This document shows positions 1 through 64,000 of a DNA stretch of 64,000 nt, one piece after another. This DNA comes from an uncultured Rickettsiales bacterium (lineage in GTDB: Bacteria > Pseudomonadota > Alphaproteobacteria > Rickettsiales > CAZNNM01). Within the stretch, counting starts at the first letter, position 1. Each line of letters opens with the position of its first letter. The DNA is taken from NCBI GenBank assembly GCA_964574415.1, contig CAZNNM010000002.1, forward strand, positions 239,110-303,109, given 5' to 3'. The position numbers and the translations under genes are program-made. The notes below the pieces were generated by a model, which did no database searches, was not told the origin of the DNA, and saw nothing but the letters and a program-made list of their open reading frames with translations.

Positions 1-10
1 ATCCCGAATC

Positions 11-550
11 CTACCCCTTCACAAACCCCACAAATTTCTCTACCAAGCTCTTAAGTGCTTTTTCATCCTTCAAACGCCCATTCTCATCAAAAGCCTCGTT
101 AGCTTTCGGCAATCCAAGCATCGTAGGATAGACATGCATACCTAGCACTTCAAACGGAATCCGCGTATGCCATAACCCACGCACACCGCCCAGCGCACCG
201 GTAGAGGCTGCGCAAATCAGCAAATGCTTGCCGGTGATTGATACGGGCTTCTGGCGGGAGAGCCAATCCACCACGTTCTTGAGTGGAGAGGAAATTGAGC
301 CATTATATTCAGGCGTAGAGATAATCAGCGCATCAGCCTTAGTGATTTTTTCCGCAAGCGCCAGCACATCAGCAGGAATACCACTCTTATCTTCCACATC
401 ACCATCATAAATAGGAATATCAAGCGGCTGCAAATCCACAAATTCCGCCGTCACCCCGTCAAGCTCCTGCGCTAGGCGGATAGCTTCTTTAACATTTTTC
501 TTATTAAATGAATCTTTACGCAGTGAGCCTGCGAATGCGACAATATGCAT
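11..550 (-). CDS. NAD(P)H-dependent FMN reductase family oxidoreductase
   Basis: 179-aa ORF. The flavodoxin-like N-terminus MHIVAFAGSLRKDSFNKK and the STPEYNGSISSPLKN segment are typical of this family. Confidence 0.8.
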   Translation of the reverse strand: MHIVAFAGSLRKDSFNKKNVKEAIRLAQELDGVTAEFVDLQPLDIPIYDGDVEDKSGIPADVLALAEKITKADALIISTPEYNGSISSPLKNVVDWLSRQKPVSITGKHLLICAASTGALGGVRGLWHTRIPFEVLGMHVYPTMLGLPKANEAFDENGRLKDEKALKSLVEKFVGFVKG

Positions 551-628
551 GATTTTTCCCTCAGAATATATAATTCGTCAGAAGAGAATACTGTATGGGA
601 TGCAAATAATCTATGGGAAAAAGGCTGC

Positions 629-892
629 CTACCCCTCATAAATATCACGGCGATGGCCGATAGAGGCAATCGAGATCACCCTCGCATCCACATCTATATG
701 GTATAATATGCGATAATCTCCCACTCGCAAACTACGCAAATGGTGTAAACTATGCCGAAGCGGCTTACCAAAACGCACCGGATCAATGGTCAATTTGGTT
801 TCTATTGCTTTACGGATACGCTGTTTCACAGCATGATCAAGCCGTGGGATATCATCAGCAACAACGCTTTCTGCATACCGTATCTGCCACAT
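629..892 (-). CDS. Type II toxin, RelE/ParE family
   Basis: 87 aa. The profile (RIRKAIETKL...GKPLRHSLHHLRSLRVGDYRILYHID...VISIASIGHRRDIY) is typical of RelE/StbE-like toxins. It lies 3 nt downstream of a small RHH gene. Confidence 0.85.
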   Translation of the reverse strand: MWQIRYAESVVADDIPRLDHAVKQRIRKAIETKLTIDPVRFGKPLRHSLHHLRSLRVGDYRILYHIDVDARVISIASIGHRRDIYEG

Positions 893-895
893 AGA

Positions 896-1117
896 TTATT
901 TCCACGCATCCTCATGGTTTACCCACCTCTTAGCAGAAGCAAAGCGCTCATCAGCATGTTTAGAGAGCAGAATGTCTTCATGAAGCTCCAATGCTTCACG
1001 AATCAGCTCAGCAGCGGTTGCAGAGATCGAACGATGTTGTTGCTCCGCAAGATGCGCCAATAACCCGCTGGTTTCTTGATCAAGCATTACTTGAATTCTA
1101 GGATTTTCTGTTGCCAT
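896..1117 (-). CDS. Ribbon-helix-helix type antitoxin (partner of the RelE/ParE toxin)
   Basis: Start moved to ATG at 1117 (MATENPRIQVMLDQE...), with GGGAGA upstream. 73 aa, with a beta-strand plus two-helix N-terminal pattern. It sits immediately upstream of the toxin gene. Confidence 0.7.
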   Translation of the reverse strand: MATENPRIQVMLDQETSGLLAHLAEQQHRSISATAAELIREALELHEDILLSKHADERFASAKRWVNHEDAWK

Positions 1118-1270
1118 GATGGTATTCTCCCTATCTTTTGAAAGTGTATCACTTTTTACACACTTTTGCAAGAGAGAAGTATTTGCACCAACCCGCCTGC
1201 GCTTAGCTGCGCTCTCCATCTCATCAAGCCTAAAAAAGGCTTGCCGAGACATAGCTCGCAGAGCGTAGGC

Positions 1271-1347
1271 TGGTGGGGCGAGAGGGATTTGAACCCCCGA
1301 CCAAGGCGTTATGAGCGCCCTGCTACTAACCGCTGAGCTATCGCCCC
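1271..1347 (-). tRNA. tRNA with CAT anticodon (elongator Met or lysidine-modified Ile2; not initiator, since positions 1:72 form a G-C pair)
   Basis: The reverse complement GGGGCGATAGCTCAGCGGTTAGTAGCAGGGCGCTCATAACGCCTTGGTCGGGGGTTCAAATCCCTCTCGCCCCACCA folds as a cloverleaf. Anticodon loop is CTCATAA, T-loop is TTCAAAT, and CCA is encoded. Confidence 0.9.
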
Positions 1348-1400
1348 CTAAAGGAAGGTATTACCGTAGATATCCCCCTTTGGCAAGGGCTTTTCGTGGT

Positions 1401-1817
1401 TTACCAGCTTGCTAGCCCGTGTCCGGTTGGCAAAGTGTTTAAACTTGCTGCATTGGTTGGGTTTGCAATCGGTCTGTTGAAAATATCCCCAGAGGCATTC
1501 GGTAGCGTTGTCCGCATATCTGCCTCACGCAGCACCGAATAGGCATAATGCCGGCAATAGGCTGAGGCATCCTTCCACGCCAGATAATAATCAGGGATTT
1601 TGATCTTGGCTTCAGTGACCTTAAATTTATAGAAGGTCTGGTAATAGGCGTTGGTCATGTGCGAAAGCCCGGTTTCGCAGCCTTCTGTCCAGCCTTGCTT
1701 ATAATCGGGCGAGGCATCTTTCGGCATATCATCAAACAAGCGGTTGAGCGGCCGGAAGGTGGATGCACATCCCGTTAAGCCCATCACTAGAACTATTGCG
1801 AGTATCAGTGTTTTCAT
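1401..1817 (-). CDS. Lipoprotein, member 1 of a five-gene paralogous family (unknown function)
   Basis: 138 aa. Signal peptide with lipobox LTGC. The core DYKQGWTEGCETG...YYQTFYKFK...YYLAWKDASAYCRHY is shared with the four upstream genes. Confidence 0.75.
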   Translation of the reverse strand: MKTLILAIVLVMGLTGCASTFRPLNRLFDDMPKDASPDYKQGWTEGCETGLSHMTNAYYQTFYKFKVTEAKIKIPDYYLAWKDASAYCRHYAYSVLREADMRTTLPNASGDIFNRPIANPTNAASLNTLPTGHGLASW

Positions 1818-1820
1818 AGC

Positions 1821-2138
1821 CTACCAACTTTCCACCGCATCAAACTTCCACAACGTAAAGCGGAAGGTATATTGACGGCAATACGTATACGCATCTTTCC
1901 AGGCCTGATAATACATCTTATTCTGGATTTTATGCGTGTTTTGCGTGAATTTATAGAAGGTTTTATAATAGTTTGGCGCCATTGTACCCATACCGGTTTT
2001 GCAACCATCTCTCCAACCTTCCTGGAAATCTGGCGGCCCATCTGGCACATCGCCCATACCAAATGCCTTCGGCCCACCCAGTTTGGAGCTACAGGCGCTT
2101 AGCATCAGAATACAGGCTATAATGACTAGATACCGCAT
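1821..2138 (-). CDS. Lipoprotein, member 2 of the paralogous family
   Basis: Start set at ATG 2138 (MRYLVIIACILMLSAC), with GGAGA upstream. Core is GPPDFQEGWRDGCKTG...YYKTFYKF...YYQAWKDAYTYCRQY. Confidence 0.75.
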   Translation of the reverse strand: MRYLVIIACILMLSACSSKLGGPKAFGMGDVPDGPPDFQEGWRDGCKTGMGTMAPNYYKTFYKFTQNTHKIQNKMYYQAWKDAYTYCRQYTFRFTLWKFDAVESW

Positions 2139-2151
2139 ACTCCCATCTCCT

Positions 2152-2481
2152 CTAGAAGAACTCACGTTTGAGATATTGGAACATATAACGCTGGCAATAA
2201 TCAAACGCCGTTTTCCACCCAGTATAATAGGTTGGGTCTTGGGCTAAGGCACTGTCCTGCTTAAATTTATAGAACATTTTCTGATATTGGTTAGCCGTTG
2301 CCGAAATTCCCGTCTCACAGCCATCTTTCCAGCCTTGCTTAAAATTCGGCGGGCCAGGAGGGCCTTCAAACAGCATTTTCTGGTTTCCACCAAACGGCGA
2401 ACCTACGCGTGGTTTCCAGTCACACCCTGTAAGCAAGGTGAGAACGAATACAGCAGAGAGGATGATCGATAATAGTTTCAT
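2152..2481 (-). CDS. Lipoprotein, member 3 of the paralogous family
   Basis: 109 aa. Lipobox LTGC. Core is GPPNFKQGWKDGCETG...MFYKFKQD...YYTGWKTAFDYCQRY. Confidence 0.75.
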   Translation of the reverse strand: MKLLSIILSAVFVLTLLTGCDWKPRVGSPFGGNQKMLFEGPPGPPNFKQGWKDGCETGISATANQYQKMFYKFKQDSALAQDPTYYTGWKTAFDYCQRYMFQYLKREFF

Positions 2482-2945
2482 AACACACTATCACTTTTGA
2501 AGGGATCAACCCACATATCGGTTACACCATTAGCCCACGGGTTGCGGTATTCTGGCATGGTTTGATCGCCCCATTTACCAAAGGTATCAAACACACCGCC
2601 ACGGCCATCACCATCATAATCCATCAAACCATGCTCACCAATACTGAGCGCATAGACGGAGCAATAGCTATAGGCATCTTTCCATACTTGATAATACACA
2701 GGATTCTGCGCCAATATCGGGTCTTGCTTATACGAACCCCAGACTTTGTTAAACTGGGTAGCATAGGCTTTCCATCCACTCTGACAGCCATCTTTCCAGC
2801 CTTGTTCATATTCTGGCGGGCCTTTTGGCGGCACCATGTTTAAGTTCGCAGGCTTTGCCCAGTTAAATTGGGCATGACCACTGCTACACGCCGTAAGCAT
2901 CCCTATTAACATCATCATGGCAAGCGATCTGACGATCATTTTCAT
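2478..2945 (-). CDS. Lipoprotein, member 4 of the paralogous family (C-terminally extended)
   Basis: 155 aa. Lipobox LTAC. Core is GPPEYEQGWKDGCQSG...YYQVWKDAYSYCSVY. It overlaps the next gene by 4 bp. Confidence 0.75.
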   Translation of the reverse strand: MKMIVRSLAMMMLIGMLTACSSGHAQFNWAKPANLNMVPPKGPPEYEQGWKDGCQSGWKAYATQFNKVWGSYKQDPILAQNPVYYQVWKDAYSYCSVYALSIGEHGLMDYDGDGRGGVFDTFGKWGDQTMPEYRNPWANGVTDMWVDPFKSDSVL

Positions 2946-2951
2946 TACCTT

Positions 2952-3320
2952 TTAGTGCAAGTCCCAGTCTAAGTAGTATGCACAATATGAGCTTCCATCC
3001 GCAAAACCGCGTAGATACATCGGATCTTTGGATAATGTATATCCATCAATTTGCGGCTTCATCGTACGCAAAACCCCTGCACCCACAATCGACAGATGCG
3101 CCTCACAACCTGCACGCATCCCTTGGCTATAAGGATCATCACCTTGCGGTAGTTTTAAGAATGGCCGGCTTGGGGAGTATACACTGCCTTGCTTCGTATC
3201 CACAGGCTGTTTTAACCATGCCCAGCTACTGCTGTAACATCCTGACAATACAGCACAACACCCCACCATCAGCAGAATGCTTTTACCATGTGACCAGCAA
3301 GTGAATGTTTCTTTACGCAT
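2952..3320 (-). CDS. Lipoprotein, divergent member 5 of the paralogous family
   Basis: 122 aa. Lipobox LSGC. Retains a degenerate core (DPYSQGMRAGCEAH...MYLRGFADGSSYCAYY) with both Cys at equivalent positions. Confidence 0.6.
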   Translation of the reverse strand: MRKETFTCWSHGKSILLMVGCCAVLSGCYSSSWAWLKQPVDTKQGSVYSPSRPFLKLPQGDDPYSQGMRAGCEAHLSIVGAGVLRTMKPQIDGYTLSKDPMYLRGFADGSSYCAYYLDWDLH

Positions 3321-3338
3321 ATTCTTAAGTATATCATA

Positions 3339-3364
3339 TTTTTATAAAAAAATTTTTATAAAAA
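3339..3364. promoter_or_regulatory. Two copies of the perfect 12-bp palindrome TTTTTATAAAAA, 14 bp apart, upstream of the lipoprotein array
   Basis: tttttataaaaa occurs at 3339..3350 and again at 3353..3364, about 20-45 bp upstream of the first lipoprotein start codon (3320, minus strand). Confidence 0.3.
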
Positions 3365-3398
3365 TGCCCCCTCAGCGTAAAAGTTATAAGCTATTGTT

Positions 3399-3839
3399 TT
3401 ATCGTTTTTTCTGTTGTTGATCAAGCGCTTCGCGTTCGCGTTGCACTTGAGCTACGAAGGATTTTTGCGCGGTTTTTTGCGGCTCCACCTCTTCCTTGGC
3501 TACCTTCACCCCTGCTTTGAAAAACTGTTGGATACTGTGATAAATCGTTGCAATCACACTCGCACGGGCTTCTTCATCCAGAATCGCTTGCTCTCCGCCT
3601 AGCACCTGGCGTAAGCCTTTGTTTTTGCGTATCCTAAACATGCCCGCAAAGAAGCGCCCCAACACGCTTTCCCGCTGTTTTTCCTCAAGAACTTTCTCAT
3701 CACCAATTTCTTGGCGCAACCGCTTCAGCGTAGGGTCTTGGCCACGACGATCTGGCCCGGCATAGCGCTTCTCCTGCTGCTCTTCCTTGGCTTTATCCCG
3801 TTCTTCGGGCGGTTGAGTTTGATCGTCTTTTTCGTTCAT
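3399..3839 (-). CDS. Hypothetical highly charged protein
   Basis: 146-aa ORF rich in E/K/R/Q with one amphipathic central segment. No family recognised. It has no TM segment or MCE-like region, so it is not MlaD. Confidence 0.5.
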   Translation of the reverse strand: MNEKDDQTQPPEERDKAKEEQQEKRYAGPDRRGQDPTLKRLRQEIGDEKVLEEKQRESVLGRFFAGMFRIRKNKGLRQVLGGEQAILDEEARASVIATIYHSIQQFFKAGVKVAKEEVEPQKTAQKSFVAQVQREREALDQQQKKR

Positions 3840-3951
3840 AATGAACAGTAATATAACAGAAAGATGTAACAGTTTTATGAAGGGACTAGGGACTAGGAAT
3901 CTATCAACATAATGTCATAGCAAAGACTATGACACCTTACCCCAGCCTCCA

Positions 3952-4719
3952 TTAATGATCCTGAATCTGCATCTTAATCGGCCCTTCAGCCTTGCCATGA
4001 ATAAACTGCTGCACATACGGATTATCTGTCTCATCCAGATTTTCCACCGTATCGCACCAAATGAACTCACCTTGATAAAGCATCGCCACACGGTTCGCGA
4101 TTTTGCGGGCGCTGTGCATATCATGGGTGATGGTAAGTGTGGTTGCACCCAGTTCTTCGGAGCATTTTATGATCAGGTCGTTAATAATATCGGCCATAAT
4201 CGGATCCAGCCCTGTGGTTGGCTCATCAAAGAAGATAATCTCCGGCGAACGTGCAATCGCACGGGCAAGGGATACACGTTTTTGCATACCGCCCGATAAT
4301 TCGGATGGATACAAATCCGCCACTTCTTTGCCCAAGCCCACAGATGCTAATTTTTCGAGCGCCAGCTCACGGCCTTGTTTGCGGGTGAGTGCTTTGGTTT
4401 GCAGTAAGCTAAAGGAAATATTTTCCCATACCGGCAAACTATCAAACAACGCACCGCCTTGGAATAACATACCAAATTTTTCCATAATCCGGTCGCGCTG
4501 TGTACCACGAGCTTGTGCGGTTTCTTCGCCATCGATCAGAATGGAACCGCTAGTCGGATGCATCAATCCTAAAATGCTTTTGAGCAATACAGACTTGCCA
4601 CTACCCGAACCACCAATCACCACCAGCGACTCGCCCTTTTCAATGGTCAGATTAATGCCTTTCAGCACCTGTTTGGAACCGAAGGATTTGCATACATTAT
4701 CAAGTATAATTTTAGGCAT
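3952..4719 (-). CDS. mlaF: ABC transporter ATP-binding protein, MlaF-like (phospholipid/lipid asymmetry ABC system)
   Basis: Start set at ATG 4719 (MPKIILDNVCKSFG). Walker A GGSGSGKS, signature LSGGMQKRVSLARA and Walker B IIFFDEPTTGLD are present. It lies directly downstream of mlaE. Confidence 0.85.
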   Translation of the reverse strand: MPKIILDNVCKSFGSKQVLKGINLTIEKGESLVVIGGSGSGKSVLLKSILGLMHPTSGSILIDGEETAQARGTQRDRIMEKFGMLFQGGALFDSLPVWENISFSLLQTKALTRKQGRELALEKLASVGLGKEVADLYPSELSGGMQKRVSLARAIARSPEIIFFDEPTTGLDPIMADIINDLIIKCSEELGATTLTITHDMHSARKIANRVAMLYQGEFIWCDTVENLDETDNPYVQQFIHGKAEGPIKMQIQDH

Positions 4720-4724
4720 AATAA

Positions 4725-5522
4725 TTACCGTGCAAAGAAGAGTTCGGTGATGAGATAATTCGATAACAGAATGAGGATAGAAGAGGTTACCACCGCATTG
4801 GTCGTTGCAGCCCCCACTCCTTGCGCACCACCACGGGAATGATAGCCTTGATAGCATCCCATCAAGGTAATAATAAACCCAAACACCGCCGCTTTCACTA
4901 AACCAGAAAACACATCACGGAATTCCAGATACTGGAATGTGCTATGTAAATACGACCCAGGCACGAATCCAAGCTTATGGATACTCACCATATAGCCACC
5001 GAAAATACCGATAATATCAGCCACCAACACTAAACATGGCAGAGTGATAATTCCCGCAATCAACCGCGGAGCAACCAGATATTGGTAGGGATTGGTTGAA
5101 AGCGTGGAGAGCGCATCGATTTGCTCTGTCACCCGCATCGTCCCAATTTCCGCCGCAATCGCCGCACCCACACGACCTGCCACCATTAAGCCGGCTAATA
5201 CCGGCCCTAACTCACGGGTAATCGATAATACCACCACCGTTGCAATCGAGCTTTCCGCGTTAAAACGGGAAAATCCGCTATAGGATTGCAGTGCCAATAC
5301 CGCACCGGTGAAAATCGCTGTTAAGCCAATCACAGGCAGGGAGTAATATCCGACTTCCAACACCTGCCGTAAAATCTGGCGTGAATAATACGGTGGGCGG
5401 ATAATGGCATAGAGCGAATTCCCTGTAAAAATCGCTAATTTCCCGGTCATTTGTAAAAACGCCAATACCACTTGGCCAATAGTCGCTAGAAAATTCATCG
5501 ACGCTTTCTTTCCTCTATTCAC
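4725..5522 (-). CDS. mlaE: ABC transporter permease, MlaE/YrbE family
   Basis: 265 aa, multi-pass. Contains the family-typical stretch TRELGPVLAGLMVAGRVGAAIAAEIGTMRVTEQIDAL. Confidence 0.85.
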   Translation of the reverse strand: MNRGKKASMNFLATIGQVVLAFLQMTGKLAIFTGNSLYAIIRPPYYSRQILRQVLEVGYYSLPVIGLTAIFTGAVLALQSYSGFSRFNAESSIATVVVLSITRELGPVLAGLMVAGRVGAAIAAEIGTMRVTEQIDALSTLSTNPYQYLVAPRLIAGIITLPCLVLVADIIGIFGGYMVSIHKLGFVPGSYLHSTFQYLEFRDVFSGLVKAAVFGFIITLMGCYQGYHSRGGAQGVGAATTNAVVTSSILILLSNYLITELFFAR

Positions 5523-5526
5523 TTTT

Positions 5527-6621
5527 CTATTCTACATATTCCCGCTTATAGCGCTTGCCCAAGGATGTCAGTACTTCATATCCTATCGTATCCGCCTGTT
5601 TTGCCACATCATCGAGTGTACGATGTTCGCCTATAAGCTCTACTTCTGCACCAATATGCAAGAGTGAATCCGGCACATCGCTTACATCAACCGTGACCAA
5701 ATCCATAGAAACACGCCCTATTACGGGTAACATGTATCCTGCGAGATAACAATGATTTTTGTTGCTAAACGCGCGGAAATATCCATCGGCGTAACCAATA
5801 CCCAACACTGCCACTTTATTGCCCGGATGTACTTCATAGGTTGCACCATAACCCACTGTTTTGGTTTTTGTGATCGAACGTATTTGAAGAATCGGCGCTG
5901 TTGCTGTCACCACCGTTTTCATCGGGTTTGGCTGCTGTGACGTAGGATTACAGCCATATAATGCCACACCAGGGCGCACCATATCAAAATGGTATTCTTC
6001 TCCCAAGAAAATACCGGAAGAATTCGCAAAACTGATCTTATGCTTCTCAGCATGGTGCTGTATATCCTGCATACGGTGCAACTGCCTGCTGTTTAAGAAA
6101 TGTTCCGGCGCATCCGCACAAGCCAGATGGCTCATCACATAACGAATATCCAAATGCTCGCACATGCTTGGGAACATTGCCAAAAAATCCACCAGCGAAA
6201 AACCCAGCCGGCACATGCCCGTATCCACATGGATCACAGCAGGCAAGCCTGCGCGGTATTTATGCCATAGCTCATATTGATAACTATCGTTCAATACAGG
6301 GATCAGACCATGTTGCACGAACAGTTCTTCTTCACCCGCCTGCACACCCAGTAATACATAGATATTCACACAATCTATAATGCCACGCAGCTCCACAGCC
6401 TCATCAAGGGTTGCCACCACAAAATCACGGCATCCTGCATTATAAAGCGCCCGCGCAACCGGAGCCACCCCCAAACCATACGCATCCGCCTTCACCACAG
6501 CGCTACATATACTGCCTGGGCGTAAACGGTTTTTGAGGAAACGGTAATTATCACAAAGAGCAGAAAGATTAACGCGAAGCAGGCTCATAAGTATAGACGT
6601 CATCATTAGAGAGTAAAACAC
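5527..6621 (-). CDS. alr: Alanine racemase
   Basis: 364-aa ORF with the PLP-lysine motif VVKADAYGLG and C-terminal GYADGY/GRVSMD motifs. The true start may be an internal Met a few codons in. Confidence 0.9.
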   Translation of the reverse strand: MFYSLMMTSILMSLLRVNLSALCDNYRFLKNRLRPGSICSAVVKADAYGLGVAPVARALYNAGCRDFVVATLDEAVELRGIIDCVNIYVLLGVQAGEEELFVQHGLIPVLNDSYQYELWHKYRAGLPAVIHVDTGMCRLGFSLVDFLAMFPSMCEHLDIRYVMSHLACADAPEHFLNSRQLHRMQDIQHHAEKHKISFANSSGIFLGEEYHFDMVRPGVALYGCNPTSQQPNPMKTVVTATAPILQIRSITKTKTVGYGATYEVHPGNKVAVLGIGYADGYFRAFSNKNHCYLAGYMLPVIGRVSMDLVTVDVSDVPDSLLHIGAEVELIGEHRTLDDVAKQADTIGYEVLTSLGKRYKREYVE

Positions 6622-6659
6622 GAAGGATAGTATAGAGCATCATAGCTTTGTGCAAGGGG

Positions 6660-7110
6660 GATGAGAAATGGGGTACTGACTCATTTTGAAATTTTTATGT
6701 TTTTTTATTTCGCTTGTCATTCCGGACGTGATCCGGAATCCACCAAGACTGGTGCTTCTACGGAAATTCTTATCGATCACGCCGCCGTAACAGTGGATCC
6801 CGGATCACGTCCGGGATGACAAAAATGCAAAATGAGTCAGTGCCGAGAAATGGGCATTACTGTCATTGCGAGGAGCATTAGCGACGCGGGCAGGCCATCT
6901 CTAGAGGTTCTCGGTGCCTTAAATACCACCTGGATCGCCACGCTACGCTCGCGATGACGGCAGCATCTCTCTGTCATTCTTAGACTTGATCCAAGGATGA
7001 CAGGGGGCGCTCGTCACTGCGAGGAGCGATAGCGACGCGGCAGTCCATCTCTAGGGGTTCTCTGCGCCTTAAATACCACCTGGATCGCCACGCTACGCTC
7101 GCGATGACGG
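6660..7110. repeat. Cluster of TGTCAT-terminated palindromic repeats (MITE/REP-like)
   Basis: Family A copy at 6715..6821 (tgtcattccggacgtgatccggaatccac...gtggatcccggatcacgtccgggatgaca). Two near-identical family B copies at 6861..6960 and 7012..7110. A 30-bp hairpin at 6972..7001. Flanking inverted ctgactcatttt/aaaatgagtcag. Confidence 0.9.
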
Positions 7111-7214
7111 TTTTTGTTATTACAGCCTCAGCTAGAAACCACAAAAAACTCCCTTCCGGCTTTCCCCATCTCATCATAGGCTTATCCTTATTAACCTCAT
7201 AAAAGGATCGCACC

Positions 7215-8483
7215 ATGCCCGTCGCAACCAAAAAAATCCGCAAAGCCCTTCGTCAAAAACAACGGCCACAACGTAGCTGGAAGGAGTGGCTGCCGCAGTT
7301 TAAGAAGAAAAACACCTATCAATGGCTGGAATCAGCTAATAGCAACTCCGCCAGTATGCAATCCCTGTTCCACACGCCAGGCAAGCCGGTTTGGATGCCA
7401 CGTGAATATGGAAAATTTGCCGATGAGGCCTATACGCGTAACGTCATCGCCTACCGCGCTATCACCATGATTGCTCAAAGTGCCGCCAGTGTAGACTGGG
7501 TGCTTTACCGCGTGGATGCTGAAGGCAACCGCCATGTTGTGCAAGAACATCCACTTTTGCGCTTGCTCCAACATCCGAATCCGTGCTGCGGTGGGGCAGA
7601 GTTTTTTGAGTCGGTCTATGCTTATAAACTCATCAGTGGCAATAGCTACATCCAAGCCATTGCGCCCGATGGCCTCGTCCCGCATGAATTACACACACTC
7701 CGGCCAGACCGCATCCAAATCATTGCCGGTGGGGCATGTATGCCGGAAGGGTATCGCTATACTGTCGGCAATTATAGCCGTGACTTTTTTGTAGACCGCA
7801 TCAGCGGTTATAGCGATATCCTCCACCTCAAATGCTTCCACCCGCTGAATGACTGGTATGGGCTTTCGCCGATTGAGGCGGCTGCCTATAGTATCGATCA
7901 ACACAACCACGCCAGCATGTGGAACCAATCCCTTTTGCAAAACGGTGCACGCCCAAGTGGCGCACTCATCGTCAAAACCGGAGACAACCAAACCGGCCTG
8001 CTGTCCGATGACCAGTTCCACCGCCTCAAACAACAACTGGATGAGCATTATAGCGGCAGTATCAATGCCGGACGACCATTATTACTGGAAGGCGGACTCG
8101 AATGGAAAGAGATGAGCCTCTCGCCAAAAGATATGGATTTCATGGATATGAAATACGGTGCTGCACGTGATATCGCTTTGGCCTTTGGTGTGCCACCACA
8201 ATTGCTAGGCATTCCAGGCGATAACACCTATAGCAACCTCGCCGAAGCACGCCTGGCATTATGGGAGCAAACCATTCTGCCACTCTTAGATAATACCGCC
8301 GATGCGCTCAATAACTGGCTCTCCCGCCGGTTTGACCATGACTTGCTGATCTCCTATAACGAAAACACCATCAGCGCCCTCGCCCCACGCCGCGAAACCA
8401 TCTGGAACCGCGTGGAAAACAGTAGCTTCATGACCGACGCTGAAAAACGCCGTGCGGTGGGGTTATCGATAGTGAGTGAGTAA
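7215..8483 (+). CDS. Phage portal protein, HK97 family (GTA-type), orphan
   Basis: 422 aa. Matches the HK97/RcGTA-g3-like portal pattern (NVIAYRAITMIAQSAASV..., GNSY, LSPIEAAAYSIDQHNHASMWNQSLLQNGARPSGAL, MDFMDMKYGAARDIALAFGVPPQLLG). No terminase, protease or capsid genes are adjacent. Confidence 0.85.
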   Translation: MPVATKKIRKALRQKQRPQRSWKEWLPQFKKKNTYQWLESANSNSASMQSLFHTPGKPVWMPREYGKFADEAYTRNVIAYRAITMIAQSAASVDWVLYRVDAEGNRHVVQEHPLLRLLQHPNPCCGGAEFFESVYAYKLISGNSYIQAIAPDGLVPHELHTLRPDRIQIIAGGACMPEGYRYTVGNYSRDFFVDRISGYSDILHLKCFHPLNDWYGLSPIEAAAYSIDQHNHASMWNQSLLQNGARPSGALIVKTGDNQTGLLSDDQFHRLKQQLDEHYSGSINAGRPLLLEGGLEWKEMSLSPKDMDFMDMKYGAARDIALAFGVPPQLLGIPGDNTYSNLAEARLALWEQTILPLLDNTADALNNWLSRRFDHDLLISYNENTISALAPRRETIWNRVENSSFMTDAEKRRAVGLSIVSE

Positions 8484-8566
8484 GCCTGGGTGTTGCATGG
8501 CTCCATAACCTATTGCTATTTGTCATCTACTCATATGTATATTTTTTTGCATAAAAGTATGTGCGC

Positions 8567-8778
8567 TGTCATCCTTGGACTTGATCCAAGGATCCATCAT
8601 AGACAGAGTGCAACAATACGGCGTTGAATAATGCTATTGGTTTTAGATGGATTCTTGGATCAAGTCCAAGAATGACAGAGAAAACCATATCACTGTCATC
8701 GCGAGCATAAGCGTGGTGATCCAGGGCAGAGAGTCCCGTCCCTGGATTACCATAGCTATTACGTGGCCTCGCAATGAC
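8567..8778. repeat. Palindromic repeats: family C (8567..8677) plus family B-like (8694..8778)
   Basis: tgtcatccttggacttgatccaaggatccat...atggattcttggatcaagtccaagaatgaca, followed by ctgtcatcgcgagc...cctcgcaatgacga. The same pair recurs at 11441..11704. Confidence 0.9.
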
Positions 8779-9015
8779 GATGAGCCATGCGACAACGCCG
8801 CTACAGCCTGACACGATTATATGCAATCTATAAACAAATAAATCATCTATATTTTTATTTATACCGTCTGGGGTATTATCATATTAACTACAAATCCCCC
8901 TCTGCTGCACTCACCATACGACAGCAAAATAAATAAAAATTTACTAGCCAGCCAGCACCCAAAATTGCTACAATGCTTTTTCGTGTTTTTTTATAATCGA
9001 GTCACTTAGCGAATA

Positions 9016-9498
9016 ATGTTACGTACAAAAAACCCATTTTTGTCTCTAAGAACGTTATTCACCGCCTCTCTTGGGGCGGTATTTTTGTGCTGCCTGCCAC
9101 TCGCCATTGCCCAGGCAGAACAGCAATATCCACAGGATAATGATGCAGATTATTACTACAATAAATACACCCCCGAAGATGCCACTTCCAGCCAAAGCGA
9201 CAACGGTTATTACTTCCAACCGGAGGCCAAAACCCCGCCAGTGGATAACGATGCGTATTATACCGAATATTACTACGGCAATGATCGGAACGCGCAAGAT
9301 AATGTTAGCCCAACCCATGCAACACCTGTCCCAGCACCTGTAGCTCCGCCACAAGCACGACCAATGCCTATGCCCGTGCCAGGCCAGCATATTCCTTATC
9401 CACAACAACATGTTCAGCCACAAGCTGACCCGTATTACTATCCTGAAGGCAACTATCCTCGCGATAATGACGAGGACTATTATCCACTCTATTATTAA
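9016..9498 (+). CDS. Secreted Tyr/Asp/Pro-rich protein with DNDxDY repeats
   Basis: 160 aa. Signal peptide ending AIAQA-EQQ. Repeats are YPQDNDADYYY, PPVDNDAYYTEYYY and YPRDNDEDYYPLYY. No family recognised. Confidence 0.6.
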   Translation: MLRTKNPFLSLRTLFTASLGAVFLCCLPLAIAQAEQQYPQDNDADYYYNKYTPEDATSSQSDNGYYFQPEAKTPPVDNDAYYTEYYYGNDRNAQDNVSPTHATPVPAPVAPPQARPMPMPVPGQHIPYPQQHVQPQADPYYYPEGNYPRDNDEDYYPLYY

Positions 9499-9510
9499 TA
9501 GAGGCAGGTC

Positions 9511-9876
9511 ATGTTGCGTTATAGCCTTCTTCTTGTTACTCTATGCATGCTGCCCGGATGTTTTATGAAAATTCCGGATGGAATTGCGACTAATTCTATC
9601 CCGATTGACAAACTGCCCAATGATATAGATGCCGATTACATCGCCCCGTGGAAGCCCTACCGCCCACGTGTGCCGGTGGATAATGATAGCGACTATATCC
9701 CGCCGCATGGCTATAATAATGGCACTCCAAGTAAATATCCTGGCGATCAGGATGGCAGCTATGTCTATCCCTCTTCGGGCTATTATGAATATAACGGCCA
9801 GTATTACCCACACCGCCCTTATCCGCAGGATAATGAAGCGGATATACTTGATGTCTATCCACTTTATATGGACTAA
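9511..9876 (+). CDS. Lipoprotein with DNDxDY-type repeats (paralog of the preceding gene)
   Basis: 121 aa. Lipobox LPGC. Repeats are LPNDIDADYIAP, VPVDNDSDYIPP, YPGDQDGSYVYP and YPQDNEADILDVYPLYMD. It starts 12 nt after the preceding stop. Confidence 0.6.
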   Translation: MLRYSLLLVTLCMLPGCFMKIPDGIATNSIPIDKLPNDIDADYIAPWKPYRPRVPVDNDSDYIPPHGYNNGTPSKYPGDQDGSYVYPSSGYYEYNGQYYPHRPYPQDNEADILDVYPLYMD

Positions 9877-9925
9877 TCCCATCAGTTGGAGTAGGGTACG
9901 TTCAGATTAATGATAAGGGTTTACT

Positions 9926-10855
9926 ATGAAACGTCTTGTATCTGCTGTGCTTCTCCTCACTACGCTCACCGCCTGCGCGGAGTTACAAAAGCTTGAAGTC
10001 ACCTCTGCTGATCCGAAAAAACCGTTGCAGCCTATGAGCGGCGAAAAAATCCTGGATCAATTAGATGGCCCTAAAGTGGATTCGATCAGTGATTCTGTAG
10101 TAACATCCGCCGAAGCCGCCTTTAAAAAAGGCGAATATGCCAAAGCAGCGCAATATTACAACCAACTCATTCAACAGAAACCGAAAGAAATGCGCTTCCT
10201 GCTTGGCTATGCAGATTCTCTGCGCCTAGATGGCAAAGCCGTGAATGCACGGGAGGCCTATGAAAAAGCGCTGGAGGTTGACCCAAACTCCATCGATGCT
10301 TTTGAAGGCAAAGGCTTAAGCCTGATGGAAGAAGGCAAGTTTGATGCGGCGATTGGTATTTTCAATACCATCTTAAGCAAGGATGCATCACGCTGGCGTA
10401 CCATCAATGCAATTGGGGTAGCCTTAGCGCTCACCAATCGTGGTGATGAAGCGATGCAATATTATAATGCCGCGCTGGAATTCGAGCCAAACAGCTCCAT
10501 CGTCCTCAACAATATGGGCCTGCTGCAAGCCTTAATCGGCAAGCATGAGGAGGCGATCGCCACCCTTAACCGCGCCAGCCAGCTCCTGCGTGATAAAGAT
10601 CCACGCAAACAGCAAGTGGATCTAAATTTAGCCTTAGTCTATGGCATATCAGGCCGGATGGAACAGGCCGAAAACACCGCACGCCCGTATCTCTCACAGG
10701 CAGCGCTCTATAATAATCTGGGATTCTATGCCAAGCTTTCCAATAACCAGGATTTAGCAAAAAGCTACCTCACCAAGGCGCTTGATACTAGCCCTGTGCA
10801 TTACGAAAAAGCATGGAAAAACATGAATGGAGAGGCAGCAAACGCTGCCCATTAA
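9926..10855 (+). CDS. TPR-repeat lipoprotein
   Basis: 309 aa. Lipobox LTAC. Several 34-residue TPR-like units (AAQYYNQLIQQKP, AREAYEKALEVDPN, AMQYYNAALEFEPN). The architecture resembles TadD-like lipoproteins, but no tad genes are nearby. Confidence 0.7.
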   Translation: MKRLVSAVLLLTTLTACAELQKLEVTSADPKKPLQPMSGEKILDQLDGPKVDSISDSVVTSAEAAFKKGEYAKAAQYYNQLIQQKPKEMRFLLGYADSLRLDGKAVNAREAYEKALEVDPNSIDAFEGKGLSLMEEGKFDAAIGIFNTILSKDASRWRTINAIGVALALTNRGDEAMQYYNAALEFEPNSSIVLNNMGLLQALIGKHEEAIATLNRASQLLRDKDPRKQQVDLNLALVYGISGRMEQAENTARPYLSQAALYNNLGFYAKLSNNQDLAKSYLTKALDTSPVHYEKAWKNMNGEAANAAH

Positions 10856-10873
10856 GCAACGCTTTATACGTTA

Positions 10874-11221
10874 TTAGCGCGACCAGCCGCCATCGCCACC
10901 GGTATGAATAGGAGCAGGCATAGCATGATTATCGCCTCCGCCCGATGAACCACCTGTGGCACTGCCACCGCCACTAGAGAATAACCCTTGCCCGAAACCT
11001 TGCCCAATATTTTTTGCAATATTGGATTGCGGCGCCAAACCACCTAAATCTACCCGCGCAAATGACATAATCTGGAGGCTAAACCCTCCTGTGATGGCAG
11101 GAAAGGCATTACCAAGCCCCACAAGCTGAGCAGTTGGGCTGGATTTTCCCATCCCTTTAGCGGCCTGAGTCTGCGACATGACCGCTCCCATATCAACACC
11201 AGCAGCAACTCCATCTTTCAT
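10874..11221 (-). CDS. Hypothetical glycine-rich protein
   Basis: 115-aa ORF with a Gly/Ser-rich C-terminal half (GQGFGQGLFSSGGGSATGGSSGGGDN). No signal peptide or family recognised, so coding status is uncertain. Confidence 0.4.
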   Translation of the reverse strand: MKDGVAAGVDMGAVMSQTQAAKGMGKSSPTAQLVGLGNAFPAITGGFSLQIMSFARVDLGGLAPQSNIAKNIGQGFGQGLFSSGGGSATGGSSGGGDNHAMPAPIHTGGDGGWSR

Positions 11222-11336
11222 AGCACAACTCCCTTTAAAGCTGAAAGAAGTATAGCATAATTTGTTTTTTAAGGAAAGTTACAGTTTCTTTACTAATAAT
11301 AATGCAGGAATAACAGCATATTATAAAAACCACTCT

Positions 11337-11704
11337 TGTCATTCACCGGCTTGATCCAAGAATCCATCACAAATAAATGCTTTATATTTTTAGATGGATT
11401 GCCGCGTCGCTAACGCTCCTAGCAATGACGAGGCTTACTTTGTCATCCTTGGGCTTGACCCAAGGATCCATCCTAAACAGAGAGCAACAATACGACTTTG
11501 AATAATGCTATGTATTTTAGATGGATTCTTGGATCAAGTCCAAGAATGACAGAGAAACCATACCACCGTCATCGCGAGCTTTAGCGAAGCGACTTTGTCT
11601 CGCCACAGCCCTTTAGGGCGTAGGAGGATTCATATTTCCTGCATAAAGGACGGAGAAGTTATAAACATGGATTGCCACGTCCACTATGTGGCCTCGCAAT
11701 GACG
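11337..11704. repeat. Cluster of palindromic repeats (partial family C, partial family B, full family C 11441..11551, family B 11567..11704)
   Basis: The sequence at 11441..11551 closely matches 8567..8677. cgtcatcgcgagc...cctcgcaatgacg at 11567..11704. Confidence 0.9.
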
Positions 11705-11839
11705 AGCAACCACGCAACAACGGCGATCAAGCCAACACATAACACAGAAACCACCCCTTCCCTGCTTTTTCTGCTATACTACCGAAGACTTTCCGCTTTT
11801 CATACGTATAAACCTATATACATATTACCAGGTTGCCCT

Positions 11840-12988
11840 ATGAACAAACGAACCCTTATTATATCTATCAGTATCTTAGCCATTCTCACCACCCTTACCG
11901 CCTGGTATATCACCAGCCGTTCCGGCACGGAAGCTTCTGCCACCAACCATGTTACCCTCACCCGTGGCACGATTGAGGAAACGGTAACGGCACAGGGGAA
12001 ATTGGAGCCGAAAGAATATGTGGATGTCGGCGCACAAGTATCAGGTCAGCTCAAGAAACTGCATGTGGATTTGGGCTATATTGTCAAAAAAGGTGATATT
12101 ATCGCCGAAATCGACCCCAAGGTCTATGAAGCCCGCGTAAAAGCCTCACAAGCGAAACTTGATACGCTCAAAGCCCAACTGGCTGAACAAGAAGCTGAAA
12201 CCAGCTTCGCTCAGCAGCAATTAGAACGTAATCAACGCCTAATTGCCTCAAAAGCCATTAGCCAGGAGGCTTTAGAAGACACCCAAACCGCCAAAAAAGT
12301 AGCCGAAGCCCGTGTAGCTTCTCTCAAGGCACAAATCGATGAAGCCCAATCCACCCTGGAAGGTGATCAGGCGAATTTGCAGTATACGAAAATTTATGCC
12401 CCGATGGATGGCACGGTGGTGGTGCTTACAACCCGCGAAGGCCAAACCGTCAATGCCAACCAAACCGCCCCGGTCATCGTGCAACTAGCCAATCTTGATA
12501 TTATGACCGTCAAAGCCCAAGTTGCTGAAGCCGATGTGATGCGCCTCAAGCCTGGGATGAATGTTTCCTTCGCCACACTCGGCAGCCTTGACCGCCGTTG
12601 GACAGGCACAATCCGCCAGATTCTCCCCTCACCTGAAATCATCAACGATGTCGTCCTCTATAACGCCCTCGTCGATGTCGATAATGCCGACCGCCAATTA
12701 ATGAGCGGGATGAGTACACAAATGTTCTTTGAACTGGGCAAGGCAGAGGATGTGTTACTCCTACCCGTCACCGCACTCGGCAAAGCCCTGCCAGAAGAAA
12801 ACAGTGAAAAAGGCACTGCCTACCAAGTGCGCACACCTGCTGGTATGAAAGTGATCCATACCGGTTTGATGAGCCGTAATTTTGTGGAGGTGACTGAGGG
12901 CTTAAAAGAGAGCGACACTGTAATTGCACCCTTAGGCGCCAATAAAGCAGCCGGCCAAACCCCACGCGGATTCGGGCCACGCATATGA
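11840..12988 (+). CDS. macA: Efflux periplasmic adaptor (membrane fusion protein), MacA-like
   Basis: Start set at ATG 11840 (MNKRTLIISISILAI...). HlyD/RND-MFP pattern with a coiled-coil segment and YTKIYAPMDGTVV. It overlaps macB by 4 bp. Confidence 0.85.
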   Translation: MNKRTLIISISILAILTTLTAWYITSRSGTEASATNHVTLTRGTIEETVTAQGKLEPKEYVDVGAQVSGQLKKLHVDLGYIVKKGDIIAEIDPKVYEARVKASQAKLDTLKAQLAEQEAETSFAQQQLERNQRLIASKAISQEALEDTQTAKKVAEARVASLKAQIDEAQSTLEGDQANLQYTKIYAPMDGTVVVLTTREGQTVNANQTAPVIVQLANLDIMTVKAQVAEADVMRLKPGMNVSFATLGSLDRRWTGTIRQILPSPEIINDVVLYNALVDVDNADRQLMSGMSTQMFFELGKAEDVLLLPVTALGKALPEENSEKGTAYQVRTPAGMKVIHTGLMSRNFVEVTEGLKESDTVIAPLGANKAAGQTPRGFGPRI

Positions 12989-14910
12989 GCGCATTGCTGG
13001 AAATTAGCCATATTAAGCGTTTTTATAGCAGTGGTGACACCACCGTCCGCGCGCTCGATGACGTATCGCTTTCCATTTACCCTGGCGAATTTGTGGCGAT
13101 TATGGGGCAATCGGGTTCGGGTAAATCGACTTTAATGAACATCATCGGCTGCTTGGATCAGCCAACCTCAGGCAGCTATAAAGTGCGCGGTATTGAAGCC
13201 AGCACGCTCGATAGTGATGCACTGGCTGCACTGCGGCGTGATACGTTTGGCTTTATCTTCCAACGCTATAACCTGCTTGCCACCGCTACTGCCGAAGAGA
13301 ACGTAGAAATTCCTGCTATCTATGCTGGAAAGCCCAAAGAATCCCGCGTTATACAAGCGCGCAAACTGCTCACCCGCTTAGGACTGGGTGACCGTAGTGA
13401 CCACACACCATCCCAACTTTCCGGCGGCCAGCAACAACGTGTCGCTATTGCACGTGCCTTGATGAATAACCCGCCGATTATTCTCGCCGATGAACCCACC
13501 GGTGCGCTGGATAGCCGTAGCGGTGAAGAAGTCATGGCATTGCTCAAAGAACTCCACAGCGAAGGCCGCACAATTATCCTGATTACCCATGATGAAAACG
13601 TCGCCGCTAACGCAGAACGCATCATCCGTATTCAAGATGGGAAGATCGTTGAAGAAAGTGGAAAAATTATCACCGACCCACAGATCACCGCCACCAAACA
13701 CCACCTCGCCCATGCCGATAGTATCGGCGATATTAGCGAAGCGATTAAAATGGCAATGCGCTCCCTACACACAAACCTCTTCCGCACCGCCCTTACCTTA
13801 CTGGGCATTATTATTGGTGTCGCTTCGGTGATTATTATGCTCGCCGTGGGTGATGGCAGTAAACAAAAAGTGCTGGATCAAATTTCAGCTATGGGAACCA
13901 ATCTCCTCGGTGTACGCCCTGGCGCGCCAGGGATACGCGGTGGTGGCGATGTGATCACCCTCATTCCTGATGATGCAGAAGCCATTACCCATATCAATAA
14001 TGTCGAAATCGCCGTGCCAGAACGTGGCGGCAGATTCACGGTACGCTATGGCAATATCGACTATGCCACCGCCATACAAGGCGTTGGCGAAGGCTTCTCT
14101 GCTGCGCGTGATTGGCAGGTTGTTGCAGGTAGCTTCTTCACCGAGCGCGATGTGAAAAGCTATGCACCAGTCGCACTACTGGGTAAAACCGTACTCAACA
14201 ATTTATTCCCCAATGGCGAGAATCCCATTGGCGAATATATCCTCATCCGCAACGTACCGTTTGAAGTGATTGGCATTATGGATGAAAAAGGCGCCGGCTG
14301 GGGTGGTGATCAGGATGATGCGGTGGTTATTCCTTATACTACAGGCATTATCCGCCTATTCGGCCTGCCATATCTCAACTCCATTACGGTGAAAGTGACC
14401 GACCTAAAACATATCGATAAAACCCAAGAAGACATCACCGAACTGCTCAAAGCCCGCCATCGCACAGAAGATTTCAGCATTCGTAGTTCCGCCTCGATTA
14501 TCGACATGGCCTCCACCGCTCAAAACACGCTCACCGTATTGCTTGGTGCTGTAGCCGCAATTTCACTTTTCGTAGGCGGTATTGGAGTGATGAATATTAT
14601 GCTGGTAAGCGTCACCGAACGCACACGCGAAATCGGCATACGCATGGCCACCGGCGCACGGATGCGGGATATTATGGTGCAGTTTAATACGGAAGCAGCG
14701 GTGGTATGTACTGTCGGCGGTGTATTAGGACTCATACTCGGATTCACAGGCGGATTTATCCTGCAAGGATTTGGCGTCTCTGTGCTGTTTTCACCCTTCC
14801 CCGCCATGCTTGCATTCTCATGTGCTGTGCTGACAGGTGTTGTATTCGGCTATCTACCTGCACGCAAAGCCGCCAAGCTTGATCCTGTTGTTGCACTAGC
14901 GTCGGAGTAG
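12985..14910 (+). CDS. macB: MacB-type ABC transporter (fused ATPase and FtsX-like permease)
   Basis: 641 aa. Walker A GQSGSGKST, signature LSGGQQQRVAIARA and Walker B ILADEPTGALD, followed by a large periplasmic loop and a C-terminal 4-TM FtsX domain (TREIGIRMATGAR). Confidence 0.9.
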   Translation: MSALLEISHIKRFYSSGDTTVRALDDVSLSIYPGEFVAIMGQSGSGKSTLMNIIGCLDQPTSGSYKVRGIEASTLDSDALAALRRDTFGFIFQRYNLLATATAEENVEIPAIYAGKPKESRVIQARKLLTRLGLGDRSDHTPSQLSGGQQQRVAIARALMNNPPIILADEPTGALDSRSGEEVMALLKELHSEGRTIILITHDENVAANAERIIRIQDGKIVEESGKIITDPQITATKHHLAHADSIGDISEAIKMAMRSLHTNLFRTALTLLGIIIGVASVIIMLAVGDGSKQKVLDQISAMGTNLLGVRPGAPGIRGGGDVITLIPDDAEAITHINNVEIAVPERGGRFTVRYGNIDYATAIQGVGEGFSAARDWQVVAGSFFTERDVKSYAPVALLGKTVLNNLFPNGENPIGEYILIRNVPFEVIGIMDEKGAGWGGDQDDAVVIPYTTGIIRLFGLPYLNSITVKVTDLKHIDKTQEDITELLKARHRTEDFSIRSSASIIDMASTAQNTLTVLLGAVAAISLFVGGIGVMNIMLVSVTERTREIGIRMATGARMRDIMVQFNTEAAVVCTVGGVLGLILGFTGGFILQGFGVSVLFSPFPAMLAFSCAVLTGVVFGYLPARKAAKLDPVVALASE

Positions 14911-14912
14911 TT

Positions 14913-16301
14913 ATGATACGCCCCTTTCTCCTTACTACATGCCTGATAAGCCTTGCCAGTTGCACTCCCTCTATGGAAAAATTGACAGCAATGGCCATCC
15001 CAAGCCAATGGAAACAACAACCTACTGCAAGCACTGGGCCAGCCTTGCCCGATACCACTGCGCCCTGGTGGGAAAATTTTCAGGATGCGGAGCTTAATAG
15101 CCTAGTCACCGATGCGCTTGCACATAATAACGATGTGCAAGCTGCCATTACACGCGTGGAACAAGCCCGTGCCAGCCGTGTGATTGGTGGTGCAGGCCTA
15201 TGGCCGAATCTGAATCTCACGGGCGGCGCATCAAAGAATAATAGCGATATCAATGGTACCAGCGAACGTTATAATGCACAGCTCGGCGTTGCGTATGAGT
15301 TGGATTTATTCGGCAAAAACCTATCCCTCAAACACGCAGCCGATGCTAATTTCCGTGCGAGCCAATACGATAAAAAGGCGATTGATCTCATTACCTCTTC
15401 TGATGTAACTGCCAGCTATTTCAACACGCTTTCTCTTGATGACCAAATCAAGGATGCCGAACAAAATGTGAGCAATGCGCAAGAAATTTTGGATATTATC
15501 GAAGCACGGTTTAAAGAGGGCAGTGTTTCGGCGCTGGAAGTCTCCCAACAACGCACCGAGCTTGCCACTACTCAAGCCCAAAGAGCCGCGCTTATTGATC
15601 AACGCAATGCATCACTCACACAGCTTGCCGTCCTCCTCGGCAAAGCCCCGCAAGAATTTAACCTGCGCACAGAAACACTGGCTGAGCTTACCGCGCCACA
15701 GATTGCACCAACACTGCCAGCAACCTTACTCACCGCACGCCCCGATATACAACGCGCAGAAGCCACCCTTGCTGCCGCCCGCGCCAATGTCAGCGCCACA
15801 CGGGCCGCACTTTTCCCTAGCCTTACTTTAGGCGCCAGCGCCTCTGCACTGGCTAATCCTGCCGAAGCCGTAACCTCTATTAGCGCATCACTGGTTGCCC
15901 CTTTATTCCAAGGTGGCCGGTTAAAAGCCGATCTTGACCGCGTCACCGCGCGGCAGATGGAATTGGTGCAAGACTACCAGAAAACCGTGCTAACTGCCTT
16001 TAAAGAAGTAGAAGATGCGCTTTCTGCCAACAAGGCAGCTGATACGCGTTACACTCTCTTCACCACCGCAGCAACCGAAGCAGATAATGCCTATAATCTC
16101 GCCCGCGAACGGTTTGATGCCGGTGCGATTGATTTCCAAACCCTGCTTGACACACAACGCAGCCAACTCCAAGCCCATACAAACCTCACCCAAGCCAAAC
16201 AAGAATCCCTTGTAGCCGCTCTGGCACTGTATCGGGCGTTAGGTGGGAATACGAAAATGACAACGCTAGCGTTATCGGATAACGGATTGCAGGAGGAGTG
16301 A
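14913..16301 (+). CDS. Outer-membrane efflux lipoprotein, NodT/TolC family
   Basis: 462 aa. Lipobox LASC. Two OEP repeats (TARPDIQRAEATLAAARANVSATRAALFPSLTL). It is the third gene of the macAB operon. Confidence 0.85.
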   Translation: MIRPFLLTTCLISLASCTPSMEKLTAMAIPSQWKQQPTASTGPALPDTTAPWWENFQDAELNSLVTDALAHNNDVQAAITRVEQARASRVIGGAGLWPNLNLTGGASKNNSDINGTSERYNAQLGVAYELDLFGKNLSLKHAADANFRASQYDKKAIDLITSSDVTASYFNTLSLDDQIKDAEQNVSNAQEILDIIEARFKEGSVSALEVSQQRTELATTQAQRAALIDQRNASLTQLAVLLGKAPQEFNLRTETLAELTAPQIAPTLPATLLTARPDIQRAEATLAAARANVSATRAALFPSLTLGASASALANPAEAVTSISASLVAPLFQGGRLKADLDRVTARQMELVQDYQKTVLTAFKEVEDALSANKAADTRYTLFTTAATEADNAYNLARERFDAGAIDFQTLLDTQRSQLQAHTNLTQAKQESLVAALALYRALGGNTKMTTLALSDNGLQEE

Positions 16302-16339
16302 TGGGTTGTTATGAGGAGATAGCAAAGCGCAGACATCCT

Positions 16340-16705
16340 TGCAATTCTTGGGCTTGATGCATTGCCTGATCGTCACTGCGAGGAGCAGTAGCGACGCGGC
16401 GGTCCATGTTTAGGGTTTCTCTGTTCCTTATGTAGGATACATGGATCGCCACATTTTGCTGGCGATGAACAAAACATTCATTGTCATCCTTGGACTTGAT
16501 CAGCGTTGTTGCATGGCTCCATACCCTATTGCTATTTGTCATCCCGGACGTGGCGGTTCGATGAAATCGAGAGCGGGATCCACTGTTATGGCAGAGTGAT
16601 TTATAAGCATTGAATGTGGAAGCGCCAGTCCTGGTGGATTCCGGGTCAAGCCCGGAATGACAAAAGAGGGCCAGGCAACAATGCCCACTTGACCCAAGGA
16701 TAACA
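16340..16705. repeat. Composite palindromic repeat cluster (family B 16371..16468; outer family D arms enclosing family A 16537..16662)
   Basis: cgtcactgcgaggagcagtagcgacgcgg... is followed by tgtcatccttggacttgatcagcgttgttgcatgg...[tgtcatcccggacg...cccggaatgaca]...gacccaaggataaca. Confidence 0.85.
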
Positions 16706-16719
16706 AGCAATACGGACGA

Positions 16720-17883
16720 CTACCCCAACTCCACCATCTTCATCCGGTTTCCATGCGCCGTAAGCGCAATTTTCCCTTCTTTCAGTGCCAGCGCATATTG
16801 GCCAAACACCTCATAGCGCCAGCCATGCATAGCAGGCACATCGGGCTTTTTTTCAGTCGCAATGATCATAATATCATCACTATCAGCAATCAATTTTGCC
16901 GCCACATCATGCTCATCCGCCTGGATGCGCAGCAATACTTTCAGTAATTCTGCAACCGAACTGCTCTTCACCACTTTTGGCTTTTCCACCGGCTCTTTCT
17001 CAAGCTCTTCGGCCGATAAAGCATCGACATGAAGAATAATATCCAGAATCTCTTTGCCCCATGCACCTTCTGCCATTTTCTTAGAAAAACCACGAATATG
17101 GCTCAATGCTTCTATGGTTTTCGGCGCGGAAGCTGCGATTTCGAGCAATATTTGCTCTTTCAATACATGATTACGCGGCAAATCCCGTTTCTGCGCGGTT
17201 TCTTCACGCCATTTGGCCAGATGCTGCACACGTTTGACAAATTTAACCGATTTTCCACCCCGTAAACGGATTTTCTGCCAGACATCCTCCGGCAAAGCAC
17301 TATACGTGGCAGGATCGGTGAGAATTTCCATCTCTTCTTTTAACCAATGGCTACGTCCTGTTTCATCCAAACGCCCCACCAGTTTTTCATAAACAGTACG
17401 CAAATAGGTCACATCCGATAGTGCATAACGCACTTGTTTTTCGGTAAGCGGGCGATGCGACCAATCGGTAAAACGCGCGCTTTTATCCACTTCAGCATCG
17501 GCCAGTTTGCGCACCAGCGTTTCATAACTTGCCGCTTCACCAAACCCACACACCATCGCGGCTACTTGTGTATCAAACAGCGGATGAGGAATTTTGCCAG
17601 AGAGTTTATAGATAATCTCCAAATCCTGCCGCGCAGAATGGAAGACTTTAAGAATATGCTTATTATTAAATAACTTGAATAGCGGTTTCAGATCAATGCC
17701 AGGCGCTAGCGTATCCACCGCAAAATCACTCTCCGGCCCTGCGACTTGAATCAAACAGAGCAATGGATAATAGGTCTTCTCCCGCAAAAACTCGGTATCC
17801 ACCGTAATGTATTTCGCTTTTTCAAGCGCTTGGCAATGTTTTTCCAGCGCTTCCGTAGTGGTGACTAGTTTTTCAAAGGGCAT
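16720..17883 (-). CDS. rnd: Ribonuclease D
   Basis: 387 aa. DEDD 3'-5' exonuclease motifs (ITVDTEF, HSARQDLEI, YALSDVTYL) plus an HRDC region. Confidence 0.9.
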   Translation of the reverse strand: MPFEKLVTTTEALEKHCQALEKAKYITVDTEFLREKTYYPLLCLIQVAGPESDFAVDTLAPGIDLKPLFKLFNNKHILKVFHSARQDLEIIYKLSGKIPHPLFDTQVAAMVCGFGEAASYETLVRKLADAEVDKSARFTDWSHRPLTEKQVRYALSDVTYLRTVYEKLVGRLDETGRSHWLKEEMEILTDPATYSALPEDVWQKIRLRGGKSVKFVKRVQHLAKWREETAQKRDLPRNHVLKEQILLEIAASAPKTIEALSHIRGFSKKMAEGAWGKEILDIILHVDALSAEELEKEPVEKPKVVKSSSVAELLKVLLRIQADEHDVAAKLIADSDDIMIIATEKKPDVPAMHGWRYEVFGQYALALKEGKIALTAHGNRMKMVELG

Positions 17884-17952
17884 AATACCAGCTTTTATGG
17901 TGTCTAAAGTGTTGCTACTCTAGCACTTATTCTTTACTTGTCACCTGGTTTC

Positions 17953-18288
17953 TTACAGGATCAATACTTTAAGTTTCTGACGCACTTCATCTAATTCAGC
18001 AGCAGTCGCAGCACCTTTTCGTTTCGCATGACGCACCCGCCAATCGAGGCTTTTTACTTGATCCGCAAGCACCACACTGGTGCGCTCACTCGTAATACGC
18101 ACTTCAAATGGATAGCCCTTGCTTTTTGTTGTCATAGGGCAGCAAATCATCAGCCCTGTTTTTTCATTGTATAACTCAGAGCTTAATACCAATGCCGGAC
18201 GGCGCCCTTTTTGCTCATACCCAGCTTGTGGATCAAATTCCAGCCAGACAATATCACCTGCTGCCGGCACATAGGCACGTTTTACCAT
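17953..18288 (-). CDS. mazF: Type II toxin, MazF/PemK family endoribonuclease
   Basis: 111 aa. GDIVWLEFDPQAGYEQKGRRPALVLS...CPMTTKSKGYPFEV...ADQVKSLDW is the classic PemK/MazF pattern. Confidence 0.9.
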   Translation of the reverse strand: MVKRAYVPAAGDIVWLEFDPQAGYEQKGRRPALVLSSELYNEKTGLMICCPMTTKSKGYPFEVRITSERTSVVLADQVKSLDWRVRHAKRKGAATAAELDEVRQKLKVLIL

Positions 18289-18524
18289 ATTTCCTTACCC
18301 TTTGCCGGGCCGATAGATACTTCGTGATGCAGATTTTCTTCTGTGATACCAGCAAGCAATACCTCTAGCGTATATTCTTCCTGCTTCACAGGTTCAATAA
18401 TCACGCGGCCATTCTCTTCATGCACTTCCACCATTTGATCTACCTCAAAATGCACTGCCTGCATCACATGCGCTGGAATTCTTACCGCTGGGCTATTACC
18501 CCATTTTTTTATTGTCACCTGCAT
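18282..18524 (-). CDS. mazE: Antitoxin, MazE/AbrB (SpoVT) family
   Basis: Start set at ATG 18524 (MQVTIKKWGNSPAVRIPAHVM), with AAGGAG upstream. 80 aa. It overlaps mazF by 7 nt. Confidence 0.85.
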   Translation of the reverse strand: MQVTIKKWGNSPAVRIPAHVMQAVHFEVDQMVEVHEENGRVIIEPVKQEEYTLEVLLAGITEENLHHEVSIGPAKGKEIW

Positions 18525-18683
18525 TGCAATCACTCCTTGTAGTATTTGATTGATTATACAGCAAAAACCCAAATGTGTCAACATTGTATATACATTATTA
18601 TAACCACCTGATATGCGATACATCCTTTACTTGTCACCTAGTTTTAGCTATACGGATAAAAGACATTATAGTATGAGGATTCT

Positions 18684-20513
18684 ATGCACCCGTTTCGCAC
18701 GCACCATTGCGGTGCTTTGACTGTTAAAGACGTCAATCAAACCGTTCGCCTGTCTGGCTGGGTACACCGCCAGCGCGACCATGGGAATGTGCAATTTATT
18801 GATTTGCGTGATCATTACGGCCTGACACAATGCGTGACAGAGAATCCAGCACTCCTGGAACAATTAACCGCCATCCGCAATGAAAGCGTGGTGACCATTA
18901 CCGGTAAAGTGGTGGCACGTTCAGCAGAAACGGTGAATAATGACCTGCCTACTGGCGCCATTGAAGTGGTGATTGAGACATTACATGTAGAATCCCTTGC
19001 CGATACTCTACCACTGCAAGTCAACGCTGACCGCGAATTCCCAGAAGATACACGCCTGCGTTACCGCTTCCTGGATTTACGCCGCGAAAAACTCCATCAG
19101 AATATCGTGCTGCGCTCGAAAGTGATTTCGTTCCTGCGTCAACGTATGACTGATAGCGGTTTTATGGAATTCCAAACCCCAATTCTGACAGCCAGCTCAC
19201 CTGAAGGTGCGCGTGACTATTTGGTGCCGAGCCGTGTGCATCCGGGCCATTTCTATGCATTGCCACAAGCACCTCAGCAATTTAAGCAATTGCTGATGGT
19301 ATCGGGCTTTGACCGTTATTTCCAAATCGCCCCATGCTTCCGCGATGAAGATGCACGTGCCGATCGTTCGCCTGGTGAATTCTATCAGCTCGATATTGAA
19401 ATGTCGTTTGTGACACAGGAAGATGTGTTTGCAGCCATTGAGCCCGTGCTTTATGAACTGTTTAAAACCTATGGCACCAAAACAGTGACTCCAGCACCAT
19501 TCCCACGCATTACCTATCGCGATGCGATGATGAAATATGGTAGCGACAAGCCAGATTTGCGCAACCCGTTGATTATCACCGATGTAACAGAAATTTTCCG
19601 TGATTCGGATTTCAGTATCTTCAAGAACAATATCGCTAAAGGCGCTGTAGTGCGCGCCATTCCTGCTCCTGACGTCGCAGAACGTCCGCGTAGCTTCTTT
19701 GATAAGATGGTCAGCTTCGCACAGGAACTCGGCGCTGCTGGCCTGGGTTATGTAACCTTCGCTGAAGATGGCTCTGCCAAAGGTCCCATCGCGAAATTCC
19801 TGAGCCCTGAGAAACTCAAAGCATTGCAAGAAACTACTGGCGTGAAAAACGGCGATGCCGTGTTCTTCTCGTCTGATATGGAAGATGCAGCGGCAAAACT
19901 GGCCGGTAAAGTGCGCGATCATTTAGGCCAAGAGCTGGATCTGCTGGAAAAAGACATCTTCAAATTCTGCTGGGTGGTGGATTTCCCATATTTCGAGTGG
20001 AACGAAGAAGACAAGAAAATCGATTTCAGCCACAACCCATTCTCTATGCCACAAGGCGGTTTGGAAGTGCTGGAAAATGCGAAGAGCAAAGAAGATTACC
20101 TCAAGATTCTGGCCTACCAATATGACATCGTTTGCAATGGTGTAGAGCTTTCCAGCGGTGCGATTCGTAACCATAAGCCGGAGATTATGTATAAAGCCTT
20201 CTCGATCGTAGGCTATGATGCAGCAACCGTGGATGAGCGCTTCGGCGGCATGATCCGTGCATTCAAATTCGGCGCACCTCCACATGGCGGTTTGGCTCCA
20301 GGGGTGGATCGTATGGTGATGCTTATTGCAGATGAACCAAACATCCGCGAAGTTATCGCCTTCCCAATGAACCAAAAAGCAGAAGACTTGCTGATGGGCG
20401 CGCCTGCGACAGCAACTGTGAAGCAACTTCGTGAACTAAACATCCAGCTCAGCCCATCAGCGCGTGAACATATCGAGCGCAAAGAAAAATCACCAGATAG
20501 TGATGCCGCTTAA
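18684..20513 (+). CDS. aspS: Aspartate--tRNA ligase
   Basis: 609 aa. Class II aaRS motifs ([53 protein letters not shown]) with an N-terminal OB fold. Confidence 0.95.
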
Positions 20514-20532
20514 GATGCGAGCAGGATTCAGA

Positions 20533-20560
20533 AAAAGGCTGGGAAACCAGCCTTTTGTTA
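20533..20560 (+). terminator. Rho-independent terminator after aspS
   Basis: aaaaggctgg-gaaa-ccagcctttt forms a 10-bp stem with a GAAA loop, followed by a T-rich tail (ttttgttatt). Confidence 0.7.
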
Positions 20561-20588
20561 TTCTTGGGCTAGAAAATCCACACTCCAT

Positions 20589-20616
20589 CGTCATCCCAGC
20601 GAAGGCTGGGATCCAG
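20589..20616. repeat. Half-copy of a family E repeat (short hairpin)
   Basis: cgtcatcccagcgaaggctgggatccag is related to the ends of 25741..25865 and 45602..45722. Confidence 0.7.
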
Positions 20617-20662
20617 TCCTCTTAACCATAAAGCAAAAATTTAGCCTGATTCAGAAAATAGA

Positions 20663-21811
20663 CTAATCCCTTCCATCCCTCGCAATATCAAACGTAAACA
20701 CCGTCTCCTCACCTTTCGGACGCTCCAGCACTTCGGTATGGCGCAGAGTACGCACAGTGTCGTAATAACCCGCTTTCCAATGCTCCTCCATACTCTGGCG
20801 GGAGAATTCGTAATCTTTGGAATCGCCTTCGTAACCTTGTGTATGGTAAATAAGTTGGATAATATTATAGACCTTACGCTGCGACGCCTCACGCAATAGC
20901 TCCACTTCAGGAAGCTCCTGCATCTCTTTCGGCAGTTTATCCAGCAAACTTGCTGCTGCATAACGCAGTTTCTGTGAACGCTTAAAGCGATCCGTATTAG
21001 CGCGTGTGCGGCTAGAATATTGGATTTCTTTTTGCCGTGTCATCACTTTAGCAATATCACATGGCATATCACCCCGCGCATTCCATAAATCCACTTGGAA
21101 TGCGAGCGTATCGTGTTGCGGACGGCTTTCTAATACCCAGTCAAGCGGCGTGTTGGATACCAAACCACCATCCCAATAATACTCGCCCTCAATCTCCACC
21201 GCCGGAAACCCTGGCGGCAATGCACCGCTGGCCACAATATGGCTTGGCATGATGGTATGGGTGGTATTATCAAAATAGATAAAATTCCCTGTGCGCACAT
21301 TCACTGCGCCTATACTAAAACGGGTGGTATCGGCATTGATGCGGTCAAAATCGATAAAGCGCTCTAGAGTGCTGTATAATGGGCTGGTATCGTAATAACT
21401 CGTCGCCCCTTCTGTGCCATGCGGCTGTAGCCATGGCACAGGCAAGCGCGGCAGGAAGAATCCTGGCACACCTTTAACCATGATCTCGCCTGCAAATAGT
21501 TGGTTCATGATGCCACGTGTGACGCTATCCGGCCGGAACCACTCCACCTGCGCCCAGGAAGGCGATGTGATAGATTCCCAGAATTGGCGGAGCTTGCTGA
21601 CACGGTCTTTTTCGGGATTACCGGCAATAATAGCCGAATTAATCGCCCCAATAGAAATACCTGCCACCCAATCCGGATGGATACCCGCTTCCGCCAGCGC
21701 CTCATAGACACCGCCTTGATACGCCCCAAGCGCACCACCACCCTGCAAAAGCAAGGCGATACATTCAAACGGCGGGCGTTGCTGGACTTTGTGTGTTTTT
21801 TTATGGGCCAT
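20663..21811 (-). CDS. Patatin-like phospholipase
   Basis: 382 aa. Oxyanion motif LQGGGALGAYQGG, nucleophile elbow GISIGA (GxSxG) and a later DGG motif. Confidence 0.85.
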   Translation of the reverse strand: MAHKKTHKVQQRPPFECIALLLQGGGALGAYQGGVYEALAEAGIHPDWVAGISIGAINSAIIAGNPEKDRVSKLRQFWESITSPSWAQVEWFRPDSVTRGIMNQLFAGEIMVKGVPGFFLPRLPVPWLQPHGTEGATSYYDTSPLYSTLERFIDFDRINADTTRFSIGAVNVRTGNFIYFDNTTHTIMPSHIVASGALPPGFPAVEIEGEYYWDGGLVSNTPLDWVLESRPQHDTLAFQVDLWNARGDMPCDIAKVMTRQKEIQYSSRTRANTDRFKRSQKLRYAAASLLDKLPKEMQELPEVELLREASQRKVYNIIQLIYHTQGYEGDSKDYEFSRQSMEEHWKAGYYDTVRTLRHTEVLERPKGEETVFTFDIARDGRD

Positions 21812-21875
21812 AATGGCGTATAATAGCCATAATTCGCTTCAATAGCAAGCTTACCCACTTTTTTCCTCTGCCCCT

Positions 21876-21904
21876 CTTGATATTCCCGCCAAACATCCCT
21901 ATAT
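21876..21904 (+). promoter_or_regulatory. Putative RpoH (sigma-32) heat-shock promoter of dnaK
   Basis: CTTGATA at 21876..21882 and CCCTATAT at 21897..21904. This fits the alphaproteobacterial CTTG-N17/18-CYTATNT consensus, about 65 bp upstream of the dnaK ATG. Confidence 0.55.
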
Positions 21905-21967
21905 AAGTTTTGAGAGATAAGCGCAACCTGCGTCAGAAATAATTAAGTCACTGATAATGAGGAAAAA

Positions 21968-23887
21968 ATGGGAAAAGTAATAGGAATTGACTTAGGAACA
22001 ACAAACTCCTGCGTTGCCATTATGGAGGGCAAGAACACCCGCGTATTAGAAAATGCCGAAGGTGGCCGCACCACCCCGTCTATCGTTGCCATCACCGAAG
22101 GTGGCGAACGCTTAGTCGGCGCGCCTGCCAAACGCCAGGCTGTAACCAACCCGAAAAACACTATTTTCGCGGTTAAACGTTTGATCGGCCGTACATTCAA
22201 CGACCCAACAACCAAAAAAGATGCGGAAATTGTGCCGTATTCTATCGTGAAAGCCGACAATGGCGATGCATGGGTAGAAGCACATGAGAAGAAATATTCT
22301 CCAAGCCAAATCAGTGCGTTCATTCTGCAAAAAATGAAAGAAACTGCTGAGAGTTTCCTGGGTGAAGAAGTAACCCAGGCGGTGATCACCGTGCCTGCAT
22401 ATTTCAATGATGCACAACGTCAAGCAACCAAAGATGCGGGTAAAATTGCTGGTCTTGAAGTGCTTCGTATCATCAACGAGCCAACCGCTGCCGCTCTTGC
22501 TTATGGCCTGGATAAAGCCGATGGTAAAACCATTGCGGTATATGACTTAGGTGGTGGTACATTCGACGTATCGATCCTCGAAATCGGCGATGGCGTGTTT
22601 GAAGTGAAATCGACCAATGGTGACACATTCCTTGGTGGTGAAGACTTCGATATCCGCATTCTCGAATACCTCGCAGATGAGTTCAAAAAAGACAACGGCA
22701 TTGACCTGCGTAAAGATCCTTTAGCGCTGCAACGTCTGAAAGAAGCGGCTGAGAAGGCGAAAATTGAACTCTCTAGCGCACAAGAAACCGATATCAACCT
22801 GCCATACATCACCGCTGATGCAAGCGGCCCTAAACACTTAACACTGAAACTGAGCCGTGCAAAATTGGAAAGCTTGGTGGATGATCTGGTGGCTCGCACT
22901 ATCGATCCATGCAAAGCAGCGCTGAAAGATGCTGGTTTGAAAGCGAGCGATATTGACGAAGTGGTACTGGTGGGCGGTATGACCCGTATGCCTAAAGTAC
23001 AACAACGCGTACAAGAATTCTTCGGCCGTGAACCACATAAAGGTGTGAACCCGGATGAAGTAGTGGCCATCGGTGCTGCGATTCAAGGTGGCGTGTTAAA
23101 GGGCGATGTGAAAGATGTATTGCTGCTTGATGTAACCCCACTTTCACTCGGTATCGAAACCCTGGGCGGCGTGTTCACGCGTTTGATTGAGCGTAACACC
23201 ACTATCCCTACCAAGAAGAGCCAAGTGTTCTCGACCGCTGATGATAACCAATCAGCTGTAACCATCCGCGTATTCCAAGGTGAACGTGAGATGGCAGCGG
23301 ACAACAAACTGCTCGGCCAGTTTAATCTGGAAGATATTCCACCGGCTCCACGCGGTATGCCACAAATCGAAGTGACATTTGATATTGATGCCAACGGTAT
23401 CGTGAATGTGAGCGCGAAAGATAAGGCTACCAATAAAGAGCAGAATGTTCGCATTCAAGCCTCTAGCGGTTTGAGCGATAGCGATATCGATAAAATGGTA
23501 AAAGACGCCGAAAGCCATGCAAGCGACGATAAAAAACGCAAAGAGCTGGTAGAAGCGCGTAACCAAGCCGATAGCTTAATTTACTCTACTGAAAAGAGCT
23601 TGAAAGAATACGGCGATAAAATCGGCGCTGATGAGCGTGGTGCGATTGAATCCGCTGTTGCTGATGTAAAAGCAGCGCTGGAAGGCGATGATGTGGAGGC
23701 GATTAAAGCCAAAACGGAAAGCCTGACACAAACCGCTATGAAACTCGGCGAAGCAATCTATAAAGCCCAACAAGCCGAAGGCTCTGCTGATGCGCAAGCA
23801 CAAGCTGCCGATGCTGATAACAAAGAAGATGGCAAAGTAGTGGATGCTGATTTTGAAGAAGTGAAAGACGATAAAAAAGCGTCTTAA
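21968..23887 (+). CDS. dnaK: Molecular chaperone DnaK (Hsp70)
   Basis: 639 aa. [30 protein letters not shown] and [13 protein letters not shown] signatures. Confidence 0.98.
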
Positions 23888-23907
23888 GCATTAGGGGTCT
23901 GGATCCG

Positions 23908-23954
23908 GGATTCAGGATTCAGGAAGAGGGAAAAAATCCCTGAATCCTGAATCC
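23908..23954 (+). other. Intercistronic stem-loop between dnaK and dnaJ
   Basis: Perfect 16-bp inverted repeat ggattcaggattcagg (23908..23923) / cctgaatcctgaatcc (23939..23954) with a 15-nt loop. There is no T-tract, so it is more likely a processing or attenuation structure than a full terminator. Confidence 0.6.
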
Positions 23955-23978
23955 TGGATGCTGGATCCTGAAAATATT

Positions 23979-25732
23979 ATGAGTAAACAAGACTATTACA
24001 GCCTACTTGGTGTGCAACGTGGTGTGAATGCGGATGAGCTTAAAAAAGCTTACCGCAAACTTGCGATGCAATACCACCCAGACCGCAATCCTGGCGATGC
24101 CGCCGCCGAGCAAAAATTCAAAGAAGTCAGTGAAGCGTATGACGTCTTAAAAGACGATCAAAAACGCGCAGCCTATGACCGTTATGGCCATGCAGCATTT
24201 GAGAATGGTGGCATGGGCGGAATGGGCGGCGGCCGCAATGCTGGCTTTGATTTTAATGGCAGTTTTGCAGATATATTTAGCGATCTCTTCGGTGAAATGG
24301 GCGGCCGTGGCGCCGGCGGTGGACGTGGCGGCGAAGCGGCACGTAGCCGTGGCTCTGATCTACGCTATAACCTCAATATCACCCTCGAAGAAGCCTTTGC
24401 AGGCAAACAAGAAAAAATCCGCTTTAATACCCTTGCATCCTGCGATGAATGCGATGGCAAAGGAAGCAAAAGCAGTGCTGGCGTTACCAATTGCCCAACC
24501 TGTAACGGTATGGGGAAAGTGCGCGCGCAACAAGGATTCTTCACCATTGAACGCACCTGCCCAAGCTGTCATGGCGTTGGCCAAACGATCAAAGACCCAT
24601 GTGGTAAATGCCGTGGTGAAGGCCGCGTGCAACGTGAGAAAACCTTATCCGTCACCATTCCAGCCGGCGTGGAAGAAGGCACACGCATTCGCTTAGCAGG
24701 CGAAGGCGAGATGGGCATACGCAATGGCACACCCGGCGATTTATATATCGTCATCGATGTAAAACAACACGCGCTCTTCCAGCGCGATGGCAGCAATATC
24801 CATTGCCGCGTTCCACTCACCATGACAACAGCCGCGTTAGGCGGCAGCGTAGAAGTGCCAACCATTGACGGCACACGCGCAAAAGTGTCTATCCCTGCTG
24901 GCACTCAATATGGCGACCAATTCCGCCTCAAAGGCAAAGGTATGAGCATTATCCACTCGAAGAATCGTGGTGACATGTATATCCATGCCACAATCGAAAC
25001 ACCGGTAAAACTCACCAAACGCCTAATACCCTTGCATCCTGCGATGAATGCGATGGCAAAGGAAGCAAAAGCAGTGCTGGCGTTACCAATTGCCCAACCT
25101 GTAACGGTATGGGGAAAGTGCGCGCGCAACAAGGATTCTTCACCATTGAACGCACCTGCCCAAGCTGTCATGGCGTTGGCCAAACGATCAAAGACCCATG
25201 TGGTAAATGCCGTGGTGAAGGCCGCGTGCAACGTGAGAAAACCTTATCCGTCACCATTCCAGCCGGCGTGGAAGAAGGCACACGCATTCGCTTAGCAGGC
25301 GAAGGCGAGATGGGCATACGCAATGGCACACCCGGCGATTTATATATCGTCATCGATGTAAAACAACACGCGCTCTTCCAGCGCGATGGCAGCAATATCC
25401 ATTGCCGCGTTCCACTCACCATGACAACAGCCGCGTTAGGCGGCAGCGTAGAAGTGCCAACCATTGACGGCACACGCGCAAAAGTGTCTATCCCTGCTGG
25501 CACTCAATATGGCGACCAATTCCGCCTCAAAGGCAAAGGTATGAGCATTATCCACTCGAAGAATCGTGGTGACATGTATATCCATGCCACAATCGAAACA
25601 CCGGTAAAACTCACCAAACGCCAAAAAGAACTGCTACAAGAATTTGAAAGCGGCGCCGAAACGGGCTCTTCACCGGAATCAGAAGGATTCTTTAAGAAGG
25701 TGAAGGAATTGTGGGGGGATTTGAAAAGTTAG
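23979..25732 (+). pseudogene. dnaJ: dnaJ interrupted by a perfect 599-bp internal tandem duplication (frameshift)
   Basis: J domain (DYYSLLGV...HPDRNP), G/F region, CxxCxGxG zinc fingers and the C-terminal domain are all present. The reading frame breaks at 25023/25024. Removing one 599-bp copy restores a 384-aa ORF ending ...[11 protein letters not shown]. Confidence 0.85.
24425..25622 (+). repeat. Perfect direct tandem duplication, 2 x 599 bp, inside dnaJ
   Basis: 24425..25023 and 25024..25622 read identically line by line. Antisense ORFs 24569..24904 and 25168..25503 give identical 111-aa translations offset by 599 nt. Confidence 0.95.
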
Positions 25733-25740
25733 GACAATAG

Positions 25741-25865
25741 TGTCATTCCAGCGGAGGCTGGAATCCAGTTATTACTGGTGAGCATAGCGAACTCCCTATT
25801 AAAGGACAAGTGTTCGCTACCGCTCACAAACATTGCGCTGGATGCCAGCCTACGCTGGCATGACA
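25741..25865. repeat. Family E palindromic repeat
   Basis: tgtcattccagcggaggctggaatccag...ctggatgccagcctacgctggcatgaca. The internal part is also self-complementary (gagcatagcgaac.../...gttcgctaccgctc). Confidence 0.9.
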
Positions 25866-25961
25866 ACACTCATCGCCCCTCACTAAAACACTTACTTTTT
25901 CTTAACGATCTGCTATACTCTTTATCCATAATGGAAACGAACAACCCCTAGGTAGAGTATC

Positions 25962-26465
25962 ATGCCTTACTCATCACTTGCTATTGCCAATGAATTCATC
26001 GACCGCGCTAACAAAGCCGGACAGCCGCTGACGAATATGCAGCTGCAAAAATTGGTATATCTGGCGCATGGGTTTAACCTGGCAGTAAATAATTCTCCGC
26101 TGGTGGAAGAATCGGTGGAAGCATGGAATTATGGCACGGTATACCGCCGTCTCTATGATGCACTTAAATTCTACGGCCCCACACCCGTGATTGAGATGAT
26201 CCGTTGGGGCGATGATACGCCCAGTGTTTCTGGCGCTGGCGAATATGCCCGCGAATCCCTTAAACCAGAAGAAGATGAGCTGATCACCCGCGTATGGCAA
26301 CTCTATGGCCACTTCCCAGCCTTCAAGCTGTCTGCCATCACCCATGAAGAGCGCAGCCCATGGAAGAAATGCTACGAACCAGGGAGAAATCGTGCTATAC
26401 CTGATAACGATATACGCGATTATTTCTGCTCACTGATTGAGAATAAGGTTGAGAGTCAAGCATGA
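25962..26465 (+). CDS. DUF4065 / Panacea-domain protein (SocA/PanA-type putative antitoxin)
   Basis: 167 aa. The N-terminal pattern AIANEFIDRANKAGQPLTNMQLQKLVYLAHGFNLAVNNSPLVEESVEAWNYGTVYRRLY matches the DUF4065 consensus (LQKLLYyAqG..La....pLf.e.ieAW.yGPV...vY). Confidence 0.8.
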   Translation: MPYSSLAIANEFIDRANKAGQPLTNMQLQKLVYLAHGFNLAVNNSPLVEESVEAWNYGTVYRRLYDALKFYGPTPVIEMIRWGDDTPSVSGAGEYARESLKPEEDELITRVWQLYGHFPAFKLSAITHEERSPWKKCYEPGRNRAIPDNDIRDYFCSLIENKVESQA

Positions 26466-26842
26466 CATTACCGGATGTATTAACCCGCGACGCGCTCAGC
26501 TCCGCCATCGCTCTGACCGAGCAAAAAACCGAGCCGGATCAACTCGATCAACTGGAATCTTCGCGCGCTTATAATGATGCACGCACACGCTCTATCACCG
26601 AAGAGAACCTAGACCGCAAAGCCAACCGCCGTCTGCGCTTTCAATATGCACGGCAGGTATATTTATATTTGGTATGGTATTCAATTATTGCAGCGCTGAT
26701 TCTCGTGTTAGAGGCGTTTGGCCCGCATATTGGTTTCCATTTACCTGAACTCGTACTCGTCACCCTCGTCGGCAGCACAGGAGCAAGCGCAATTGGCTTA
26801 GTAGGATTCGTGGTAAACGGCTTATTCAAAGGCGGAGCATAA
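26462..26842 (+). CDS. Small two-TM protein, candidate toxin partner of the Panacea-domain protein
   Basis: 126 aa. ATGA start/stop overlap with the upstream gene. Charged N-terminal half, then two hydrophobic helices (VYLYLVWYSIIAALILVLEAF; LVLVTLVGSTGASAIGLVGFVVNGLF). No family recognised. Confidence 0.55.
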   Translation: MTLPDVLTRDALSSAIALTEQKTEPDQLDQLESSRAYNDARTRSITEENLDRKANRRLRFQYARQVYLYLVWYSIIAALILVLEAFGPHIGFHLPELVLVTLVGSTGASAIGLVGFVVNGLFKGGA

Positions 26843-26843
26843 T

Positions 26844-27377
26844 ATGGCACATGTCTTACTCATCATCACAGGCAGTATTGCGGCGATTAAAACCTATGAC
26901 ATTATCCGCCAACTAAAAGCAAAATCAATCGATGTCACTTGTGTGCTAACGCGCGCGGCTGAGCAGTTTGTGACACCGCTTTCGCTTGCTTCACTTTCTG
27001 GCAATAAAGTCTATACGGATATGTTCTCCCTCACCGATGAAATTGAAATGGGGCATATCCAGCTTTCGCGCATGGCAGATTTGGTAGTGGTTGCACCTGC
27101 CAGTGCCGATAGCATCGGCAAACTCGCACAAGGCCTGGCAGATGACCTTGCTAGCACTCTGCTGCTTGCCACCGATAAAAAAGTCCTCATCGCCCCTGCG
27201 ATGAATGTGCGTATGTGGGAGCATCCGGCAGTGCAACGCAATGTCGCACGCATCCAGAATGATGGCGCAATTCTCGTTGAGCCTGTAGACGGTGATTTAG
27301 CCTGTGGCGAAACCGGAAAAGGCCGTATGGCAGAGCCAGAGGCTATTGTGCAGGCGATTACGGCGCAGCTACGATGA
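26844..27377 (+). CDS. coaC: Phosphopantothenoylcysteine decarboxylase (CoaC flavoprotein domain as a separate ORF)
   Basis: 177 aa. LLIITGSIAAIKTYDIIRQLK and PAMNVRMWEHPAVQRN motifs. The stop overlaps the coaB ATG (ATGA). Confidence 0.85.
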   Translation: MAHVLLIITGSIAAIKTYDIIRQLKAKSIDVTCVLTRAAEQFVTPLSLASLSGNKVYTDMFSLTDEIEMGHIQLSRMADLVVVAPASADSIGKLAQGLADDLASTLLLATDKKVLIAPAMNVRMWEHPAVQRNVARIQNDGAILVEPVDGDLACGETGKGRMAEPEAIVQAITAQLR

Positions 27378-28009
27378 AAGCCCTCGTCACCAGCGGCCCA
27401 ACGCAAGAACGCATTGATCCCGTCCGCTATCTCAGCAATGATTCCTCCGGCAAACAAGGCCATGCTATTGCAGCAGCGCTTGCTGCGCGTGGAATAGAGG
27501 TTGTGTTGATCTCTGGCCCCGTTCATATTCCCGATCCAGCAGGCGTGCGTGTGGTACATGTTATAACGGCCGAAGAAATGCTTGCCGCTTGCGAGCGTGA
27601 GCTACCGTGTGATATCGCGATTTGCGCTGCCGCCGTCAGCGATTGGTGCGCAAAAACCATCGCGCCTCACAAGCTCAAAAAACAACAGGATCAAAACGAG
27701 CTAACATTCACCCTCATCAAAAACCCTGATATTCTATCCCATCTCAGCCACCATGCCAAACGCCCCTCACTGGTAGTTGGGTTTGCGGCAGAAACCGAAA
27801 ATCTCCTCACCAATGCCCGCAATAAACTGGCCTCTAAAGGCTGCGATTGGATTATGGCCAATGATGTATCTAAAGGACAAGTATTTGGACAGGATCGTAC
27901 TTCGGTACATCTGATTACCGCTGAACAAACGCTTCATTGGGATAATCTGAGTAAAACAGAAATGGCGGAGCGGTTGGTGGAGCGGATTATTAGCACCGTC
28001 TCTGCTTAA
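27374..28009 (+). CDS. coaB: Phosphopantothenate--cysteine ligase (CoaB domain as a separate ORF)
   Basis: 211 aa. ALVTSGPTQERIDPVRYLSNDSSGKQG and AAAVSDW motifs. Confidence 0.85.
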   Translation: MKALVTSGPTQERIDPVRYLSNDSSGKQGHAIAAALAARGIEVVLISGPVHIPDPAGVRVVHVITAEEMLAACERELPCDIAICAAAVSDWCAKTIAPHKLKKQQDQNELTFTLIKNPDILSHLSHHAKRPSLVVGFAAETENLLTNARNKLASKGCDWIMANDVSKGQVFGQDRTSVHLITAEQTLHWDNLSKTEMAERLVERIISTVSA

Positions 28010-28037
28010 ATTCGATTCCATATTGCTGCATATTACT

Positions 28038-28134
28038 CGTCATTGCGAGGTCACATAGTGGCCGTGGCAATCCAGGGCAACCTCCTCCGTTCTTTAAGAT
28101 GGCCCTGGATCGCCGCGCTTACGCTCGCGATGAC
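28038..28134. repeat. Family B palindromic repeat
   Basis: cgtcattgcgaggtcacatagtggccgtggcaatccagg...cctggatcgccgcgcttacgctcgcgatgaca. Confidence 0.9.
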
Positions 28135-28296
28135 AATAAGTATAACTGAAGTGATACGACAAAAGGACAAAATACCACCTTCCTCCTTGCACTACATCCC
28201 AAAATATGAAATGCTACCCACCGTGAGGAACGGCCTCCCCCATCATGGGCATAGGTGCTGGGACGACCCAGTGTAATATATTCATTGGTATTTCTC

Positions 28297-28710
28297 ATGC
28301 GCACTACTCGCGATCGTATCCGCCATACTATTTGCTTTGAACTCATCGGCCTCGGCCTTATCACACCGCTCGGCGCTTGGGTTTATGGATTGCCCGCAAC
28401 AGATATGGGCGTTGTTGCCCTAGGCTCTTCGCTTATTGCTACAGGCTGGAATTATCTCTACAACCTTATCTTCGACCACATCATGCAGCATTATAAAGGA
28501 CACACCTATAAATCTGTGCCATTGCGCATCTTGCACGCGCTATTGTTTGAAGGCGGGTTGCTGATTGTGCTGATGCCGCTGATTGCATGGTATCTCAAAA
28601 TCAGCCTGTGGGAAGCACTGATTATGGATATTGGTGTGGCGGTGTTTTATATGGTATACGCGTTTATCTATAACTGGGCGTATGACCGGATATTTCCGAT
28701 ACCGGCTTAA
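28297..28710 (+). CDS. PACE-family (AceI-like) efflux transporter, two BTP domains
   Basis: Start set at ATG 28297 (MRTTRDRIRHTICFE). 137 aa with 4 TM segments. The duplicated motif R..H...FE (RIRHTICFELIG and RILHALLFEGG) is typical of bacterial transmembrane-pair domains. Confidence 0.7.
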   Translation: MRTTRDRIRHTICFELIGLGLITPLGAWVYGLPATDMGVVALGSSLIATGWNYLYNLIFDHIMQHYKGHTYKSVPLRILHALLFEGGLLIVLMPLIAWYLKISLWEALIMDIGVAVFYMVYAFIYNWAYDRIFPIPA

Positions 28711-28728
28711 CCATAATCATTCTAGGAA

Positions 28729-28805
<77 letters not shown>

Positions 28806-28937
28806 TCACGAAACGCGTTGTTTACTGCGAAGGGTTGTATCTATAAAACGGTAAATACGTCTTGTCAAAGGATTTATTTAGGCTTGGCGGAACTATTCAT
28901 TTGGTTTATGCTCCTAGCATTGTTTTTTAAGGATTTT

Positions 28938-31574
28938 ATGACTAAGGTTCAACATCAGGCCTCCAACCCTCAAAGCTCCGTCTGGCTTGCGGCCTCGGCT
29001 GGAACTGGCAAAACCAAGGTTTTGACGGATCGTGTGCTGCGCTTGCTGCTATCAGGCGTAGATGCCTCACATATACTCTGCCTCACCTATACCAGCGCCG
29101 CCGCCGCCGAGATGGAAACCCGTATCCACAGCCGCTTGAGCGATTGGGTGATTGCTGATGATGCAACATTACAGACACAATTAGAAGCCCTCACGGGAGA
29201 ACCCGCTAGCAATGCGATGTTGACCCAAGCCCGCCTCTTATTTGCCACCGTGCTTGATACGCCACAAGGCCTCAAAATCCAGACGATTCACGCATTCTGC
29301 CAGAATATCCTCTCGCGCTTCCCCCTGGAAGCTGGGATTGCACCGCATACGACTATCATGGATAACCAAACCCGCCATGAATTGCTAAGTGAAGCTAAAA
29401 TGCGGCTTCTGATGGCACGCACACAGGATAAAGCCCTGGCTGAAGCCATCAAAGCACTGGCCTGCCGTCTGCATGAAAGCAATTTCCTGGAACTACTGGA
29501 AACTATCATTAACCAAAGCATCCGCTTAGGCCGTTTGCTGGAAAATACACCACTTGCCGACGTGATTGCCCGTGTGTATAGCGCCCTTGGTGTACAGCAA
29601 CACGAAACCGAGGCACAGATTCTTACCGATTATGCGCTTGATGCCGACCAAACCGGCCTTTATGCTTGCGTAAGCACTCTGTTTGAAGGCGGCAAGACCG
29701 ATCAGAAATACGGCCAAGCCATCAAAACCTGGCTGGATAGCGATGCCGAAGAACGCGTAATAGGGTGGGAGGCGTATCAGAGTGTTTTTGTCACCCAAGA
29801 AGGCAAAGCGCGTGATAAATTATGCAGCAAAGCCATTATGGACGGCGCACCACATATTGCCGATACTCTGGCCGAAGAACAACAGCGCATCCTCGCTGCA
29901 TTGGAACATATACGCTCCGTCCGCACCGCAAGCTTTACCCATTATGTCCTCCGCCTTAGCCATGCCTTGCTGGAACATTACCACCAGCTGAAAACACGTT
30001 ATGGCTATATGGATTTTAACGATGTGATCTATAGCACCCGCAAACTGCTCACCGAATCGGTGGCGATGGATTGGGTGCTGTATAAGCTGGATAATGGGAT
30101 TGATCATATATTAGTCGATGAAGCCCAAGATACCAGCCCTGACCAATGGCATATTATCACCCAATTGCTCAGCGAATTCTTTGCAGGAGAATCCATTGGC
30201 GGCAGAATCCGCACACTTTTCGTCGTAGGCGATGAAAAACAATCGATCTACCGCTTCCAAGGCGCTGATCCTAAAATGTTCCAGACCATGCAAGCCACCT
30301 ATGAAACGCAAGCGCTGCAAAGCAATGCGTTATGGCAATCGCTTTCGCTGGATATGTCCTTCCGGTCTACCGAGGCGGTGCTAACATTAGTGGATGCCAT
30401 CTGCGCACATCCGGTGCTAAAACCCTATCTCAGCCCTACCACTGCCGTCATACATCACCATGTATTCCGCACCAACCAGCCAGGCATTATCGAACTCTGG
30501 CCCGTGATAGAGGCAGAAACGCAAGAAACCGTAGACCCATGGCCTTTACCAATCACCCGCCGCCACAGCCAAGACCCCGCCACACGCGTGGCAGAGCAGA
30601 TCGCAGAGACGATTCATCACTGGCGCAACAGCAAACGCCCCCTTGCTTCACGCGGCCGGCCTGTGGAGCCTGGGGATATCATGATTCTGGTGCGACGGCG
30701 TAATCACTTTGTCGATGCAATGGTACGTGCGCTTAAACAGCGCAACATCCCTGTAGCAGGTACGGATAGGCTAGTCCTCACCGATCATATCGCCATTATG
30801 GATCTCATCGCACTCGGCGAATTCCTGCTTTTCCCGCAGGATGACCTCACCCTCGCCACCCTTCTCAAAACTCCACTTATTGGCCTAAGCGAAGAAGCCC
30901 TGTTCACACTGGCACATGACCGTGGCAAAGAATCGCTTTGGAGCCGGCTGATAGAGCGCCAGGCGGAGTATCCTCAAGCCTATAGCTATCTTCACGATCT
31001 GCTACAGCGTGTAGATGCCATCACCCCGTTTGAACTGTATAGCTATGTGCTGGATATACGTGCAGGCCGTACTGATTTTATTGCCCGCATGGGTGATGAG
31101 GTGAATGATCCGTTTGACGAATTCCTAGACCTCGCCCTCACCTATGAACAAAGCCATACCGCTTCACTGCAAGGCTTTTTACATTGGCTTAAAACCTCTC
31201 CGGTGGAAATCAAACGCGATATGGAACAAAGCAGCAATGAAGTGCGCATTATGACCGTGCATGGCGCTAAAGGTCTGCAAGCTCCTATCGTCTTCCTACC
31301 TGATACCACCCAAATGCCTTATAACAAACCAGGCGAATTTATCTGGCAGGATGACTTGTTCTTCTGGCCTGGCGGACGTGCCAATGAAAATGCACTCTGC
31401 ACCACCCTACGCACCGCGCAATCACAAGAACAAACCGAAGAATACTACCGCCTACTCTACGTAGCCCTCACACGCGCAGAGGATGAGCTGTATATTGCTG
31501 GCTGGCAAGGCACTAAAAAACGGCCGGATGGGTGTTGGTATACGATTTTGGAGAATGTGATAAAAAGGTCTTAG
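28938..31574 (+). CDS. addA: AddA-type (UvrD/Rep superfamily 1) helicase, apparently lacking the C-terminal nuclease domain
   Basis: Start set at ATG 28938 (MTKVQHQASNPQSSVWLAASAGTGKTKVLTDRV), because the longer ORF runs through tRNA-Ile. Helicase motifs up to LLYVALTRAEDELYIAG are present. The ORF ends 30 aa later at 878 aa, next to a repeat. Confidence 0.75.
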   Translation: MTKVQHQASNPQSSVWLAASAGTGKTKVLTDRVLRLLLSGVDASHILCLTYTSAAAAEMETRIHSRLSDWVIADDATLQTQLEALTGEPASNAMLTQARLLFATVLDTPQGLKIQTIHAFCQNILSRFPLEAGIAPHTTIMDNQTRHELLSEAKMRLLMARTQDKALAEAIKALACRLHESNFLELLETIINQSIRLGRLLENTPLADVIARVYSALGVQQHETEAQILTDYALDADQTGLYACVSTLFEGGKTDQKYGQAIKTWLDSDAEERVIGWEAYQSVFVTQEGKARDKLCSKAIMDGAPHIADTLAEEQQRILAALEHIRSVRTASFTHYVLRLSHALLEHYHQLKTRYGYMDFNDVIYSTRKLLTESVAMDWVLYKLDNGIDHILVDEAQDTSPDQWHIITQLLSEFFAGESIGGRIRTLFVVGDEKQSIYRFQGADPKMFQTMQATYETQALQSNALWQSLSLDMSFRSTEAVLTLVDAICAHPVLKPYLSPTTAVIHHHVFRTNQPGIIELWPVIEAETQETVDPWPLPITRRHSQDPATRVAEQIAETIHHWRNSKRPLASRGRPVEPGDIMILVRRRNHFVDAMVRALKQRNIPVAGTDRLVLTDHIAIMDLIALGEFLLFPQDDLTLATLLKTPLIGLSEEALFTLAHDRGKESLWSRLIERQAEYPQAYSYLHDLLQRVDAITPFELYSYVLDIRAGRTDFIARMGDEVNDPFDEFLDLALTYEQSHTASLQGFLHWLKTSPVEIKRDMEQSSNEVRIMTVHGAKGLQAPIVFLPDTTQMPYNKPGEFIWQDDLFFWPGGRANENALCTTLRTAQSQEQTEEYYRLLYVALTRAEDELYIAGWQGTKKRPDGCWYTILENVIKRS

Positions 31575-31615
31575 AGAATCCATACACAATGCGGTCATCC
31601 CTCTCTATATTCCTT

Positions 31616-31755
31616 TGTCATTCTTGGACTTGATCGGTAAATGACAAGACCCCCTATCGTCATCGCGAGCGCAAGCGTGGCGATCCAGGAGCCTCTATAA
31701 AGAACGGAGAAATCCGCCCTGGATTGCCACGTCGCTAACGCGCCTCGCAATGACG
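31616..31755. repeat. Palindromic repeats (short family C-like hairpin plus family B 31658..31755)
   Basis: tgtcattcttggacttgatcggtaaatgaca, then cgtcatcgcgagcgcaagcgtggcgatccagg...cctggattgccacgtcgctaacgcgcctcgcaatgacg. Confidence 0.9.
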
Positions 31756-31785
31756 AAGAGCCAGACCTTGATGGGCATATGACAC

Positions 31786-32313
31786 CTACACCCGCGTCGA
31801 AAGCCAAATTGCCAGGCGGCTGCCAGCTTTGATAGCGCGGGTTAGCACCGGATAGGCAGTCGCTTCTTCTGCATGATGCTCTAATCCCGTATCACGATGC
31901 TCTAACTCATCCGCACGGAATTTGGCGATTTTTTCGCTGAGTTCAGGTTGCTCATTGCCGAGGGACTCTAACTGTTGTTGATAATGCTCATCAATGACTT
32001 CCTCAACCGCTACCGTACACGCCATAGCCGCCTTTTCACCCAGCAATGCCGTCGCAGCCCCTAGCGCGAAACCCGCCACATGCCAGAATGGCTGCAAGAC
32101 GGTTGGGCGCACATGGTGTTTGGCGATGGATTGCTCGAAATATTCTAAATGCTCCAGCTCCTGATCTTTCATATGCTGGATTACCGGCCCAATTTTACTG
32201 CTTTTTAGCACAGCAAGCTGGCCTTCATAAATCCGCTTTGCACCATATTCACCCGCATGGTTTACACGGATAATGCGCTCTAATTTATCGTCTTCTGGCA
32301 CGTACATACACAA
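31786..32313 (-). CDS. coq7: Demethoxyubiquinone hydroxylase (Coq7 family di-iron carboxylate protein)
   Basis: 175 aa. VNHAGEYGAKRIYEGQ and repeated E..H ligand motifs (QELEHL, EEVIDEH, DELEHR). Confidence 0.85.
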   Translation of the reverse strand: MCMYVPEDDKLERIIRVNHAGEYGAKRIYEGQLAVLKSSKIGPVIQHMKDQELEHLEYFEQSIAKHHVRPTVLQPFWHVAGFALGAATALLGEKAAMACTVAVEEVIDEHYQQQLESLGNEQPELSEKIAKFRADELEHRDTGLEHHAEEATAYPVLTRAIKAGSRLAIWLSTRV

Positions 32314-32770
32314 CCCCCGTTATACACAGCACAAGGGCCATATACACCACATTCCACCCTGCCATAGAGAGGCTTAAGAATACAAAAGCTGGCTTATCAC
32401 AACGCACCGCTTGTTTGCCGAGCAGCTGATTGCGTAAATCATCAATACTCGCATCTTTGGGCAACACATCACTACCACTACAGCTACTCAACCCCTCAAA
32501 CACATGGTTCTCAACACCCACATGATAGCCCGCTATGCCAATATTGACCACCAACGCCACCAGCGCTAAACGCACCAGCCAGAGCCTATAGCGCGCCAGT
32601 GGCAATGCCAGAATAGCGAGGATAATAATCACCGCATAAGGAATACGCTGATAGAGGCATAAATGGCATGGCTCTAGGCCAAAGAAATATTGCGAAATAT
32701 AGGCCACCGCCAGCGCAATCGCGCTTGCGATAATCAAAATAAATGGCACACGTAATGAGACATTGAACAT
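32285..32770 (-). CDS. dsbB: Disulfide bond formation protein B family
   Basis: 161 aa with 4 TM segments. CHLCLYQRIPY in the first periplasmic loop and a second Cys pair (SSCSG...RCD). Confidence 0.8.
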   Translation of the reverse strand: MFNVSLRVPFILIIASAIALAVAYISQYFFGLEPCHLCLYQRIPYAVIIILAILALPLARYRLWLVRLALVALVVNIGIAGYHVGVENHVFEGLSSCSGSDVLPKDASIDDLRNQLLGKQAVRCDKPAFVFLSLSMAGWNVVYMALVLCITGVVYVRARRR

Positions 32771-32842
32771 AATGGGTCACTATACTCCTATCAACGAGGG
32801 AAAGCTAGAGGGCATTCTAAACATAAGAAATGTTTATACCTT

Positions 32843-33049
32843 TGTCATACTTGGGCTTGACCAGCATTATTGCATGGCTGCCTAACCTATTGATAGTAGT
32901 CATCCCGGACTTGATCCGGGATCCACTGTTATGGGGGCGTAATATAGAAGAATCTAGGTGAAAGCGCCAGTCTTGGTGGATTCCGGATCAAGTCCGGAAT
33001 GACAAGAGCGGGATCCATGCAACAACGCCGATCAAGCCCAAGAATGACA
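32843..33049. repeat. Nested composite repeat: family A element (32899..33004) inside family D arms
   Basis: tgtcatacttgggcttgaccagcattattgcatgg...[gtcatcccggacttgatccgggatccac...ggattccggatcaagtccggaatgac]...ccatgcaacaacgccgatcaagcccaagaatgaca. Confidence 0.9.
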
Positions 33050-33136
33050 ACCCTTATTTCAAAATGAATCACTACCTTCTAGATTGATACGTTCAATGTC
33101 CTACGCCAACGTGCTCGGCGTAAGACCAAACCAACC

Positions 33137-33940
33137 TTACTCCAACACCATCGGCCCCGTCCCTTTTTCGCGGAACCATTTGGTTATAATATTCTTCTCC
33201 CCCGAATGCACCGGCATACCGCTATGTAATGTATAGGGATTGGGCGTGCCATCAGGATAGAGATTATTCCAGATCACCGCCATGCCTAGGGTTGGATAGA
33301 AGATTGTATCAATCTCCACAAATCCCGTACCGCCCCCTTCTACCCCCTCATTGAGATAGACCATGAATGTCCAGGTACGGTTGCCTTGGCGGCTGGCATA
33401 TTGTTTATATTCTTCGGTATGAGGCGTAAAATAATCCGTATGGGCTTTGAATTGCTGACTCGCCTGGTATTTCTGTGCCTGGATAGGCTCGGAATAGGCC
33501 AGGCTAATGCCTAATGTCTTGGCGATGCGTTGATCGATTTCTTCCACAAAGGAATCATTGGTATAAATCAAATCACAGGTAGAACTGGTGCGGAAATAGC
33601 GGTCATTTGCATCACCTGAAATGGTAGACGGACGCAATTGTTTATTCACAATCGCCAACAGCTTCGTGCATTCCTCTGGTGTCATGAAATGTTCAAGCGT
33701 ATAAAGCTGGAGCTTATCGGTTGGTACTTTTTGTGCAATATGGGTAATCCGCACGTTACTAAGCGCTTCATAATCAATCGGCGCTTCTTCTGCTGGAAAC
33801 TGGCTGCCCATGCATTCTTTGATTGAGCTGATAGCAAAACCATGGCTCAGCAAAATATCCCGTAATTCTTTAGTATCACACTGGCGGTCTAAATTTTCCT
33901 TTAGCCACCCTTTCCAACTTGCATCTAGCTGTTTTGCCAT
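33137..33940 (-). CDS. 2OG-Fe(II) oxygenase, prolyl 4-hydroxylase-like
   Basis: 267 aa. HxD...H facial triad context (FKAHTDYF ... YTLHSGMPV ... KNIITKWF). The start overlaps the upstream histidine kinase stop by 16 nt. Confidence 0.8.
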   Translation of the reverse strand: MAKQLDASWKGWLKENLDRQCDTKELRDILLSHGFAISSIKECMGSQFPAEEAPIDYEALSNVRITHIAQKVPTDKLQLYTLEHFMTPEECTKLLAIVNKQLRPSTISGDANDRYFRTSSTCDLIYTNDSFVEEIDQRIAKTLGISLAYSEPIQAQKYQASQQFKAHTDYFTPHTEEYKQYASRQGNRTWTFMVYLNEGVEGGGTGFVEIDTIFYPTLGMAVIWNNLYPDGTPNPYTLHSGMPVHSGEKNIITKWFREKGTGPMVLE

Positions 33941-35217
33941 CGTATTTCTACCTTAAGCCCTGGATTATTGTCTTTCAATACTACCACAGCCCCATGAATC
34001 TTGGCAATCGCAGCCACAAGGCTTAGGCCTAAGCCATTGCCAGGCGTAGAGCGGCTGTGATCCAAGCGGTAGAAAGGCTTTAAAATATCCTCAGCCGCCG
34101 ATGCGGGAATACCTGGCCCGTTATCCGATACCCAGAGCGATTCCTTGGTAAGTGTCAGTGCAATGACTGTGCCGGCTGGTGTATGGCGCAGTGCGTTTTC
34201 CACCAGATTCACCATTAATTGCATCCATAGGCTTTTATCGCCCTGCAAACGTATCTGCTCTGCAACATGCACGTTGAGTATATGCCCGCTATCTTCTGCC
34301 ACAGGCTGATAGATCATCCCCACCTGATGCACCAGCGCTGACATATCAATCTCCGAAAAACCCGCACGCTGTGCGCCGGATTCAATATCGGCAATACGGA
34401 GCAAAGCAGAGAAGGTCTCCAAGGTTTCATCAAGCAATACTATTGCCTCCTCTACCTGAGGCACATCTTCGCTAATCGCCTCTAAACGCTGGCGCAGACG
34501 GCCCAGCGGTGTGCGTAGATCATGAGCAATATTAGTGGTAACATTACGCGTATCAGCCATTAACTGCTCAATGCGCTCTAGCATACGGTTGATAATAATA
34601 GCCAGCTGATCAAAATCATCCCCACCACCTTGCAATGGAACACGAAGTGAAAGCTGGCCGCTGCCGATGCGATCTGCGGTTTTAGCCAAACGATCCACCC
34701 GCGCCAAGAAACGCCAGCTGACAAGCACACCGCCAATCGCCGCAAGCATCAACGTCACCAGCAATGCCAATATGGATGCATTACGCACCGCCGATTGGAT
34801 ATCCTCAATCTCCGTCAACTCCCCTGCTACGGCCAGGCGGTAACCGCCATCTAATTCTGTGGAAAGCAATAACATAGGAAGCGGCTGATCCACCACATGC
34901 CACCCTGGCGCGGGAATACGCGCCATTTTATCAAAAATCATTTTCCCATCCGGCGATTGCACGGCATAGCGCAGACGCTTAGATGCCCGTGTTTCCAAGC
35001 GCTCGCGAATATCATGGCGCAATTCCTCCAACCCATCATCACCATAATCCCGCAAGAGTTGGTTGGTTTCGGATTGGATATGTTCCCGTATTTGCTCTTC
35101 AAGCGAATGTTGGATACTAAAAAAAACGATGCCTCCGACAATACACACGGAGAGGCTGAAAATAACAGCATAGATAAGCGCTAACCGGAAATTAGCAGTA
35201 CGTAAAAGCCTAGGCAT
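33925..35217 (-). CDS. Sensor histidine kinase (2 TM, HAMP, HisKA, HATPase_c)
   Basis: 430 aa. H-box NIAHDLRTPL, N-box LVENALRHT, G1 DNGPGIP and G2 GNGLGLSLV. Confidence 0.9.
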   Translation of the reverse strand: MPRLLRTANFRLALIYAVIFSLSVCIVGGIVFFSIQHSLEEQIREHIQSETNQLLRDYGDDGLEELRHDIRERLETRASKRLRYAVQSPDGKMIFDKMARIPAPGWHVVDQPLPMLLLSTELDGGYRLAVAGELTEIEDIQSAVRNASILALLVTLMLAAIGGVLVSWRFLARVDRLAKTADRIGSGQLSLRVPLQGGGDDFDQLAIIINRMLERIEQLMADTRNVTTNIAHDLRTPLGRLRQRLEAISEDVPQVEEAIVLLDETLETFSALLRIADIESGAQRAGFSEIDMSALVHQVGMIYQPVAEDSGHILNVHVAEQIRLQGDKSLWMQLMVNLVENALRHTPAGTVIALTLTKESLWVSDNGPGIPASAAEDILKPFYRLDHSRSTPGNGLGLSLVAAIAKIHGAVVVLKDNNPGLKVEIRWQNS

Positions 35218-35884
35218 GAATACTATACCCCGCTCCGCGCACGGTTTTAATCAACTCTTTATCAAACCCACGGTCAATTTTGGCGCGTAGACGGCTGATA
35301 TGCGTTTCAACAATATTGGTTTTCGGATCAAAATGAAATTCCCATACCCCCTCTAACAGCATGGTACGCGTCACCACGCGTTCAGCATGGCGCATGAGAT
35401 ATTCGAGCAAGCGGAATTCGGTCGGCTGTAATTCAATAACATGACCTGCACGTTTGACAATACGGCGGATCAGATCCATCTCAAGATCACCAATTTTCAG
35501 TGTCGTCTGCACATCATGCAGTGGCGGCCTGCGGCCTAAGGAACAGATACGCGCATAAAGCTCTGCAAAGGCAAAAGGTTTGACCAGGTAATCATCACCA
35601 CCGGATTCCAGACCTTTTACACGGTCATCAATACTCCCCATCGCCGTTAAAAACAACGCCGGTGTTTTCACCCCGCTTTCGCGTAAGGTTTTGAGCAGTA
35701 ATAGACCATCTAAACGCGGCAGCATTCTATCAATCACCATCACATCATACACCGCCCCATCGCCCGCCATCATCAGGCCTTCATGGCCATCTTTGGCGTG
35801 ATCAATCGTATGGCCATGTTCTTGTAGACCACGGATGATGTAATCAGCCGTTTCTTGAGTATCTTCAATTAACAGAATGCGCAT
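35210..35884 (-). CDS. Response regulator, OmpR/PhoB family
   Basis: Start set at ATG 35884 (MRILLIEDTQ). Receiver domain Asp (VMVIDRMLP) plus a winged-helix C-terminus (LTPTEFRLLEYLM...VRGAGYSI). It overlaps the kinase gene by 8 nt. Confidence 0.9.
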   Translation of the reverse strand: MRILLIEDTQETADYIIRGLQEHGHTIDHAKDGHEGLMMAGDGAVYDVMVIDRMLPRLDGLLLLKTLRESGVKTPALFLTAMGSIDDRVKGLESGGDDYLVKPFAFAELYARICSLGRRPPLHDVQTTLKIGDLEMDLIRRIVKRAGHVIELQPTEFRLLEYLMRHAERVVTRTMLLEGVWEFHFDPKTNIVETHISRLRAKIDRGFDKELIKTVRGAGYSIHA

Positions 35885-35911
35885 GATGATCCCTTCATAT
35901 ATCACACAGGC

Positions 35912-35942
35912 AATAGCCCAGGGAATAAGGCCCTGGGCTATT
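35912..35942 (-). other. Stable hairpin between the PepSY gene and the response regulator gene
   Basis: aatagcccaggg-aataagg-ccctgggctatt forms a 12-bp stem. There is no clear U-tract, so it may act as an attenuator or processing site. Confidence 0.45.
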
Positions 35943-35957
35943 ATAGTTTGCGGTTAA

Positions 35958-36245
35958 TTAATCATCGATATCTTCACGCGCGCCCAGTACTTCACCGGTC
36001 ACACCGTCTACTTGCACATCGAAAATACGATCATCTTTTACCACGCTCACTTCATAAGCAGGCTTGAAGCTATCATCATCCAGGCTTGCATCGATAGCTT
36101 TACCCGATTGATGCTTTTCTGCTGCTTGAATCGCTTGCACCAGGCTGATCTTAGTTTCAGCCAGCAAACGGATGTCGCTTCTATCGGCTGCAAATGCCAT
36201 AACAGGGGTTGCAATTAATGCTGATACTAAAAGTAATGTTTTCAT
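35958..36245 (-). CDS. PepSY-domain periplasmic protein
   Basis: Start set at ATG 36245 (MKTLLLVSALIATPVMAFA). 95 aa with the PepSY pattern (ISLVQAIQAAEKHQSGKAIDASL...YEVSVVKDDRIFDVQVDGVTGEVL). Confidence 0.75.
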   Translation of the reverse strand: MKTLLLVSALIATPVMAFAADRSDIRLLAETKISLVQAIQAAEKHQSGKAIDASLDDDSFKPAYEVSVVKDDRIFDVQVDGVTGEVLGAREDIDD

Positions 36246-36398
36246 TATAGTCTCCTTTATAAATACTTGTCTGACGCACACGCACCCTGCGTGCTTGTAT
36301 GATCTTACTTTACCTCCACGGCCATAACAGCAGTTTTTCTGAAACTATACAGTTTTGTAATATTGTTATAGTATACCCGTATATTATAGGAGATTTTT

Positions 36399-37265
36399 AT
36401 GCAGATTCCAGATTCTTTCCGCGAAACTATCACCTCCGCCTGGGGCGATGAAGGTGCGCGGTGGCTTAATGCCTTACCCCAATTAATCAAAGCCTTAGCG
36501 CAAGAGTGGAAGCTGGAAGATATCGAACCTTTCTCGAACCTTTCTTTTCATTATGTCGCCACTGCAAGCCAGGGTGATAGGGATGTTGTATTGAAATTAG
36601 GCCTGGATATCGAGCGCGAGCTTGCAACGCTGGAACATTATGCCGGACGTGGTTGCGTAGCACTTTTAGAACATGATATTTCCCGCCGTGCCTTGCTGTT
36701 AGAATACCTCAACCCTGGCACCCCTTTACGCGAATATTTCCCTGAGCGCGATGAAGAGGCAACCCGTATTGCAGCAAATCTATTATCAAACCTACATCAT
36801 GCACCTGCTTTTGATGACTTTCCCACGTTAGAAGAATGGCTGGAAACGCTCTATCACACAGGTGATGACATCATCCCCCACCCTCTCCTCACCCGCGCCC
36901 GCACCTGGGCAATGGAATTGACGATGGAGCCTGCGGAAAATGTCGTATTACTGCATGGTGACCTGCATCATGATAATATCTTGGAAAGCAAAGAAGGCTG
37001 GAAAGCCATTGATCCAAAAGGTGTTGTAGGTGAACCTGGATATGATATTGCCACCTTCATCTATAACCCGATCCCGCTTCTGCAACACCACCCTAACGCC
37101 AAGGCCATCATAGCGAAACGTCTAGATATTTTTGCAGAAACACTCACCATAGACCGTGAACACCTACGCAAACTAGCCTTCATCCAAGCCATACTCGCCG
37201 CCTGCTGGGCAATTGAAGATGATTTACCGTGGGAAGGGTTTGTGGCATGTGCAGAGATGATGTAG
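36399..37265 (+). CDS. Aminoglycoside phosphotransferase, APH(6)/StrB-like family
   Basis: 288 aa. LLHGDLHHDNILESKEGWKAIDPKGVVGEPGYDIATFIYNP closely parallels the StrB segment LHGDLHHENIMFSSRGWLVIDPVGLVGEVGFGAANMFYDP. Confidence 0.75.
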   Translation: MQIPDSFRETITSAWGDEGARWLNALPQLIKALAQEWKLEDIEPFSNLSFHYVATASQGDRDVVLKLGLDIERELATLEHYAGRGCVALLEHDISRRALLLEYLNPGTPLREYFPERDEEATRIAANLLSNLHHAPAFDDFPTLEEWLETLYHTGDDIIPHPLLTRARTWAMELTMEPAENVVLLHGDLHHDNILESKEGWKAIDPKGVVGEPGYDIATFIYNPIPLLQHHPNAKAIIAKRLDIFAETLTIDREHLRKLAFIQAILAACWAIEDDLPWEGFVACAEMM

Positions 37266-37276
37266 TGTAAGCTTCT

Positions 37277-37515
37277 TGTCATTCTTGGACTTGATAGGTG
37301 TTATTGCATGTCTCTCTTTTGTCATTCCGGGCTTGCGTAAGTCTTGCCGTAGCTTTAGCGAAGGCAGAACCCGGAATCCACCAGGACTGGCGCTTCCACA
37401 TTCAATGCTTATAAATCACGCTGCCTTAACAGTGGATCCCGGATCACGTCCGGGATGACATATAGCAATACGTTAGTGAGCCCGGCAACAACGCCGACGT
37501 GATCCAAGGATGACA
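37277..37515. repeat. Nested composite repeat (family D arms around family A copy 37321..37460, which carries an extra internal hairpin)
   Basis: tgtcattcttggacttgataggtgttattgcatg...[gtcattccgggcttgcgtaag...gtggatcccggatcacgtccgggatgaca]...caacaacgccgacgtgatccaaggatgaca. Confidence 0.9.
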
Positions 37516-37526
37516 GAAAACCTAAA

Positions 37527-38522
37527 CTACCCCCTCGGCACATCCACCAAATAATCCTTCTCCCACACCGCCCGGTATGTCTCCGGTGCGAGATTGCCGC
37601 CGGATAATATCACCAGCGCGCGCCGTTTCTGCTTTTGCGTTTTAAACCACGCACATGCCGCCGCCATACCCAGCGCGGAGGTTGGTTCAACGGTTACCTT
37701 CAACAGATGCATCAACCATTGCGTCCAATAGACAATATCGCGCTCACTGATTTCATAAAAACCATCCAGCTGTTTGAGATAATGGAACGTGCGTTCTGAT
37801 ATCGCCAACGTACGCACACCATCTGCAATTGTCTTGGGCGCTTCCTCAAAACGGACGATACTGCCTTGCCTATATGATTGCGCTGCATCATTGGCCTCTA
37901 ATGGCTCTGCCGCATAGGTTTTTGCATCCGGCGCCAGCAATTGCGCAGCAAGCCATGTACCAGACATTAACCCACCACCACCACATGGCGCAAAAATCGC
38001 ATCAGGCTTTGCGCCATCTTGCAATGCCTCATAACACGCGGTCCCTTGTCCCGCAATCACACCATCATGATCATAAGGCGGGATAAGATACATGCCCGCC
38101 GCCTGCATTTCTGCTGCTTTTTGTTCGGCTTCCTGACGGGTCTGCGTCGCAATCACATGAGCGCCATAGGCGGCTGTGGCTTGTTTTTTGATAGGAGATA
38201 CATTGCCAGGCAGCAGCATATGCACCTTCACTCCTAATAACTTCCCCGCCAATGCAACAGCTTGCGCATGATTGCCTGAACTATAGGCAACCACTTCCTG
38301 CGGCAGCTTTCCTTGCTCTTTAAGCATCAGCATCGTATTCAGCGCACCACGAATTTTAAATGCACCAATTTTCTGCATAGCCTCGACTTTAAACACCACC
38401 TCATGCCCTAGCATCTCGTTAAGCAGCTGTGACGATAGGAGTGGTGTATGATGAATATACGGCGCAAGGCGCTTATGCGCCTCGGCAATCACACTGGGAT
38501 GTAACGGGGCAAAGCTCATCAT
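37527..38522 (-). CDS. PLP-dependent threonine/serine dehydratase (PALP fold)
   Basis: 331 aa. PLP-lysine motif QKIGAFKIRGALN, SSGNHAQAVA and a glycine loop CGGGGLMSG. Confidence 0.85.
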   Translation of the reverse strand: MMSFAPLHPSVIAEAHKRLAPYIHHTPLLSSQLLNEMLGHEVVFKVEAMQKIGAFKIRGALNTMLMLKEQGKLPQEVVAYSSGNHAQAVALAGKLLGVKVHMLLPGNVSPIKKQATAAYGAHVIATQTRQEAEQKAAEMQAAGMYLIPPYDHDGVIAGQGTACYEALQDGAKPDAIFAPCGGGGLMSGTWLAAQLLAPDAKTYAAEPLEANDAAQSYRQGSIVRFEEAPKTIADGVRTLAISERTFHYLKQLDGFYEISERDIVYWTQWLMHLLKVTVEPTSALGMAAACAWFKTQKQKRRALVILSGGNLAPETYRAVWEKDYLVDVPRG

Positions 38523-38992
38523 TCAATCTCAAAAATAGCATCAACTTCCACCGCGCTATGCAATGGCAAACTATTAGCACTCACGGACGTGCGTGTATGG
38601 CGACCTTTTTCGCCAAATACATCGACCATCAAATCCGATACACCATTAGCCACCTGCGATTGCTCAGCAAAGCTATCGGTGGAATTCACATAGACGGTTA
38701 GCTTCACACATTGCACCACCTTCTCCAAATCGCCACTACATGCACTCTTCAACTGAAGCAATACATTCAAACCGCATACACGCGCAGCCTGTTTTCCCTC
38801 ATCTAGCGTAAACTCTTTCCCAAGCTTTCCAGCATATTGCACTTCACCATTCCATTTGCATGTCTGGCCAGAAATATGCACATAATTGCCCGTAATAAGA
38901 TAAGGAATATAATTCGCCGCAGGCGGATTAGACGCCGGAAGCTCAATGCCGAGTTCGGCAAGCCGTTTGGTGATAGGACGGGGGAATGTCAT
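38519..38992 (-). CDS. RidA/YjgF-family reactive-intermediate deaminase
   Basis: Start set at ATG 38992 (MTFPRPITKRL), with AGGAG upstream. 157 aa with the YjgF pattern (YVHISGQ..., ARVCGLNVL, RHTRTSVSANSLPLHSAVEVDAIFE). 4-bp overlap with the dehydratase gene. Confidence 0.8.
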   Translation of the reverse strand: MTFPRPITKRLAELGIELPASNPPAANYIPYLITGNYVHISGQTCKWNGEVQYAGKLGKEFTLDEGKQAARVCGLNVLLQLKSACSGDLEKVVQCVKLTVYVNSTDSFAEQSQVANGVSDLMVDVFGEKGRHTRTSVSANSLPLHSAVEVDAIFEIE

Positions 38993-39099
38993 GGCGTACT
39001 CCTGAATAAAAACTTTTAATACAGTAATATGCTCTCTTGACTTGTCAAGATGGGAATAGATTACTAGTGTATTCTTTTGACTCAAAAAAGGCCTGTCAT

Positions 39100-40221
39100 A
39101 TGCTAGCAAAATATTTCGTCCCCCATATTCCTAAGAGACTTCCGCATTCACATACCACCCCAAAGACAAGCCGCCGTTCTGCTTCAACCTCTTCCTCTAT
39201 GGTTTCCCATGCCCGATACCAGCCACCGATTCTACTATCTGAATGCCAAGATATCGAGCGCTCTGGCGAACGTGGCCGGCATGAAATGTGGAAAGGCTAT
39301 TATAAGCCGTGGGGCAAGACGTGCTTTATCAAAGATATCTCCGAATTCACCCTAGCCACACAAATCCAACGCTGGCAAGGCCAAGGTGCAAGTGTACCTT
39401 ATGAAGAGGTGGTAACCGATGCAAGAGACCTAGCACGCCGCCTGACACAACGCGAAGTATTCATCACCCGGCTGGTCGGCCATATGGCCCCACACCAAGC
39501 GCCTGAGCATGTAGCGGTTGCTGTAAGCAATTACTCGCTAGATGATGGCTCTCTGCTGCCTTATGGCGAGAATTATTATGTGATGTCATCGGCTATTCCT
39601 AATTTTGAGCCTTTTAGCCAGGTGCCAGATCTAGAAAACCGCTTCTCTGTTAATCCAGAAACAGGATATACCCTATTTAACCATCCTACCGAAGGGCCAC
39701 AAGAAGTAACCGGGCGAATTATGCTCAAAATCGTATTGCGCTTACTAGGAGAAACAGATGCAAATCTGGAGAACCTGGCTCTGGGTCCCAAAAATGAAAA
39801 AGGTCAGCGTCGCTATGTATCGATTGATCATGAGCTATGCAGCATGCAATTACCGGAGTCGAAAGACAACCTTGTCAAAGAGTTAACCGATGGCACCGTC
39901 GGCACTATTTTCCCAGGGATGGACTTATCAGGCCTGGCGATTAAACGCCGTAAAGAGGTAAAGGAAGAAGCCGTCCTGCATCTCGACCGGCTCTGCAATA
40001 CCCCTGAAGGGCAAATGATAGTAAAGAATATTATCGTAGAAACCTTCTCACATCATTATGGAAAATCCCTGGAACGCGATATCTACCAACCGTTGCGTGA
40101 TATTTCAGAGGTAATTGCAGACGCTGCTAACATTATTCGTGCGCGACGTTGTGTAGAAAATATAGGCTGGCAGGCCAAGATCATAGCAGAGCAAGCAACC
40201 AGCCCAGGAATAAAACTCTAA
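39100..40221 (+). CDS. Hypothetical protein with a protein-kinase-like motif arrangement
   Basis: Start uncertain (39037 or ATG 39100, MLAKYFVPH). Ser/Thr/Pro-rich N-terminus, then CFIKD (VAIK-like), GETDANLENL (D-x4-N catalytic-loop-like) and SIDHE (DFG-position-like). The similarity is at motif level only. Confidence 0.5.
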   Translation: MLAKYFVPHIPKRLPHSHTTPKTSRRSASTSSSMVSHARYQPPILLSECQDIERSGERGRHEMWKGYYKPWGKTCFIKDISEFTLATQIQRWQGQGASVPYEEVVTDARDLARRLTQREVFITRLVGHMAPHQAPEHVAVAVSNYSLDDGSLLPYGENYYVMSSAIPNFEPFSQVPDLENRFSVNPETGYTLFNHPTEGPQEVTGRIMLKIVLRLLGETDANLENLALGPKNEKGQRRYVSIDHELCSMQLPESKDNLVKELTDGTVGTIFPGMDLSGLAIKRRKEVKEEAVLHLDRLCNTPEGQMIVKNIIVETFSHHYGKSLERDIYQPLRDISEVIADAANIIRARRCVENIGWQAKIIAEQATSPGIKL

Positions 40222-40805
40222 TGCTCACCCTCAAACTCCTACTAGGCTTCTCCGCCACCTTACTCAGCATTTGCGCGTTTATTCCCTATATCCGCTCCAT
40301 ATTGCGCGGCACCACTCGCCCGCATGTGTTTTCCTGGGTGATTTGGGGAACGTCTACCTTCACCGTTTTTTTAGCCCAACTCTCCGATAACGGTGGTGCT
40401 GGTGCTTGGCCTATTGGAGTTTCAGGAGTAATTACGTTTTATGTTGCATTCCTGGCCTATCAAAAGAAAGGCGATAGCACGATTACCCGCATGGATTGGG
40501 TGTTCTTTGTAATAGCCATGTCGGCCATTCCGGCATGGTATATCACCGCCAATGCACTAACCGCCGTATTATTATTGACAGCGATTGATCTTACTGGCTA
40601 TGCACCCACGCTACGCAAAGCCTATCATAAACCATATGAAGAGCAGGCGTTGATGTATGTGCTGATGTCAGTGCGCAATGGATTAGCGATACTGGCGCTG
40701 GAGCATTATTCGTGGACGACGTTGACGTTTTTAGTAGCGACGATGGCGGCTAATGGGGTGGTGATTTCGCTGATTGGGTGGCGGCGAGTGGTGGTGGGGC
40801 GGTAG
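40221..40805 (+). CDS. Multi-pass membrane protein, unknown function
   Basis: Start set at ATG 40221 (MLTLKLLLGFSATLLSICAF), which overlaps the upstream TAA by 1 nt. 194 aa with about six hydrophobic helices. Confidence 0.6.
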   Translation: MLTLKLLLGFSATLLSICAFIPYIRSILRGTTRPHVFSWVIWGTSTFTVFLAQLSDNGGAGAWPIGVSGVITFYVAFLAYQKKGDSTITRMDWVFFVIAMSAIPAWYITANALTAVLLLTAIDLTGYAPTLRKAYHKPYEEQALMYVLMSVRNGLAILALEHYSWTTLTFLVATMAANGVVISLIGWRRVVVGR

Positions 40806-40816
40806 CAAATACCCTT

Positions 40817-40847
40817 TGTCATTCTTGGACTTGATCCAAGAATCCAT
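40817..40847. repeat. Partial family C repeat
   Basis: tgtcattcttggacttgatccaagaatccat is the left arm only. Confidence 0.8.
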
Positions 40848-40904
40848 CTAAACTTCAAAGCTATATTTTTCACTACTGGCCGTGCGAATGACAGCCATTC
40901 TCGC

Positions 40905-41327
40905 CTATCGGCGAGGCACCCGATACGATTGATGAAAAATGCTCTTTTTGTGTTGGATTCGTTTTCCAATTTCAGTAACAAGATATCTAACTTGAGGTGC
41001 TACAAACTCTTTCCAGTTTTCATCGCTCATTTTTTCTAAATCGCTGTTATCAAGTATTTTTAGCGTAATATTATAATACTCATTATATTCAAGAAGAAGC
41101 CAGGCGGCTGCGATTTGCTCTGTCATGCATCGTGTTATGCCTGCGCTATTTTTTGAACCTGCAAGAATTCCTATTAGTTCTATATAATTCTTAAACCGTT
41201 CGTTTCTTAGAGTCTGCTTTCTGGAATCAAGCCATTTTATGAAGGCAAATATGCCTGAGCATATAACAATAAAAAGAATAATATGAGTATTATTTTTTGT
41301 AATTAAATCAAGCAAAGTAAGCTCCAA
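40905..41327 (-). CDS. Hypothetical membrane-anchored protein (islet cargo)
   Basis: 140-aa ORF in AT-rich DNA with one N-terminal TM helix (IILFIVICSGIFAFIKW). Its last codons run into the left direct repeat. Confidence 0.45.
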   Translation of the reverse strand: MELTLLDLITKNNTHIILFIVICSGIFAFIKWLDSRKQTLRNERFKNYIELIGILAGSKNSAGITRCMTEQIAAAWLLLEYNEYYNITLKILDNSDLEKMSDENWKEFVAPQVRYLVTEIGKRIQHKKSIFHQSYRVPRR

Positions 41328-41753
41328 TATTTAAAAATGTTTCCGCGCAAATAACCGCCCATTCCCTGCTTTTAAATACTCTTCAAACACTTCCGCTTTT
41401 TCAGGATCATCAAATGCAATATAAGTCCGTAACTTCCACGGTTTATATTTATTTGTATGAATAGAGTGGCCAGCATTATGCTCAGCAAGGCGCCGTTTTA
41501 AGTCGACTGTGCAGCCAACGTAGAAACGGTTTGGTTCTATAATGCTTTGCAGGATATAAACATATTTCATAAATAAACATTAATCTATAATGTTTATTAT
41601 AGCAACCCGCTTACGCTGCTTTCGTTACACTGCAGCAGCTACAGCGAGGCACTCCGTTTCATACGCTTCATCATGGCTACTGCGTAGCCACGCTGTAGCT
41701 ATAATTTGGCAAAGCCAAATTATACGAAAGCGGGTGGTGCACCCGATACGATT
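40916..41753. mobile_element. About 0.84-kb AT-rich islet at the 3' end of tRNA-Arg(CCG), bounded by a 15-bp direct repeat; no integrase (remnant)
   Basis: gcacccgatacgatt occurs at 40916..40930 and again at 41739..41753, the second copy inside the tRNA 3' half. The interval is visibly more AT-rich than its flanks and carries a GIY-YIG gene plus one hypothetical gene. Confidence 0.6.
41331..41570 (-). CDS. GIY-YIG nuclease family protein (small, stand-alone URI domain)
   Basis: 79 aa. MKYVYILQS...RFYVGCTVDLKRRLAEHN matches the GIY-(x10)-YVG and R..EH pattern. Confidence 0.85.
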   Translation of the reverse strand: MKYVYILQSIIEPNRFYVGCTVDLKRRLAEHNAGHSIHTNKYKPWKLRTYIAFDDPEKAEVFEEYLKAGNGRLFARKHF

Positions 41754-41811
41754 CGAACGTACGACCTTCAGATTCGGAATCTGACACTCTATCCAACTGA
41801 GCTACGGGTGC
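41735..41811 (-). tRNA. tRNA-Arg (CCG)
   Basis: Reverse complement GCACCCGTAGCTCAGTTGGATAGAGTGTCAGATTCCGAATCTGAAGGTCGTACGTTCGAATCGTATCGGGTGCACCA. Anticodon loop is TTCCGAA. Confidence 0.92.
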
Positions 41812-41825
41812 ATTAGGAGAAAAAG

Positions 41826-42299
41826 TTATTTGTAAGTGACGCTCACGACTTCGTAGCTTTTATTACCGCCTGGAGTACGGAATTCTACGGTATCGCCAGC
41901 GGATTTGCCGATAAGGGCACGGGCAAGTGGAGAGACAATGGAGATCAAATTCTTTTTCAGATCCGCTTCATATTCGCCTACGATTTGATAGGTCACTTCT
42001 GCTTCAGTGTCTTCATCGATCAACTCTACGGTCGCACCAAATTTAATCGTATTACCAGAAAGGGCTGAGACATCAATCACTTCCGCACGCGCTGTTTTAT
42101 CTTCGAGTTCTGCAATACGGCCTTCAATGAAGCCCTGCTTTTCACGGGCTGCATGGTATTCCGCATTCTCGGATAAATCACCATGTTCACGCGCTTCGGC
42201 GATGGAGATAATAATTGCAGGACGATCGACGGTTTTGAGCGTTTTCAACTCTTCTTCCATCCGAACAAAACCTTGTGTGGTGATAGGGAACTTATCCAT
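41826..42299 (-). CDS. greA: Transcription elongation factor GreA
   Basis: Start set at ATG 42299 ([22 protein letters not shown]). 157 aa with [20 protein letters not shown] and the C-terminal FKBP-like domain. Confidence 0.95.
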
Positions 42300-42320
42300 A
42301 CTAACCCTCGTTACATCCAA

Positions 42321-45300
42321 TTACGCTGCGACATAGTGTTGAATCGGGCGCACGTCAAAGCTCGCATCTTCCTTTATGCGCTCGATTGCTTGAACCAATG
42401 CTTTGGAGCCTGCAATTGTGGTGCTGTAAGGGATTTTGTTGAGCAGAGCGGTTTCGCGTATACCAAAACTATCGGCAATAGCCTGCACACCTTCTGTCGT
42501 ATTGATGAGCAAGCTTATATCACCATCCTTCATCATGTCAACAATATGTGGGCGGCCTTCCATGACTTTATTGATGGTCTTCACTGGAACACCTGCAGCT
42601 TCAATAAACTGCGCTGTTCCACGTGTGGCAACAATCGTAAAGCCCAAACGGCTTAGATCTTGTGCTAAACTTAGCGCGTGTTTTTTATCACTGTCTTTCA
42701 CAGAGATAAACACACTGCCCGTTTTTGGCAGGCGGCTGTTGGTGGCGATATGTGCTTTCGCAAAAGCACGGTCGAACGTGGTATCGATACCCATCGCTTC
42801 ACCGGTTGATTTCATCTCAGGGCCGAGGATAATATCCACGCCTGGGAAGCGTGCGAATGGGAAGACGACTTCTTTCACAGCCACATGTTTTAGTGGACGT
42901 TCTGTCACTGATGTATCAAAACTCGCTAACTTCTCGCCCGCCATGATACGTGCTGCGATTTTTGCCACTGGCAGGCCGGTAGCTTTTGCCACAAACGGCA
43001 CAGTACGGCTCGCGCGTGGGTTTACTTCGAGGACGTAAACAACGCCATCTTTAATAGCATATTGCACGTTCATCAAGCCCTTCACTTCAAGCGCCATCGC
43101 CATTTCGCGGGTTTGGCGTTTGATTTCGGCGATGATATCTTCTTTTAAGGAATAAGGCGGCAGAGAACATGCAGAGTCACCAGAGTGAATACCGGCTTCT
43201 TCAATATGCTCCATCACACCTGCGATCACCACATCTTTGCCATCGCACAGCGCATCCACATCCACTTCAATCGCATCTTGCAGGAAGCTATCGAGCAACA
43301 ATGGGCCGTTTTCAAAAGCGGCTTCGGTGCGGTGGAGGTAATCTTTCAGACCGGTAGTGTCATAGACAATTTCCATCGAACGGCCACCCAGTACATAAGA
43401 CGGGCGCACTACCAATGGGAAGCCCATTTTCTCAGCAGCACTAAGCACTTCTTCATTAGAATTCGCAATCGCATTTTCCGGTTGGCGAAGCTTCAGGCGG
43501 TGCAGCAATTGTTGGAATTGCTCACGGTCTTCTGCTAGATCAATCGCAGCAGGTGATGTGCCAATAATCGGAATGCCCGCTTTTTCGAGCGCATGCGAAA
43601 GCTTGAGTGGTGTTTGGCCGCCGAATTGTACGATCACACCTTTAAGCGTGCCGTTAGATTGCTCTACGCGCGCCAGTTCCACTACATCTTCTTCCGTCAG
43701 CGGCTCAAAATAGAGGCGGTCGGACGTATCATAGTCAGTGGATACGGTTTCTGGATTGCAGTTTACCATAATGGTTTCATAGCCCGCATCCGAAAGCGCA
43801 TATGCGGCTTGCACGCAGCAATAATCGAATTCAATACCTTGCCCAATACGGTTAGGCCCACCGCCTAGAATGATGATTTTTTCTTTATCGGTCGGGTTGG
43901 ATTCGCATTCTGGCTCCGTAATGCCATCACCTTCATAGGTGGAATACATATACGGTGTAATCGCCTCAAACTCAGCGGAACAAGTATCCACACGTTTATA
44001 TACTGGATGTAATTTCAGCGCACGGCGTGCAGCAGAAACATCAGCGGTCGACTTACCTGTCAACACCGCCAAACGCGCATCGGAGAAGCCCAGTTTCTTA
44101 AGTGCTAAGAAATCACGCTTATCCTTAGGTAAACCATGTGTTTTCACATGGTTTTCAGCGCGCACGATATGATCGATTTGCTCTAAGAACCATGGGTCGT
44201 ATTTGGTGATGCTGTGGATTTCTTCACGAGACATACCATAACGCAGCGCTTGCGCAATCACGCGCAGGCGATCCGGTGTAGCGCGCGATAATGCGGCGCG
44301 TACTGGGTTTAAATCATTGCTATTTTTAAAGCCATCAATGGTAATCTCATCCAAGCCTTTCAGGCCCGTTTCCAATGAACGTAAGGCTTTTTGTAGCGAC
44401 TCAGCAAAGTTACGGCCAATTGCCATAGATTCACCTACGGATTTCATCGCACTGGTCAAATCATTCTTCGCACCGCGGAATTTCTCGAAAGTGAAGCGAG
44501 GGATTTTGGTGACGACATAGTCAATCACCGGCTCAAATGCGGCAGGAGTTGCTTTGGTGCAATCATTGGTGATTTCATCAAGCGTATACCCAATCGCCAA
44601 TTTCGCAGCTACTTTGGCAATCGGGAAGCCAGTAGCTTTGGATGCCAGAGCTGAAGAGCGTGATACGCGCGGATTCATCTCGATCACAAGCAGGCGGCCA
44701 TCTTTAGGATTCACCGCGAATTGTACGTTAGAACCACCGGTTTCCACACCAATCTCACGCAGCACCGCAATCGATGCATTGCGCATGATTTGGTATTCTT
44801 TATCGGTGAGGGTCATGGCAGGGGCTACGGTGATACTATCGCCCGTATGCACACCCATTGGATCGATATTTTCAATGGAACAGACGATGATACAGTTATC
44901 ATTCTTATCGCGCACTACTTCCATTTCATATTCTTTCCAGCCCAGCACGGATTCATCAATCAGAATCTCATTGGTCGGAGAGGCATCCAGGCCCGATAAT
45001 ACGATTTTCTCAAATTCATCACGGTTATAGGCCACACCACCGCCAGCACCGCCGAGTGTAAAGGAAGGGCGGATAATCGCAGGCAGGCCTACTTTTTCTA
45101 AGGCTTTCCAGGCTTCTTCCAGTGAATGCACAATCGCATTGCGTGGTGTTTCTAGGCCAATACGTGCCATAGCTTGGTTGAACAGGTCGCGGTTTTCCGC
45201 TTTCTCAATCGCATCACGATTCGCGCCGATCATTGTTACGCCGAATTTATCGAGCGTGCCGTTATCCGCCAATGCCAGTGAACAGTTTAATGCAGTTTGA

Positions 45301-45575
45301 CCGCCTACGGTTGGCAGCAATGCATCTGGACGTTCTTTCTCGATGATCTTTGCAACGATTTCCGGCGTGATCGGCTCAATATAGGTTGCATCAGCCACAT
45401 CCGGATCGGTCATGATGGTTGCTGGATTGGAGTTCACCAGAATCACCCGATAGCCTTCCGCGCGCAACGCTTTACACGCTTGCGTGCCCGAATAATCAAA
45501 CTCACAGGCCTGGCCAATCACAATAGGGCCGGCGCCGATAACGAGGATGGATTTTATATCAGTACGTTTAGGCAT
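42321..45575 (-). CDS. carB: Carbamoyl-phosphate synthase large subunit
   Basis: 1084 aa. Duplicated ATP-grasp halves ([30 protein letters not shown]...; [21 protein letters not shown]...) and an MGS-like C-terminus. Confidence 0.98.
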
Positions 45576-45601
45576 AGTGACCTTCGCTTTACTCTTTTTT
45601 A

Positions 45602-45722
45602 TGTCATTCCAGCGTAGGCTGGAATCCAGCGCAACGCTTGCGAACGTTTAGTGAGCGCTTTATATTTCGCGTTCACTACGCTCACGAGTAATTACTAGAT
45701 CCCAGCCTGCGCTGGGATGACA
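45602..45722. repeat. Family E palindromic repeat in the carA-carB spacer
   Basis: tgtcattccagcgtaggctggaatccag...ctagatcccagcctgcgctgggatgaca, with an internal inverted gtgagcg.../...cgctcac segment. Confidence 0.9.
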
Positions 45723-45727
45723 GATAG

Positions 45728-46933
45728 TTACCCTTTTACTTTCTTCTTTTCCGCCTGCTTAGCATGCGCACGCATATTATCCACGAAACGCTCGAACAGA
45801 TATTGGCTGTCATGCGGGCCAGGGGAGGATTCTGGATGGTATTGCACGGAGAAGACAGGTTTGCCTTCCACGCGGATACCTTCAATTGTGCCATCAAACA
45901 AGGAAATATGGCTTGGCACCACACCTTGTGGCAGACTTTCTTTTACCACCACGAAGCCATGGTTCTGGCTGGTGATTTCCACCGTGCCATTCTCCAGGTT
46001 TTTCACCGGATGGTTCGCACCACGATGGCCTTGGCCTAATTTCGCAGTACGCGCGCCGAGCGCCAATGCCAGCAATTGATGGCCTAAGCAAATACCAAAT
46101 ACCGGTAGATCCGTCTTCAAAATCGCGCGCAGCACATCGAGCGCATATTGCCCTGTAGCCGCTGGATCCCCAGGGCCGTTAGAGAGGAATACGCCATCGG
46201 GATTGAGCGCCAGAATCTTTTCTGCACTGGTATCAGCAGGCACAACCGTCACATGGCAGCCATAGCTTGCCAGGTTACGGAAAATATTGTGTTTCGCGCC
46301 GTAGTCAATCGCCACCACATTAAACTCAGGCTGATGCAAGGCACCATAGCCCTTGCCGAGTTCCCAGCTGGTAACAGTCCATGTATCATGGTTTTGGCGG
46401 GTTACGGTCTTCGCCAGCTCCAAGCCTTCCATCGAAGGCAAGGCTTTAGCTTGGGCTTTTAAGGCTTCAATATCGAGATCACTCTCTTGCTGCACATGGC
46501 AGATCACCGCATTCTGTGCGCCTTTGAGGCGGATATGACGGGTGATGGCACGGGTATCTACACCGGAGATGCCCACTAAGTGATGCTTTGCCAGCCAGTC
46601 ATTAAATGTATGGCCGCTACGGAAATTTGATGGCTCAGAAATCGGCTCACGGATCACCAATCCGCGCGCATAAGGCTGGATGGATTCTTCATCTTCATCA
46701 TTGGTGCCAACATTCCCAATATGCGGAAATGTAAAATTGATGATTTGGCCTGCAAATGAGGCGTCTGTGAGGGTTTCTTGGTAGCCTGTCAGGCCGGTAG
46801 TAAAACAGATTTCACCGGAGGTGGTGCCCACCATCCCTATCCCTTGGCCAAAAAAAACAGCACCGTCAGCGAGAACGAGTGCTGCATTTATCTTAGGCGC
46901 AAGGCCATCTGCGAGGTTATGTTCGGAAGACAT
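45728..46933 (-). CDS. carA: Carbamoyl-phosphate synthase small subunit (glutamine amidotransferase)
   Basis: 401 aa. GATase class I triad context (VFGICLGHQLLALALG, QYHPESSPGPHD). Confidence 0.95.
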   Translation of the reverse strand: MSSEHNLADGLAPKINAALVLADGAVFFGQGIGMVGTTSGEICFTTGLTGYQETLTDASFAGQIINFTFPHIGNVGTNDEDEESIQPYARGLVIREPISEPSNFRSGHTFNDWLAKHHLVGISGVDTRAITRHIRLKGAQNAVICHVQQESDLDIEALKAQAKALPSMEGLELAKTVTRQNHDTWTVTSWELGKGYGALHQPEFNVVAIDYGAKHNIFRNLASYGCHVTVVPADTSAEKILALNPDGVFLSNGPGDPAATGQYALDVLRAILKTDLPVFGICLGHQLLALALGARTAKLGQGHRGANHPVKNLENGTVEITSQNHGFVVVKESLPQGVVPSHISLFDGTIEGIRVEGKPVFSVQYHPESSPGPHDSQYLFERFVDNMRAHAKQAEKKKVKG

Positions 46934-47069
46934 GGTTCCTCAGTTTTCTTAGTTCAAATGATTCCTATGGAGTTGGCCGAAGCTATGAAAAACGGCGCCG
47001 TATGTCAATATATATTTTGCCTTTTTTCGATTGCATCCTATATATATTACTATAGTATAAGGATATACA

Positions 47070-47693
47070 ATGAGCCAGGCATCTATTCCCTATTCCCAAG
47101 AATTACTCCGAAAAACCATACATTTAGCAAGTTTGGTTATCCCTATTCTCTATGCGTTTATCGACCCGTTTACCATGCTCGAAATCATGCTAGCGGTGAC
47201 AACCCTATGGGTATTCTGCGATGTATTACGCAGAAAGAACAAACGCTTGGCCGCACTCACAGCAATTGTATTTGGCAAAATGCTGCGGGAACATGAAAGC
47301 ACCCGCCTCTCGGGCGCAAGTTATATGTTACTTTCAGCCTGTTTATGTTTAGTGCTGTTACCAAAGATTGTTTTTATCACCGCCTTTGCCATACTCTCGG
47401 TTTCCGATACCGCTGCCGCACTTATTGGACGGCGTTATGGCAAGCATCCGTATGTGGATAAAACGGTAGAAGGTACGGTGGCGTTCATGGTATCGGCAAT
47501 GATAGTGATTATGGTGATTGGGTTGATTATCCAGGCGCATATAGGATTTTATATTGCAGGGCTATTCGCGGCCGTCATTTCAGCCCATGTAGAACTCATC
47601 TCTAACCGCATCAAAATAGACGATAATTTCAGCATTCCTTTGAGCGTTGGCGCGGTGATGTGTATCGCGCAATTTATGGGAGCAACATATTAG
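47070..47693 (+). CDS. Integral membrane CTP-dependent polyprenol/diacylglycerol kinase-like protein (CTP_transf_1 / SEC59-like family)
   Basis: 207 aa, multi-pass. LRKTIHLASLVIPILY and SDTAAALIGRRYGKH...KTVEGTVAF motifs. Confidence 0.6.
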   Translation: MSQASIPYSQELLRKTIHLASLVIPILYAFIDPFTMLEIMLAVTTLWVFCDVLRRKNKRLAALTAIVFGKMLREHESTRLSGASYMLLSACLCLVLLPKIVFITAFAILSVSDTAAALIGRRYGKHPYVDKTVEGTVAFMVSAMIVIMVIGLIIQAHIGFYIAGLFAAVISAHVELISNRIKIDDNFSIPLSVGAVMCIAQFMGATY

Positions 47694-47696
47694 ATT

Positions 47697-49511
47697 ATGC
47701 GCTTTCCGCCTCAATTCATTGACCAATTACGCAACCGGCTGGTGCTTTCCGAAGTCATCAACCGCCGCACACGTTTACAGCGCAAAGGGCGTGAATTTAC
47801 AGGGCTTTGTCCTTTCCATACCGAAAAAACGCCGTCTTTTACGGTCAATGATACCAAAGGCTTTTATCACTGCTTCGGCTGCGGCGCGCATGGGGATGTG
47901 ATTAAGTTTAGCATGGAGACAGAGGGCTGGTCGTATCCAGAAGCGATTGAACGGCTGGCAGAGTCCGTCGGCATGCCACTGCCAAAGCTCACCCAGGAAC
48001 AGCAAAAACGCATCCAGCAAGAGGCAAGCCTCTATGATGTAATGGAAATGGCCTGCGCCTGGTTTCAGAAGCAATTGCTGGAACCGCATGGCAAACATGC
48101 ACGTGATTATATCGCACAACGTGACATTCCACGTGAATTATTAGCCAGCTTCCGCCTGGGCTATTCACCGGATAACCACACGGCACTTAGCACCTATTTA
48201 CGGCAAAAAGGCGTATCAGATGCCTTAATGAAAGCAGCCGGCCTCTTGATCACTAACGATCAAGGCCGCAGCTATGACCGCTTCCGCAACCGCCTGATGT
48301 TCCCGATCACCGATATCCGCAACCGCGTGGTGGCGTTTGGTGGACGTATTTTAGGCGAAGGCCAGCCCAAATACCTGAACTCACCGGAAACCGAACTCTT
48401 CCACAAAGGCGAACTCCTCTACGGCATGGCTTATGCGCGGCAGGCAGCCTATGATGCGAAGGAAATTGTAGTAGCAGAAGGCTATATGGATGTGATTGCG
48501 CTCCATAAAGCAGGCGTCACCAATGCCGTGGCCCCACTTGGCACGGCCGTCACCGAATCACACTTAGCCATGCTCTGGCAAGTAGCGCAAGAGCCGACGA
48601 TGTGTCTGGACGGGGATTCGGCAGGTAAACGGGCGATGTTACGGGCAGCGGAACTCTCTATCCCACTCCTGAAACCTGGCTGTTCCTTAAAATTTGCTCT
48701 GTTGCCAGCTGGTATGGACCCTGATGATATGGTTAAAGCGCAAGGGCCAGCTGCGCTTAAAGAAGTGCTAGCGCAGACCATACCGCTCTCAGAAGTCCTC
48801 TGGATGCGCGAAAAAAATACCCATCCGGTTGCAACACCAGAACAATTAGCAGGCCTAGAAGCCGCCCTCAAGGCCAGCGTGGAACGGATGCGCGATGCAA
48901 CGGTGAAGAGTTATTACGACCGTTTCTTCAAATCAAAACTCTGGGAATTACAGAGAGATATGCGCAGCACCCCCACCAAAACAGGGCGCGCTGCAACCAC
49001 TATTAAAACCGCCCTACCCCACCTCCCTTCCCTCCAGCAACAAGAGCTTTGTGAGGCGATTCTGGTAGCAACCATTGCTAACCACCCAGAACTGCTGGAA
49101 GATTATACGATCGAAGAAGAGTTTGGGCATCGGGAGTTTTATAGTAATTCCCTTGACAAAATACGTCTAACTATTCTAGAAATAAAAGATTTTCGGATGT
49201 ATCCGGAAGAAGCACAACTTGATCGTTCAACCATGTATGACGCCCTCAAAGCCAAAGGCATGGAACGTGAGTTGGCATTATTGCTGGAAGGTAAAAAAGG
49301 GTTTCTTGATGCTTTTGCGCTGCCCGATGCTTCTTTAGACATCGCACGCATGGGATGGAAACGCACACTTGCCTTACATACAATGCTTTCTATGGAAGCA
49401 GAATACCAGCGGATACTTGCCGAGCTGACTCCAGAATCTGAACAACGGGCGTTTGCGCTCAAACACCATATTGAGCAATTACGTGAGACTTTACATATTG
49501 AACACGAGTAG
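47697..49511 (+). CDS. dnaG: DNA primase
   Basis: 604 aa. Zinc finger [14 protein letters not shown]...[11 protein letters not shown], a TOPRIM segment ([16 protein letters not shown]...DGDSAGKRA). Confidence 0.95.
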
Positions 49512-52203
49512 GACAGGTACTTATGGCGCCGAAAAAAAACAGACACCAAAAAGACAGCAGCGGAAAAAAACCGTAGCGGCGAAAAAACCTGTTGCAAAAG
49601 CAGCGCCGAAAAAAGCAACACCTGTCAAAGCGAAAGCAACTCCTAAGAAGGCAGCGCCTAAACCTGTTGCGAAAAAAGCAGCTTCTGTGAAGGCAAAAAC
49701 AGCTCCTAAAAAGGCCGCTCCTGCTAAAGCCGTTGCAAAAGCCAAGCCAGTAGCGAAGAAAACGGTTGCGAAAAAATCTGTCCCTGTTAAAACAACAGTG
49801 AAAGCGGCTCCTAAAGCTAAGGCACCTGTCAAACCCGCCAAAGCAGCAAAACCTGTCGCAAAACCCGCTCCAAAGAAAGCGCCTGCTCCTGTTAAAACAA
49901 AAGCAACAGTAGCCGCTAAAAAACCAACCAAGCCTCAACCGAAGCAGGCAACACCGACACAAAAGGCAACCGTGAAAACATCTGAGAAACCCGCATCGAA
50001 AACAACAAAAACACAGACTATGGCAAACGAGATAAAAAACGATAAGAAAGCCAAAAAACCTGCCGCAGAACAAGCAGACGAAGCGCCCTGGGCAGAAGAA
50101 AGCCAAGCCCCTAAAGCAAAAGCTCCTGCTGCAAAAGCAGGAAAAGTAAAGGCTGATGCCCCTGCAAAAGCGGGCAAGAAAGATTCCACTGCCTCTGCCG
50201 GAGAAGGCATCAGCCCAGCTGCCGTCAAACAACTCTTAGCGCTCGGCAAGAAACAAGGCTTTTTAACCTATGATGATGTGAATAACGTACTCCCCGCTGG
50301 CCAATTAGCGCCTGAGCAAGTGGATGCAGCTATGGCCGCCCTCACCGATGCCGGCATCACCATCTTAGATGGCAAAGAAGATGAAGATTTCGATTTTGAT
50401 CTTGAATCGGATGACGATGATGAAGTCACCGATTTTGAAAGCGAAGAAGAAGAGGAAGATGACACCAACATCTCCACCGATCTAGGCCATACTGATGACC
50501 CTGTGCGCATGTATCTGCGTGAAATGGGCAATGTGGAACTCCTCTCCCGCGAAGGCGAGATTGAGATTGCCAAACGTATCGAATCCGGCCGCGAAATGAT
50601 GATCAAAGCCCTCTGCGAAAGCCCTATCGCGATGCGTGAATTCATTGGCTGGTATGATGGCCTGGCGAATGACAGCCTGTTACTGCGTGATGTTATTGAC
50701 CTTGATGCCACCTATGGCGCCGAGAGCGAGGATGGTATTCCGAATGTACCAGCCGTTGCGGCCGAGCCGAAGGAAGATGATTTCTTCGAGGAAGAAAAAC
50801 CTAAAGAGAAAAAGAAGAAAACCCGCGCAGCATCTGAAGATGAAGAGTCTGAAGAAGAATTGGAAGACGATGAGGAAGAAGATAGCGAAGGCGAAGAAGG
50901 CAGCGAGTACGAGGAAGAGGACGAGTACGAAGATAATGTCTCCCTCCTTGCAATGGAACAAGCTCTAAAGCCAAAAATTCTTGAAAACTTTGGCAAAATC
51001 ACCAAGATTTGCGAAAAGCTCTTAGCCCTCCATGAAAAACGCCTGCTCGTTAAACTGGGCGAAGCCACTGCATCGGATGCTAATGACAAACAAATCACCA
51101 AACTCAGCGGCGAACTGGCGGAATTGGTGCAGGATATTCATTTGAATGAACTGCGTGTGGAAGATATGATCGACCATCTCTACACCACCAATAAACGCCT
51201 GATTTCTATCGAAGGCAAGATGATGCGCCTGGCAGAAAATTACAACGTCAGCCGCCAAAGCTTCCTCACCCATTACCAAGGTTCCGAACTTGATCCTAAC
51301 TGGGTTGAGAAAGCCGCTAAAAGTAAAGATAAAGGCTGGAAAGACTTTGTTCCTAATGCCTCTGATGAGTTAAAGCGCTTGCTGGAAGAAATCACCGCTA
51401 TTGCGCGCGAAATCGGCATTGATGTAGCCGAATTTAAATACCAAGTAAACCGCGTCCAAAAAGGTGAACGTGATTCCAACCGCGCGAAGAAAGAAATGAT
51501 CGAGGCGAATTTGCGCCTGGTGATTTCGATTGCGAAAAAATATGCCAACCGCGGCCTGCAATTCCTGGATTTGATCCAAGAAGGTAACATCGGTTTGATG
51601 AAAGCCGTAGATAAGTTTGAATACCGCCGTGGTTACAAATTCTCGACCTATGCAACCTGGTGGATTCGCCAAGCGATTACCCGCTCTATCGCAGATCAAG
51701 CGCGTACTATCCGTATTCCAGTCCATATGATTGAAACGATTAACAAAATCGTGCGCACCTCTCGCCAAATGCTCCATGAAATCGGCCGCGAACCGACCCC
51801 TGAAGAAGTAGCAGAGCGCCTCAATATGGGCTTGGATAAAGTGCGAAAAGTAATGAAGATTGCTAAAGAGCCCGTCAGCCTTGAAAACCCAATCGGGGAT
51901 GAAGATGGCAGCTATTTAGGTGACTTCATTGAAGATAAGAATGCGGTTATTCCTCTGGATGCTGCGATTCAAGCCAATTTACGTGATACCACAACCCGCA
52001 TCCTCGCCAGCCTCACACCACGTGAAGAACGTGTGCTGCGTATGCGTTTTGGTATCGGCATGAACACCGATCATACACTGGAAGAAGTGGGCCAACAATT
52101 CTCGGTCACCCGCGAACGTATCCGCCAAATCGAAGCTAAAGCCCTACGTAAACTCAAACACCCAAGCCGCTCACGCAAACTGCGCGGATTCTTGAATACT
52201 TAA
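49453..52203 (+). CDS. rpoD: RNA polymerase sigma-70 (RpoD) with a long Ala/Lys/Pro-rich N-terminal region; start codon uncertain
   Basis: Regions 1.1-4.2 are clear ([90 protein letters not shown]). The ORF opens at TTG 49453, inside dnaG. An out-of-frame ATG lies at 49523 and an in-frame ATG at 50020. Confidence 0.9.
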
Positions 52204-52220
52204 CGAAGCATAATGCTCAG

Positions 52221-52252
52221 AAAAAAAGAGGTTCGTTTGAACCTCTTTTTTT
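52221..52252 (+). terminator. Rho-independent (potentially bidirectional) terminator after rpoD
   Basis: aaaaaa-agaggttc-gttt-gaacctct-tttttt forms an 8-bp stem flanked by an A-tract and a T-tract. Confidence 0.8.
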
Positions 52253-52257
52253 ATCTA

Positions 52258-52460
52258 TGCCATTCACCGGTCAAGCCAGCGTACAACAAGGAATATACTC
52301 ATCATCCTTGGATTTGAAGGGTGTTATTGCATGGCCACTAACCTATTGATAATTGTCATCCTGGACGTGATCCGGGATCCACTGTTATGGGGGCGTAATG
52401 TAGAAGAATCTAGGTGAAAGCGCCAGTCATGATGGATTCCGGGTCAAGCCCGGAATGACA
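52258..52460. repeat. Composite repeat (partial family C/D arms plus family A 52354..52460)
   Basis: ...catcatccttggatttgaagggtgttattgcatgg...[tgtcatcctggacgtgatccgggatccac...ggattccgggtcaagcccggaatgaca]. The right outer arm is absent. Confidence 0.85.
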
Positions 52461-52467
52461 AGAAGTC

Positions 52468-53043
52468 CTAAAACGCACTCCCCACCGCATGAATCACAAT
52501 ATGCACCTTCACATCATCCTTAATCGCACCCGTGTCCGACCATTGCCCTTGGCCTATACCGAAATCGGTGCGTTTTAGCAGTGCATCACCGGTGATACTG
52601 GCAGCGTCTTTAGAATAGCTATCCAACGTAAATGTAACACTCACCGGCTTAGCCTGGTTACGAATCGTCAGCACACCATCAGCACTGTATTTTTTATCGC
52701 CCAGCGAAATGAATTTCCGCGCCTCAAACGTAGCACGTGGGAATAGTTCCACGCCAAACCAATCTGGGGTTTTAAGCGTTGTGGTCACTTCATCATAGGA
52801 TGCGGTGATGCTATTGGTATTAATCACCACACGCACACGGCTGTTTTCGAGATTATCAGGATCGAAGAAAATATCCGCATCAAAATCCTTAAAACTCCCC
52901 ATCACAGGCGCGCTGTTTTGGATGGCTTCAAAGCTCAGCGTACTTTTTTCTTTATCCGCAGAGAAATGTGCCGCAGGCCCTTCTGCCCAGGCAGACTGCA
53001 CAAATAGCAGCAATAATGCCGCAATTACTCCAGTTTTCCCCAT
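52468..53043 (-). CDS. YceI-family periplasmic polyisoprenoid-binding protein
   Basis: 191 aa. Signal peptide and a YceI beta-barrel pattern (FDADIFFDPDNLENSRVRVVINTNSI..., GVLTIRNQAKPVSVTF, LKRTDFGIGQG). Confidence 0.8.
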   Translation of the reverse strand: MGKTGVIAALLLLFVQSAWAEGPAAHFSADKEKSTLSFEAIQNSAPVMGSFKDFDADIFFDPDNLENSRVRVVINTNSITASYDEVTTTLKTPDWFGVELFPRATFEARKFISLGDKKYSADGVLTIRNQAKPVSVTFTLDSYSKDAASITGDALLKRTDFGIGQGQWSDTGAIKDDVKVHIVIHAVGSAF

Positions 53044-53579
53044 GGTAACATTCTCCGTAATACTGTGTCTTTATGATAAAAATGATGCCACAACGCCGCC
53101 AACACATGCACACTCACCAAACCAATAATAGCCCAGGCAAGAATCCCATGCGCATCATGCATGAATTTGCGTATCGCCTGATCGACGCCCACCAAATCCG
53201 GCATAGTGAAAATCCCATAAACCGACACCGGAAAACCCGCCGCAGATGACATCATCCACCCCGAAAGCGGCATAGCAAGCATCAAGAGATAAAGCCCCGC
53301 ATGGCCTGCATGGGCCGCAAGGCGCTCTATCCAGGGCATGGTTGAGGGTAGTTTCGGCGTAGGATTGGTAAAACGCCATAATAAACGCAACACCACCAGC
53401 CCCAAAACCACAATCCCTGTCGCTTTATGTAAGCCATAGACTTGCAATTTTTGCGGGCCAAGCGGCATACCATCCATAACGAAGCCCATAATCACCATAG
53501 TGATGATGGCTAAAGCTATGAGCCAGTGCAACGTCTTTGCCACTAGCCCATAGGTTTCTGCTGTATTACGAAAACGCAT
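53025..53579 (-). CDS. Cytochrome b561 family protein
   Basis: 184 aa with 4 TM segments. Conserved His ligands (KTLHWLIA, YGLHKATG, HDAHGILAW, HVLAALWHHF). Confidence 0.85.
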   Translation of the reverse strand: MRFRNTAETYGLVAKTLHWLIALAIITMVIMGFVMDGMPLGPQKLQVYGLHKATGIVVLGLVVLRLLWRFTNPTPKLPSTMPWIERLAAHAGHAGLYLLMLAMPLSGWMMSSAAGFPVSVYGIFTMPDLVGVDQAIRKFMHDAHGILAWAIIGLVSVHVLAALWHHFYHKDTVLRRMLPWGKLE

Positions 53580-54181
53580 TATGGTTTCACCGGCGCTGCG
53601 TCAAGAATAGCTTCAGATTCGATCTCCAACTGCACATCATCTGATACACCTGGAACAGCATATGTCATGCCGAACTCAGAACGCTTAATCACCGCAGTTG
53701 CGCTGAAACCAGCAGTTTTCTTATTGGTAATTGGGCTTTCACCGATTTTGTTCAAACGGGTTTTAAGCACCACAGGCTTGGTCACTCCAAGCAAGGTTAG
53801 GAAACCATGCACATCGGCATTATCCTTGCTGGTCACGATAATTTTATCGCTCACAAAGGTTGCTTCTGGGAATTTATCGGTATTAAAGAAATTCTCTTTG
53901 CGCAAATGGCTATCAAACTCCGCGCTACCTGTGCTAATGCTTGCGCTTTTAATCACCACATTCAGTTTGCTTTTTGCAGGATCTTTTTCATCCAGCTCTA
54001 ATGTACCTTTTACATCGGCAAACTTCCCAGATGGGTTAGAAAAACCAAAATGGTTTGCATGCCATACCACATTGGTATGCGCAGGATCGAGAGTGTATTT
54101 TTCTGCAGCAAATGCAGCTGGCGAGAGCAATGTCAACACAGACATACCAAGTAAAATTTTCTTCACGATAGGCTCCTTCAT
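53579..54181 (-). CDS. YceI-family periplasmic protein (second copy)
   Basis: 200 aa. Signal peptide. YTLDPAHTNVVWHANHFGFSNPSGKF, GFLTLLGVTKPVVL and IKRSEFGM motifs. Confidence 0.8.
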   Translation of the reverse strand: MKEPIVKKILLGMSVLTLLSPAAFAAEKYTLDPAHTNVVWHANHFGFSNPSGKFADVKGTLELDEKDPAKSKLNVVIKSASISTGSAEFDSHLRKENFFNTDKFPEATFVSDKIIVTSKDNADVHGFLTLLGVTKPVVLKTRLNKIGESPITNKKTAGFSATAVIKRSEFGMTYAVPGVSDDVQLEIESEAILDAAPVKP

Positions 54182-54295
54182 GGCAAGAGATTCTATAAAA
54201 TGCCCAGTAATACTATAACATCTCAGCTATGAAAGCAACACAACCTATTGGGAAAAAATAGGGGGAAAATTATCTAATAGGTAGAAGTTCAGAGG

Positions 54296-55495
54296 CTACC
54301 GCCTACCCAACGAACTGGCCATCAACACCACCACCGCCAAAGCCTTAGCAATAGCCGGAATCACCGCATAGACAAACGCCACCTGTATCGCAGCATCCAC
54401 CATCCATAAACACGCACCCGCCGCCAGCGCCAGACTCAGTTTGAGGATGAAAAACAGACAGCCCATATAATATCCCACACGCTCATGCGCAGGAATAATA
54501 TCCGCGAGTATTGCCGTCGGCAGTGCAAAATCAGCGCCGATGCATATACCTGCACAAGCACATAGCACATAAAACCACCAGATATCCCCCTCATGCAACT
54601 GGCTCATCGCCAACAGCACTAAGACACCCAGCCCCATAGCCCACAGCCAGCTAATATGTTTGCCTTTACGCTTTGCAAACACAGCCCATGCTGGCATGGC
54701 AAGCATGGCGCTGATAAAGAACAATGCTATAAAATACGGCATATGCTCCGATGCATGAAGCACCTCTTCCACAAAAAATACCATACTCGTCATCGGCAAT
54801 GCGATGGCAATACTATTGAGCAACACTACCAGCAATAATATTAACACCCGATTATTAGATGCAAGCCGCTCAAACCCCTCCACCAGCGAAAACTGCTTCG
54901 TCGCTTTTACTTCTGCCGAAGGCGCAGAGAAATAAAACAAGGCCAATATCAACACCACAAACACCCCAAATCCAATGCTGATAGCATCATTGCGAATAGT
55001 CACCTTGGTAAAAACAAAGGGCATTAATGCCGCCAGCAACAACCCCAATAATACACAAGCTTCACGTAGGGTTGTGATACGTGTATGGCCATCATAATCC
55101 GATGTCAGCTCTGCCCCCAAACTGTAATAATGCACCACCACGACACTATAAAATGCATGAACCAACAACAAACTCACCACCATCCACACTACCGGATATC
55201 CCACCGGATGGAACAGCGCATAAACACTGAGAATCAACAAGGGCACCACGGTAAAAATGCGCTGATGCCGCGAACGTGGGCGGAGGTTTTGCTGGTCGCT
55301 GAACCAGCCAATAAAGGGCATTTGCACCACATCAACCACCCGTGTTACGAGCAACACAATAACCAACGCAGATAAAGGCATATCATACTGATCTGCATAG
55401 AATTTAGGCACAAAACCATAGATCGCTAAGCCAATAAAAGCCAGCGGCAATGCAAACAGCCCATAGATAAGCCCTGCGCCACGTGTGATCATCAT
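54296..55495 (-). CDS. MFS transporter (GPH/MFS_2-like)
   Basis: 399 aa with about 11-12 TM segments. The TRVVDVVQMPFIGWFSD motif resembles the GPH-family D..DP..G...D loop. Confidence 0.7.
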   Translation of the reverse strand: MMITRGAGLIYGLFALPLAFIGLAIYGFVPKFYADQYDMPLSALVIVLLVTRVVDVVQMPFIGWFSDQQNLRPRSRHQRIFTVVPLLILSVYALFHPVGYPVVWMVVSLLLVHAFYSVVVVHYYSLGAELTSDYDGHTRITTLREACVLLGLLLAALMPFVFTKVTIRNDAISIGFGVFVVLILALFYFSAPSAEVKATKQFSLVEGFERLASNNRVLILLLVVLLNSIAIALPMTSMVFFVEEVLHASEHMPYFIALFFISAMLAMPAWAVFAKRKGKHISWLWAMGLGVLVLLAMSQLHEGDIWWFYVLCACAGICIGADFALPTAILADIIPAHERVGYYMGCLFFILKLSLALAAGACLWMVDAAIQVAFVYAVIPAIAKALAVVVLMASSLGRR

Positions 55496-55672
55496 ATCCT
55501 TTTCATGCTAGTAACGAAGCGATTATAGCATAGAAATTATGAACAATAGGTTGCTATGGTGCTGTATTTCTGTGATTTTATTTGTTATAAAAATGTGATA
55601 TTTTTGTAATAAGCCTTTAATATATATGGTATAATCTCAGACTAGATAAATACTCATAGAAGGAAAGAAACC

Positions 55673-56602
55673 ATGCCACGTATTAATAGAAATGATTATA
55701 TTGATGGAAGCAACCATAACACCCCAGGCATCCGCAAAATAGGACGCGCGGCAGATACAACATGGTATCGCGATGAAGCACTTGATACTAGCACAAAAAT
55801 GATAGCTGAAGCACGTGCTGAAGTGGATGCGTTACAAAAAGCAAATGATCCAGAAAATCAAGGCCTGTTAGAAGCAAAATACCTTGAACTTGTAGGCTAT
55901 GAAGAAAACGTAGCCGGTCTGGAATTGCAAAAAAAACGTGAAGATATTGTGGAACGTTTGCATGATATTATTACAGCACCTACTGCTACTAACGACCAAC
56001 CTTTTAGCAACCCTCTGGCACCAAACGGTAGTTTAGCCACAGGTAACAGTCTTGAAGAAGGCGATCGCGATCTTATTGAAGCATGGGTTAAGGCCATTAA
56101 CCAAGGTGGAACACGTGGGGATTATGCTATGCATAAAGGATCCTCCTATCAAATCCCTCCAATGATCGAACATCTTTACAGCGAAAAAGATCGCGCAGCA
56201 CTGCAACAAGGTATCGCAGAGTTACGCTCTATTAATGGCGATATTGAAGTTGAAGAACGCAGTAAAGTAGGGCGCATAGCAGATCGTATGGATGTTTTTT
56301 ATGCACAACTTCAATCCAACCAAGTAGAGCATAGCCCAGCACAAGAGTCTGAAACAAAGCAAAGCAAAAGCACTTGGGAGTCTGTGAAAGAATTCTTCTC
56401 CAACCTGGCAGAAAAAATCAGCAACTTCTTCAGTAGCGAAGCTGAACGCCGCGAGCCTACAAAAGCTCTAAAAAACCTGAGCAAGGCTGTACGTGCCAAT
56501 GAAATCGACCGGACATTGTCAGAAACCCTCGGCGTAGAACACACGCCTATTGACCTTGCACAAGTTGCCAAAGACAATGGCGTGCCTGATAAAGCAGCTT
56601 AA
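55673..56602 (+). CDS. Hypothetical protein (no family recognised)
   Basis: 309-aa ORF preceded by a long AT-rich spacer. Hydrophilic and predicted helical. It ends at a TAA that is followed immediately, in the same frame, by another 75-codon ORF. Confidence 0.5.
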   Translation: MPRINRNDYIDGSNHNTPGIRKIGRAADTTWYRDEALDTSTKMIAEARAEVDALQKANDPENQGLLEAKYLELVGYEENVAGLELQKKREDIVERLHDIITAPTATNDQPFSNPLAPNGSLATGNSLEEGDRDLIEAWVKAINQGGTRGDYAMHKGSSYQIPPMIEHLYSEKDRAALQQGIAELRSINGDIEVEERSKVGRIADRMDVFYAQLQSNQVEHSPAQESETKQSKSTWESVKEFFSNLAEKISNFFSSEAERREPTKALKNLSKAVRANEIDRTLSETLGVEHTPIDLAQVAKDNGVPDKAA

Positions 56603-56830
56603 GTGCTTGGCTTAAAAGAAAAAGACCGTCGCAGCCCTGATAATCAAGGTTTGCGTAGCGCTATGGATAAGAACCCGCCAGAGACCAATGATGCTATGCG
56701 CAATACGATGCATGATACTGCAAACAGACTGGCAACACAGGATGTCTCTGGCACCAAAGATGTGAGCGGTGTAACCGGCCCTGCAACGCAAGGCAATAAC
56801 GTTACTACAACAAAAGAACAAGCCCGCTAA
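56603..56830 (+). CDS. Hypothetical ORF in frame with the preceding gene (possible severed C-terminus)
   Basis: GTG-initiated 75 codons starting directly after TAA 56600..56602. No independent RBS is evident. Confidence 0.3.
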   Translation: MLGLKEKDRRSPDNQGLRSAMDKNPPETNDAMRNTMHDTANRLATQDVSGTKDVSGVTGPATQGNNVTTTKEQAR

Positions 56831-57343
56831 TTATAACATCCGCAGCAGCACTTCGTCTTTACGTATCACGTGATGATAAAGCGCTGCTGCAATATGCACG
56901 CCAATCACCATAATAAACACTACAGCACCTATCTCGTGCAGATCATTCATAAGCGATGCAACCGGTTTGTTCTTGGCCATAAGAACGGGCACATTCCATA
57001 TGCCAAAGAACGATACCGCTTTGCCATAAGCAGAAGTCATTAGCCAACCTGTGATCGGCATTGCCAGCATAAAACCATATAAACTTATATGCACAACATG
57101 CGCAGCTTTATATTCATACGGTTTGAGCGAGGGCACAGGCACAGGCACTTTTGCCATGATACGCCATACTACCCTGAACGCCACGAGCATCAGCACCGTT
57201 ATCCCCAATGCTTTATGGATATGCGGTACGCCTTTAGGCAAAAGCCCCCATCCGCTTGCAAACATCCATGCTAAACATAGGGCAATGCCCCAATGTAAAC
57301 CTTTGGTAATCAAACCATAATGGCGAGTAGTGTTGAACAGCAT
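56831..57343 (-). CDS. Cytochrome b561 family protein (second paralog)
   Basis: Start set at ATG 57343 (MLFNTTRHYGLITKGLHWGIA). 170 aa with 4 TM segments and conserved His residues (HIHKALG, HVVHISLY, HIAAALYHHV). Confidence 0.8.
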   Translation of the reverse strand: MLFNTTRHYGLITKGLHWGIALCLAWMFASGWGLLPKGVPHIHKALGITVLMLVAFRVVWRIMAKVPVPVPSLKPYEYKAAHVVHISLYGFMLAMPITGWLMTSAYGKAVSFFGIWNVPVLMAKNKPVASLMNDLHEIGAVVFIMVIGVHIAAALYHHVIRKDEVLLRML

Positions 57344-57463
57344 ATTTGCCTCCTCTTCTATATAAAAGACCCTACCATACAACTATGAAGCCAAGCTTAA
57401 GGATTGCTGGTTGTGCACTTTACTGCTATCGTGGGACGCTATATTATAGTTCTTAGGCATATA

Positions 57464-59266
57464 ATGAGACATCCCTCTGATATTCTAAAAAAAATATACG
57501 GCTACAAATATTTCCGTGGCCAGCAAGAAACTATTATTAATGCGGTGATTGCGGGTGAGAATGTTTTTGTCTTGATGCCGACAGGCGGTGGGAAATCTTT
57601 ATGCTATCAAATTCCTGCTTTATGCCGTGATGGCGTAGGAATTGTGATCTCTCCACTGATTGCCCTCATGCAAGATCAGGTAGATGCCCTCACCCAGCTA
57701 GGCGTGCGTGCTGCTGCGATTAACTCCAGCATGGCTGCCAGCCATATCGCCGAAACCAAACGGCTGATTATGCAGGGCGAGATTGATATTGTCTATGTTG
57801 CCCCAGAACGTTTGCTGATGGATGATTTTCTGGCCTTACTGGATGAATCCCCTATCGCTTTATTTGCCATTGATGAAGCCCATTGCGTTTCGCAATGGGG
57901 GCATGATTTCAGGCCGCATTATACGCAATTATCGCTACTGGCCGAACGCTTCCCTAGCATTCCTCGTATTGCACTTACCGCTACCGCCGATGCACCAACG
58001 CGCAAAGATATTGTCGAGCGTTTACATCTGCAAGAGGGCAAAACCTTTGTGCTGGGGTTTGATCGGCCTAATATTCACTACAGCATTCTTGAAAAGAACA
58101 GCCCTAAGCAGCAATTGCTAAGCTTCCTGCGCGATCAAGGCCATGCGGAGGAATGTGGGATTGTCTATTGCCTCTCACGCGATGCAGTAGAAGAAACTGC
58201 GCAATTTCTCTGCGATCAAGGCTTTGAAGCCTATCCCTACCATGCCGGCATGCCCACCGCCGATCGCAGCCGCAATCAGGATATCTTCCTGCGCGGTGAG
58301 AAAGTAATCATGGTGGCCACTATTGCGTTTGGAATGGGAATTGATAAGCCGGATGTGCGCTTTGTGGTGCATATGAATATCCCCAAAAACATCGAAGCCT
58401 ATTACCAAGAAACTGGGCGTGCCGGACGCGATAGCCTGCCTTCACATGCGCTGATGCTCTATAGCATGGCCGATGCTGCTATGCAGCGGAATTTTATTGA
58501 TGGCTCCAATGCGCCAGACCTACAAAAACGTATTGAACATCAGAAACTCAATGCCTTGCTGGGCCTCTGCGAAGCAGCATGTTGCCGCCGCCTGGTATTG
58601 CTCGAATATTTCGGCGATTCAGGGCAAGCATGCAAGAATTGCGACACCTGCGATACACCGCCCGAAACTTTCGATGGCACAATTGCAGCGCAAAAAGCTA
58701 TATCCTGCGTATACCGCACCGATCAACGCTTCGGTGTAGCGTACCTCACCGATGTATTACTCGGCAAAACCACCGACCGTATCCAACAATTCCGCCATCA
58801 TACTGTCAGCACCTTTGGTATCGGCACAGAGTTTACCAAAAACGAATGGCAAAGTATCTTCCGCCAGTTGGTAGCGCAAAATTTACTGATGGTGGATATC
58901 ACTGAACATGGTGGTTTAAAGATCACCGCACAAGGTCGCGAATTCCTCAAAAATAAGCACGAGTTACGTCTGCGCCGTTATGTCACAAAATCCAAGAAGA
59001 AACCCGAAGGGCAGGCCAAAGCCACAGAGATCACCCTCTCCTCACACGACAACACCCTACTCATCAAACTCAAAGCCAAACGCCGCGAAATCGCTTTGGC
59101 GCAAAACGTACCGCCTTATGTTATCTTCCATGATAAGACATTGCACGAAATGGCACAGAGCAAACCACAAAGCCCAGATGAACTGCGCACGATTAGTGGT
59201 GTAGGGGAAGTGAAAATTGAGCGTTATGGAGCTGCGTTTTTGGAAGTGATTAGGGACGCTTCGTAG
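57464..59266 (+). CDS. recQ: ATP-dependent DNA helicase RecQ
   Basis: Start set at ATG 57464 (MRHPSDILKKIYGYKYFRGQQ). 600 aa with MPTGGGKSLCYQIPAL, DEAHCVSQWGHDFRP, a zinc-binding Cys cluster (CRR...CKNCDTC) and a C-terminal HRDC domain. Confidence 0.95.
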   Translation: MRHPSDILKKIYGYKYFRGQQETIINAVIAGENVFVLMPTGGGKSLCYQIPALCRDGVGIVISPLIALMQDQVDALTQLGVRAAAINSSMAASHIAETKRLIMQGEIDIVYVAPERLLMDDFLALLDESPIALFAIDEAHCVSQWGHDFRPHYTQLSLLAERFPSIPRIALTATADAPTRKDIVERLHLQEGKTFVLGFDRPNIHYSILEKNSPKQQLLSFLRDQGHAEECGIVYCLSRDAVEETAQFLCDQGFEAYPYHAGMPTADRSRNQDIFLRGEKVIMVATIAFGMGIDKPDVRFVVHMNIPKNIEAYYQETGRAGRDSLPSHALMLYSMADAAMQRNFIDGSNAPDLQKRIEHQKLNALLGLCEAACCRRLVLLEYFGDSGQACKNCDTCDTPPETFDGTIAAQKAISCVYRTDQRFGVAYLTDVLLGKTTDRIQQFRHHTVSTFGIGTEFTKNEWQSIFRQLVAQNLLMVDITEHGGLKITAQGREFLKNKHELRLRRYVTKSKKKPEGQAKATEITLSSHDNTLLIKLKAKRREIALAQNVPPYVIFHDKTLHEMAQSKPQSPDELRTISGVGEVKIERYGAAFLEVIRDAS

Positions 59267-59273
59267 TTTTACA

Positions 59274-59474
59274 GCGATGACAAGTATATCATTGCCAAAC
59301 GCCCACTTTGATCGGCGTTGTTGCATGGCTCTCGCTCTTGTCATTCCGGACTTGATCCGGAATCCACCAAGACTGGCGCTAAGAGCTGCATTCTTATAGA
59401 TCACGCTAGCATAGTAGTGGATCCCGGATCAAGTCCGGGATGACAAGGATCAATAGGTTGATCCAAGGATGATA
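59274..59474. repeat. Nested composite repeat (family D-like arms around family A 59339..59445)
   Basis: ...gatcggcgttgttgcatgg...[tgtcattccggacttgatccggaatccac...gtggatcccggatcaagtccgggatgaca]...ttgatccaaggatgataa. Confidence 0.85.
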
Positions 59475-59479
59475 ACTAA

Positions 59480-60124
59480 CTACAGCACCCCCAACACCTC
59501 ATCCACCGCACCATTCCTTGTCACCTTCACCACTGCCACATCCGTATACTCTTTAAGCGCTTCCGCCATCTCTTTCACAGAAAGCGCCCCCTTCTCCACC
59601 TCATTCACCACAATCGCCCGCACCACTACCCCTTGCTGTTCAAGGGTTATCAAAGCAGTCAGCGTATGGCTGATAGCGCCGAGATAGGTGTTAGCCACCA
59701 GAATCACAGGGATTTCCAGCGCGGTTATCAGATCCAGGAACGTGGTTTTCTCCGTCAGCGGAGACATCACACCACCTGCACCTTCAATGAATAGCATACC
59801 GTCATAACGCTCCAAAGCCTCATGACAAAACGCCACCACTTCTTCAAACACCACCCGTTTACCCTCTCTCGCCGCCGCCATTGGTGCAGCCAGGGGAGCC
59901 TGATAACGCCAGGGGGAAAGGGTGTCGATAGCATCTCTAGCAAGCCCTAACGCTTCGATTAACCGCAACGTATCATTCTGCGCTACCTCTTCCACCCAAC
60001 CGGAAATCACTGGCTTGAGTGCGAATACCTGCTGATTACGCGCGCGGAGTGATTTGCAGAGTGCGGTGGTGAGATAGGTTTTGCCGCTATCTGTGCCAAT
60101 GGCCGTGATGAAATACGCCGTCAT
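59480..60124 (-). CDS. bioD: Dethiobiotin synthase
   Basis: 214 aa. P-loop-like GTDSGKTY and EGAGG motifs. Confidence 0.9.
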   Translation of the reverse strand: MTAYFITAIGTDSGKTYLTTALCKSLRARNQQVFALKPVISGWVEEVAQNDTLRLIEALGLARDAIDTLSPWRYQAPLAAPMAAAREGKRVVFEEVVAFCHEALERYDGMLFIEGAGGVMSPLTEKTTFLDLITALEIPVILVANTYLGAISHTLTALITLEQQGVVVRAIVVNEVEKGALSVKEMAEALKEYTDVAVVKVTRNGAVDEVLGVL

Positions 60125-60927
60125 GGCCGTTTTCCTATCAGATAGACCACCTGCCAGCTCGCCTGTAATCCTTTAGGCGTATTAAACTCCGACGCATAAT
60201 GCGCATTGAGCGATTGCAGTGTGGATTTGCCTATAAACCCAGGCCTACCACCTGCATTTTTATTGCGGGCGCCAATATGTTTAAGGCTATGAAGTAAATC
60301 TGGCAGGGCTGTAAAATACTGGCTATAGGTTTCATGCTGCACCTCAATCTGCGTAAAACCAGCATGTTGCATATGGTCATAGACGGTATTAAGAGATACA
60401 AACGGGCTGACAGGATTTTGTAGCTTATGATAAGCAAACGAAGCTTCCAACTCCTTAAGCGTACCAGGCAATAAGGTTGCCACCGCCATCACACCACCTG
60501 GCACTAACACACGGTGCATCTCGCTAAAACATGCATCCAACCGGTTCACCCATTGCAGAGTAAGCGAAGAGAAAATGCCATCGATGCTCTGCGATTGCAG
60601 GGGCAATTGCTCCACATCGCCATTGATCGTCCATGTCACACCATAAGGCGGTTCCGAGGCATAGCTTGCCGCCAAATGACACATATTATAGGCCAAATCA
60701 TATTGCAAAACTGGGAAGCGATAGCCATTCTTGCGGCATAGCTCATGGAAATATCCGGTGCCACAGCCAGCATCCAGCACATGTGCCTCTTCGCCTATCT
60801 GCTCGATAAACCGGGCAAAAAGCTGCTCAGACACATGACGCTGCACCACCGCATAGCTATCATACGTCGCCGCGGCCTTATTAAAATCCTGTTGGACGAG
60901 GCGTTTATCAAACAGCGGAGAGTTCAT
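60121..60927 (-). CDS. bioC: Malonyl-ACP O-methyltransferase BioC-like SAM methyltransferase
   Basis: Start set at ATG 60927 (MNSPLFDKRLVQQDFNKAAATYDSYAVVQ). SAM motif LDAGCGTGYF. It sits between bioH-like and bioD genes with overlapping ends. Confidence 0.8.
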   Translation of the reverse strand: MNSPLFDKRLVQQDFNKAAATYDSYAVVQRHVSEQLFARFIEQIGEEAHVLDAGCGTGYFHELCRKNGYRFPVLQYDLAYNMCHLAASYASEPPYGVTWTINGDVEQLPLQSQSIDGIFSSLTLQWVNRLDACFSEMHRVLVPGGVMAVATLLPGTLKELEASFAYHKLQNPVSPFVSLNTVYDHMQHAGFTQIEVQHETYSQYFTALPDLLHSLKHIGARNKNAGGRPGFIGKSTLQSLNAHYASEFNTPKGLQASWQVVYLIGKRP

Positions 60928-61603
60928 GATCGAGGGACTGTATTTCTTCTTTAATACGCTGGCGGATAAATGCTGGATTATGCAAATGCGGCGCATGGCC
61001 AGCATCTTCTAGCACCACCATCTGGCATTGTGGCAACAGCGCGTGGAAATAATGCGATTGTTTGACGGGAACTACCCCATCTTTTTTACCATGCACCAGC
61101 AAGGTTTTAGGAAAATGAGCGAAATCAACAGACTCACTCGAAAAATGACGCAACTCTTTCAGCCACAACAACCAGCCTTCAGGTGCAAGTTCTGGGGTTG
61201 TTAGCACTTTGGTGATTTCTTTGGCCTTACTATCCCCTTGCGCCACTAAGCTTGCAAACCGGCGAAGGGTTTTCTCAGGCTGTTTATACATCGTCTGCTC
61301 AAACGTATTAAACGTTTTCAGCGGCATCCCATCTTCTTCGGAAATAAAAGTAAACGCCGTTGAGACTAACACCAGCACTTTCGGCTTCAATATCCCTTCA
61401 TGCACCGCCCGCACGGCCAGTTGCCCACCCAGGCTCCAGCCCATCAGCACATCGCAGGGTTTATCTTTGATAAAAGGAAATAGCTCTTTAGGGCCTTCGA
61501 AATTGCGGTAGTGAATATGCAACGCTTTATGGTCGCCCGCTTCCACCAGTGAAGCAAGCGAGTCGGCGTGTTGTCCCCATCCGCTGAGTGTCATAATATG
61601 CAT
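60908..61603 (-). CDS. bioH: Alpha/beta hydrolase, BioH-like pimeloyl-ACP methyl ester esterase
   Basis: 231 aa. Nucleophile elbow GWSLGG and a C-terminal His context (DAGHAPHLHNP). It is the first gene of the bioH-bioC-bioD string. Confidence 0.7.
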   Translation of the reverse strand: MHIMTLSGWGQHADSLASLVEAGDHKALHIHYRNFEGPKELFPFIKDKPCDVLMGWSLGGQLAVRAVHEGILKPKVLVLVSTAFTFISEEDGMPLKTFNTFEQTMYKQPEKTLRRFASLVAQGDSKAKEITKVLTTPELAPEGWLLWLKELRHFSSESVDFAHFPKTLLVHGKKDGVVPVKQSHYFHALLPQCQMVVLEDAGHAPHLHNPAFIRQRIKEEIQSLDHELSAV

Positions 61604-61681
61604 ATATTCTTTATACGTGGATTACTCTGCTATGTCTAGGGGCTATGTATTTTTTCCTTGTCAAACATCTACTTGATCGCT

Positions 61682-61803
61682 CGTCATTGCATGACGTTGA
61701 TACTTGTCATCCCGGATGTGATCCGGGATCCACTGTTAGGGCAGCGTGATCTATAAGTTGAAGCGCCAGTCTGGGTGGATTCCGGGTCAAGCCCGGAATG
61801 ACA
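61682..61803. repeat. Family A palindromic repeat (61705..61803) with an adjacent small palindrome
   Basis: cgtcattgcatgacg, then tgtcatcccggatgtgatccgggatccac...ggattccgggtcaagcccggaatgaca. Confidence 0.9.
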
Positions 61804-61858
61804 AGAAAAGAGCTTAACAAAGATAGAAAAAGCCCCAGATATCTGCTATAAAGACTCT

Positions 61859-62272
61859 ATGCCTCAGAAACATACTCCTCACACCACTATCGATAACACC
61901 GCCGAAGCCCTGGCTAACCATATTCATGCGCATTTAGGGGGCGAGCGGAATAACCGTACCGTGCTGATCCAAGCCATTGAAGCACTATATGGCTCGATGG
62001 AGCGTTTTAATGAGATGATTTATCAGTGGCTTGACCCTGAAGAGATCAAAATGCTTGGCGCACTGATTGATGAAAAGCTTAAAGAGAAAAACAAAGATAA
62101 GCACAAATTCGCAGCGATTTTCCAGAGCGAGATATTTAAAAACGTGATTCAAACACTCCACCGCTTTCAAGCCGGTGCGGCTAGCTATGCAGACCATAGC
62201 CAGCCTCTCTCCCCAGATCACAGTGAAGTCAACAACACTACACGCACCGGTAAGGATGATAAGGGGAGATAA
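61859..62272 (+). CDS. Hypothetical protein
   Basis: 137-aa hydrophilic ORF. No family recognised. Confidence 0.45.
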   Translation: MPQKHTPHTTIDNTAEALANHIHAHLGGERNNRTVLIQAIEALYGSMERFNEMIYQWLDPEEIKMLGALIDEKLKEKNKDKHKFAAIFQSEIFKNVIQTLHRFQAGAASYADHSQPLSPDHSEVNNTTRTGKDDKGR

Positions 62273-62281
62273 CGCAATTAC

Positions 62282-62836
62282 TTACGCAGCCGCCTCTAGC
62301 ACGCCACCATCCAGCTCCACAATCGCAATGGCCTGCGCCGCAGCATTTACCACAGCCGCCACACGAATCGTCGATTGCACCGCCACTTTGCTAAGGCCTG
62401 CTTTCACAGCCTCTTGCACATGGGCTTCCATGCACATGCCACAGCCATTGATTGCCGATACGGCCAGAGAATAGAGCTCGAAATCGTGCTTCTCAATACC
62501 AGGATTGCCGATGATATTCATGCGGAGTTTGGCAGGCATAGCACCGAATTCTTTATCATGCACTAAGTGTACGAAACGGTAATAAACATTATTCATCGCC
62601 ATCACCGTTGCTGCTGCTTTAGCCGCATTTGCTTCCGCGTCTGACAAACCACCTTCACCAGCAATCGCATTAATTACCGCTTGATTGCGGGTTGCATAGG
62701 CAGAGGCTAATGCGATGCCGAAAATTTGGTTACGGCTTAGTTCCGGCGCACCGGTTTCACTTAATACGGTGCCAAGGTTTAATTTGATATCTTTTGCAAA
62801 ATCAGGCAATTGATCGCGTAATTGTTCGAGAGACAT
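62282..62836 (-). CDS. ahpD: Alkyl hydroperoxide reductase AhpD (carboxymuconolactone decarboxylase family)
   Basis: Start set at ATG 62836 (MSLEQLRDQLPDFAKDIKLNL), with AGGAG upstream. 184 aa with the active-site motif NGCGMCMEAH. Confidence 0.9.
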   Translation of the reverse strand: MSLEQLRDQLPDFAKDIKLNLGTVLSETGAPELSRNQIFGIALASAYATRNQAVINAIAGEGGLSDAEANAAKAAATVMAMNNVYYRFVHLVHDKEFGAMPAKLRMNIIGNPGIEKHDFELYSLAVSAINGCGMCMEAHVQEAVKAGLSKVAVQSTIRVAAVVNAAAQAIAIVELDGGVLEAAA

Positions 62837-62863
62837 GGTTACTCCTATACTATGTGGTTTCTT

Positions 62864-62949
62864 CGTCACTGCGAGGAGCGTAGCGACGTGGCAGTCCAGC
62901 GTTACTGAAAGATTTCTGGATTGCCACGCGCTTCGCGCTCGCAATGACG
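62864..62949. repeat. Family B palindromic repeat in the ahpC-ahpD spacer
   Basis: cgtcactgcgaggagcgtagcgacgtggcagtccag...ctggattgccacgcgcttcgcgctcgcaatgacg. Confidence 0.9.
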
Positions 62950-62961
62950 GGAACAGGCTGC

Positions 62962-63501
62962 TTACGCCACCTTCAAGGTTTCTTGACCTTTTTCCCAGTT
63001 ACATGGGCAAAGCTCATCGGTTTGCAGAGCATCAAGCACACGGAGTACTTCTTTCACGTTACGACCCACGCTTAAGTCGGTCACCATCACAAAGCGGATA
63101 ATGCCTTCAGGATCCACCACGAAAGTTGCACGTTGCGCCACGCCTTCAGCTTCATCAATAATGCCCAGCGATGCGCTCAGCTCACGCTTCACATCCGCAA
63201 GCATTGGGAAAGGTAGAGCATTAAGCTCTTCTTTATGCTGGCGCCATGCTAAGTGTACGAACTCGCTATCCGTGCTTGCACCCAGAACTTGCGCATCGCG
63301 GTCTGCGAATTCTTTGTTCAGTTTGCCAAATTCTGCAATCTCCGTTGGGCATACGAAAGTGAAATCTTTCGGCCAGAAGAATACTACGAGCCATTTGCCT
63401 TTATATTTATCATTATTCACATCTTCAAACGCATGTTTAAGATCATTAGATACAGTTGCTTTGAGGTTGAACGCAGGGAATTTTGAACCAACACTTAACA
63501 T
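62962..63501 (-). CDS. ahpC: Peroxiredoxin AhpC (AhpC/TSA family, 2-Cys)
   Basis: Start set at ATG 63501 (MLSVGSKFPAFNL), with AAGGAG upstream. 179 aa with peroxidatic Cys in FTFVCPTE and resolving Cys in ELCPCNW. Confidence 0.92.
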   Translation of the reverse strand: MLSVGSKFPAFNLKATVSNDLKHAFEDVNNDKYKGKWLVVFFWPKDFTFVCPTEIAEFGKLNKEFADRDAQVLGASTDSEFVHLAWRQHKEELNALPFPMLADVKRELSASLGIIDEAEGVAQRATFVVDPEGIIRFVMVTDLSVGRNVKEVLRVLDALQTDELCPCNWEKGQETLKVA

Positions 63502-63668
63502 TATTATTCTCCTTGTATAATAGTTAATGTTTATAATAGAATAGGGAAACATGATATATATTACGCTGTTTCTCCTGCTTTTATGCAACTCACAATAGCG
63601 CCCTTATAACATGAGGTAAAATATATTGTATATATAGTGATAATAGCATTTCCCTATGGTAAACGACA

Positions 63669-64000
63669 ATGAACTTACAAGACCTTAAATATCTGGTGGC
63701 TGTGGCCGATCACCGTAATTTTAGTAAAGCGGCAGCCGCCAGTTTTGTGAGCCAGCCAAGCTTAAGTATGCAAATCAAAAAGCTCGAAGAATATTTAGGC
63801 ACCCAACTCGTGGAGCGCACCAATAAGCAAGTATTTATCACACCTATTGGCCAAGAAGTCGTCGCCGTCGCACGTGGTATTTTACGTGATGCCGAGCATA
63901 TCCGCCAAATTGCTAAACAAGCCAATGACCCATTAGCAGGCGAATTGCGCTTAGGCATTATCCCAACCGTTGCACCCTATCTTCTGCCCAGCCTTCTGCC
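63669..64000 (+). CDS. oxyR: LysR-family regulator, OxyR-like (5' part; runs off the window)
   Basis: My own translation from ATG 63669 gives MNLQDLKYLVAVADHRNFSKAAAASFVSQPSLSMQIKKLEEYLGTQLVERTNKQV..., a LysR HTH. It is divergent from ahpCD. It is absent from the ORF track because no stop lies inside the window. Confidence 0.8.
   Translation, partial: MNLQDLKYLVAVADHRNFSKAAAASFVSQPSLSMQIKKLEEYLGTQLVERTNKQVFITPIGQEVVAVARGILRDAEHIRQIAKQANDPLAGELRLGIIPTVAPYLLPSLL

What the first reader, a model, noticed from the sequence alone, without database searches (positions are those of the whole stretch)
1401..3320. Tandem array of five paralogous small lipoproteins with a conserved two-cysteine GPPxFxQGWxDGCxTG ... 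YYxxWKDAxxYC core
Five co-directional genes of 105-155 aa are packed with gaps of -4 to 13 nt. Each has a signal peptide and lipobox (LTGC, LSAC, LTGC, LTAC, LSGC). Each shares the same roughly 70-residue core with two invariant Cys, which suggests a disulfide, and aromatic-rich FYKF and YYxxWKDA blocks. The fifth copy is strongly diverged. I do not recognise this domain. A local five-fold expansion of a surface or periplasmic lipoprotein suggests diversifying selection, for example host interaction, immunity proteins or antigenic variation. The array sits between tRNA(CAT) and a twin-palindrome promoter region.
Basis: seen in the sequence. Interest (0 to 1): 0.7.

Follow-up and report, generated by a model that had tools for sequence, protein, structure and literature searches.

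The report
Conserved five-gene paralogous lipoprotein operon
Five neighbouring genes for small, related membrane-anchored proteins are real. They are not a recent local expansion but an ancient, fixed five-part gene set from an undescribed protein family, found only in uncultured Rickettsiales-like bacteria and probably forming one cell-envelope complex.

Summary
Five co-directional minus-strand genes (3320-1401; 122, 155, 109, 105 and 138 aa) have gaps of 6, -4, 13 and 3 nt. Each has a lipoprotein signal peptide with a lipobox and the same ~70-residue two-cysteine core.

The domain is unannotated: no match in Pfam, NCBIfam, PADLOC or PDB sequences, and no Foldseek match for a confident all-helical model (pLDDT 90.6). 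But the array is not a local, diversifying expansion.
- In 47 loci from uncultured "Rickettsiales/Alphaproteobacteria" MAGs, nearly every complete array has five copies.
- The copies fall into five position-specific orthologous subfamilies in the same order.
- One clade shows a cyclic permutation (5-1-2-3-4). One relative fuses subunits 2 and 3 into a single lipoprotein.
- Flanking genes are not conserved.
- Against a close relative, dN/dS is 0.02-0.09 at dS of about 1.
- The two cysteines are kept together in 380 domains. They are lost together once and never singly.

Best reading (inferred, about 0.5): five non-redundant, co-translated subunits of a periplasmic hetero-oligomeric lipoprotein complex. 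Each subunit is a disulfide-stapled helical hairpin that arose by an internal duplication. The biochemical role is unknown.

The parts
2952..3320 (-). p1, subfamily 1: 122-aa lipoprotein (lipobox LSGC). It is the first gene of the operon and the most divergent paralogue. Its core reads GDDPYSQGMRAGC ... YLRGFADGSSYC and it ends in LDWDLH.
   Evidence: ORF. Orthologues sit at array position 1 in 36 of 40 other arrays. The subfamily HMM assigns sub1 with margins of 12-43 bits. dN/dS is 0.09 against L051.
2478..2945 (-). p2, subfamily 2: 155-aa lipoprotein (LTAC). It has the core domain plus a ~50-residue Gly/Asp/Trp-rich tail.
   Evidence: The best hit lies at position 2 in 28 of 40 arrays. dN/dS is 0.024.
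2152..2481 (-). p3, subfamily 3: 109-aa lipoprotein (LTGC). Its start overlaps the p2 stop (ATGA). It is the most conserved subunit and ends in ...QRYMFQYLKREFF.
   Evidence: 25 homologues at 44-68% identity. AF2 model has pLDDT 90.6 and is all-helical. dN/dS is 0.044.
1821..2138 (-). p4, subfamily 4: 105-aa lipoprotein (LSAC), starting at the ATG of MRYLVII. The longer TTG-initiated ORF listed mechanically (127 aa) overlaps p3 and is not supported.
   Evidence: External gene calls give 105 aa. dN/dS is 0.037.
1401..1817 (-). p5, subfamily 5: 138-aa lipoprotein (LTGC). It has a low-complexity tail ending in Trp (...GHGLASW).
   Evidence: Sub5 is the long-tailed subunit in other arrays (median 176 aa) and ends in Trp in 20 of 40 arrays. 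dN/dS is 0.042.
3321..3398 (-). AT-rich upstream region with a promoter-like site (TTTATA, 18 nt spacer, TATGAT; 3362-3333) and two copies of the palindrome TTTTTATAAAAA (3338-3365).
   Evidence: The -10 box and proximal unit are conserved in L051; the second palindrome unit is absent there.
1376..1389 (.). Short GC-rich hairpin between the p5 stop and tRNA-Met. It may mark the end of the operon, but its role is uncertain.
   Evidence: One search reports it as terminator-like on the + strand only.
1271..1347 (-). tRNA-Met (CAT) immediately downstream. It is a boundary marker, not part of the module.
   Evidence: It sits at the same position in the close relative L051 but not next to arrays in other lineages.

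Best explanation
The region is a single operon. It encodes five different, non-interchangeable members of one undescribed lipoprotein family.

Proposed structure of each product:
- It is exported, lipidated at the lipobox cysteine and anchored to a membrane facing the periplasm.
- Its ~70-residue core is a helical hairpin made of two copies of a ~30-residue unit (P-x-x-[FY]-x-x-G-W-x-D-G...C). A disulfide between the two invariant cysteines holds it together.

Proposed function: the five subunits are made together in near-equal amounts (tight or overlapping junctions) and assemble into one hetero-oligomeric envelope complex. The long, low-complexity, Trp-terminated tail of subunit 5 reaches out to another envelope component.

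Shown:
- Real coding genes under strong purifying selection.
- Lipoprotein signals.
- A conserved cysteine pair.
- Five position-specific orthologous subfamilies in a fixed order.
- A module that moves as a unit between genomic contexts.
- A natural fusion of two subunits.

Inferred: the disulfide, the periplasmic location, physical assembly of the five subunits, and any role of the tail. The biochemical task of the complex is not known.
For: (1) In 41 of 48 loci the array has exactly five domain-bearing ORFs on one strand. Two of the remaining loci are cut by contig ends.

(2) Positional orthology. In the best-hit position matrix the diagonal holds 816-1172 of about 1,600 comparisons per row, against 22-404 per off-diagonal cell. 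Subfamily HMMs recover the order 1-2-3-4-5 in 8 loci outside the HMM seed set (L018, L019, L022, L023, L026, L029, L030 complete; L021 for its first three genes).

(3) L024 is a clean cyclic permutation, 5-1-2-3-4, so all five types are retained. L032 matches the same pattern at four of its five positions; the fifth is ambiguous (5 by +3 bits).

(4) In L053 subunits 2 and 3 are fused into one 226-aa lipoprotein. It has one signal peptide and is flanked by 1, 4 and 5. P0034 and P0039 are further two-domain fusions.

(5) Over 144 junctions the median gap is 3 nt. There are 44 overlaps and 75 gaps of 0-20 nt.

(6) Flanking genes are not conserved: at most 10 of 48 loci share any neighbour, and those are housekeeping genes such as nuoL, a glycosyltransferase and thiL. 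The five genes are therefore the unit of conservation.

(7) dN/dS is 0.02-0.09 at dS 0.87-1.43 against L051.

(8) Each subfamily has its own conserved C-terminus, which fits non-redundant roles.

(9) MAGs with more than one array carry whole extra arrays, not extra single genes (JAJNBL: L008, L024, L033).

(10) The AF2 monomer has pLDDT 90.6, with the two Cys on the two long helices (H45-62 and H83-108). The cysteines are lost only together. The internal repeat is supported by hhalign (probability 94%, E = 1.3e-7).

(11) A five-domain concatenate gave pTM 0.47 although only about 180 residues were confident. This is weakly compatible with a packed assembly.
Against: - No direct test of interaction was possible.
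- The concatenate model had alignment depth only on domain 3 and a mean pLDDT of 59, so its pTM is not decisive.
- Fixed order and co-expression would also fit five separately acting but jointly needed proteins.
- Two-gene arrays (types 4-5 only; L020, L033) show that a subset can persist alone.
- No neighbour, domain or fold match points to a task.
- Membrane (inner or outer) and topology are not established. The +2 residues vary.
Confidence: 0.5

Rival explanations
1. The five are co-regulated but independently acting periplasmic binding or inhibitor proteins. Each paralogue would neutralise or bind a different target, for example host or competitor cell-wall hydrolases, or small ligands. 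There would be no stable complex between them.
For: Small disulfide-bonded periplasmic lipoproteins often act as inhibitors (general knowledge). Subfamily-specific conserved C-termini could equally reflect different targets. Two-gene arrays exist (L020, L033).
Against: - A fixed set of exactly five types in the same order across deep divergence, and a 2+3 fusion, are not expected for independent binders.
- No known inhibitor or immunity fold was matched.
- No target or effector gene is linked.
Confidence: 0.25
2. One reading: a locally expanded surface lipoprotein family under diversifying selection, serving antigenic variation, host interaction or toxin immunity.
For: The array is a tandem set of paralogous lipoproteins. 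The host lineage is labelled Rickettsiales, whose members are often host-associated.
Against: - dN/dS is 0.02-0.09.
- Paralogues are only 25-43% identical, and each has older orthologues elsewhere.
- Copy number is constant.
- There are no long repeats for recombination and no slippage tracts in the genes.
- There is no PADLOC hit and no linked toxin.
Confidence: 0.07
3. The five are accessory periplasmic components of the neighbouring MlaE/MlaF lipid ABC transporter. They would stand in for the missing MlaD/MlaC, by analogy with the tandem MceA-F paralogues of mycobacterial Mce transporters.
For: In the window the order on one strand is mlaE (5522-4725), mlaF (4857-3952), a 146-aa gene, then the five genes. 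No MCE-domain gene is adjacent.
Against: - The Mla adjacency is seen only in the window and its near-identical relatives (L001, probably L051). It is absent from the other arrays.
- A promoter-like AT-rich gap separates the array from the upstream gene.
- No MCE domain is detected.
Confidence: 0.05

Closest known systems
Mycobacterial Mce operons (mceA-F, six tandem paralogues forming a heterohexamer; PMC9882608)
   Same: Both have several paralogous envelope proteins encoded head-to-tail in a fixed, conserved order, one of each type per operon. Whole operons are duplicated rather than single genes. In the window the array follows MlaE/MlaF-type transporter genes.
   Different: - There is no MCE domain.
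- The subunits here are ~100-aa helical lipoproteins, not ~400-aa beta-barrel plus helix proteins.
- There are five types, not six.
- Linkage to MlaEF is not conserved.
- Assembly here is inferred, not shown.
Staphylococcus aureus tandem lipoprotein cluster lpl (DUF576), and tandem lipoprotein paralogue families of Borrelia and Mycoplasma (from general knowledge)
   Same: Both are tandem arrays of paralogous lipoprotein genes.
   Different: Those arrays vary in copy number between strains and are linked to immune stimulation or variation. This one has a fixed five-type composition, strong purifying selection and an unrelated domain.
Small helical periplasmic T6SS immunity proteins (Rap/Tai families) (from general knowledge)
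   Same: Both are small, periplasmic, disulfide-containing, helical proteins, sometimes encoded as adjacent paralogues.
   Different: There is no Foldseek match to any PDB chain at E < 1. No effector genes are adjacent. There is no PADLOC hit (PADLOC covers anti-phage defence only). Composition is fixed across genomes.
VirB7/TrwH-type and YifL (LptM)-type mini-lipoproteins
   Same: These gave the only PDB sequence hits, and they are weak: TrwH E = 0.2-0.56 and YifL E = 1.8. Both are short lipoproteins that work inside larger envelope machines.
   Different: The matches cover only the signal peptide and lipobox region (query positions 2-40). The core domain is unmatched.

Membership tests
Bacterial lipoproteins (Lgt/LspA substrates) | N-terminal signal peptide with a basic n-region, a hydrophobic h-region and a lipobox [LVI][ASTVI][GAS]C | tested here: met
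   All five window proteins have it: LSGC, LTAC, LTGC, LSAC, LTGC. A rule-based scan finds one in most orthologues in 47 loci. No dedicated predictor (SignalP/LipoP) was available, and lipidation was not tested.
Any curated protein family (Pfam-A, NCBIfam, PADLOC) | A match above the family's gathering threshold | tested here: not met
   The five window proteins have no domain hit in Pfam or NCBIfam, only sub-threshold lipobox or signal hits. None of 150 family members hits a Pfam domain recurrently. PADLOC finds nothing. This includes DUF2799, which I recalled as having similar G-x-DG / YC motifs.
Known three-dimensional folds (PDB, BFVD) | A significant sequence or structure match to a solved or predicted structure | tested here: not met
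   Foldseek on the pLDDT-90.6 model gives a best E of 2.7 in PDB and 1.6 in BFVD. Profile searches against PDB sequences give only signal-peptide-level hits. AlphaFold DB was not available.
MCE/Mla substrate-binding proteins | An MCE domain (PF02470), and conserved linkage to YrbE/MlaE permease genes | tested here: not met
   No MCE hit. MlaEF adjacency is seen only in the window's close relatives.
Variable or contingency surface-lipoprotein families | Variable copy number, elevated dN/dS or hypervariable segments, and repeats or slippage tracts that drive switching | tested here: not met
   Five copies in 41 of 48 loci. dN/dS 0.02-0.09. No tandem repeats in the genes and only short 60-80% identical motif segments between paralogues.
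Hetero-oligomeric complexes encoded by paralogue operons (a functional class, not a sequence family) | One of each subunit type per operon in conserved order, co-translation, and demonstrated physical association | tested here: inconclusive
   Composition, order, tight junctions and a subunit fusion are met.

The most novel reading that the evidence does not exclude
The five genes encode a previously undescribed five-subunit lipoprotein machine of the cell envelope. It would be built from a new disulfide-stapled helical-hairpin fold and would be a lineage-specific hallmark of uncultured, probably host-associated, Rickettsiales-like alphaproteobacteria. Some genomes would carry two or three paralogous versions of the whole machine.
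Probability: 0.4. Interest if true: 0.75.

Novelty: new variant of a known kind. Interest (0 to 1): 0.55.

Why it matters
The family has about 540 clusters at 50% identity among 1.84 billion representative proteins. It has no name, no Pfam model and no structural relative, yet it is under strong constraint and is kept as a five-piece set across a whole uncultured lineage. Sets of paralogous subunits in fixed order usually mark multi-subunit machines such as Mce.

If the five do assemble, this would be a new envelope complex in a group that contains many endosymbionts and is hard to study experimentally. It would also add a new small fold for structural biology. In practice, the five-gene cassette is a clean marker for this lineage, and the family deserves a database model with five subfamilies.

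If the proteins act separately, this is one more domain of unknown function. It would still be an unusually clear example of ancient subfunctionalised paralogues.

Tried and rejected
- Library searches for the domain all failed: Pfam and NCBIfam on the five proteins, Pfam on 150 members, PADLOC, PDB sequence profiles (two alignments), and Foldseek against PDB and BFVD.
- Guilt by association failed. Clustering of 523 flanking ORFs from 48 loci found no neighbour shared by more than 10 loci, and the shared ones are housekeeping genes.
- The Mla link was rejected because it is confined to the window's close relatives.
- The tRNA and ParE toxin-antitoxin neighbourhood was considered as a sign of an island. 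It was rejected because GC content is unremarkable and the array is chromosomal and old.
At 25-43% protein identity synonymous sites are saturated, so an orthologue comparison was used instead.
The permitted version had alignment depth only on one domain.
- A word-index search with p1 found only itself and one close relative.
- Identification of the organism failed. The best DnaK match is 85%, to unnamed metagenome proteins, and exact look-ups returned only unnamed Logan contigs.
- Literature searches found nothing on this family.
Full report
**What is there**

Window 1401-3320 holds five co-directional minus-strand ORFs (sequence). In transcription order:

| Gene | Coordinates | Length | Lipobox |
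|---|---|---|---|
| p1 | 3320-2952 | 122 aa | LSGC |
| p2 | 2945-2478 | 155 aa | LTAC |
| p3 | 2481-2152 | 109 aa | LTGC |
| p4 | 2138-1821 | 105 aa | LSAC |
| p5 | 1817-1401 | 138 aa | LTGC |

Junction gaps are 6, -4, 13 and 3 nt. Each protein begins with a short basic stretch, a hydrophobic stretch and a lipobox cysteine.

All five share a core with two further invariant cysteines and the motifs P-x-G-P-P-x-[FY]-x-x-G-W-x-D-G-C-x-T-G and Y-Y-x-x-W-K-D-A-x-x-Y-C. p1 is much more divergent than the rest: 31-32 bits against 59-77 bits among p2-p5.

tRNA-Met (CAT) follows at 1271-1347. Upstream there is an AT-rich gap with a promoter-like site and two copies of TTTTTATAAAAA.

**The genes are real and constrained**

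A close relative, L051 (a Logan contig), carries the same five genes plus the tRNA. Nei-Gojobori estimates against it give dS 0.87-1.43. dN/dS is 0.09, 0.024, 0.044, 0.037 and 0.042 for p1-p5. This is strong purifying selection on all five, including the divergent p1.

At the DNA level the paralogues share only short motif segments at 60-80% identity, and there are no tandem repeats inside the genes. There is therefore no sign of recent duplication, gene conversion or phase variation.

**The family is undescribed**

- Pfam-A and NCBIfam give no domain hit for any of the five.
- None of 150 diverse members has a recurrent Pfam hit.
- PADLOC is negative.
- Profile searches of PDB sequences give only signal-peptide-level matches to mini-lipoproteins: TrwH at E = 0.2-0.56 and YifL at E = 1.8.
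- An exhaustive HMMER scan of 1.84 billion representatives finds 539 clusters at E <= 1e-3. The few source names are all 'hypothetical protein' from 'Rickettsiales bacterium' or 'Proteobacteria bacterium' MAGs.

The window itself is an alphaproteobacterial chromosome (alpha-type AddA, DnaK, CarB, DnaG, RecQ). It has no close named relative: the best DnaK match is 85%.

**Structure**

AlphaFold2 on p3 with 29 sequences gives mean pLDDT 90.6 and pTM 0.73. After the signal helix there is an extended Pro-rich stretch, then two long helices, 45-62 and 83-108. These carry Cys55 and Cys96, with short helical turns between them.

Foldseek finds nothing at E < 1 in PDB or BFVD.

Across 404 aligned domains the two cysteines are both present in 380, lost singly in none and lost together in one (L005 position 2); the other 23 have a gap at one of the two columns. 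This is the pattern expected of a disulfide.

The two halves of the domain are homologous to each other (hhalign probability 94%, E = 1.3e-7; aligned motif [PN]-x-x-[YF]-x-x-G-W-x-D-G). The hairpin therefore arose by duplication of a ~30-residue unit. The disulfide itself and the periplasmic location are inferences.

**The decisive comparative result**

A pattern scan of one genome per species (185,579 species) returned 47 loci, all from uncultured MAGs labelled Rickettsiales, Rickettsiaceae or Alphaproteobacteria; a few carry evidently automatic labels.

Scanning all six frames with a family HMM shows exactly five domain-bearing ORFs in a row on one strand in 41 of 48 loci, counting the window. 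Two of the exceptions are truncated by contig ends (L021, L047), and two are two-gene arrays (L020, L033). The remaining three are L031 (four in a row plus one distant copy), L034 (four) and L039 (three).

The copies are positionally orthologous:
- For every protein, the best hit in each other locus lies predominantly at the same position. Diagonal counts are 816-1172 of about 1,600 per row; off-diagonal cells hold 22-404 each.
- Subfamily HMMs built from one clade recover the order 1-2-3-4-5 in 8 loci outside the HMM seed set.
- In the most distant, AT-rich clade, positions 1 and 5 are still clearly assigned. Positions 2-4, which are closest to one another, blur.
- L024 shows the order 5-1-2-3-4, a cyclic permutation that keeps all five types; L032 fits the same order at four of five positions.
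- In L053 types 2 and 3 are fused into one 226-aa lipoprotein with a single signal peptide, flanked by types 1, 4 and 5. Two further two-domain fusions exist.
- MAGs with more than one array have whole additional arrays: JAJNBL has L008, L024 and L033; JAJONM has L007 and L019; CAZOKN has L005 and L023.

Across 144 junctions the median gap is 3 nt, and 44 junctions overlap.

Each subfamily has its own conserved C-terminus, for example LDWETH in type 1, HGLGNWR in type 2, YLRRNII in type 3 and a long Gly/Asn-rich tail ending in Trp in type 5 (20 of 40 arrays).

**Context**

Clustering 523 flanking ORFs from 48 loci finds no neighbour shared by more than 10 loci. The shared ones are housekeeping genes (nuoL, a glycosyltransferase, thiL, a TauE-like permease) confined to sub-clades.

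In the window the upstream genes are alr, mlaE, mlaF and a 146-aa charged protein. That arrangement is seen only in the window's near relatives. The five genes are thus the conserved unit, and the surrounding genes give no functional clue.

**Interpretation**

The duplications are ancient, the set is fixed and selection is purifying.

The pattern is this:
- One of each of five specialised paralogues.
- A fixed order that tolerates only a cyclic shift.
- Tight translational coupling.
- Duplication and relocation as a block.
- A fusion of two adjacent members.

This is the pattern seen for operons encoding hetero-oligomers of paralogous subunits. The clearest bacterial parallel is the mceA-F genes, whose six products form a heterohexamer (PMC9882608).

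I therefore favour a membrane-anchored periplasmic hetero-oligomer of five helical-hairpin lipoproteins, at a confidence of about 0.5.

The only structural test I could run was an AF2 model of the five mature window proteins concatenated, with alignment depth on domain 3 only. It gave pLDDT 59 and pTM 0.47. The pTM is higher than expected for five independent 65-residue domains in a 528-residue chain, but the model is too weak to count as evidence.

The main rival (about 0.25) is five separately acting binders or inhibitors that are simply needed together. Antigenic variation or immunity (0.07) and an Mla accessory role (0.05) are poorly supported.

**Novelty and verdict**

The domain family and its five-subfamily cassette appear to be undescribed. 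Tandem paralogous envelope proteins forming a set are a known kind of thing, but this family, its fold and its strict five-part architecture are new.

Function remains unknown and the host lineage is uncultured. The interest is therefore real but specialised: 0.55.

Noticed in passing
window 629-1252 (minus strand); L051 2898-3638: A ParE-family toxin (629-892) and a ribbon-helix-helix antitoxin (896-1252) sit just beyond tRNA-Met. In the close relative L051 the same position, after the same tRNA, holds a DUF347 gene instead. The tRNA flank is therefore a variable insertion spot.
   Followed up: partly
window 3399-5522 (minus strand): mlaE and mlaF are followed not by an MCE-domain mlaD but by a 146-aa highly charged protein with no family match. 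That protein is 77% identical in L051, with dN/dS 0.115. Whether this genome has mlaD elsewhere is unknown.
   Followed up: partly
L024 6782-8620 and L032 6656-8517: L024 carries the five subunit types in the order 5-1-2-3-4, a cyclic permutation of the usual order. L032 shows the same pattern at four of five positions (one is ambiguous). L024 comes from a MAG (JAJNBL) that also has a standard array (L008) and a two-gene 4-5 array (L033).
   Followed up: partly
L053 3790-5591 (also L054; L052 176-856): There are natural fusions of two family domains in one lipoprotein. P0033 is types 2+3, in an array of 1, (2+3), 4, 5. P0034 and P0039 are other two-domain proteins.
   Followed up: partly
L003-L014, array position 4: Many type-4 subunits carry an extra C-x-x-C pair in a conserved tail (LCVLCPNE). 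The window's p4 lacks it. This may be a second disulfide or a metal site.
   Followed up: no
L005 3816-4175 (array position 2): This is the only domain of 404 aligned in which the core cysteines are missing, and both are replaced at once (C to L and C to G).
   Followed up: partly
window 3338-3365 compared with L051 ~590-615: The twin palindrome TTTTTATAAAAA x2 upstream of p1 is reduced to a single unit in the nearest relative, while the adjacent TATGATAT box is identical. The palindrome pair is probably not a conserved operator.
   Followed up: yes
window 7215-8483 (+): An HK97-family phage portal gene sits in an otherwise housekeeping stretch. It could belong to a gene transfer agent or a prophage remnant.
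   Followed up: no
window 11672-16301 (+): A complete MacA-MacB-TolC/NodT-type tripartite efflux operon: a periplasmic adaptor, a fused ABC ATPase-permease and an outer-membrane factor.
   Followed up: no
window 28728-31574 (+) and tRNA 28732-28805 (-): The mechanically listed AddA ORF starts on top of a tRNA gene on the other strand. Its match to the alpha-type AddA model begins at residue 75 and covers only model positions 3-890 of 1138. The true start is further downstream, and the gene may be shortened at its 3' end.
   Followed up: no

Follow-up and report, generated by a model that had tools for sequence, protein, structure and literature searches.

The stretch of DNA analysed here (the window; 64,000 nucleotides from an uncultured Rickettsiales bacterium) contains three consecutive genes on the plus strand. 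ORF A (positions 9016-9498) encodes a Tyr/Asp/Pro-rich protein of 160 amino acids that carries a Sec signal of the signal peptidase I type and is predicted to be secreted. It is followed, after a gap of 12 nt, by ORF B (9511-9876; 121 amino acids), a lipoprotein as judged by its lipobox, and after a further 49 nt by the gene for a TPR lipoprotein of 309 amino acids with the lipobox LTAC (9926-10855). The coordinates, the shared strand and the position of the TPR gene agree with the initial annotation, as do the export signals that it had assigned to A and B. Signal peptides and lipoboxes were read by eye from the sequence. The signal peptide of A covers amino acids 1-34 (9016-9117, plus strand), with an n-region containing K5 and R12, a hydrophobic core, and a terminal AQA followed by EQ. 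The lipobox of B is LPGC (9550-9561, plus strand; LSGC in an orthologue), and its ATG is preceded at a distance of 8 nt by the ribosome-binding site GAGG. Both B and the TPR protein match the bacterial lipoprotein pattern [LVI][ASTVIP][GAS]C at the end of their predicted signal peptides, and these matches are conserved in orthologues. No terminator-like sites were found between consecutive genes across A, B and the TPR gene. The candidate sigma-70-like promoter 5' of ORF A (8945..8974, plus strand; TAGCCA-18-TACAAT with an extended TG) is a consensus match only (9/12), and such sites are not more numerous in the region than expected from shuffled sequence. Downstream, a convergent Gly-rich ORF of 115 amino acids without a signal peptide (10874..11221, minus strand) adjoins the group; its membership in the module is uncertain. 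Low-complexity Gly/His/Gln-rich ORFs convergent to the TPR gene are also found on a metagenome contig (L005) and in three genomes (G035, 389 amino acids; G024, 259; G038, 312), and no sequence similarity was detectable among the five.

The low-complexity look of A and B, together with the lack of any database family match, could suggest spurious ORFs arising from skewed composition, and the initial annotation had named missing conservation in relatives as the sign of such an artefact. Conservation was found. On a metagenome contig, an orthologous pair with 70-74% identity to A and B lies in an unchanged four-gene order, and homologues of like architecture occur in more than 15 genomes. Comparison with the metagenomic orthologues gave dN/dS values of 0.155 for A, 0.112 for B and 0.083 for the TPR gene at dS values of 1.2-1.4, and starts, signal peptides and motifs are kept in an orthologue that has diverged by 25% at the DNA level. 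A and B are real genes under purifying selection; their dN/dS of 0.11-0.16 at saturating dS and their conservation in relatives refute the artefact explanation, to which we attach practically no weight.

Constraint in A sits on its motifs. The first, YPQDNDADYYY, is encoded at 9127-9159, the second, PPVDNDAYY, at 9235-9261, and the third is joined to the C-terminal tail (YPRDNDEDYYPLYY, 9454-9495), all on the plus strand. A divergent Pro-rich linker occupies amino acids 90-134. Between A and its orthologue, the motif blocks are identical at 50/55 (91%) and 25/26 (96%) positions, compared with 22/45 (49%) in the linker. B carries four copies on the plus strand: LPNDIDADYIAP (9613-9648), VPVDNDSDYIPP (9670-9705), YPGDQDGSYVYP (9736-9771) and, fused to the tail, YPQDNEADILDVYPLYMD (9820-9873). 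All seven motif strings originally quoted for the two proteins are present. When we counted patterns in the 16,150 six-frame ORFs of at least 40 amino acids from the 2.4-Mb genome (1.63 M residues), DND..Y occurred five times, four of them inside A and B, and the looser D[NQ][DE]..Y nine times, with five inside A and B. This concentration of the DND..Y pattern is well beyond chance. AlphaFold2 modelling of B returned a pLDDT of 57, a pTM of 0.14 and essentially no secondary structure, and the protein is predicted to be disordered.

We compiled 77 motif instances from more than 30 members of the family to which A and B belong. The resulting logo reads P-Y-P-Q-D-N-D-[AS]-x-Y-[VI]-x-P, with a core formed by D-N-D plus a Tyr at +5 and a Pro at +8. 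By-eye comparison with the eukaryotic motifs YPxL, PPxY and YxxPhi gave a mismatch with the conserved positions. The initial annotation had likened the DxDxD spacing to short calcium-binding loops. Read in this way, the D-N-D-x-D stretches would be cation loops, and the proteins would serve as a periplasmic cation buffer or sensor, or as calcium-dependent adhesive or matrix proteins. The proteins are indeed acidic (12-15% Asp plus Glu), their D-N-D triplets are invariant, and short Asp/Asn-rich repeats are what DxDxDG, EF-hand-like and thrombospondin-type-3 loops have in common with them. Tyr beside acidic ligands is common in metal sites, and two f14-type loci have a Na/Ca-exchanger gene four genes away, which is probably coincidental. 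Over the 77 instances, however, the loop is incomplete: position 1 is Asp and position 3 is Asp or Glu in 100%, and position 6 is Tyr in 97%, but position 5, the third "ligand", is Asp in only 25 (32%) and otherwise often Tyr, Ala or Val, also Asn or Ser. This variability at the third acidic position weakens the calcium-loop idea. There is neither the conserved Gly of DxDxDG nor a conserved acid at position 12 corresponding to the distal Glu/Asp of EF-hands, the best-conserved flanks are Tyr and Pro rather than ligands, and no Pfam calcium-binding family was matched even at E<=1. Calcium or metal binding would also leave the conserved C-terminal tail and the linkage to the TPR gene unexplained, and we consider it unlikely.

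The two proteins end alike, as had been noted initially, with YPLY-type C-termini (DYYPLYY in A, DVYPLYMD in B). Across nine diverse members the tail residues Y116, P117 and Y119 are invariant, and in most members the aromatic tail is followed by an acidic last residue (as in YPLYMD or YPIYFD), with A and some relatives having Tyr or Asn instead. The smallest member, a 56-amino-acid lipoprotein from genome G035, contains, apart from the lipid anchor and a spacer, just the tail DFDYYPIYY, which suggests that the tail is the essential element. The motif is exemplified by the peptide YPQDNDADYVPP, and the tail with its free C-terminus by DVYPLYMD-COOH.

As delimited by profile and synteny searches, A and B belong to an undescribed family, restricted in the genomes searched to one Rickettsiales-like order of uncultured alphaproteobacteria. 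Its members are predicted to be small lipoproteins or signal-peptide proteins with two to five Y-P-x-D-N-D-[AS]-x-Y-[VI]-x-P repeats and a C-terminal Y-P-[LIM]-Y-x-D tail; the lipoboxes of the relatives include LTGC, FGGC, LPGC, TSCA and LAAC. Searches of 5.8 and 1.84 billion proteins yielded fewer than 20 relatives (clusters), none of them functionally named. The initial annotation had not recognised the repeat, and HMM searches likewise did not map it to a characterised domain: no Pfam-A or NCBIfam model scored above its curated cutoff on A, B or 20 relatives, and A, B, P0005, P0009, P0012 and most other relatives had no match to any such family at E<=1. Scattered weak matches lay far below the cutoffs (TonB linker, E 0.39; DUF3879, E 0.024; mediterrocin, E 8e-4, in 1 of 12 members). 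With a two-sequence profile of B, 400 genomes gave no real match; the relatives emerged from a synteny-guided look upstream of TPR orthologues, followed by a broader profile. Relatives of B include P0005, P0006 and P0008, and an alignment of B-type sequences has invariant D..D..Y..P columns. Searching a named genome collection with the B-type tail pattern gave no confirmed relative, and a literature search for a pairing of a Tyr-rich lipoprotein with a TPR protein in Rickettsiales had no relevant result. Several hits were discarded as spurious: a match to A in its own genome (C3, E 0.005) that overlaps, in other frames, a GIY-YIG ORF and rfbD, a match in G002 (E 4e-4) to the string YPQDNSEDINEVYSLVY within a large cytoplasmic protein without a signal peptide, which we attribute to chance, the PEGA-like repeats of P0007 (E 1e-5), and a 958-amino-acid frame in G037.

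The product of the third gene is a generic TPR repeat protein, with multiple repeats above the gathering score (Pfam TPR_1 78.9 bits, TPR_2 76.7, TPR_16 69.4) and an alpha-solenoid fold. A disordered tether of about 35 amino acids precedes seven to eight TPRs (amino acids 54-300), and its AlphaFold2 model consists of 16 paired helices (pLDDT 86.6). Foldseek aligned this model with a probability of 1.00 to CTPR and the OGT TPR domain, the closest folds being consensus TPR, the OGT TPR superhelix and APC/C TPR subunits; the TPRs of PEX5 were matched at the sequence level. Residues N161, N195, N196, N234, N264, W157 and E127 are invariant in orthologues, the Asn at the WxxNxG position being invariant over four successive repeats, and the lipobox cysteine C17 is nearly invariant in 18 orthologues. 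All NCBIfam matches were generic TPR models under their equivalog cutoffs. Assignment as NlpI (NF008391, 38.2 bits against a cutoff of 250), BamD/YfiO (TIGR03302, 23.1 against 81.4) or the type IV pilus lipoprotein PilW/PilF (TIGR02521, 56.6 against 154) was rejected, and in the window, as in those loci of relatives that were inspected, the TPR gene has no pilus genes next to it.

Co-occurrence of the three genes in related genomes, proposed initially as a check, was found. A family gene usually lies directly upstream of the TPR orthologue, in the same orientation and 14-100 nt away; this arrangement recurs in at least five family-level lineages (GTDB families f1, f14, f25, f36 and f39). The linked loci comprise ten genomes (G013, G049, G141, G154, G166, G178, G190, G035, G024 and G038) and three metagenome contigs (L005, L032 and L034). 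Their outer neighbours vary: upstream lies murC, SIMPL or a portal gene, and downstream either xth or a Gly-rich gene. On the TPR tree, the linked loci are more than 2 substitutions per site apart and fall outside one well-supported clade whose TPR gene adjoins pyrB; the adjacency is thus old. The TPR orthologue is present in 15 of the 16 genomes with a credible family match compared with 142/401 overall, counts that overstate the support because the linked lineages are not phylogenetically independent.

The TPR gene, which is single-copy in those 142 of 401 genomes of the order, is far more widely distributed than the DND family, which occurs in about 16 of 400. Some family members also stand without a TPR neighbour (P0017, P0009, G083, G101 and G127), as do small Cys-containing forms in f9 and f13. 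TPR proteins with and without a DND neighbour have a common conserved core, with only three mildly group-specific positions (L101, V165 and A259), and this comparison revealed no signal of co-adaptation with the DND family. The wider distribution and the common core indicate that the TPR protein has a function independent of the DND proteins. We found no TPR protein with a fused DND segment; the tails of long TPR orthologues (377-480 amino acids) are Pro/Lys/Ala-rich and not of the DND type. A and B could accordingly be autonomous envelope proteins, acting as flexible spacers or tethers anchored in the outer membrane or as scaffolds with Tyr "stickers" on peptidoglycan or other envelope partners, with the TPR adjacency merely an inherited gene order. 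Besides the unchanged TPR core and the unlinked members, the genomic position is compatible with this: in three lineages the module ends the dcw cluster, adjoining murC, and in f14 it lies near murJ, a vicinity that could reflect an envelope "neighbourhood" rather than a complex. Yet the tight spacing of 12-100 nt in the same orientation has outlasted a TPR divergence of more than 2 substitutions per site and a turnover of the outer neighbours, as is typical of functionally coupled operon partners, and we regard autonomous action as fairly unlikely.

One of the unlinked members, P0017, directly follows virB11-virD4. This position, a Rickettsiales-like and presumably intracellular lineage, and proteins that are predicted to be disordered and multivalent would fit surface proteins acting on a protist host. 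Their acidic-Tyr-x-x-Pro units, strictly D-N-D-x-x-Y-x-x-P in the B-type repeats where these are invariant alignment columns, resemble eukaryotic tyrosine motifs of the kinase-substrate or SH2-type YxxP kind and might mimic them. Such a role in host interaction seems very unlikely to us: the proteins carry Sec or lipoprotein signals and not type IV secretion features, the +3 Pro is often missing in A-type and f14-type motifs, and their conserved partner in the operon is a TPR lipoprotein of the periplasmic type.

The reading that we prefer, with a probability of about 0.5, is that A and B, as disordered and motif-bearing proteins of the cell envelope, are clients of the TPR lipoprotein. A and B would be co-transcribed and Sec-exported; signal peptidase I would free A into the periplasm, and the lipoprotein B would probably sit in the outer membrane, in its inner leaflet. 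A location on the periplasmic side of the envelope, rather than in an extracellular matrix, would be suggested by the predicted lipoprotein anchoring and the putative operon with a TPR lipoprotein. Selection would preserve short linear motifs and the tail, not a fold, leaving the Pro/Gln-rich spacers free to diverge. As the likeliest mechanism, the motifs, above all the C-terminal tail, would dock on the presumed outer-membrane TPR lipoprotein encoded immediately downstream, on its concave face with the invariant asparagine ladder, as in TPR domains that grip extended peptides. The role of A and B would accordingly be that of multivalent periplasmic clients or adaptors of the TPR protein, with a possible tie to cell-wall or division functions. 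Physical binding to the TPR protein, the outer-membrane location and any link to peptidoglycan are inferences.

Docking of short peptides or C-terminal tails is familiar from the TPR domains of Hop and CHIP (EEVD) and of PEX5 (PTS1). Most family tails resemble EEVD-COOH in ending acidic after aromatics, whereas the last residue of A and of some relatives is Tyr or Asn, not Asp. The TPR lipoprotein BamD recognises the aromatic C-terminal beta-signal of outer-membrane proteins, and YxF tails activate the PDZ domain of the periplasmic sensor DegS; the family tails are similarly aromatic-rich (YPLYY, YPIYFD). Unlike BamD clients, however, A and B are not beta-barrel precursors, and most of the tails end in Asp instead of Phe, Tyr or Trp. 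The asparagine ladder of OGT is another peptide-docking TPR surface (PMC11145291). The model of our TPR protein superimposes best on the consensus and OGT superhelices, and an invariant Asn recurs in four consecutive repeats, although the OGT, Hop/CHIP and PEX5 systems are cytosolic and eukaryotic.

To our knowledge, the regulators NlpI, LpoB and CpoB are not known in Rickettsiales. In Escherichia coli, NlpI with MepS and Prc constitutes a TPR lipoprotein adaptor system (PMC11211486, PMC5686067): the lipoprotein MepS has an intrinsically disordered segment at its N-terminus, and it is to this segment that NlpI, a TPR lipoprotein of the outer membrane, binds (PMC11211486). The present module would likewise pair an outer-membrane-type TPR lipoprotein of about 300 amino acids with a lipoprotein partner, which in MepS is contacted via a disordered segment with key aromatic/hydrophobic residues, and cell-wall genes lie near the module in several lineages. 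In contrast to MepS, neither A nor B contains an enzymatic domain (NlpC/P60 or other), and both are predicted to be disordered over their whole length; the genes for NlpI and MepS do not share an operon, and no tail-specific protease is linked to the A/B-TPR locus. A more elaborate version of our proposal would make the module a periplasmic system for recognising short linear motifs, in which two multivalent, fully disordered proteins, B anchored in the outer membrane and A soluble, dock in the Asn-ladder groove through their D-N-D…Y…P motifs and Y-P-L-Y tail. With the TPR lipoprotein they would make up a flexible scaffold linking the outer membrane with the cell-wall/division machinery. It would be a counterpart of NlpI, LpoB and CpoB, with an ancestral position at the dcw end (ftsZ-ftsA-ftsQ-ddl-murB-murC, then DND-TPR) reflecting this role. 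In so specific a form we hold it to be quite unlikely.

The practical value of these findings is modest, since the organisms are uncultured and the family is rare. If the proposed client relationship is true, the locus would define an unnamed protein family, together with a conserved envelope module of two or three genes, in poorly known environmental Rickettsiales, and it would provide a clean bacterial case of periplasmic proteins that are wholly disordered and function through short linear motifs instead of folds. For the TPR lipoprotein, present as a single copy in about a third of the genomes of the order, its peptide ligands would be a first handle.

Re-reading the open reading frames reproduced exactly the coordinates that the initial annotation had assigned to three adjacent genes on the same strand, and all motif strings that it quotes were found in A and B. 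ORF A (9016-9498; 160 aa) starts with a Sec-type signal ending at AQA-EQ and terminates in DYYPLYY. ORF B (9511-9876; 121 aa) follows after 12 nt, is preceded by a GAGG ribosome-binding site, and encodes a protein with the lipobox LPGC and the C-terminal end DVYPLYMD; the gene for the TPR lipoprotein (9926-10855; 309 aa; lipobox LTAC) lies 49 nt further downstream. A six-frame search of the 2.4-Mb genome, covering every ORF of 40 aa or more (1.63 M residues), gave five instances of DND..Y. A and B account for four of them, and no further ORF possesses two or more such motifs, or Tyr-richness together with the C-terminal tail. The clustering of the motif in A and B is not due to chance. The signal peptide of A (9016-9117) is unusually long (34 aa) and contains a conserved Cys-Cys pair (C25, C26) whose context is not that of a lipobox.

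A and B each have one orthologue among 5.8 billion proteins (P0002 with 70% and P0004 with 74% identity). The Logan contigs carrying them keep the order A, B and TPR gene found in the window, followed by a convergent Gly-rich ORF; the co-occurrence of the three genes was borne out. Codon-level comparison yielded dN/dS values of 0.155 for A, 0.112 for B and 0.083 for the TPR gene at a dS of 1.2-1.4. The three genes are real, and the probability that A and B are artefacts is negligible. Constraint within A is uneven: the N-terminal block with motifs 1-2 (50 of 55 residues identical between the orthologues) and the C-terminal block, which holds motif 3 as well as the tail (25/26), are more strongly conserved than the Pro-rich linker (22/45, with indels).

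The TPR gene of five lineages faces a convergent, signal-less ORF of low complexity that is rich in Gly, His, Gln and Ser and 108-389 aa long (window, 10874-11221, minus strand; L009, 2462-3631, minus; L022, 9-788, plus; L025, 2356-3294, minus; L005, 2084-2410, minus). Since these ORFs share no detectable sequence similarity with one another (best cross-lineage E 0.04), position is conserved without sequence. This ORF could belong to the module as a fourth, rapidly evolving component, or could simply be a neighbour with no relation to it.

Neither A nor B matched Pfam or NCBIfam at E ≤ 1, except for a TonB Pro-rich linker (E 0.39), and no family was obtained for any of 22 relatives scanned one by one, in keeping with the earlier remark that the repeat family was not recognised. 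The window's genome is the sole representative of its GTDB family within its order, and narrow queries run directly against 40, and then 400, relatives gave no real match; further relatives first surfaced through synteny with the orthologue of the TPR lipoprotein. Directly upstream of this orthologue, genomes G035, G013, G024 and G038 encode small lipoproteins or signal-peptide proteins with a high content of Tyr, Asp, Pro and Gln and with YP[QR]DND[AS]DY[VI]P repeats; their C-termini read FYPMYYN, YYPIYY, YDYPIYFD or YFPMFYD. An HMM of B retrieved three more B-type lipoproteins from 1.84 billion representatives, with 4-5 repeats and the ends YPLYMD or YPLYLD. A nine-sequence profile added 10 further clusters from the 5.8-billion set, of which all with a named source are called 'hypothetical protein'. 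The same profile gave credible matches in 16 of 400 genomes of the order (8/12 in family-level lineage f14, 3/18 in f9, 2/5 in f31, and also f36 and f13) and had zero matches in 398 genomes of other alphaproteobacterial orders; named records with the family are labeled as 'Rickettsiales bacterium', 'Rickettsiaceae bacterium' or 'Alphaproteobacteria bacterium' MAGs. This DND family is real, rare and previously unnamed, and has a clear sequence signature. Very small lipoproteins of f9 and f13 (61-95 aa; L049, 1471-1719, plus; L051, 1447-1734, plus; L052, 1465-1650, minus) carry the motif DNDS[YS]Y..P once or twice and, after it, a Cys…Cys pair in place of the YPLY tail; they may form a separate subfamily reusing the same motif.

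The consensus of 77 motif instances is P-Y-P-Q-D-N-D-[A/S]-x-Y-[V/I]-x-P, with D0 present in 100%, N1 in 79%, D2 in 97%, Y5 in 97%, P-2 in 73% and P8 in 62%. The tail follows Y-P-[L/I/M]-Y-[F/M/L/Y]-(D), and its Y, P and Y are invariant in a nine-member alignment; in a 56-aa member from G035, lipobox, spacer and tail are all that remains. The DxDxD spacing had been likened to calcium-binding loops. However, conservation in the core covers D-N-D together with Tyr and Pro instead of D-x-D-x-D. Only 25 of the 77 instances have Asp at the third acidic position, and the motif lacks the defining residues of DxDxDG and EF-hand loops, the Gly and the distal acid, respectively. This weakens the proposal, and metal binding by the acidic motif is improbable.

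A single-copy orthologue of the TPR lipoprotein, 33-47% identical to it, was recovered from 24 of 41 genomes of the order and, in the larger set, from 142 of 401. A DND family gene lies 14-100 nt upstream of the TPR gene and on its strand in f14 (G013, G049, G141, G154, G166, G178, G190), G035 (f36), G024 (f25), G038 (f39), the window's own lineage (f1), and metagenome contigs L005, L032, L033, L034, L035 and L056-L059. The outer neighbours of the module vary between lineages. In the three family-level lineages of G035, G038 and G024, a complete dcw cluster (ftsZ-ftsA-ftsQ-ddl-murB-murC) stands beside the module, which is transcribed divergently from the terminal murC (L028, G035:C5:60000-76000, 594-9506; L030, 1-3842; L031, 802-4924). 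In f14, the module follows a SIMPL-domain gene and precedes xth, with murJ nearby; in the window, it is found after a lone portal gene and alr and before macAB, while murC of this genome is on a different contig (C7). The portal gene, of HK97/GTA type (7215-8483, plus strand; PF04860, E 5e-86), lies between alr and the module and has no further head or tail genes near it.

In a maximum-likelihood tree of the TPR proteins, most of the inspected unlinked loci group in a single supported clade (11 rows, 95/93), where pyrB adjoins the TPR gene; the DND-linked loci are not part of this clade and sit on long branches separated by more than 2 substitutions per site. The linked/unlinked label changes at least three times on this tree, whose lineages cannot be taken as independent samples. 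The tree is most simply explained by an ancient DND-TPR operon that underwent a single major relocation or loss. Within the pyrB clade (L010-L020), the TPR gene is divergent from pyrB (aspartate carbamoyltransferase), and its product often carries a Pro/Lys/Ala-rich C-terminal extension of 70-170 aa.

Family and TPR orthologue are both present in 15 of the 16 genomes that have the family, but there are counter-examples to linkage. The f31 forms and the small Cys-containing f9/f13 forms show none, and P0009 is flanked by an unknown gene and an arginase gene; an autonomous role of A and B in the envelope is possible, although we judge it unlikely. P0017 (176 aa) is encoded within the L036 locus 2917-6531, directly after virB11-virD4, whose products are the ATPase and the coupling protein of type IV secretion, and before lepA, with no adjoining TPR gene; host-directed mimicry has a very low probability.

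AlphaFold2 modeling of B from the B-type alignment (pLDDT 57, pTM 0.14) predicted a signal helix and one short hairpin as the only secondary structure, in agreement with intrinsic disorder and with a function that would reside in short linear motifs. The confident TPR model (pLDDT 86.6) shows 7-8 TPRs after a flexible tether of some 35 residues; among solved folds it comes closest to consensus-TPR superhelices, the TPR domains of OGT and SPINDLY, and APC/C subunits, and sequence matches include the PEX5 TPRs. Residues invariant across 18 orthologues include N161, N195, N196, N234 and N264, and the invariant Asn provides the 'N' of the helix-A signature WxxNxG of four successive repeats; W157 and E127 are conserved as well, and R100 is near-invariant. 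In OGT, extended substrate peptides are held by such a ladder of asparagines along the concave groove.

We propose A and B to be disordered proteins of the envelope. Their motifs, above all the C-terminal Y-P-L-Y-x-D tail, would dock onto the co-encoded TPR lipoprotein, a reading to which we assign a probability of about 50%. We base it on export signals, sequence conservation restricted to the motifs, the predicted disorder, and an operon linkage that is both tight and old, and infer the binding itself. No lipobox has Asp at +2, which by the rule of E. coli suggests an outer-membrane location, and the module may function in wall growth or division. Against docking count the far wider distribution of the TPR protein compared to the DND family, the lack of a distinct signature between linked and unlinked TPR proteins, and a search for DND-TPR fusions that found none. 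Among working systems, the closest parallel is NlpI, a TPR lipoprotein of the outer membrane; it binds MepS, itself a lipoprotein, at a disordered N-terminal segment via hydrophobic/aromatic residues (PMC11211486). The TPR protein scored far below every cutoff for NlpI, BamD, PilW, LapB, PgaA and other bacterial TPR lipoprotein families, and membership in the NlpI family was rejected. The module resembles known TPR-adaptor and disordered-client arrangements but belongs to none of these; the DND family and an uncharacterised TPR lipoprotein form a partnership that is conserved in environmental Rickettsiales.

Follow-up and report, generated by a model that had tools for sequence, protein, structure and literature searches.

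The exact 599-nt tandem duplication that breaks the reading frame of dnaJ in this genome is best explained as a false duplication, made during assembly or joining, in an organism that carries one intact dnaJ. We put the probability of this reading at roughly two in three. A false duplication in the deposited assembly probably makes an intact and conserved gene look like a pseudogene or like two gene fragments, and it would distort the annotation, the pseudogene counts and the completeness estimates for the genome. The main value of the finding is therefore that of a data-quality flag, and the finding is otherwise ordinary.

A perfect tandem repeat within dnaJ

The window, by which we mean the whole 64-kb stretch of DNA that was analysed, contains two adjacent copies of a 599-nt unit within dnaJ, arranged head-to-tail as a direct repeat. 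The features discussed below are the following.

21968 to 23887, plus strand: dnaK, 639 aa, directly upstream of dnaJ; the Pfam HSP70 match was obtained on the Logan gene call
23958 to 25295, plus strand: frameshifted dnaJ ORF, 445 aa, consisting of DnaJ residues 1-356 and an 89-aa out-of-frame tail
24425 to 25023, plus strand: copy 1 of the 599-nt unit, identical to 25024-25622
24994 to 25053, plus strand: 60-mer across the junction, TCGAAACACCGGTAAAACTCACCAAACGCC joined to TAATACCCTTGCATCCTGCGATGAATGCGA, the sole sequence specific to the duplication
25024 to 25622, plus strand: copy 2 of the 599-nt unit, missing from the read-derived contig L001
25109 to 25732, plus strand: downstream ORF, 207 aa, with a second copy of the zinc-finger and C-terminal domains and the true C-terminus
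25623 to 25732, plus strand: true 3' end of dnaJ, 35 codons and the stop codon, ending in ...WGDLKS

Direct base comparison of 24425-25023 with 25024-25622 gave 0 mismatches over the 599 nt of each copy, which confirms the exact repeat described in the first-pass annotation of this DNA. The self-match at period 599 is bounded exactly by 24425 and 25023. It cannot be extended by a single base on either side, and the duplication thus has no microhomology at its junction. The junction lies at 25023/25024 and reads ...AAACGCC/TAATACC...; written as one string, the 60-mer that spans it is TCGAAACACCGGTAAAACTCACCAAACGCCTAATACCCTTGCATCCTGCGATGAATGCGA. The window contains no N, at this position or elsewhere. 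A repeat search identified the unit as the only long perfect repeat in the 64 kb. Tandem Repeats Finder did not report it, because the period of 599 exceeds the program's longest period of 500. Chance cannot account for an exact repeat of this length. We also considered an ancient internal repeat of DnaJ and rejected it, because the DNA of the two copies does not differ at any position and the relatives show a collinear, single-copy gene.

Within dnaJ, the unit begins with the third base of codon 156, and its final base is the first one of codon 356. Since 599 is not a multiple of 3, the second copy shifts the frame. In the ORF as written, the frame departs after ...KLTKR and runs to a stop at 25295, while the true C-terminus is encoded in the downstream ORF at 25109-25732. 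Once one copy is removed, 25623-25732 falls in frame with 23958-25023 and the gene encodes 391 aa from the ATG at 23958, or 384 aa from the ATG at 23979 (MSKQDYY). ORF calling and translation thus bear out what had been noted before about the loss of frame, the position of the stop and the whereabouts of the C-terminus. The 384-aa DnaJ expected upon deletion of one copy is also recovered, if counted from ATG 23979.

A read-derived contig of the same strain carries one intact dnaJ

The protein collection already lists the 445-aa frameshift product, which derives from NCBI and lies on a 392,388-nt contig. We therefore rejected the idea that the duplication was introduced when the window was cut. 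Exact look-ups of the 445-, 438- and 207-aa frameshift products in the contig index returned no match. The same look-up with the DnaK of the window, a product that is exactly shared between the NCBI source and Logan, returned one contig, Logan SRR9674365_353917 (here L001; 4576 nt), an assembly of raw reads. L001 carries the patatin-like gene, dnaK and an intact dnaJ of 391 aa. It is 100% identical to the window from 20596 to 25023 and then proceeds directly with 25623-25770, and so corresponds to 20596-25770 minus one copy of the unit. Both unit boundaries are contiguous in this contig.

We simulated the k=31 de Bruijn graph of the L001 stretch, once with the duplication and once with a single copy. 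With the duplication as input, the graph falls into four unitigs of 3859, 599, 60 and 178 nt, in which the junction, if it occurred in the reads, would form the 60-nt unitig of its own. With one copy as input, the graph consists of one unitig of 4576 nt, which matches the Logan contig exactly in length and coordinates. The unbroken 4576-nt contig therefore means that the junction is either absent from SRR9674365 or so rare there that graph cleaning removed it. The clean-up of Logan contigs could in principle drop a junction that is found in a minority of reads.

Three additional Logan contigs, retrieved under run SRR9107545, are each 100% identical to the window, at 11550-16511 (L002), 25743-28130 (L084) and 20596-22012 (L086); for both L002 and L084, two samples are on record. 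With L001 included, these contigs cover about 11.9 kb of unique sequence from two runs, in which we found no substitution or indel besides the duplication. The read sets and the assembly thus stem from the same strain. For SRR9107545, no gene-bearing contig across dnaK-dnaJ is on record, and the contig from this run stops at 22012, within the first part of dnaK. The copy-number comparison hence rests on one read set, SRR9674365, by way of its contig, and SRR9107545 says nothing either way.

Against this background, neither the earlier reading that the organism's dnaJ is frameshifted nor the suggestion that an essential co-chaperone has been inactivated or split is supported as biology, since dnaJ is intact in L001 of the same strain. 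Three possibilities had been left side by side in the first-pass annotation, namely a recent real duplication, a heterogeneous locus and an assembly artefact. The single-copy contig favours the last of these, or at most a variant that is not fixed.

Further searches concerned the junction and the products that a broken graph would yield. The 86 loci that were fetched contain none of the 30 31-mers across the junction. Neither genome_contigs nor metagenome_contigs has a match to a 37-mer taken from the unit's end, which means that this dnaJ sequence, and with it the organism, is not represented in either collection. The proteins expected from a graph break, a 199-aa fragment of the unit and a 165-aa N-terminal fragment, are absent from the collection of 15 billion proteins, a weak negative as well, since very short contigs may lack gene calls. 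Among the matches listed for the 199-aa query, no fragment exceeded 72% identity and all were of at most 349 aa. This negative is weak because the identical 391-aa protein (P0001) was itself unlisted; the search seems to be length-limited relative to the query. The exact products of carB, aspS and the UvrD-like ORF also gave no match upon look-up, which could be explained by start-codon choice or by fragmented contigs.

Domain content of the dnaJ products

The restored protein is a class A (type I) DnaJ, whose alignment with the solved bacterial DnaJ 6jzb runs end to end (residues 11-385 to 11-381, E = 9e-91). It shares with this class the J domain with its HPD motif, the G/F region, the four CxxCxGxG motifs and DnaJ_C. 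The J domain (PF00226) covers residues 12-74 with E = 5e-27, and the HPD lies within 'YHPDRN'. A G/F-rich linker at residues about 83-125 is directly visible in the translation. The zinc-binding domain (PF00684) spans residues 162-222 and comprises the four CxxCxGxG motifs, including CGKCRGEG. DnaJ_C (PF01556) is matched over profile positions 1-152 of 152 at residues 135-349, both in the frameshifted and in the restored protein.

One detail is to be corrected, in that the gene is not badly broken. The frameshifted ORF retains complete Pfam matches to DnaJ, DnaJ_CXXCXGXG and DnaJ_C, as well as the G/F region, and loses only the last 35 residues, which we take to be the segment corresponding to the dimerisation region. 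In comparison with 6jzb, the version in the window has these residues split off by the frame shift. The C-terminal extension is interrupted in the ORF of the window and contiguous in L001, as it is after removal of one copy. The motif across the restored join aligns with 6jzb. A second dnaJ in the 64-kb window was considered and rejected, as tblastn matches this locus only.

Relatives carry a single-copy dnaJ under purifying selection

The DnaJ cluster at 90% identity has three members, which are the frameshift product of the window, the intact P0001 and a protein of 386 aa (P0122). The frameshift occurs in the window's own product only. P0122 comes from Logan run SRR21902431, where it is encoded on a 7642-nt contig (L003) of a related species with about 82-84% nucleotide identity. 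L003 shares the gene order of the window and has dnaJ in a single copy, and the motif across the restored join is contiguous and identical there. Between the restored dnaJ and that of L003, 126 codons differ by synonymous changes only and 22 by non-synonymous ones, which indicates that dnaJ is under purifying selection in this lineage. In all 80 related genome loci, the match extends over about 1.1-1.2 kb, as expected for a gene in single copy. Judged by these sequence comparisons, the single-copy dnaJ is the ancestral form. The best named relatives of this DnaJ are found in Rhodospirillum and the Azospirillaceae (65-68% identity), and the closest species-representative genome is that of an uncultured Rickettsiales MAG, with a DnaJ identity of 66%.

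These comparisons also bear on the idea that the arrangement is functional. Here, the organism would maintain two products, a monomeric DnaJ-like protein and a 207-aa protein with zinc finger and C-terminal domain, or would use the repeat as a reversible on/off switch of DnaJ. Both ORFs are indeed open and both contain DnaJ domains. Yet the copies show zero divergence, which leaves no time for maintaining selection, and the 89-aa tail is out-of-frame sequence. By eye, no Shine-Dalgarno-like sequence is visible upstream of the ATG at 25109 (...ccaacctgtaacggtATG). Moreover, neither another read set of the same strain nor the related species represented by L003 shows this arrangement. We regard a functional arrangement as very improbable.

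Origin of the duplication

In the reading that we favour, a false duplication, two pieces of sequence that overlapped by 599 nt would have been joined end to end, with the overlap left unmerged. Contigs or long-read segments may have been the pieces, or else both ends of one sequence that underwent rotation or extension afterwards. The join could have been made in the course of long-read or hybrid assembly, during scaffolding or the closing of gaps, by hand, or when a sequence was rotated with its overlap still untrimmed. Joining in this way leads to identical direct copies, an arbitrary unit length and a junction without microhomology, as is seen here. Short-read assemblers of the graph-based type cannot, to our knowledge, build a junction that is absent from every read. 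An artefact would thus need a long-read, overlap-based, scaffolding, gap-filling or manual joining step, and this weakens the reading. We infer both that the source assembly's own reads lack the junction and which kind of joining produced it.

Two properties of the locus are those of an artefact. The copies carry no copy-specific variants (0 of 599 positions), and the junction is unsupported by independent data from the same genome, in the form of the unbroken single-copy contig of SRR9674365 (indirect evidence from one read set). A third property that may mark such joins, a gap, a run of N or a known contig join at the junction, is not seen in the N-free window, which also weakens the artefact reading. 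Faulty joining or gap filling that duplicates a sequence is a well-documented kind of assembly error (Ko et al. 2022, PMC9516828; Kelley and Salzberg 2010, PMC2864568). The present case resembles the false (homotype) duplications described there in its identical adjacent copies, in the apparent disruption or gain of a gene and in the single copy found in independent data. It differs from them in that the published cases are from vertebrates, have copies that are usually separated by gaps and were diagnosed by read depth, whereas no gap or N accompanies the repeat in the window.

The main alternative is that the duplication is real and very recent. It would then have been frequent in the DNA from which the assembly was made, and absent or rare in the sample of SRR9674365, through clonal drift or through population heterogeneity of an unstable duplication that can revert by recombination between the copies. 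The product would be DnaJ residues 1-356 with an 89-aa nonsense tail, devoid of the C-terminal dimerisation segment. We consider this possible, but rather unlikely. In its favour, the duplication is present in the public assembly inside a 392-kb contig, and a loop of this kind is one that most assemblers would build only with support from reads. The identity of the copies and the absence of any other difference from the Logan contigs would also fit a very young event. In addition, the truncated DnaJ keeps every domain that Pfam detects. Tandem duplications in bacteria are frequent and reversible (for example in the work of Roth and Andersson). In Synechocystis, the J and G/F domains of the major DnaJ suffice for viability, although not for heat resistance (PMC7609799). 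A DnaJ mutant without its last 35 residues could therefore survive.

Several observations weigh against a real duplication. The contig derived from reads of the same strain is single-copy, with an unbroken graph. The end points lack any microhomology or flanking repeat that could have promoted the event. Furthermore, dnaJ is strongly conserved in the lineage, and the duplication is absent from every other sample or relative that was compared, with no junction 31-mer in the 86 fetched loci and no other frameshifted member in the DnaJ cluster. Ten other genes scanned near the locus are all intact, and there is thus no sign of general gene decay.

Spontaneous tandem duplications in bacteria are either RecA-dependent events between repeats or of the short-junction or microhomology types. 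The repeat in dnaJ is like these unstable duplications in being a head-to-tail direct repeat with identical copies that is potentially reversible. It is unlike them in its lack of end-point homology, in its intragenic, frame-disrupting unit of 599 nt and in its absence from the contig of same-strain reads. We find it doubtful that the duplication is real and segregates in an alphaproteobacterium that is uncultured or host-associated, with one DNA preparation dominated by it and another in which it is rare. If true, it would constitute a natural and reversible knock-down of a core co-chaperone, with a monomeric DnaJ that lacks the dimerisation segment. A real event would provide a modest case of a gene-disrupting duplication that is young and unstable, rather than a new kind of system, and would be relevant to mutation and drift in small bacterial populations.

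The surrounding locus

The locus is a dnaK-dnaJ operon of ordinary make-up in a divergent alphaproteobacterium. On the upstream side, dnaK is preceded by the patatin-like gene (on the minus strand), aspS and an RNase D-like gene. On the downstream side, dnaJ is followed by a Panacea-domain antitoxin-like gene and a small membrane ORF, then by coaC and coaB as separate genes, by a tRNA and by a gene for a UvrD-like helicase; carB, dnaG and rpoD lie farther downstream. One structural element separates the two chaperone genes.

23898 to 23971, plus strand: very stable stem-loop between dnaK and dnaJ, -51 kcal/mol, z = -7.4

Because this stem-loop spans the first ATG at 23958, translation of dnaJ likely starts at the ATG at 23979. 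The DnaJ of the related species (L003) begins at the corresponding MSKQDYY, and the true start of dnaJ is probably ATG 23979. By eye, L003 has a hairpin of different sequence at the same position between dnaK and dnaJ (about 838-872), which would mean that the hairpin is conserved in position and not in sequence. The stem-loop may act as an intra-operon attenuator or as an RNA stability element.

Directly 3' of dnaJ, at 25962-26842 on the plus strand, two ORFs share 4 nt. One is an antitoxin-like gene with a SocA/Panacea domain (167 aa, Pfam E = 1e-19), and the other, of 126 aa, has no Pfam match and hydrophobic C-terminal segments. The two may form a toxin-antitoxin pair, and both are kept at the same place in L003. 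They are followed at 26844-28009 on the plus strand by a coaC-like gene (Flavoprotein, 177 aa) and a coaB-like gene (DFP, 211 aa), which are separate and overlap by 4 nt. Bacteria usually carry a fused coaBC. The separate arrangement is also found in L003.

Repeat families elsewhere in the window

The window contains several families of palindromic intergenic repeats of about 40-150 nt, which occur in both orientations and have ends such as TGTCAT(T/C)C...GAATGACA. They resemble REP- or MITE-like elements and comprise the following sets.

6713-6835, 16574-16707, 32864-33050, 37275-37515, 52336-52464, 59308-59459 and 61697-61807: palindromic repeat set
8627-8680, 11337-11378, 11501-11554 and 40814-40867: palindromic repeat set
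6889-7110, 8740-8808, 11668-11733, 16370-16430 and 28033-28077: palindromic repeat set
25821-25865 with 45602-45646: palindromic repeat pair

One of the copies is located just 3' of dnaJ. The Logan contigs, built with k=31, end at palindromic repeats (20596 and 25743/25770), and the short-read contigs of this organism are consequently only 1-5 kb long.

A different kind of repetition is found on the minus strand at 1401-3320, where five tandem paralogous small genes encode proteins of 109-155 aa with lipoprotein-like N-termini. The five paralogues share the motif PP(D/E)(F/Y)(K/Q)QGW(K/T/R)(D/E)GC...YY..WKDA..YC and appear in the repeat search as direct repeats with a spacing of about 320 nt (repeat families D4 and D7).

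Follow-up and report, generated by a model that had tools for sequence, protein, structure and literature searches.

Within the 64,000-nt window (the whole stretch of DNA that we analyzed, which our analysis assigns to an alphaproteobacterium), two small genes, designated here panA and panT, lie between dnaKJ and coaCB, and no phage, integrase or defense genes flank them (Table 1). The panA stop codon overlaps the panT start codon in an ATGA junction (26462 to 26465), and the panT stop codon (TAA, 26840 to 26842) is separated by a single nucleotide from the coaC ATG at 26844. A Shine-Dalgarno-like AAGGTTGAGAG precedes panT, and GGAG precedes coaC. The two ORFs, the overlap between them and the 1-nt spacing to coaC had been described in a first-pass annotation of this DNA, and the coordinates confirm all of these.

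Table 1. Genes, protein segments and other features at the panA-panT locus (positions in the window).
Feature	Coordinates	Strand	Description
MITE-like palindromic element	25741..25865		In the dnaJ/panA interval, outside the module; varies between strains
Conserved leader	25876..25947	+	Candidate promoter/operator of panAT(-coaCB), from conservation
panA	25962..26465	+	ATG start, 167 aa; predicted stand-alone Panacea (DUF4065) antitoxin
panT	26462..26842	+	ATG start, 126 aa; membrane protein, predicted toxin
PanT residues 1-64, charged N-terminal domain	26462..26653	+	Predicted cytoplasmic; AlphaFold2 helices 9-21 and 27-85
PanT TM helix 1, residues 65-85	26654..26716	+	Predicted; Kyte-Doolittle maximum 2.17 (residues 68-86); hydrophobic end of AlphaFold2 helix 27-85
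PanT TM helix 2, residues 96-122	26747..26827	+	Predicted; AlphaFold2 helix 96-125; hydropathy 1.7-1.9; rich in small residues
coaC	26844..27377	+	Pfam Flavoprotein, E = 3.2e-35
coaB	27374..28009	+	Pfam DFP, E = 2e-68

PanA had been taken for a Panacea (DUF4065) protein on the strength of its sequence signature, and the Pfam profile bears this out: the protein aligns with PF13274 (SocA_Panacea) over model positions 1 to 113 of 113 and scores 71.8 bits, above the gathering threshold of 25.7 (E = 1.1e-19). It also matches PHROG 1281 (E = 4e-43) and contains no DNA-binding or other extra domain, i.e., it is a stand-alone Panacea protein. The canonical Panacea motif GPV, which is discussed by Kurata et al. 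(2022) as critical for neutralization, reads GTV in the window protein (G58-T59-V60, within WNYGTVY) and in the PanA proteins of two homologous loci (L001 and L009); the remaining 13 partners have GPV, and the G and V are invariant. A search of PDB sequences with PanA returned no match, while a search of plasmids returned 15 distant ones, and none of the three plasmid loci that we inspected has a PanT-like partner.

The first-pass annotation had divided the 126-aa protein into a charged N-terminal half and two strongly hydrophobic helices, a description that hydropathy and charge uphold. Residues 1 to 62 include 10 K/R and 11 D/E, 19-residue Kyte-Doolittle windows exceed 1.5 within residues 63 to 94 and 96 to 118, and an AlphaFold2 model built on an 81-sequence alignment (mean pLDDT of 88.8) has helices at residues 9 to 21, 27 to 85 and 96 to 125. 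Together, these data give two TM helices in a hairpin (residues 65 to 85 and 96 to 122), that is, the charged N terminus and C-terminal TM region of an E. coli-type PanT. PanT is thus predicted to be a helical-hairpin protein of the inner membrane, with its N-terminal ca. 64 residues and its C terminus placed in the cytoplasm because a basic cluster (RKANRRLRFQYAR; net charge of +5 over residues 50 to 64) precedes the first TM helix. The N-terminal domain carries the family motif K..PD..D..E (conserved columns K22, D26, D29 and E32). Conservation across the family peaks in the second TM helix, where glycine and other small residues abound and which carries the signature LVGSTxxSAIGLVGFVVxGLF; within it, 20 sequences, including that of E. 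coli PanT, agree without exception at G104, G112-L113-V114-G115-F116-V117-V118 and L121.

PanT matches no model in Pfam, NCBIfam or PADLOC. When 81 family members were scanned against Pfam, no family recurred among the matches, which were weak and scattered (DUF2975, DUF2207_C and S_4TM). A fold search of the PDB and BFVD with the PanT model found nothing at an E value of ≤0.001, a search of PDB sequences with the PanT profile found nothing, and tblastn against 72,556 plasmids gave no match. Matches were obtained to PHROG 13343 (E = 3e-9) and PHROG 26171 (E = 2.5e-8), and the family comprises 1531 clusters (representatives) at 50% identity. The first-pass annotation had asked whether homologues of this protein recur beside DUF4065 genes, and they do: a Panacea gene lies immediately 5′ of the PanT homologue at all fetched loci with upstream sequence (14 independent), namely, 10 of 10 genome loci, 4 of 4 metagenome loci (encoding three distinct proteins), a viral contig and the E. 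coli prophage. The linkage of PanA and PanT is obligate across these relatives. At four of the loci (L001 to L004), the pair resides in unrelated contexts (BolA, a glycosyltransferase, other toxin-antitoxin pairs), and at three of these (L002 to L004) the panA and panT homologues overlap by 23 nt. The viral contig, which carries a homologous pair, is the only one of 2.9 million in IMG/VR with the subfamily motif. Members of the family are currently named “hypothetical” or assigned to stray DUFs; they can be recognized by GST..S..GLVGFVV.GLF(K) together with the obligate Panacea linkage, and a profile of our alignment A2 would give the family a name.

Both partners are homologous to those of a pair from E. 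coli STEC O31 and related lambdoid prophages (cluster T3; PanT WP_000019185.1). Aligned over its full length, window PanA shares 36% identity (E = 1e-37) with WP_000287252.1, the PanA that was validated experimentally by Kurata et al. (2022, Table 1). On the toxin side, the E. coli protein that we compared is WP_000019187.1, a variant of the tested WP_000019185.1 that adjoins this validated PanA. BLASTP aligned it with window PanT at 26% identity (E = 6e-9) over the C-terminal ca. 100 residues only, and hhalign matched it to profile A1, built from six alphaproteobacterial homologues and no E. coli sequence, with a probability of 97.1% (E = 6.4e-11) across 74 columns covering TM1, the loop and TM2. 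The motif GST..S..GLVGFVV.GLFK is common to both kinds of toxin. The two pairs also share an organization in which the antitoxin gene comes first, the antitoxin is a stand-alone Panacea protein and the toxin consists of a charged N terminus and two C-terminal TM helices; Kurata et al. (2022) described E. coli PanT cluster T3 as having a charged N terminus and a C-terminal TM region. They differ in the length of the toxin (126 aa in the window versus 182 aa in E. coli, with N-terminal domains that are unrelated in sequence), in the junction of the genes (a 4-nt overlap versus a 22-nt gap) and in the Panacea motif (GTV versus GPV). Moreover, the window pair is chromosomal and occupies the dnaJ/coaC interval of an uncultured alphaproteobacterium, whereas the E. 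coli pair belongs to a prophage accessory region; the latter has been validated experimentally, whereas the former is known from sequence. The relation to T3 is thus one of homology to the E. coli pair.

In our judgment (with a probability of about 0.78), panA and panT form a toxin-antitoxin module of the PanA-PanT type, in the class with membrane toxins. Because both of its parts resemble an E. coli pair shown to collapse the membrane potential, it is a further example of a known system, one that is unusual for its long conserved residence before two essential coenzyme A genes. The first-pass annotation had proposed a PanAT module with a possibly novel toxin that it could not place in any family. 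The module stands, in that a Panacea protein is coupled to a two-TM protein, but the novelty does not, given that both partners have homologues in the validated E. coli pair, and the locus reveals no new toxin fold or mechanism. Eight of the PanTs tested by Kurata et al. (2022) were nontoxic in E. coli, and toxicity is therefore not guaranteed by homology.

PanT of E. coli depolarizes the membrane and renders it permeable to SYTOX (Kurata et al., 2022; for the DiSC3(5) and SYTOX Green assays of depolarization and permeabilization, see PMC8832971). By homology, free PanT would oligomerize in the membrane, dissipate the membrane potential and permeabilize the membrane, which would bring about a joint shutdown of transcription, translation and replication; phage infection and the loss of PanA are candidate triggers for its release. 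PanA would neutralize PanT through direct binding (type II), most probably by clasping it ahead of its membrane helices, at the conserved acidic N-terminal segment and the short helix. Binding of this kind has been proposed, and is supported by mutations, for a PanT:PanA pair of Bartonella (PMC10440598), in which the stand-alone Panacea protein is reported to contact the N-terminal region of PanT and a short helix before the TM region and in which the PanA substitutions Y56A and H120E abolish neutralization (Ernits et al., 2023). [quoted passage not shown] The Bartonella choladocola/apis PanT(D11):PanA pair (T12; Kurata et al., 2022; Ernits et al., 2023) has an alphaproteobacterial host, as does the window pair, and resembles it by description, with a stand-alone, directly neutralizing Panacea protein and a small toxin in which a charged N terminus is followed by TM helices; its PanT has been shown to depolarize and permeabilize membranes. 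Homology of the window PanT family to the T12 toxins was considered but found no support in the one T12 member compared, the Aggregatibacter phage S1249 protein D11S_2262, which has no detectable similarity to this family (hhalign probability of 0.5%); for Kurata et al., T3 and T12 were no more than “potentially homologous.” The same effect, i.e., loss of membrane potential and global shutdown, would be expected of HokB, TisB and the RosmerTA toxin RmrT, toxins that served as comparators in these studies (Kurata et al., 2022; Ernits et al., 2023), although they have no sequence relationship with PanT. Unlike PanT, with its 126 aa, two TM helices and protein antitoxin, Hok and TisB are ca. 30 to 50 aa long, span the membrane with a single helix and, as type I toxins, are kept in check by antisense RNA.

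A quite different mode of action would apply if the pair worked like SocAB of Caulobacter crescentus (type VI): PanA would act as an adaptor for ClpXP, handing over an unstable toxin to be degraded, and this toxin would block replication via the beta sliding clamp, like SocB. The SocA model (NF047745.1) is indeed the best NCBIfam match of PanA (103.6 bits, with 152 of 176 positions aligned). SocAB also consists of a Panacea antitoxin gene followed by an overlapping toxin gene in an alphaproteobacterial host (as for nearly all of the SocB cluster, T10, of Kurata et al.), and many T10 pairs have the same 23-nt overlap as the homologous loci mentioned above. However, the score of PanA is far under the equivalog cut-off of 190 bits, and there is no SocB-named NCBIfam match at an E value of ≤10. 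The consensus clamp motif is of the QL[SD]LF type, and no such motif is formed by the residues conserved in the N-terminal part of PanT, which are acidic (D26, D29 and E32). Rather, PanT is predicted to be an integral two-TM protein, the conserved core of which is the hairpin that it has in common with a membrane-depolarizing toxin; SocB (WP_010921343.1) is set apart from it by description, being a clamp-binding inhibitor of replication that is degraded by ClpXP. In RefSeq, Caulobacter members of the PanT family are named “hypothetical protein” and not SocB. Furthermore, neither ClpXP nor Lon was needed for neutralization by PanA in the experiments of Kurata et al. (2022). We therefore consider a SocAB-like mechanism very improbable.

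The reading of the locus as a membrane-toxin module overlaps with one in which the pair acts in phage defense, the two differing in trigger and purpose only. In the latter case, PanA would sense a phage cue and release PanT, such that the infected cell is depolarized before phage release (abortive infection). The validated E. coli homologue resides in a prophage accessory region (beside exo/ea22 in phage PhiR47_1), a homologous pair is found on the IMG/VR contig, and PanT matches two PHROGs. In addition, Ernits et al. (2023) proposed that Panacea is a sensor, and defense has been shown for the membrane-depolarizing RosmerTA (PMC10440598). Against this, PADLOC-DB 2.0 contains no family that matches either protein at an E value of ≤1, the flanks are dnaKJ and coaCB, that contig is the only one of the viral set with the subfamily motif, and we found no report in the literature that we consulted of a PanAT pair with a membrane toxin serving as a defense system. 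A role in defense is thus possible but doubtful. We also considered, and rejected, the idea that PanT is a phage holin: its sole match to a holin PHROG has an E value of 0.9, and its neighbors are panA and coaC, with no endolysin gene.

The gene order dnaJ-panA-panT-coaC-coaB is kept in three further loci (L008, L009 and L010), with a dS of about 0.8 to 1.9 for the sister lineage (L009 and L010). In comparison with L009 (dS of 0.85 to 1.2), panA has a dN/dS of 0.037 and panT one of 0.054. Within the neighborhood, PanA ranks first in conservation, with 96.4% amino acid identity (DnaJ, 94.3%; CoaC, 89.8%; CoaB, 79.6%). In dnaJ, a 599-nt stretch is apparently duplicated (24425 to 25622). The GC and GC3 contents of the pair match those of its neighbors. 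Both genes are under strong purifying selection, and because a diverged sister lineage keeps the same arrangement under such selection, the pair is old and not a recent insertion. None of 80 metagenome relatives of coaC (≤68% identity) has dnaJ or panAT upstream, and no empty site was found among them. From its absence at these more distant loci, the pair is lineage specific, and as they include no close relative, the point of insertion cannot be reconstructed; the earlier suggestion of an insertion into the coaBC leader is thus not confirmed. The MITE noted upstream of the pair is, on the other hand, a genuine inverted repeat, with 28-nt arms (25741 to 25768 and 25838 to 25865) that are 89% complementary and one further copy of an arm at 45602 to 45629 (0 expected by chance). 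Since the sister lineage already has the pair but holds just a 28-nt hairpin (GTGTCATACCAGCAGAGGCTGGTATGAC) at this site, the MITE is an event separate from the pair.

Between the MITE and panA lies a leader that is identical at 72 of 72 nt in the window and in L008, L009 and L010; the flanking coding DNA of L009 and L010 is 75 to 86% identical. Judged from this conservation alone, the leader may be regulatory. It contains a −10-like TATACT (25914 to 25919) and the palindrome TCCAT-A-ATGGA (25925 to 25935). A consensus promoter and terminator scan upstream of panA yielded no promoter in the leader and nothing convincing elsewhere, and the only Rfam matches in the window are three tRNAs, none of them in the leader. 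On the plus strand, there is no terminator-like site or consensus promoter between panT and coaC and no promoter within panT, a result that suggests that transcription may continue from panAT into coaC-coaB.

Could the pair have become domesticated, a membrane protein and its cytoplasmic partner that are nontoxic and are linked to coaC-coaB through a regulatory or housekeeping function? The gene order that persists over a dS of 0.8 to 1.9, the ranking of PanA above DnaJ, CoaC and CoaB in identity, the proximity of coaC with neither a promoter match nor a same-strand terminator in between, and the fully host-like composition of the pair would all be in keeping with such a role. Nevertheless, we think it improbable. 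The pair is found in unrelated contexts elsewhere, and the linkage to coaCB is therefore a peculiarity of the window lineage that the PanAT family as a whole does not share; the pair is present at 0 of the 80 related coaC loci; and strong co-conservation of both genes is also expected of a toxin that is active and an antitoxin that the cell cannot do without. One speculative variant, to which we give little credence, is a host-captured PanAT, long fixed at the head of a coaC-coaB unit with an invariant 72-nt leader and with PanA as the sensor, which would keep the essential operon for coenzyme A biosynthesis from being lost or silenced or would couple membrane energization to coenzyme A or chaperone status. 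Were this true, an uncultured lineage of alphaproteobacteria would have domesticated a toxin-antitoxin pair into its core metabolism.

As a PanA-PanT toxin-antitoxin module, the locus offers a clean natural pair that is vertically inherited under strong purifying selection and abuts essential genes at the level of translation, and as such it bears on the open question of why chromosomal toxin-antitoxin pairs are kept. One point against that reading is that a selfish toxin-antitoxin pair is not usually retained vertically for so long, with its antitoxin more conserved than any neighboring protein; this could mean a domesticated, nontoxic role.

The overlapping genes panA and panT, proposed in a first-pass annotation as a candidate toxin-antitoxin (TA) pair, were found to be supported, through homology of both partners and through gene linkage, as belonging to the PanAT class; the predicted membrane toxin, PanT, is related to PanT_Esc.col, the experimentally validated PanT of E. 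coli. Both open reading frames are as annotated, and the ATGA by which they are joined is, to judge from the sequence, a translational coupling. The panA product matched Pfam PF13274 (71.8 bits; E, 1.1e-19) across model positions 1-113 of 113 and is a stand-alone, full-length Panacea domain protein; it also matched PHROG 1281 (4e-43). The Panacea signature GPV is replaced by GTV in this protein (window 26131..26139, within WNYGTVY, residues 55-61), as it is in the sister-lineage orthologue and in L001, a metagenome locus with a homologous pair; all other examined partners of panT-type toxins have GPV, a motif reported to be critical for neutralization (Kurata 2022, PMC8832971).

Searches of Pfam, NCBIfam, and PADLOC with the 126-aa PanT gave no match. 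Hydropathy and charge analysis bore out the annotated layout of a charged N-terminal part followed by two hydrophobic helices: residues 1-62 are hydrophilic and highly charged (10 K/R and 11 D/E), and a basic cluster, RKANRRLRFQYAR (+5), sits between this part and the helices. From an alignment of 81 homologues, AlphaFold2 gave a confident model (mean pLDDT, 88.8) in which helices span residues 9-21, 27-85 (a long helix whose final ~20 residues are hydrophobic), and, after a 10-residue loop, 96-125. By the positive-inside rule, the N-terminal domain and the C terminus are both predicted to be cytoplasmic.

A word-indexed search with PanT recovered five relatives only. An exhaustive HMM search with these five aligned returned 1531 cluster representatives at E ≤ 1e-3 (345 at E ≤ 1e-10), and the family is therefore large, though unnamed; that so large a toxin family still lacks a name is a point of some value. 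PanT homologues lay beside DUF4065 genes in every set of loci inspected. A Pfam-Panacea gene is directly 5′ and overlapping in 4/4 metagenome contigs carrying three close PanT homologues. Scanning the most conserved family peptide against one genome per species gave 11 loci (hosts include Methylobacterium, Niveispirillum, Thalassospira, Robiginitomaculum, Rhodobacteraceae, Parvibaculaceae, Methyloligella, Caulobacter, and Methylocystis), all Alphaproteobacteria where named to class or lower, with one labeled only “MAG: bacterium”; a Panacea ORF (Pfam, 68-90 bits) lies immediately 5′ in all 10 that have upstream sequence. The sole IMG/VR viral contig recovered likewise has a Panacea gene directly upstream. 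At one extreme of spacing among homologous loci, the two genes are 22 nt apart, and at the other they overlap by 89 nt; in most pairs the overlap is 4-37 nt. One homologous pair (L003:7672-8340, on a metagenome contig) has a PIN/MazE-type TA pair ~3 kb away, a hint that it sits in an accessory region rich in TA genes in that organism, as against the housekeeping context in the window.

The link to the validated system came through tblastn of phage genomes, which matched three Escherichia phages; in one record, PV340566, the matched gene is annotated PanT and adjoins PanA. The same DNA in RefSeq E. coli genomes encodes WP_000287252.1, the very accession that Kurata et al. validated as an antitoxin (2022, Table 1; PMC8832971); the gene after it encodes WP_000019187.1, which is not the validated toxin accession WP_000019185.1 itself but a variant. 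A PanT profile built exclusively from the six alphaproteobacterial-type sequences aligned with the E. coli toxin in hhalign at a probability of 97.1% (E, 6.4e-11) across TM1, loop, and TM2, and pairwise BLASTP gave 26% identity (E, 6e-9). The two share LxGSTxxSxxGLVGFVVxGLFK as a core; among 20 aligned sequences, E. coli included, the invariant PanT columns are G104, G112-V118, and L121. Window PanA is 36% identical to E. coli PanA over its full length (E, 1e-37), and, given also the profile match of PanT, each of the two partners therefore has its homologue in the validated pair. The idea of a possibly new toxin family was not supported, because the family, albeit unnamed in domain databases, already has a validated member.

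That the pair might instead be SocAB was rated highly improbable on the evidence of the antitoxin score, the toxin core, and RefSeq naming. Kurata cluster T10, which holds SocB, is nearly all alphaproteobacterial, and many T10 pairs overlap by 23 nt, as do the homologous metagenome pairs L002-L004; however, window PanA misses the threshold of the NCBIfam SocA model (103.6 bits, well below the 190-bit equivalog cutoff), the toxin's conserved core, a TM hairpin, also occurs in a membrane toxin, and Caulobacter members of the PanT family are named “hypothetical protein” in RefSeq.

Toward a PanAT mechanism, the analysis established the identities of the domains, the predicted topology, the homology of both proteins to the validated pair, the obligate linkage and translational coupling of the two genes, and purifying selection. 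PanT would insert in the membrane as an N-in/C-in hairpin and may oligomerize via the small-residue face of TM2, whose spacing (G104, S/A108, G112, G115, and G120) resembles a glycine zipper; it would dissipate the membrane potential. PanA would sequester PanT through the toxin's cytoplasmic N-terminal part, in which K22, D26, D29, and E32 form the only conserved nonmembrane motif of the alphaproteobacterial subfamily. The E. coli PanT cluster is described as having a charged N terminus and a C-terminal TM region; expression of this toxin inhibits replication, transcription, and translation alike and causes strong depolarization and raised SYTOX Green permeability (Kurata et al., PMC8832971). 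The Bartonella membrane PanT is neutralized directly by a stand-alone Panacea protein, which contacts the toxin's N-terminal region and a short helix ahead of the TM segment; two PanA point mutants lose this neutralization (Ernits et al. 2023, PMC10440598). Aggregatibacter phage S1249 also encodes a PanA (L006:36265-37036) that is matched by the PanA profile at 5e-28. The toxin partnered with it is in Kurata cluster T12, as is the validated Bartonella toxin, and has no detectable similarity to the window PanT family; this single sequence comparison lends no support to the “potential homology” of T3 (the E. coli PanT cluster) and T12.

Window features, with gene comparisons to sister-lineage contig L009
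Feature	Position	Strand	Length	nt identity (%)	dS	dN/dS	aa identity (%)
dnaK (C-terminal part)							90.4
dnaJ	23958..25732						94.3
dnaJ ORFs	23958..25295; 25109..25732
dnaJ repeat copies	24425-25023; 25024-25622		599 nt
MITE-like element	25741..25865		125 nt
Leader block	25876..25947		72 nt
panA	25962..26465	+	167 aa	86	0.85	0.037	96.4
panT	26462..26842	+	126 aa	81	1.20	0.054	90.5
coaC	26844..27377	+		83	0.78	0.089	89.8
coaC-coaB overlap	27374..27377
coaB	27374..28009	+		75	1.95	0.061	79.6
BTP							89.8
Helicase-like ORF	28728..31574	+	948 aa
tRNA-Ile(GAT)	28729..28805	-
Further MITE arm copy	45602..45629

The coaC ATG comes one base after the panT stop, as annotated, and this had been read as insertion into the coaBC leader. 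Such an insertion would at best be an ancient event, since the diverged sister lineage (L009 and L010, from other sequencing runs) already shares the order dnaJ-panA-panT-coaC-coaB-BTP. PanA is the most conserved of the seven compared proteins; the genes have similar dS values, evidence against a recent transfer, and panAT GC and GC3 are those of neighboring genes. Of 80 coaC loci at greater distance, not one is preceded by panAT or dnaJ, and the association with coaCB is therefore lineage specific; none of them offers an empty site close enough for reconstructing an insertion. It is of some value that a TA pair has long been kept vertically while abutting essential genes. A consensus scan found no plus-strand terminator-like site or promoter match between panT and coaC, so coaC-coaB is probably cotranscribed with the pair. 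coaC and coaB are separate, overlapping by ATGA, here and in L008 (a contig of window-like order), L009, and L010; this split is unusual for bacteria, and 75/77 related metagenome loci with both halves have one continuous coaBC ORF.

Ahead of panA, the leader block is 100% identical in four sequences (window, L008, L009, and L010), despite near-saturated synonymous sites between lineages. It contains TATACT and the palindrome TCCAT-A-ATGGA (TCCATAATGGA); the consensus scan called no promoter in it. We infer from its conservation that it is likely a regulatory element, either a promoter/operator or a 5′ untranslated region; stand-alone PanA, for its part, lacks a DNA-binding domain. The inverted repeat of the annotated MITE is real, with 28-nt terminal arms (TGTCATTCCAGCGGAGGCTGGAATCCAG). 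The same site in the sister lineage (L009:2060-2090) has no more than the 28-nt hairpin formed by the outer part; either the whole element or a 97-nt core within it is therefore gained and lost over short times, and the MITE is a later event, separate from the presence of panAT.

dnaJ holds an exact tandem duplication (copies 100% identical) that causes a frameshift and leaves two ORFs in place of one gene; with one copy removed, a 391-codon DnaJ results, which shares 94% identity with the intact L009 protein (386 aa). The duplication is either an assembly artifact or a very recent disruptive event. The best DnaK match among 5.8 billion proteins is 85% identical, named relatives at 79-81% identity are nearly all Alphaproteobacteria, and, at 90% identity, window DnaK, CoaB, and CoaC each form a single-member cluster; the source (window GC, 48.3%) is a deep-branching, uncultured alphaproteobacterium. 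The tRNA-Ile(GAT) gene stands alone, outside any rRNA operon. The helicase-like ORF begins across it on the opposite strand, reading MVGPGRVELPTSRL..., so the true helicase start is further downstream; the L009 counterpart, a helicase gene of the UvrD family, has the reverse orientation, which points to local rearrangement between the lineages.
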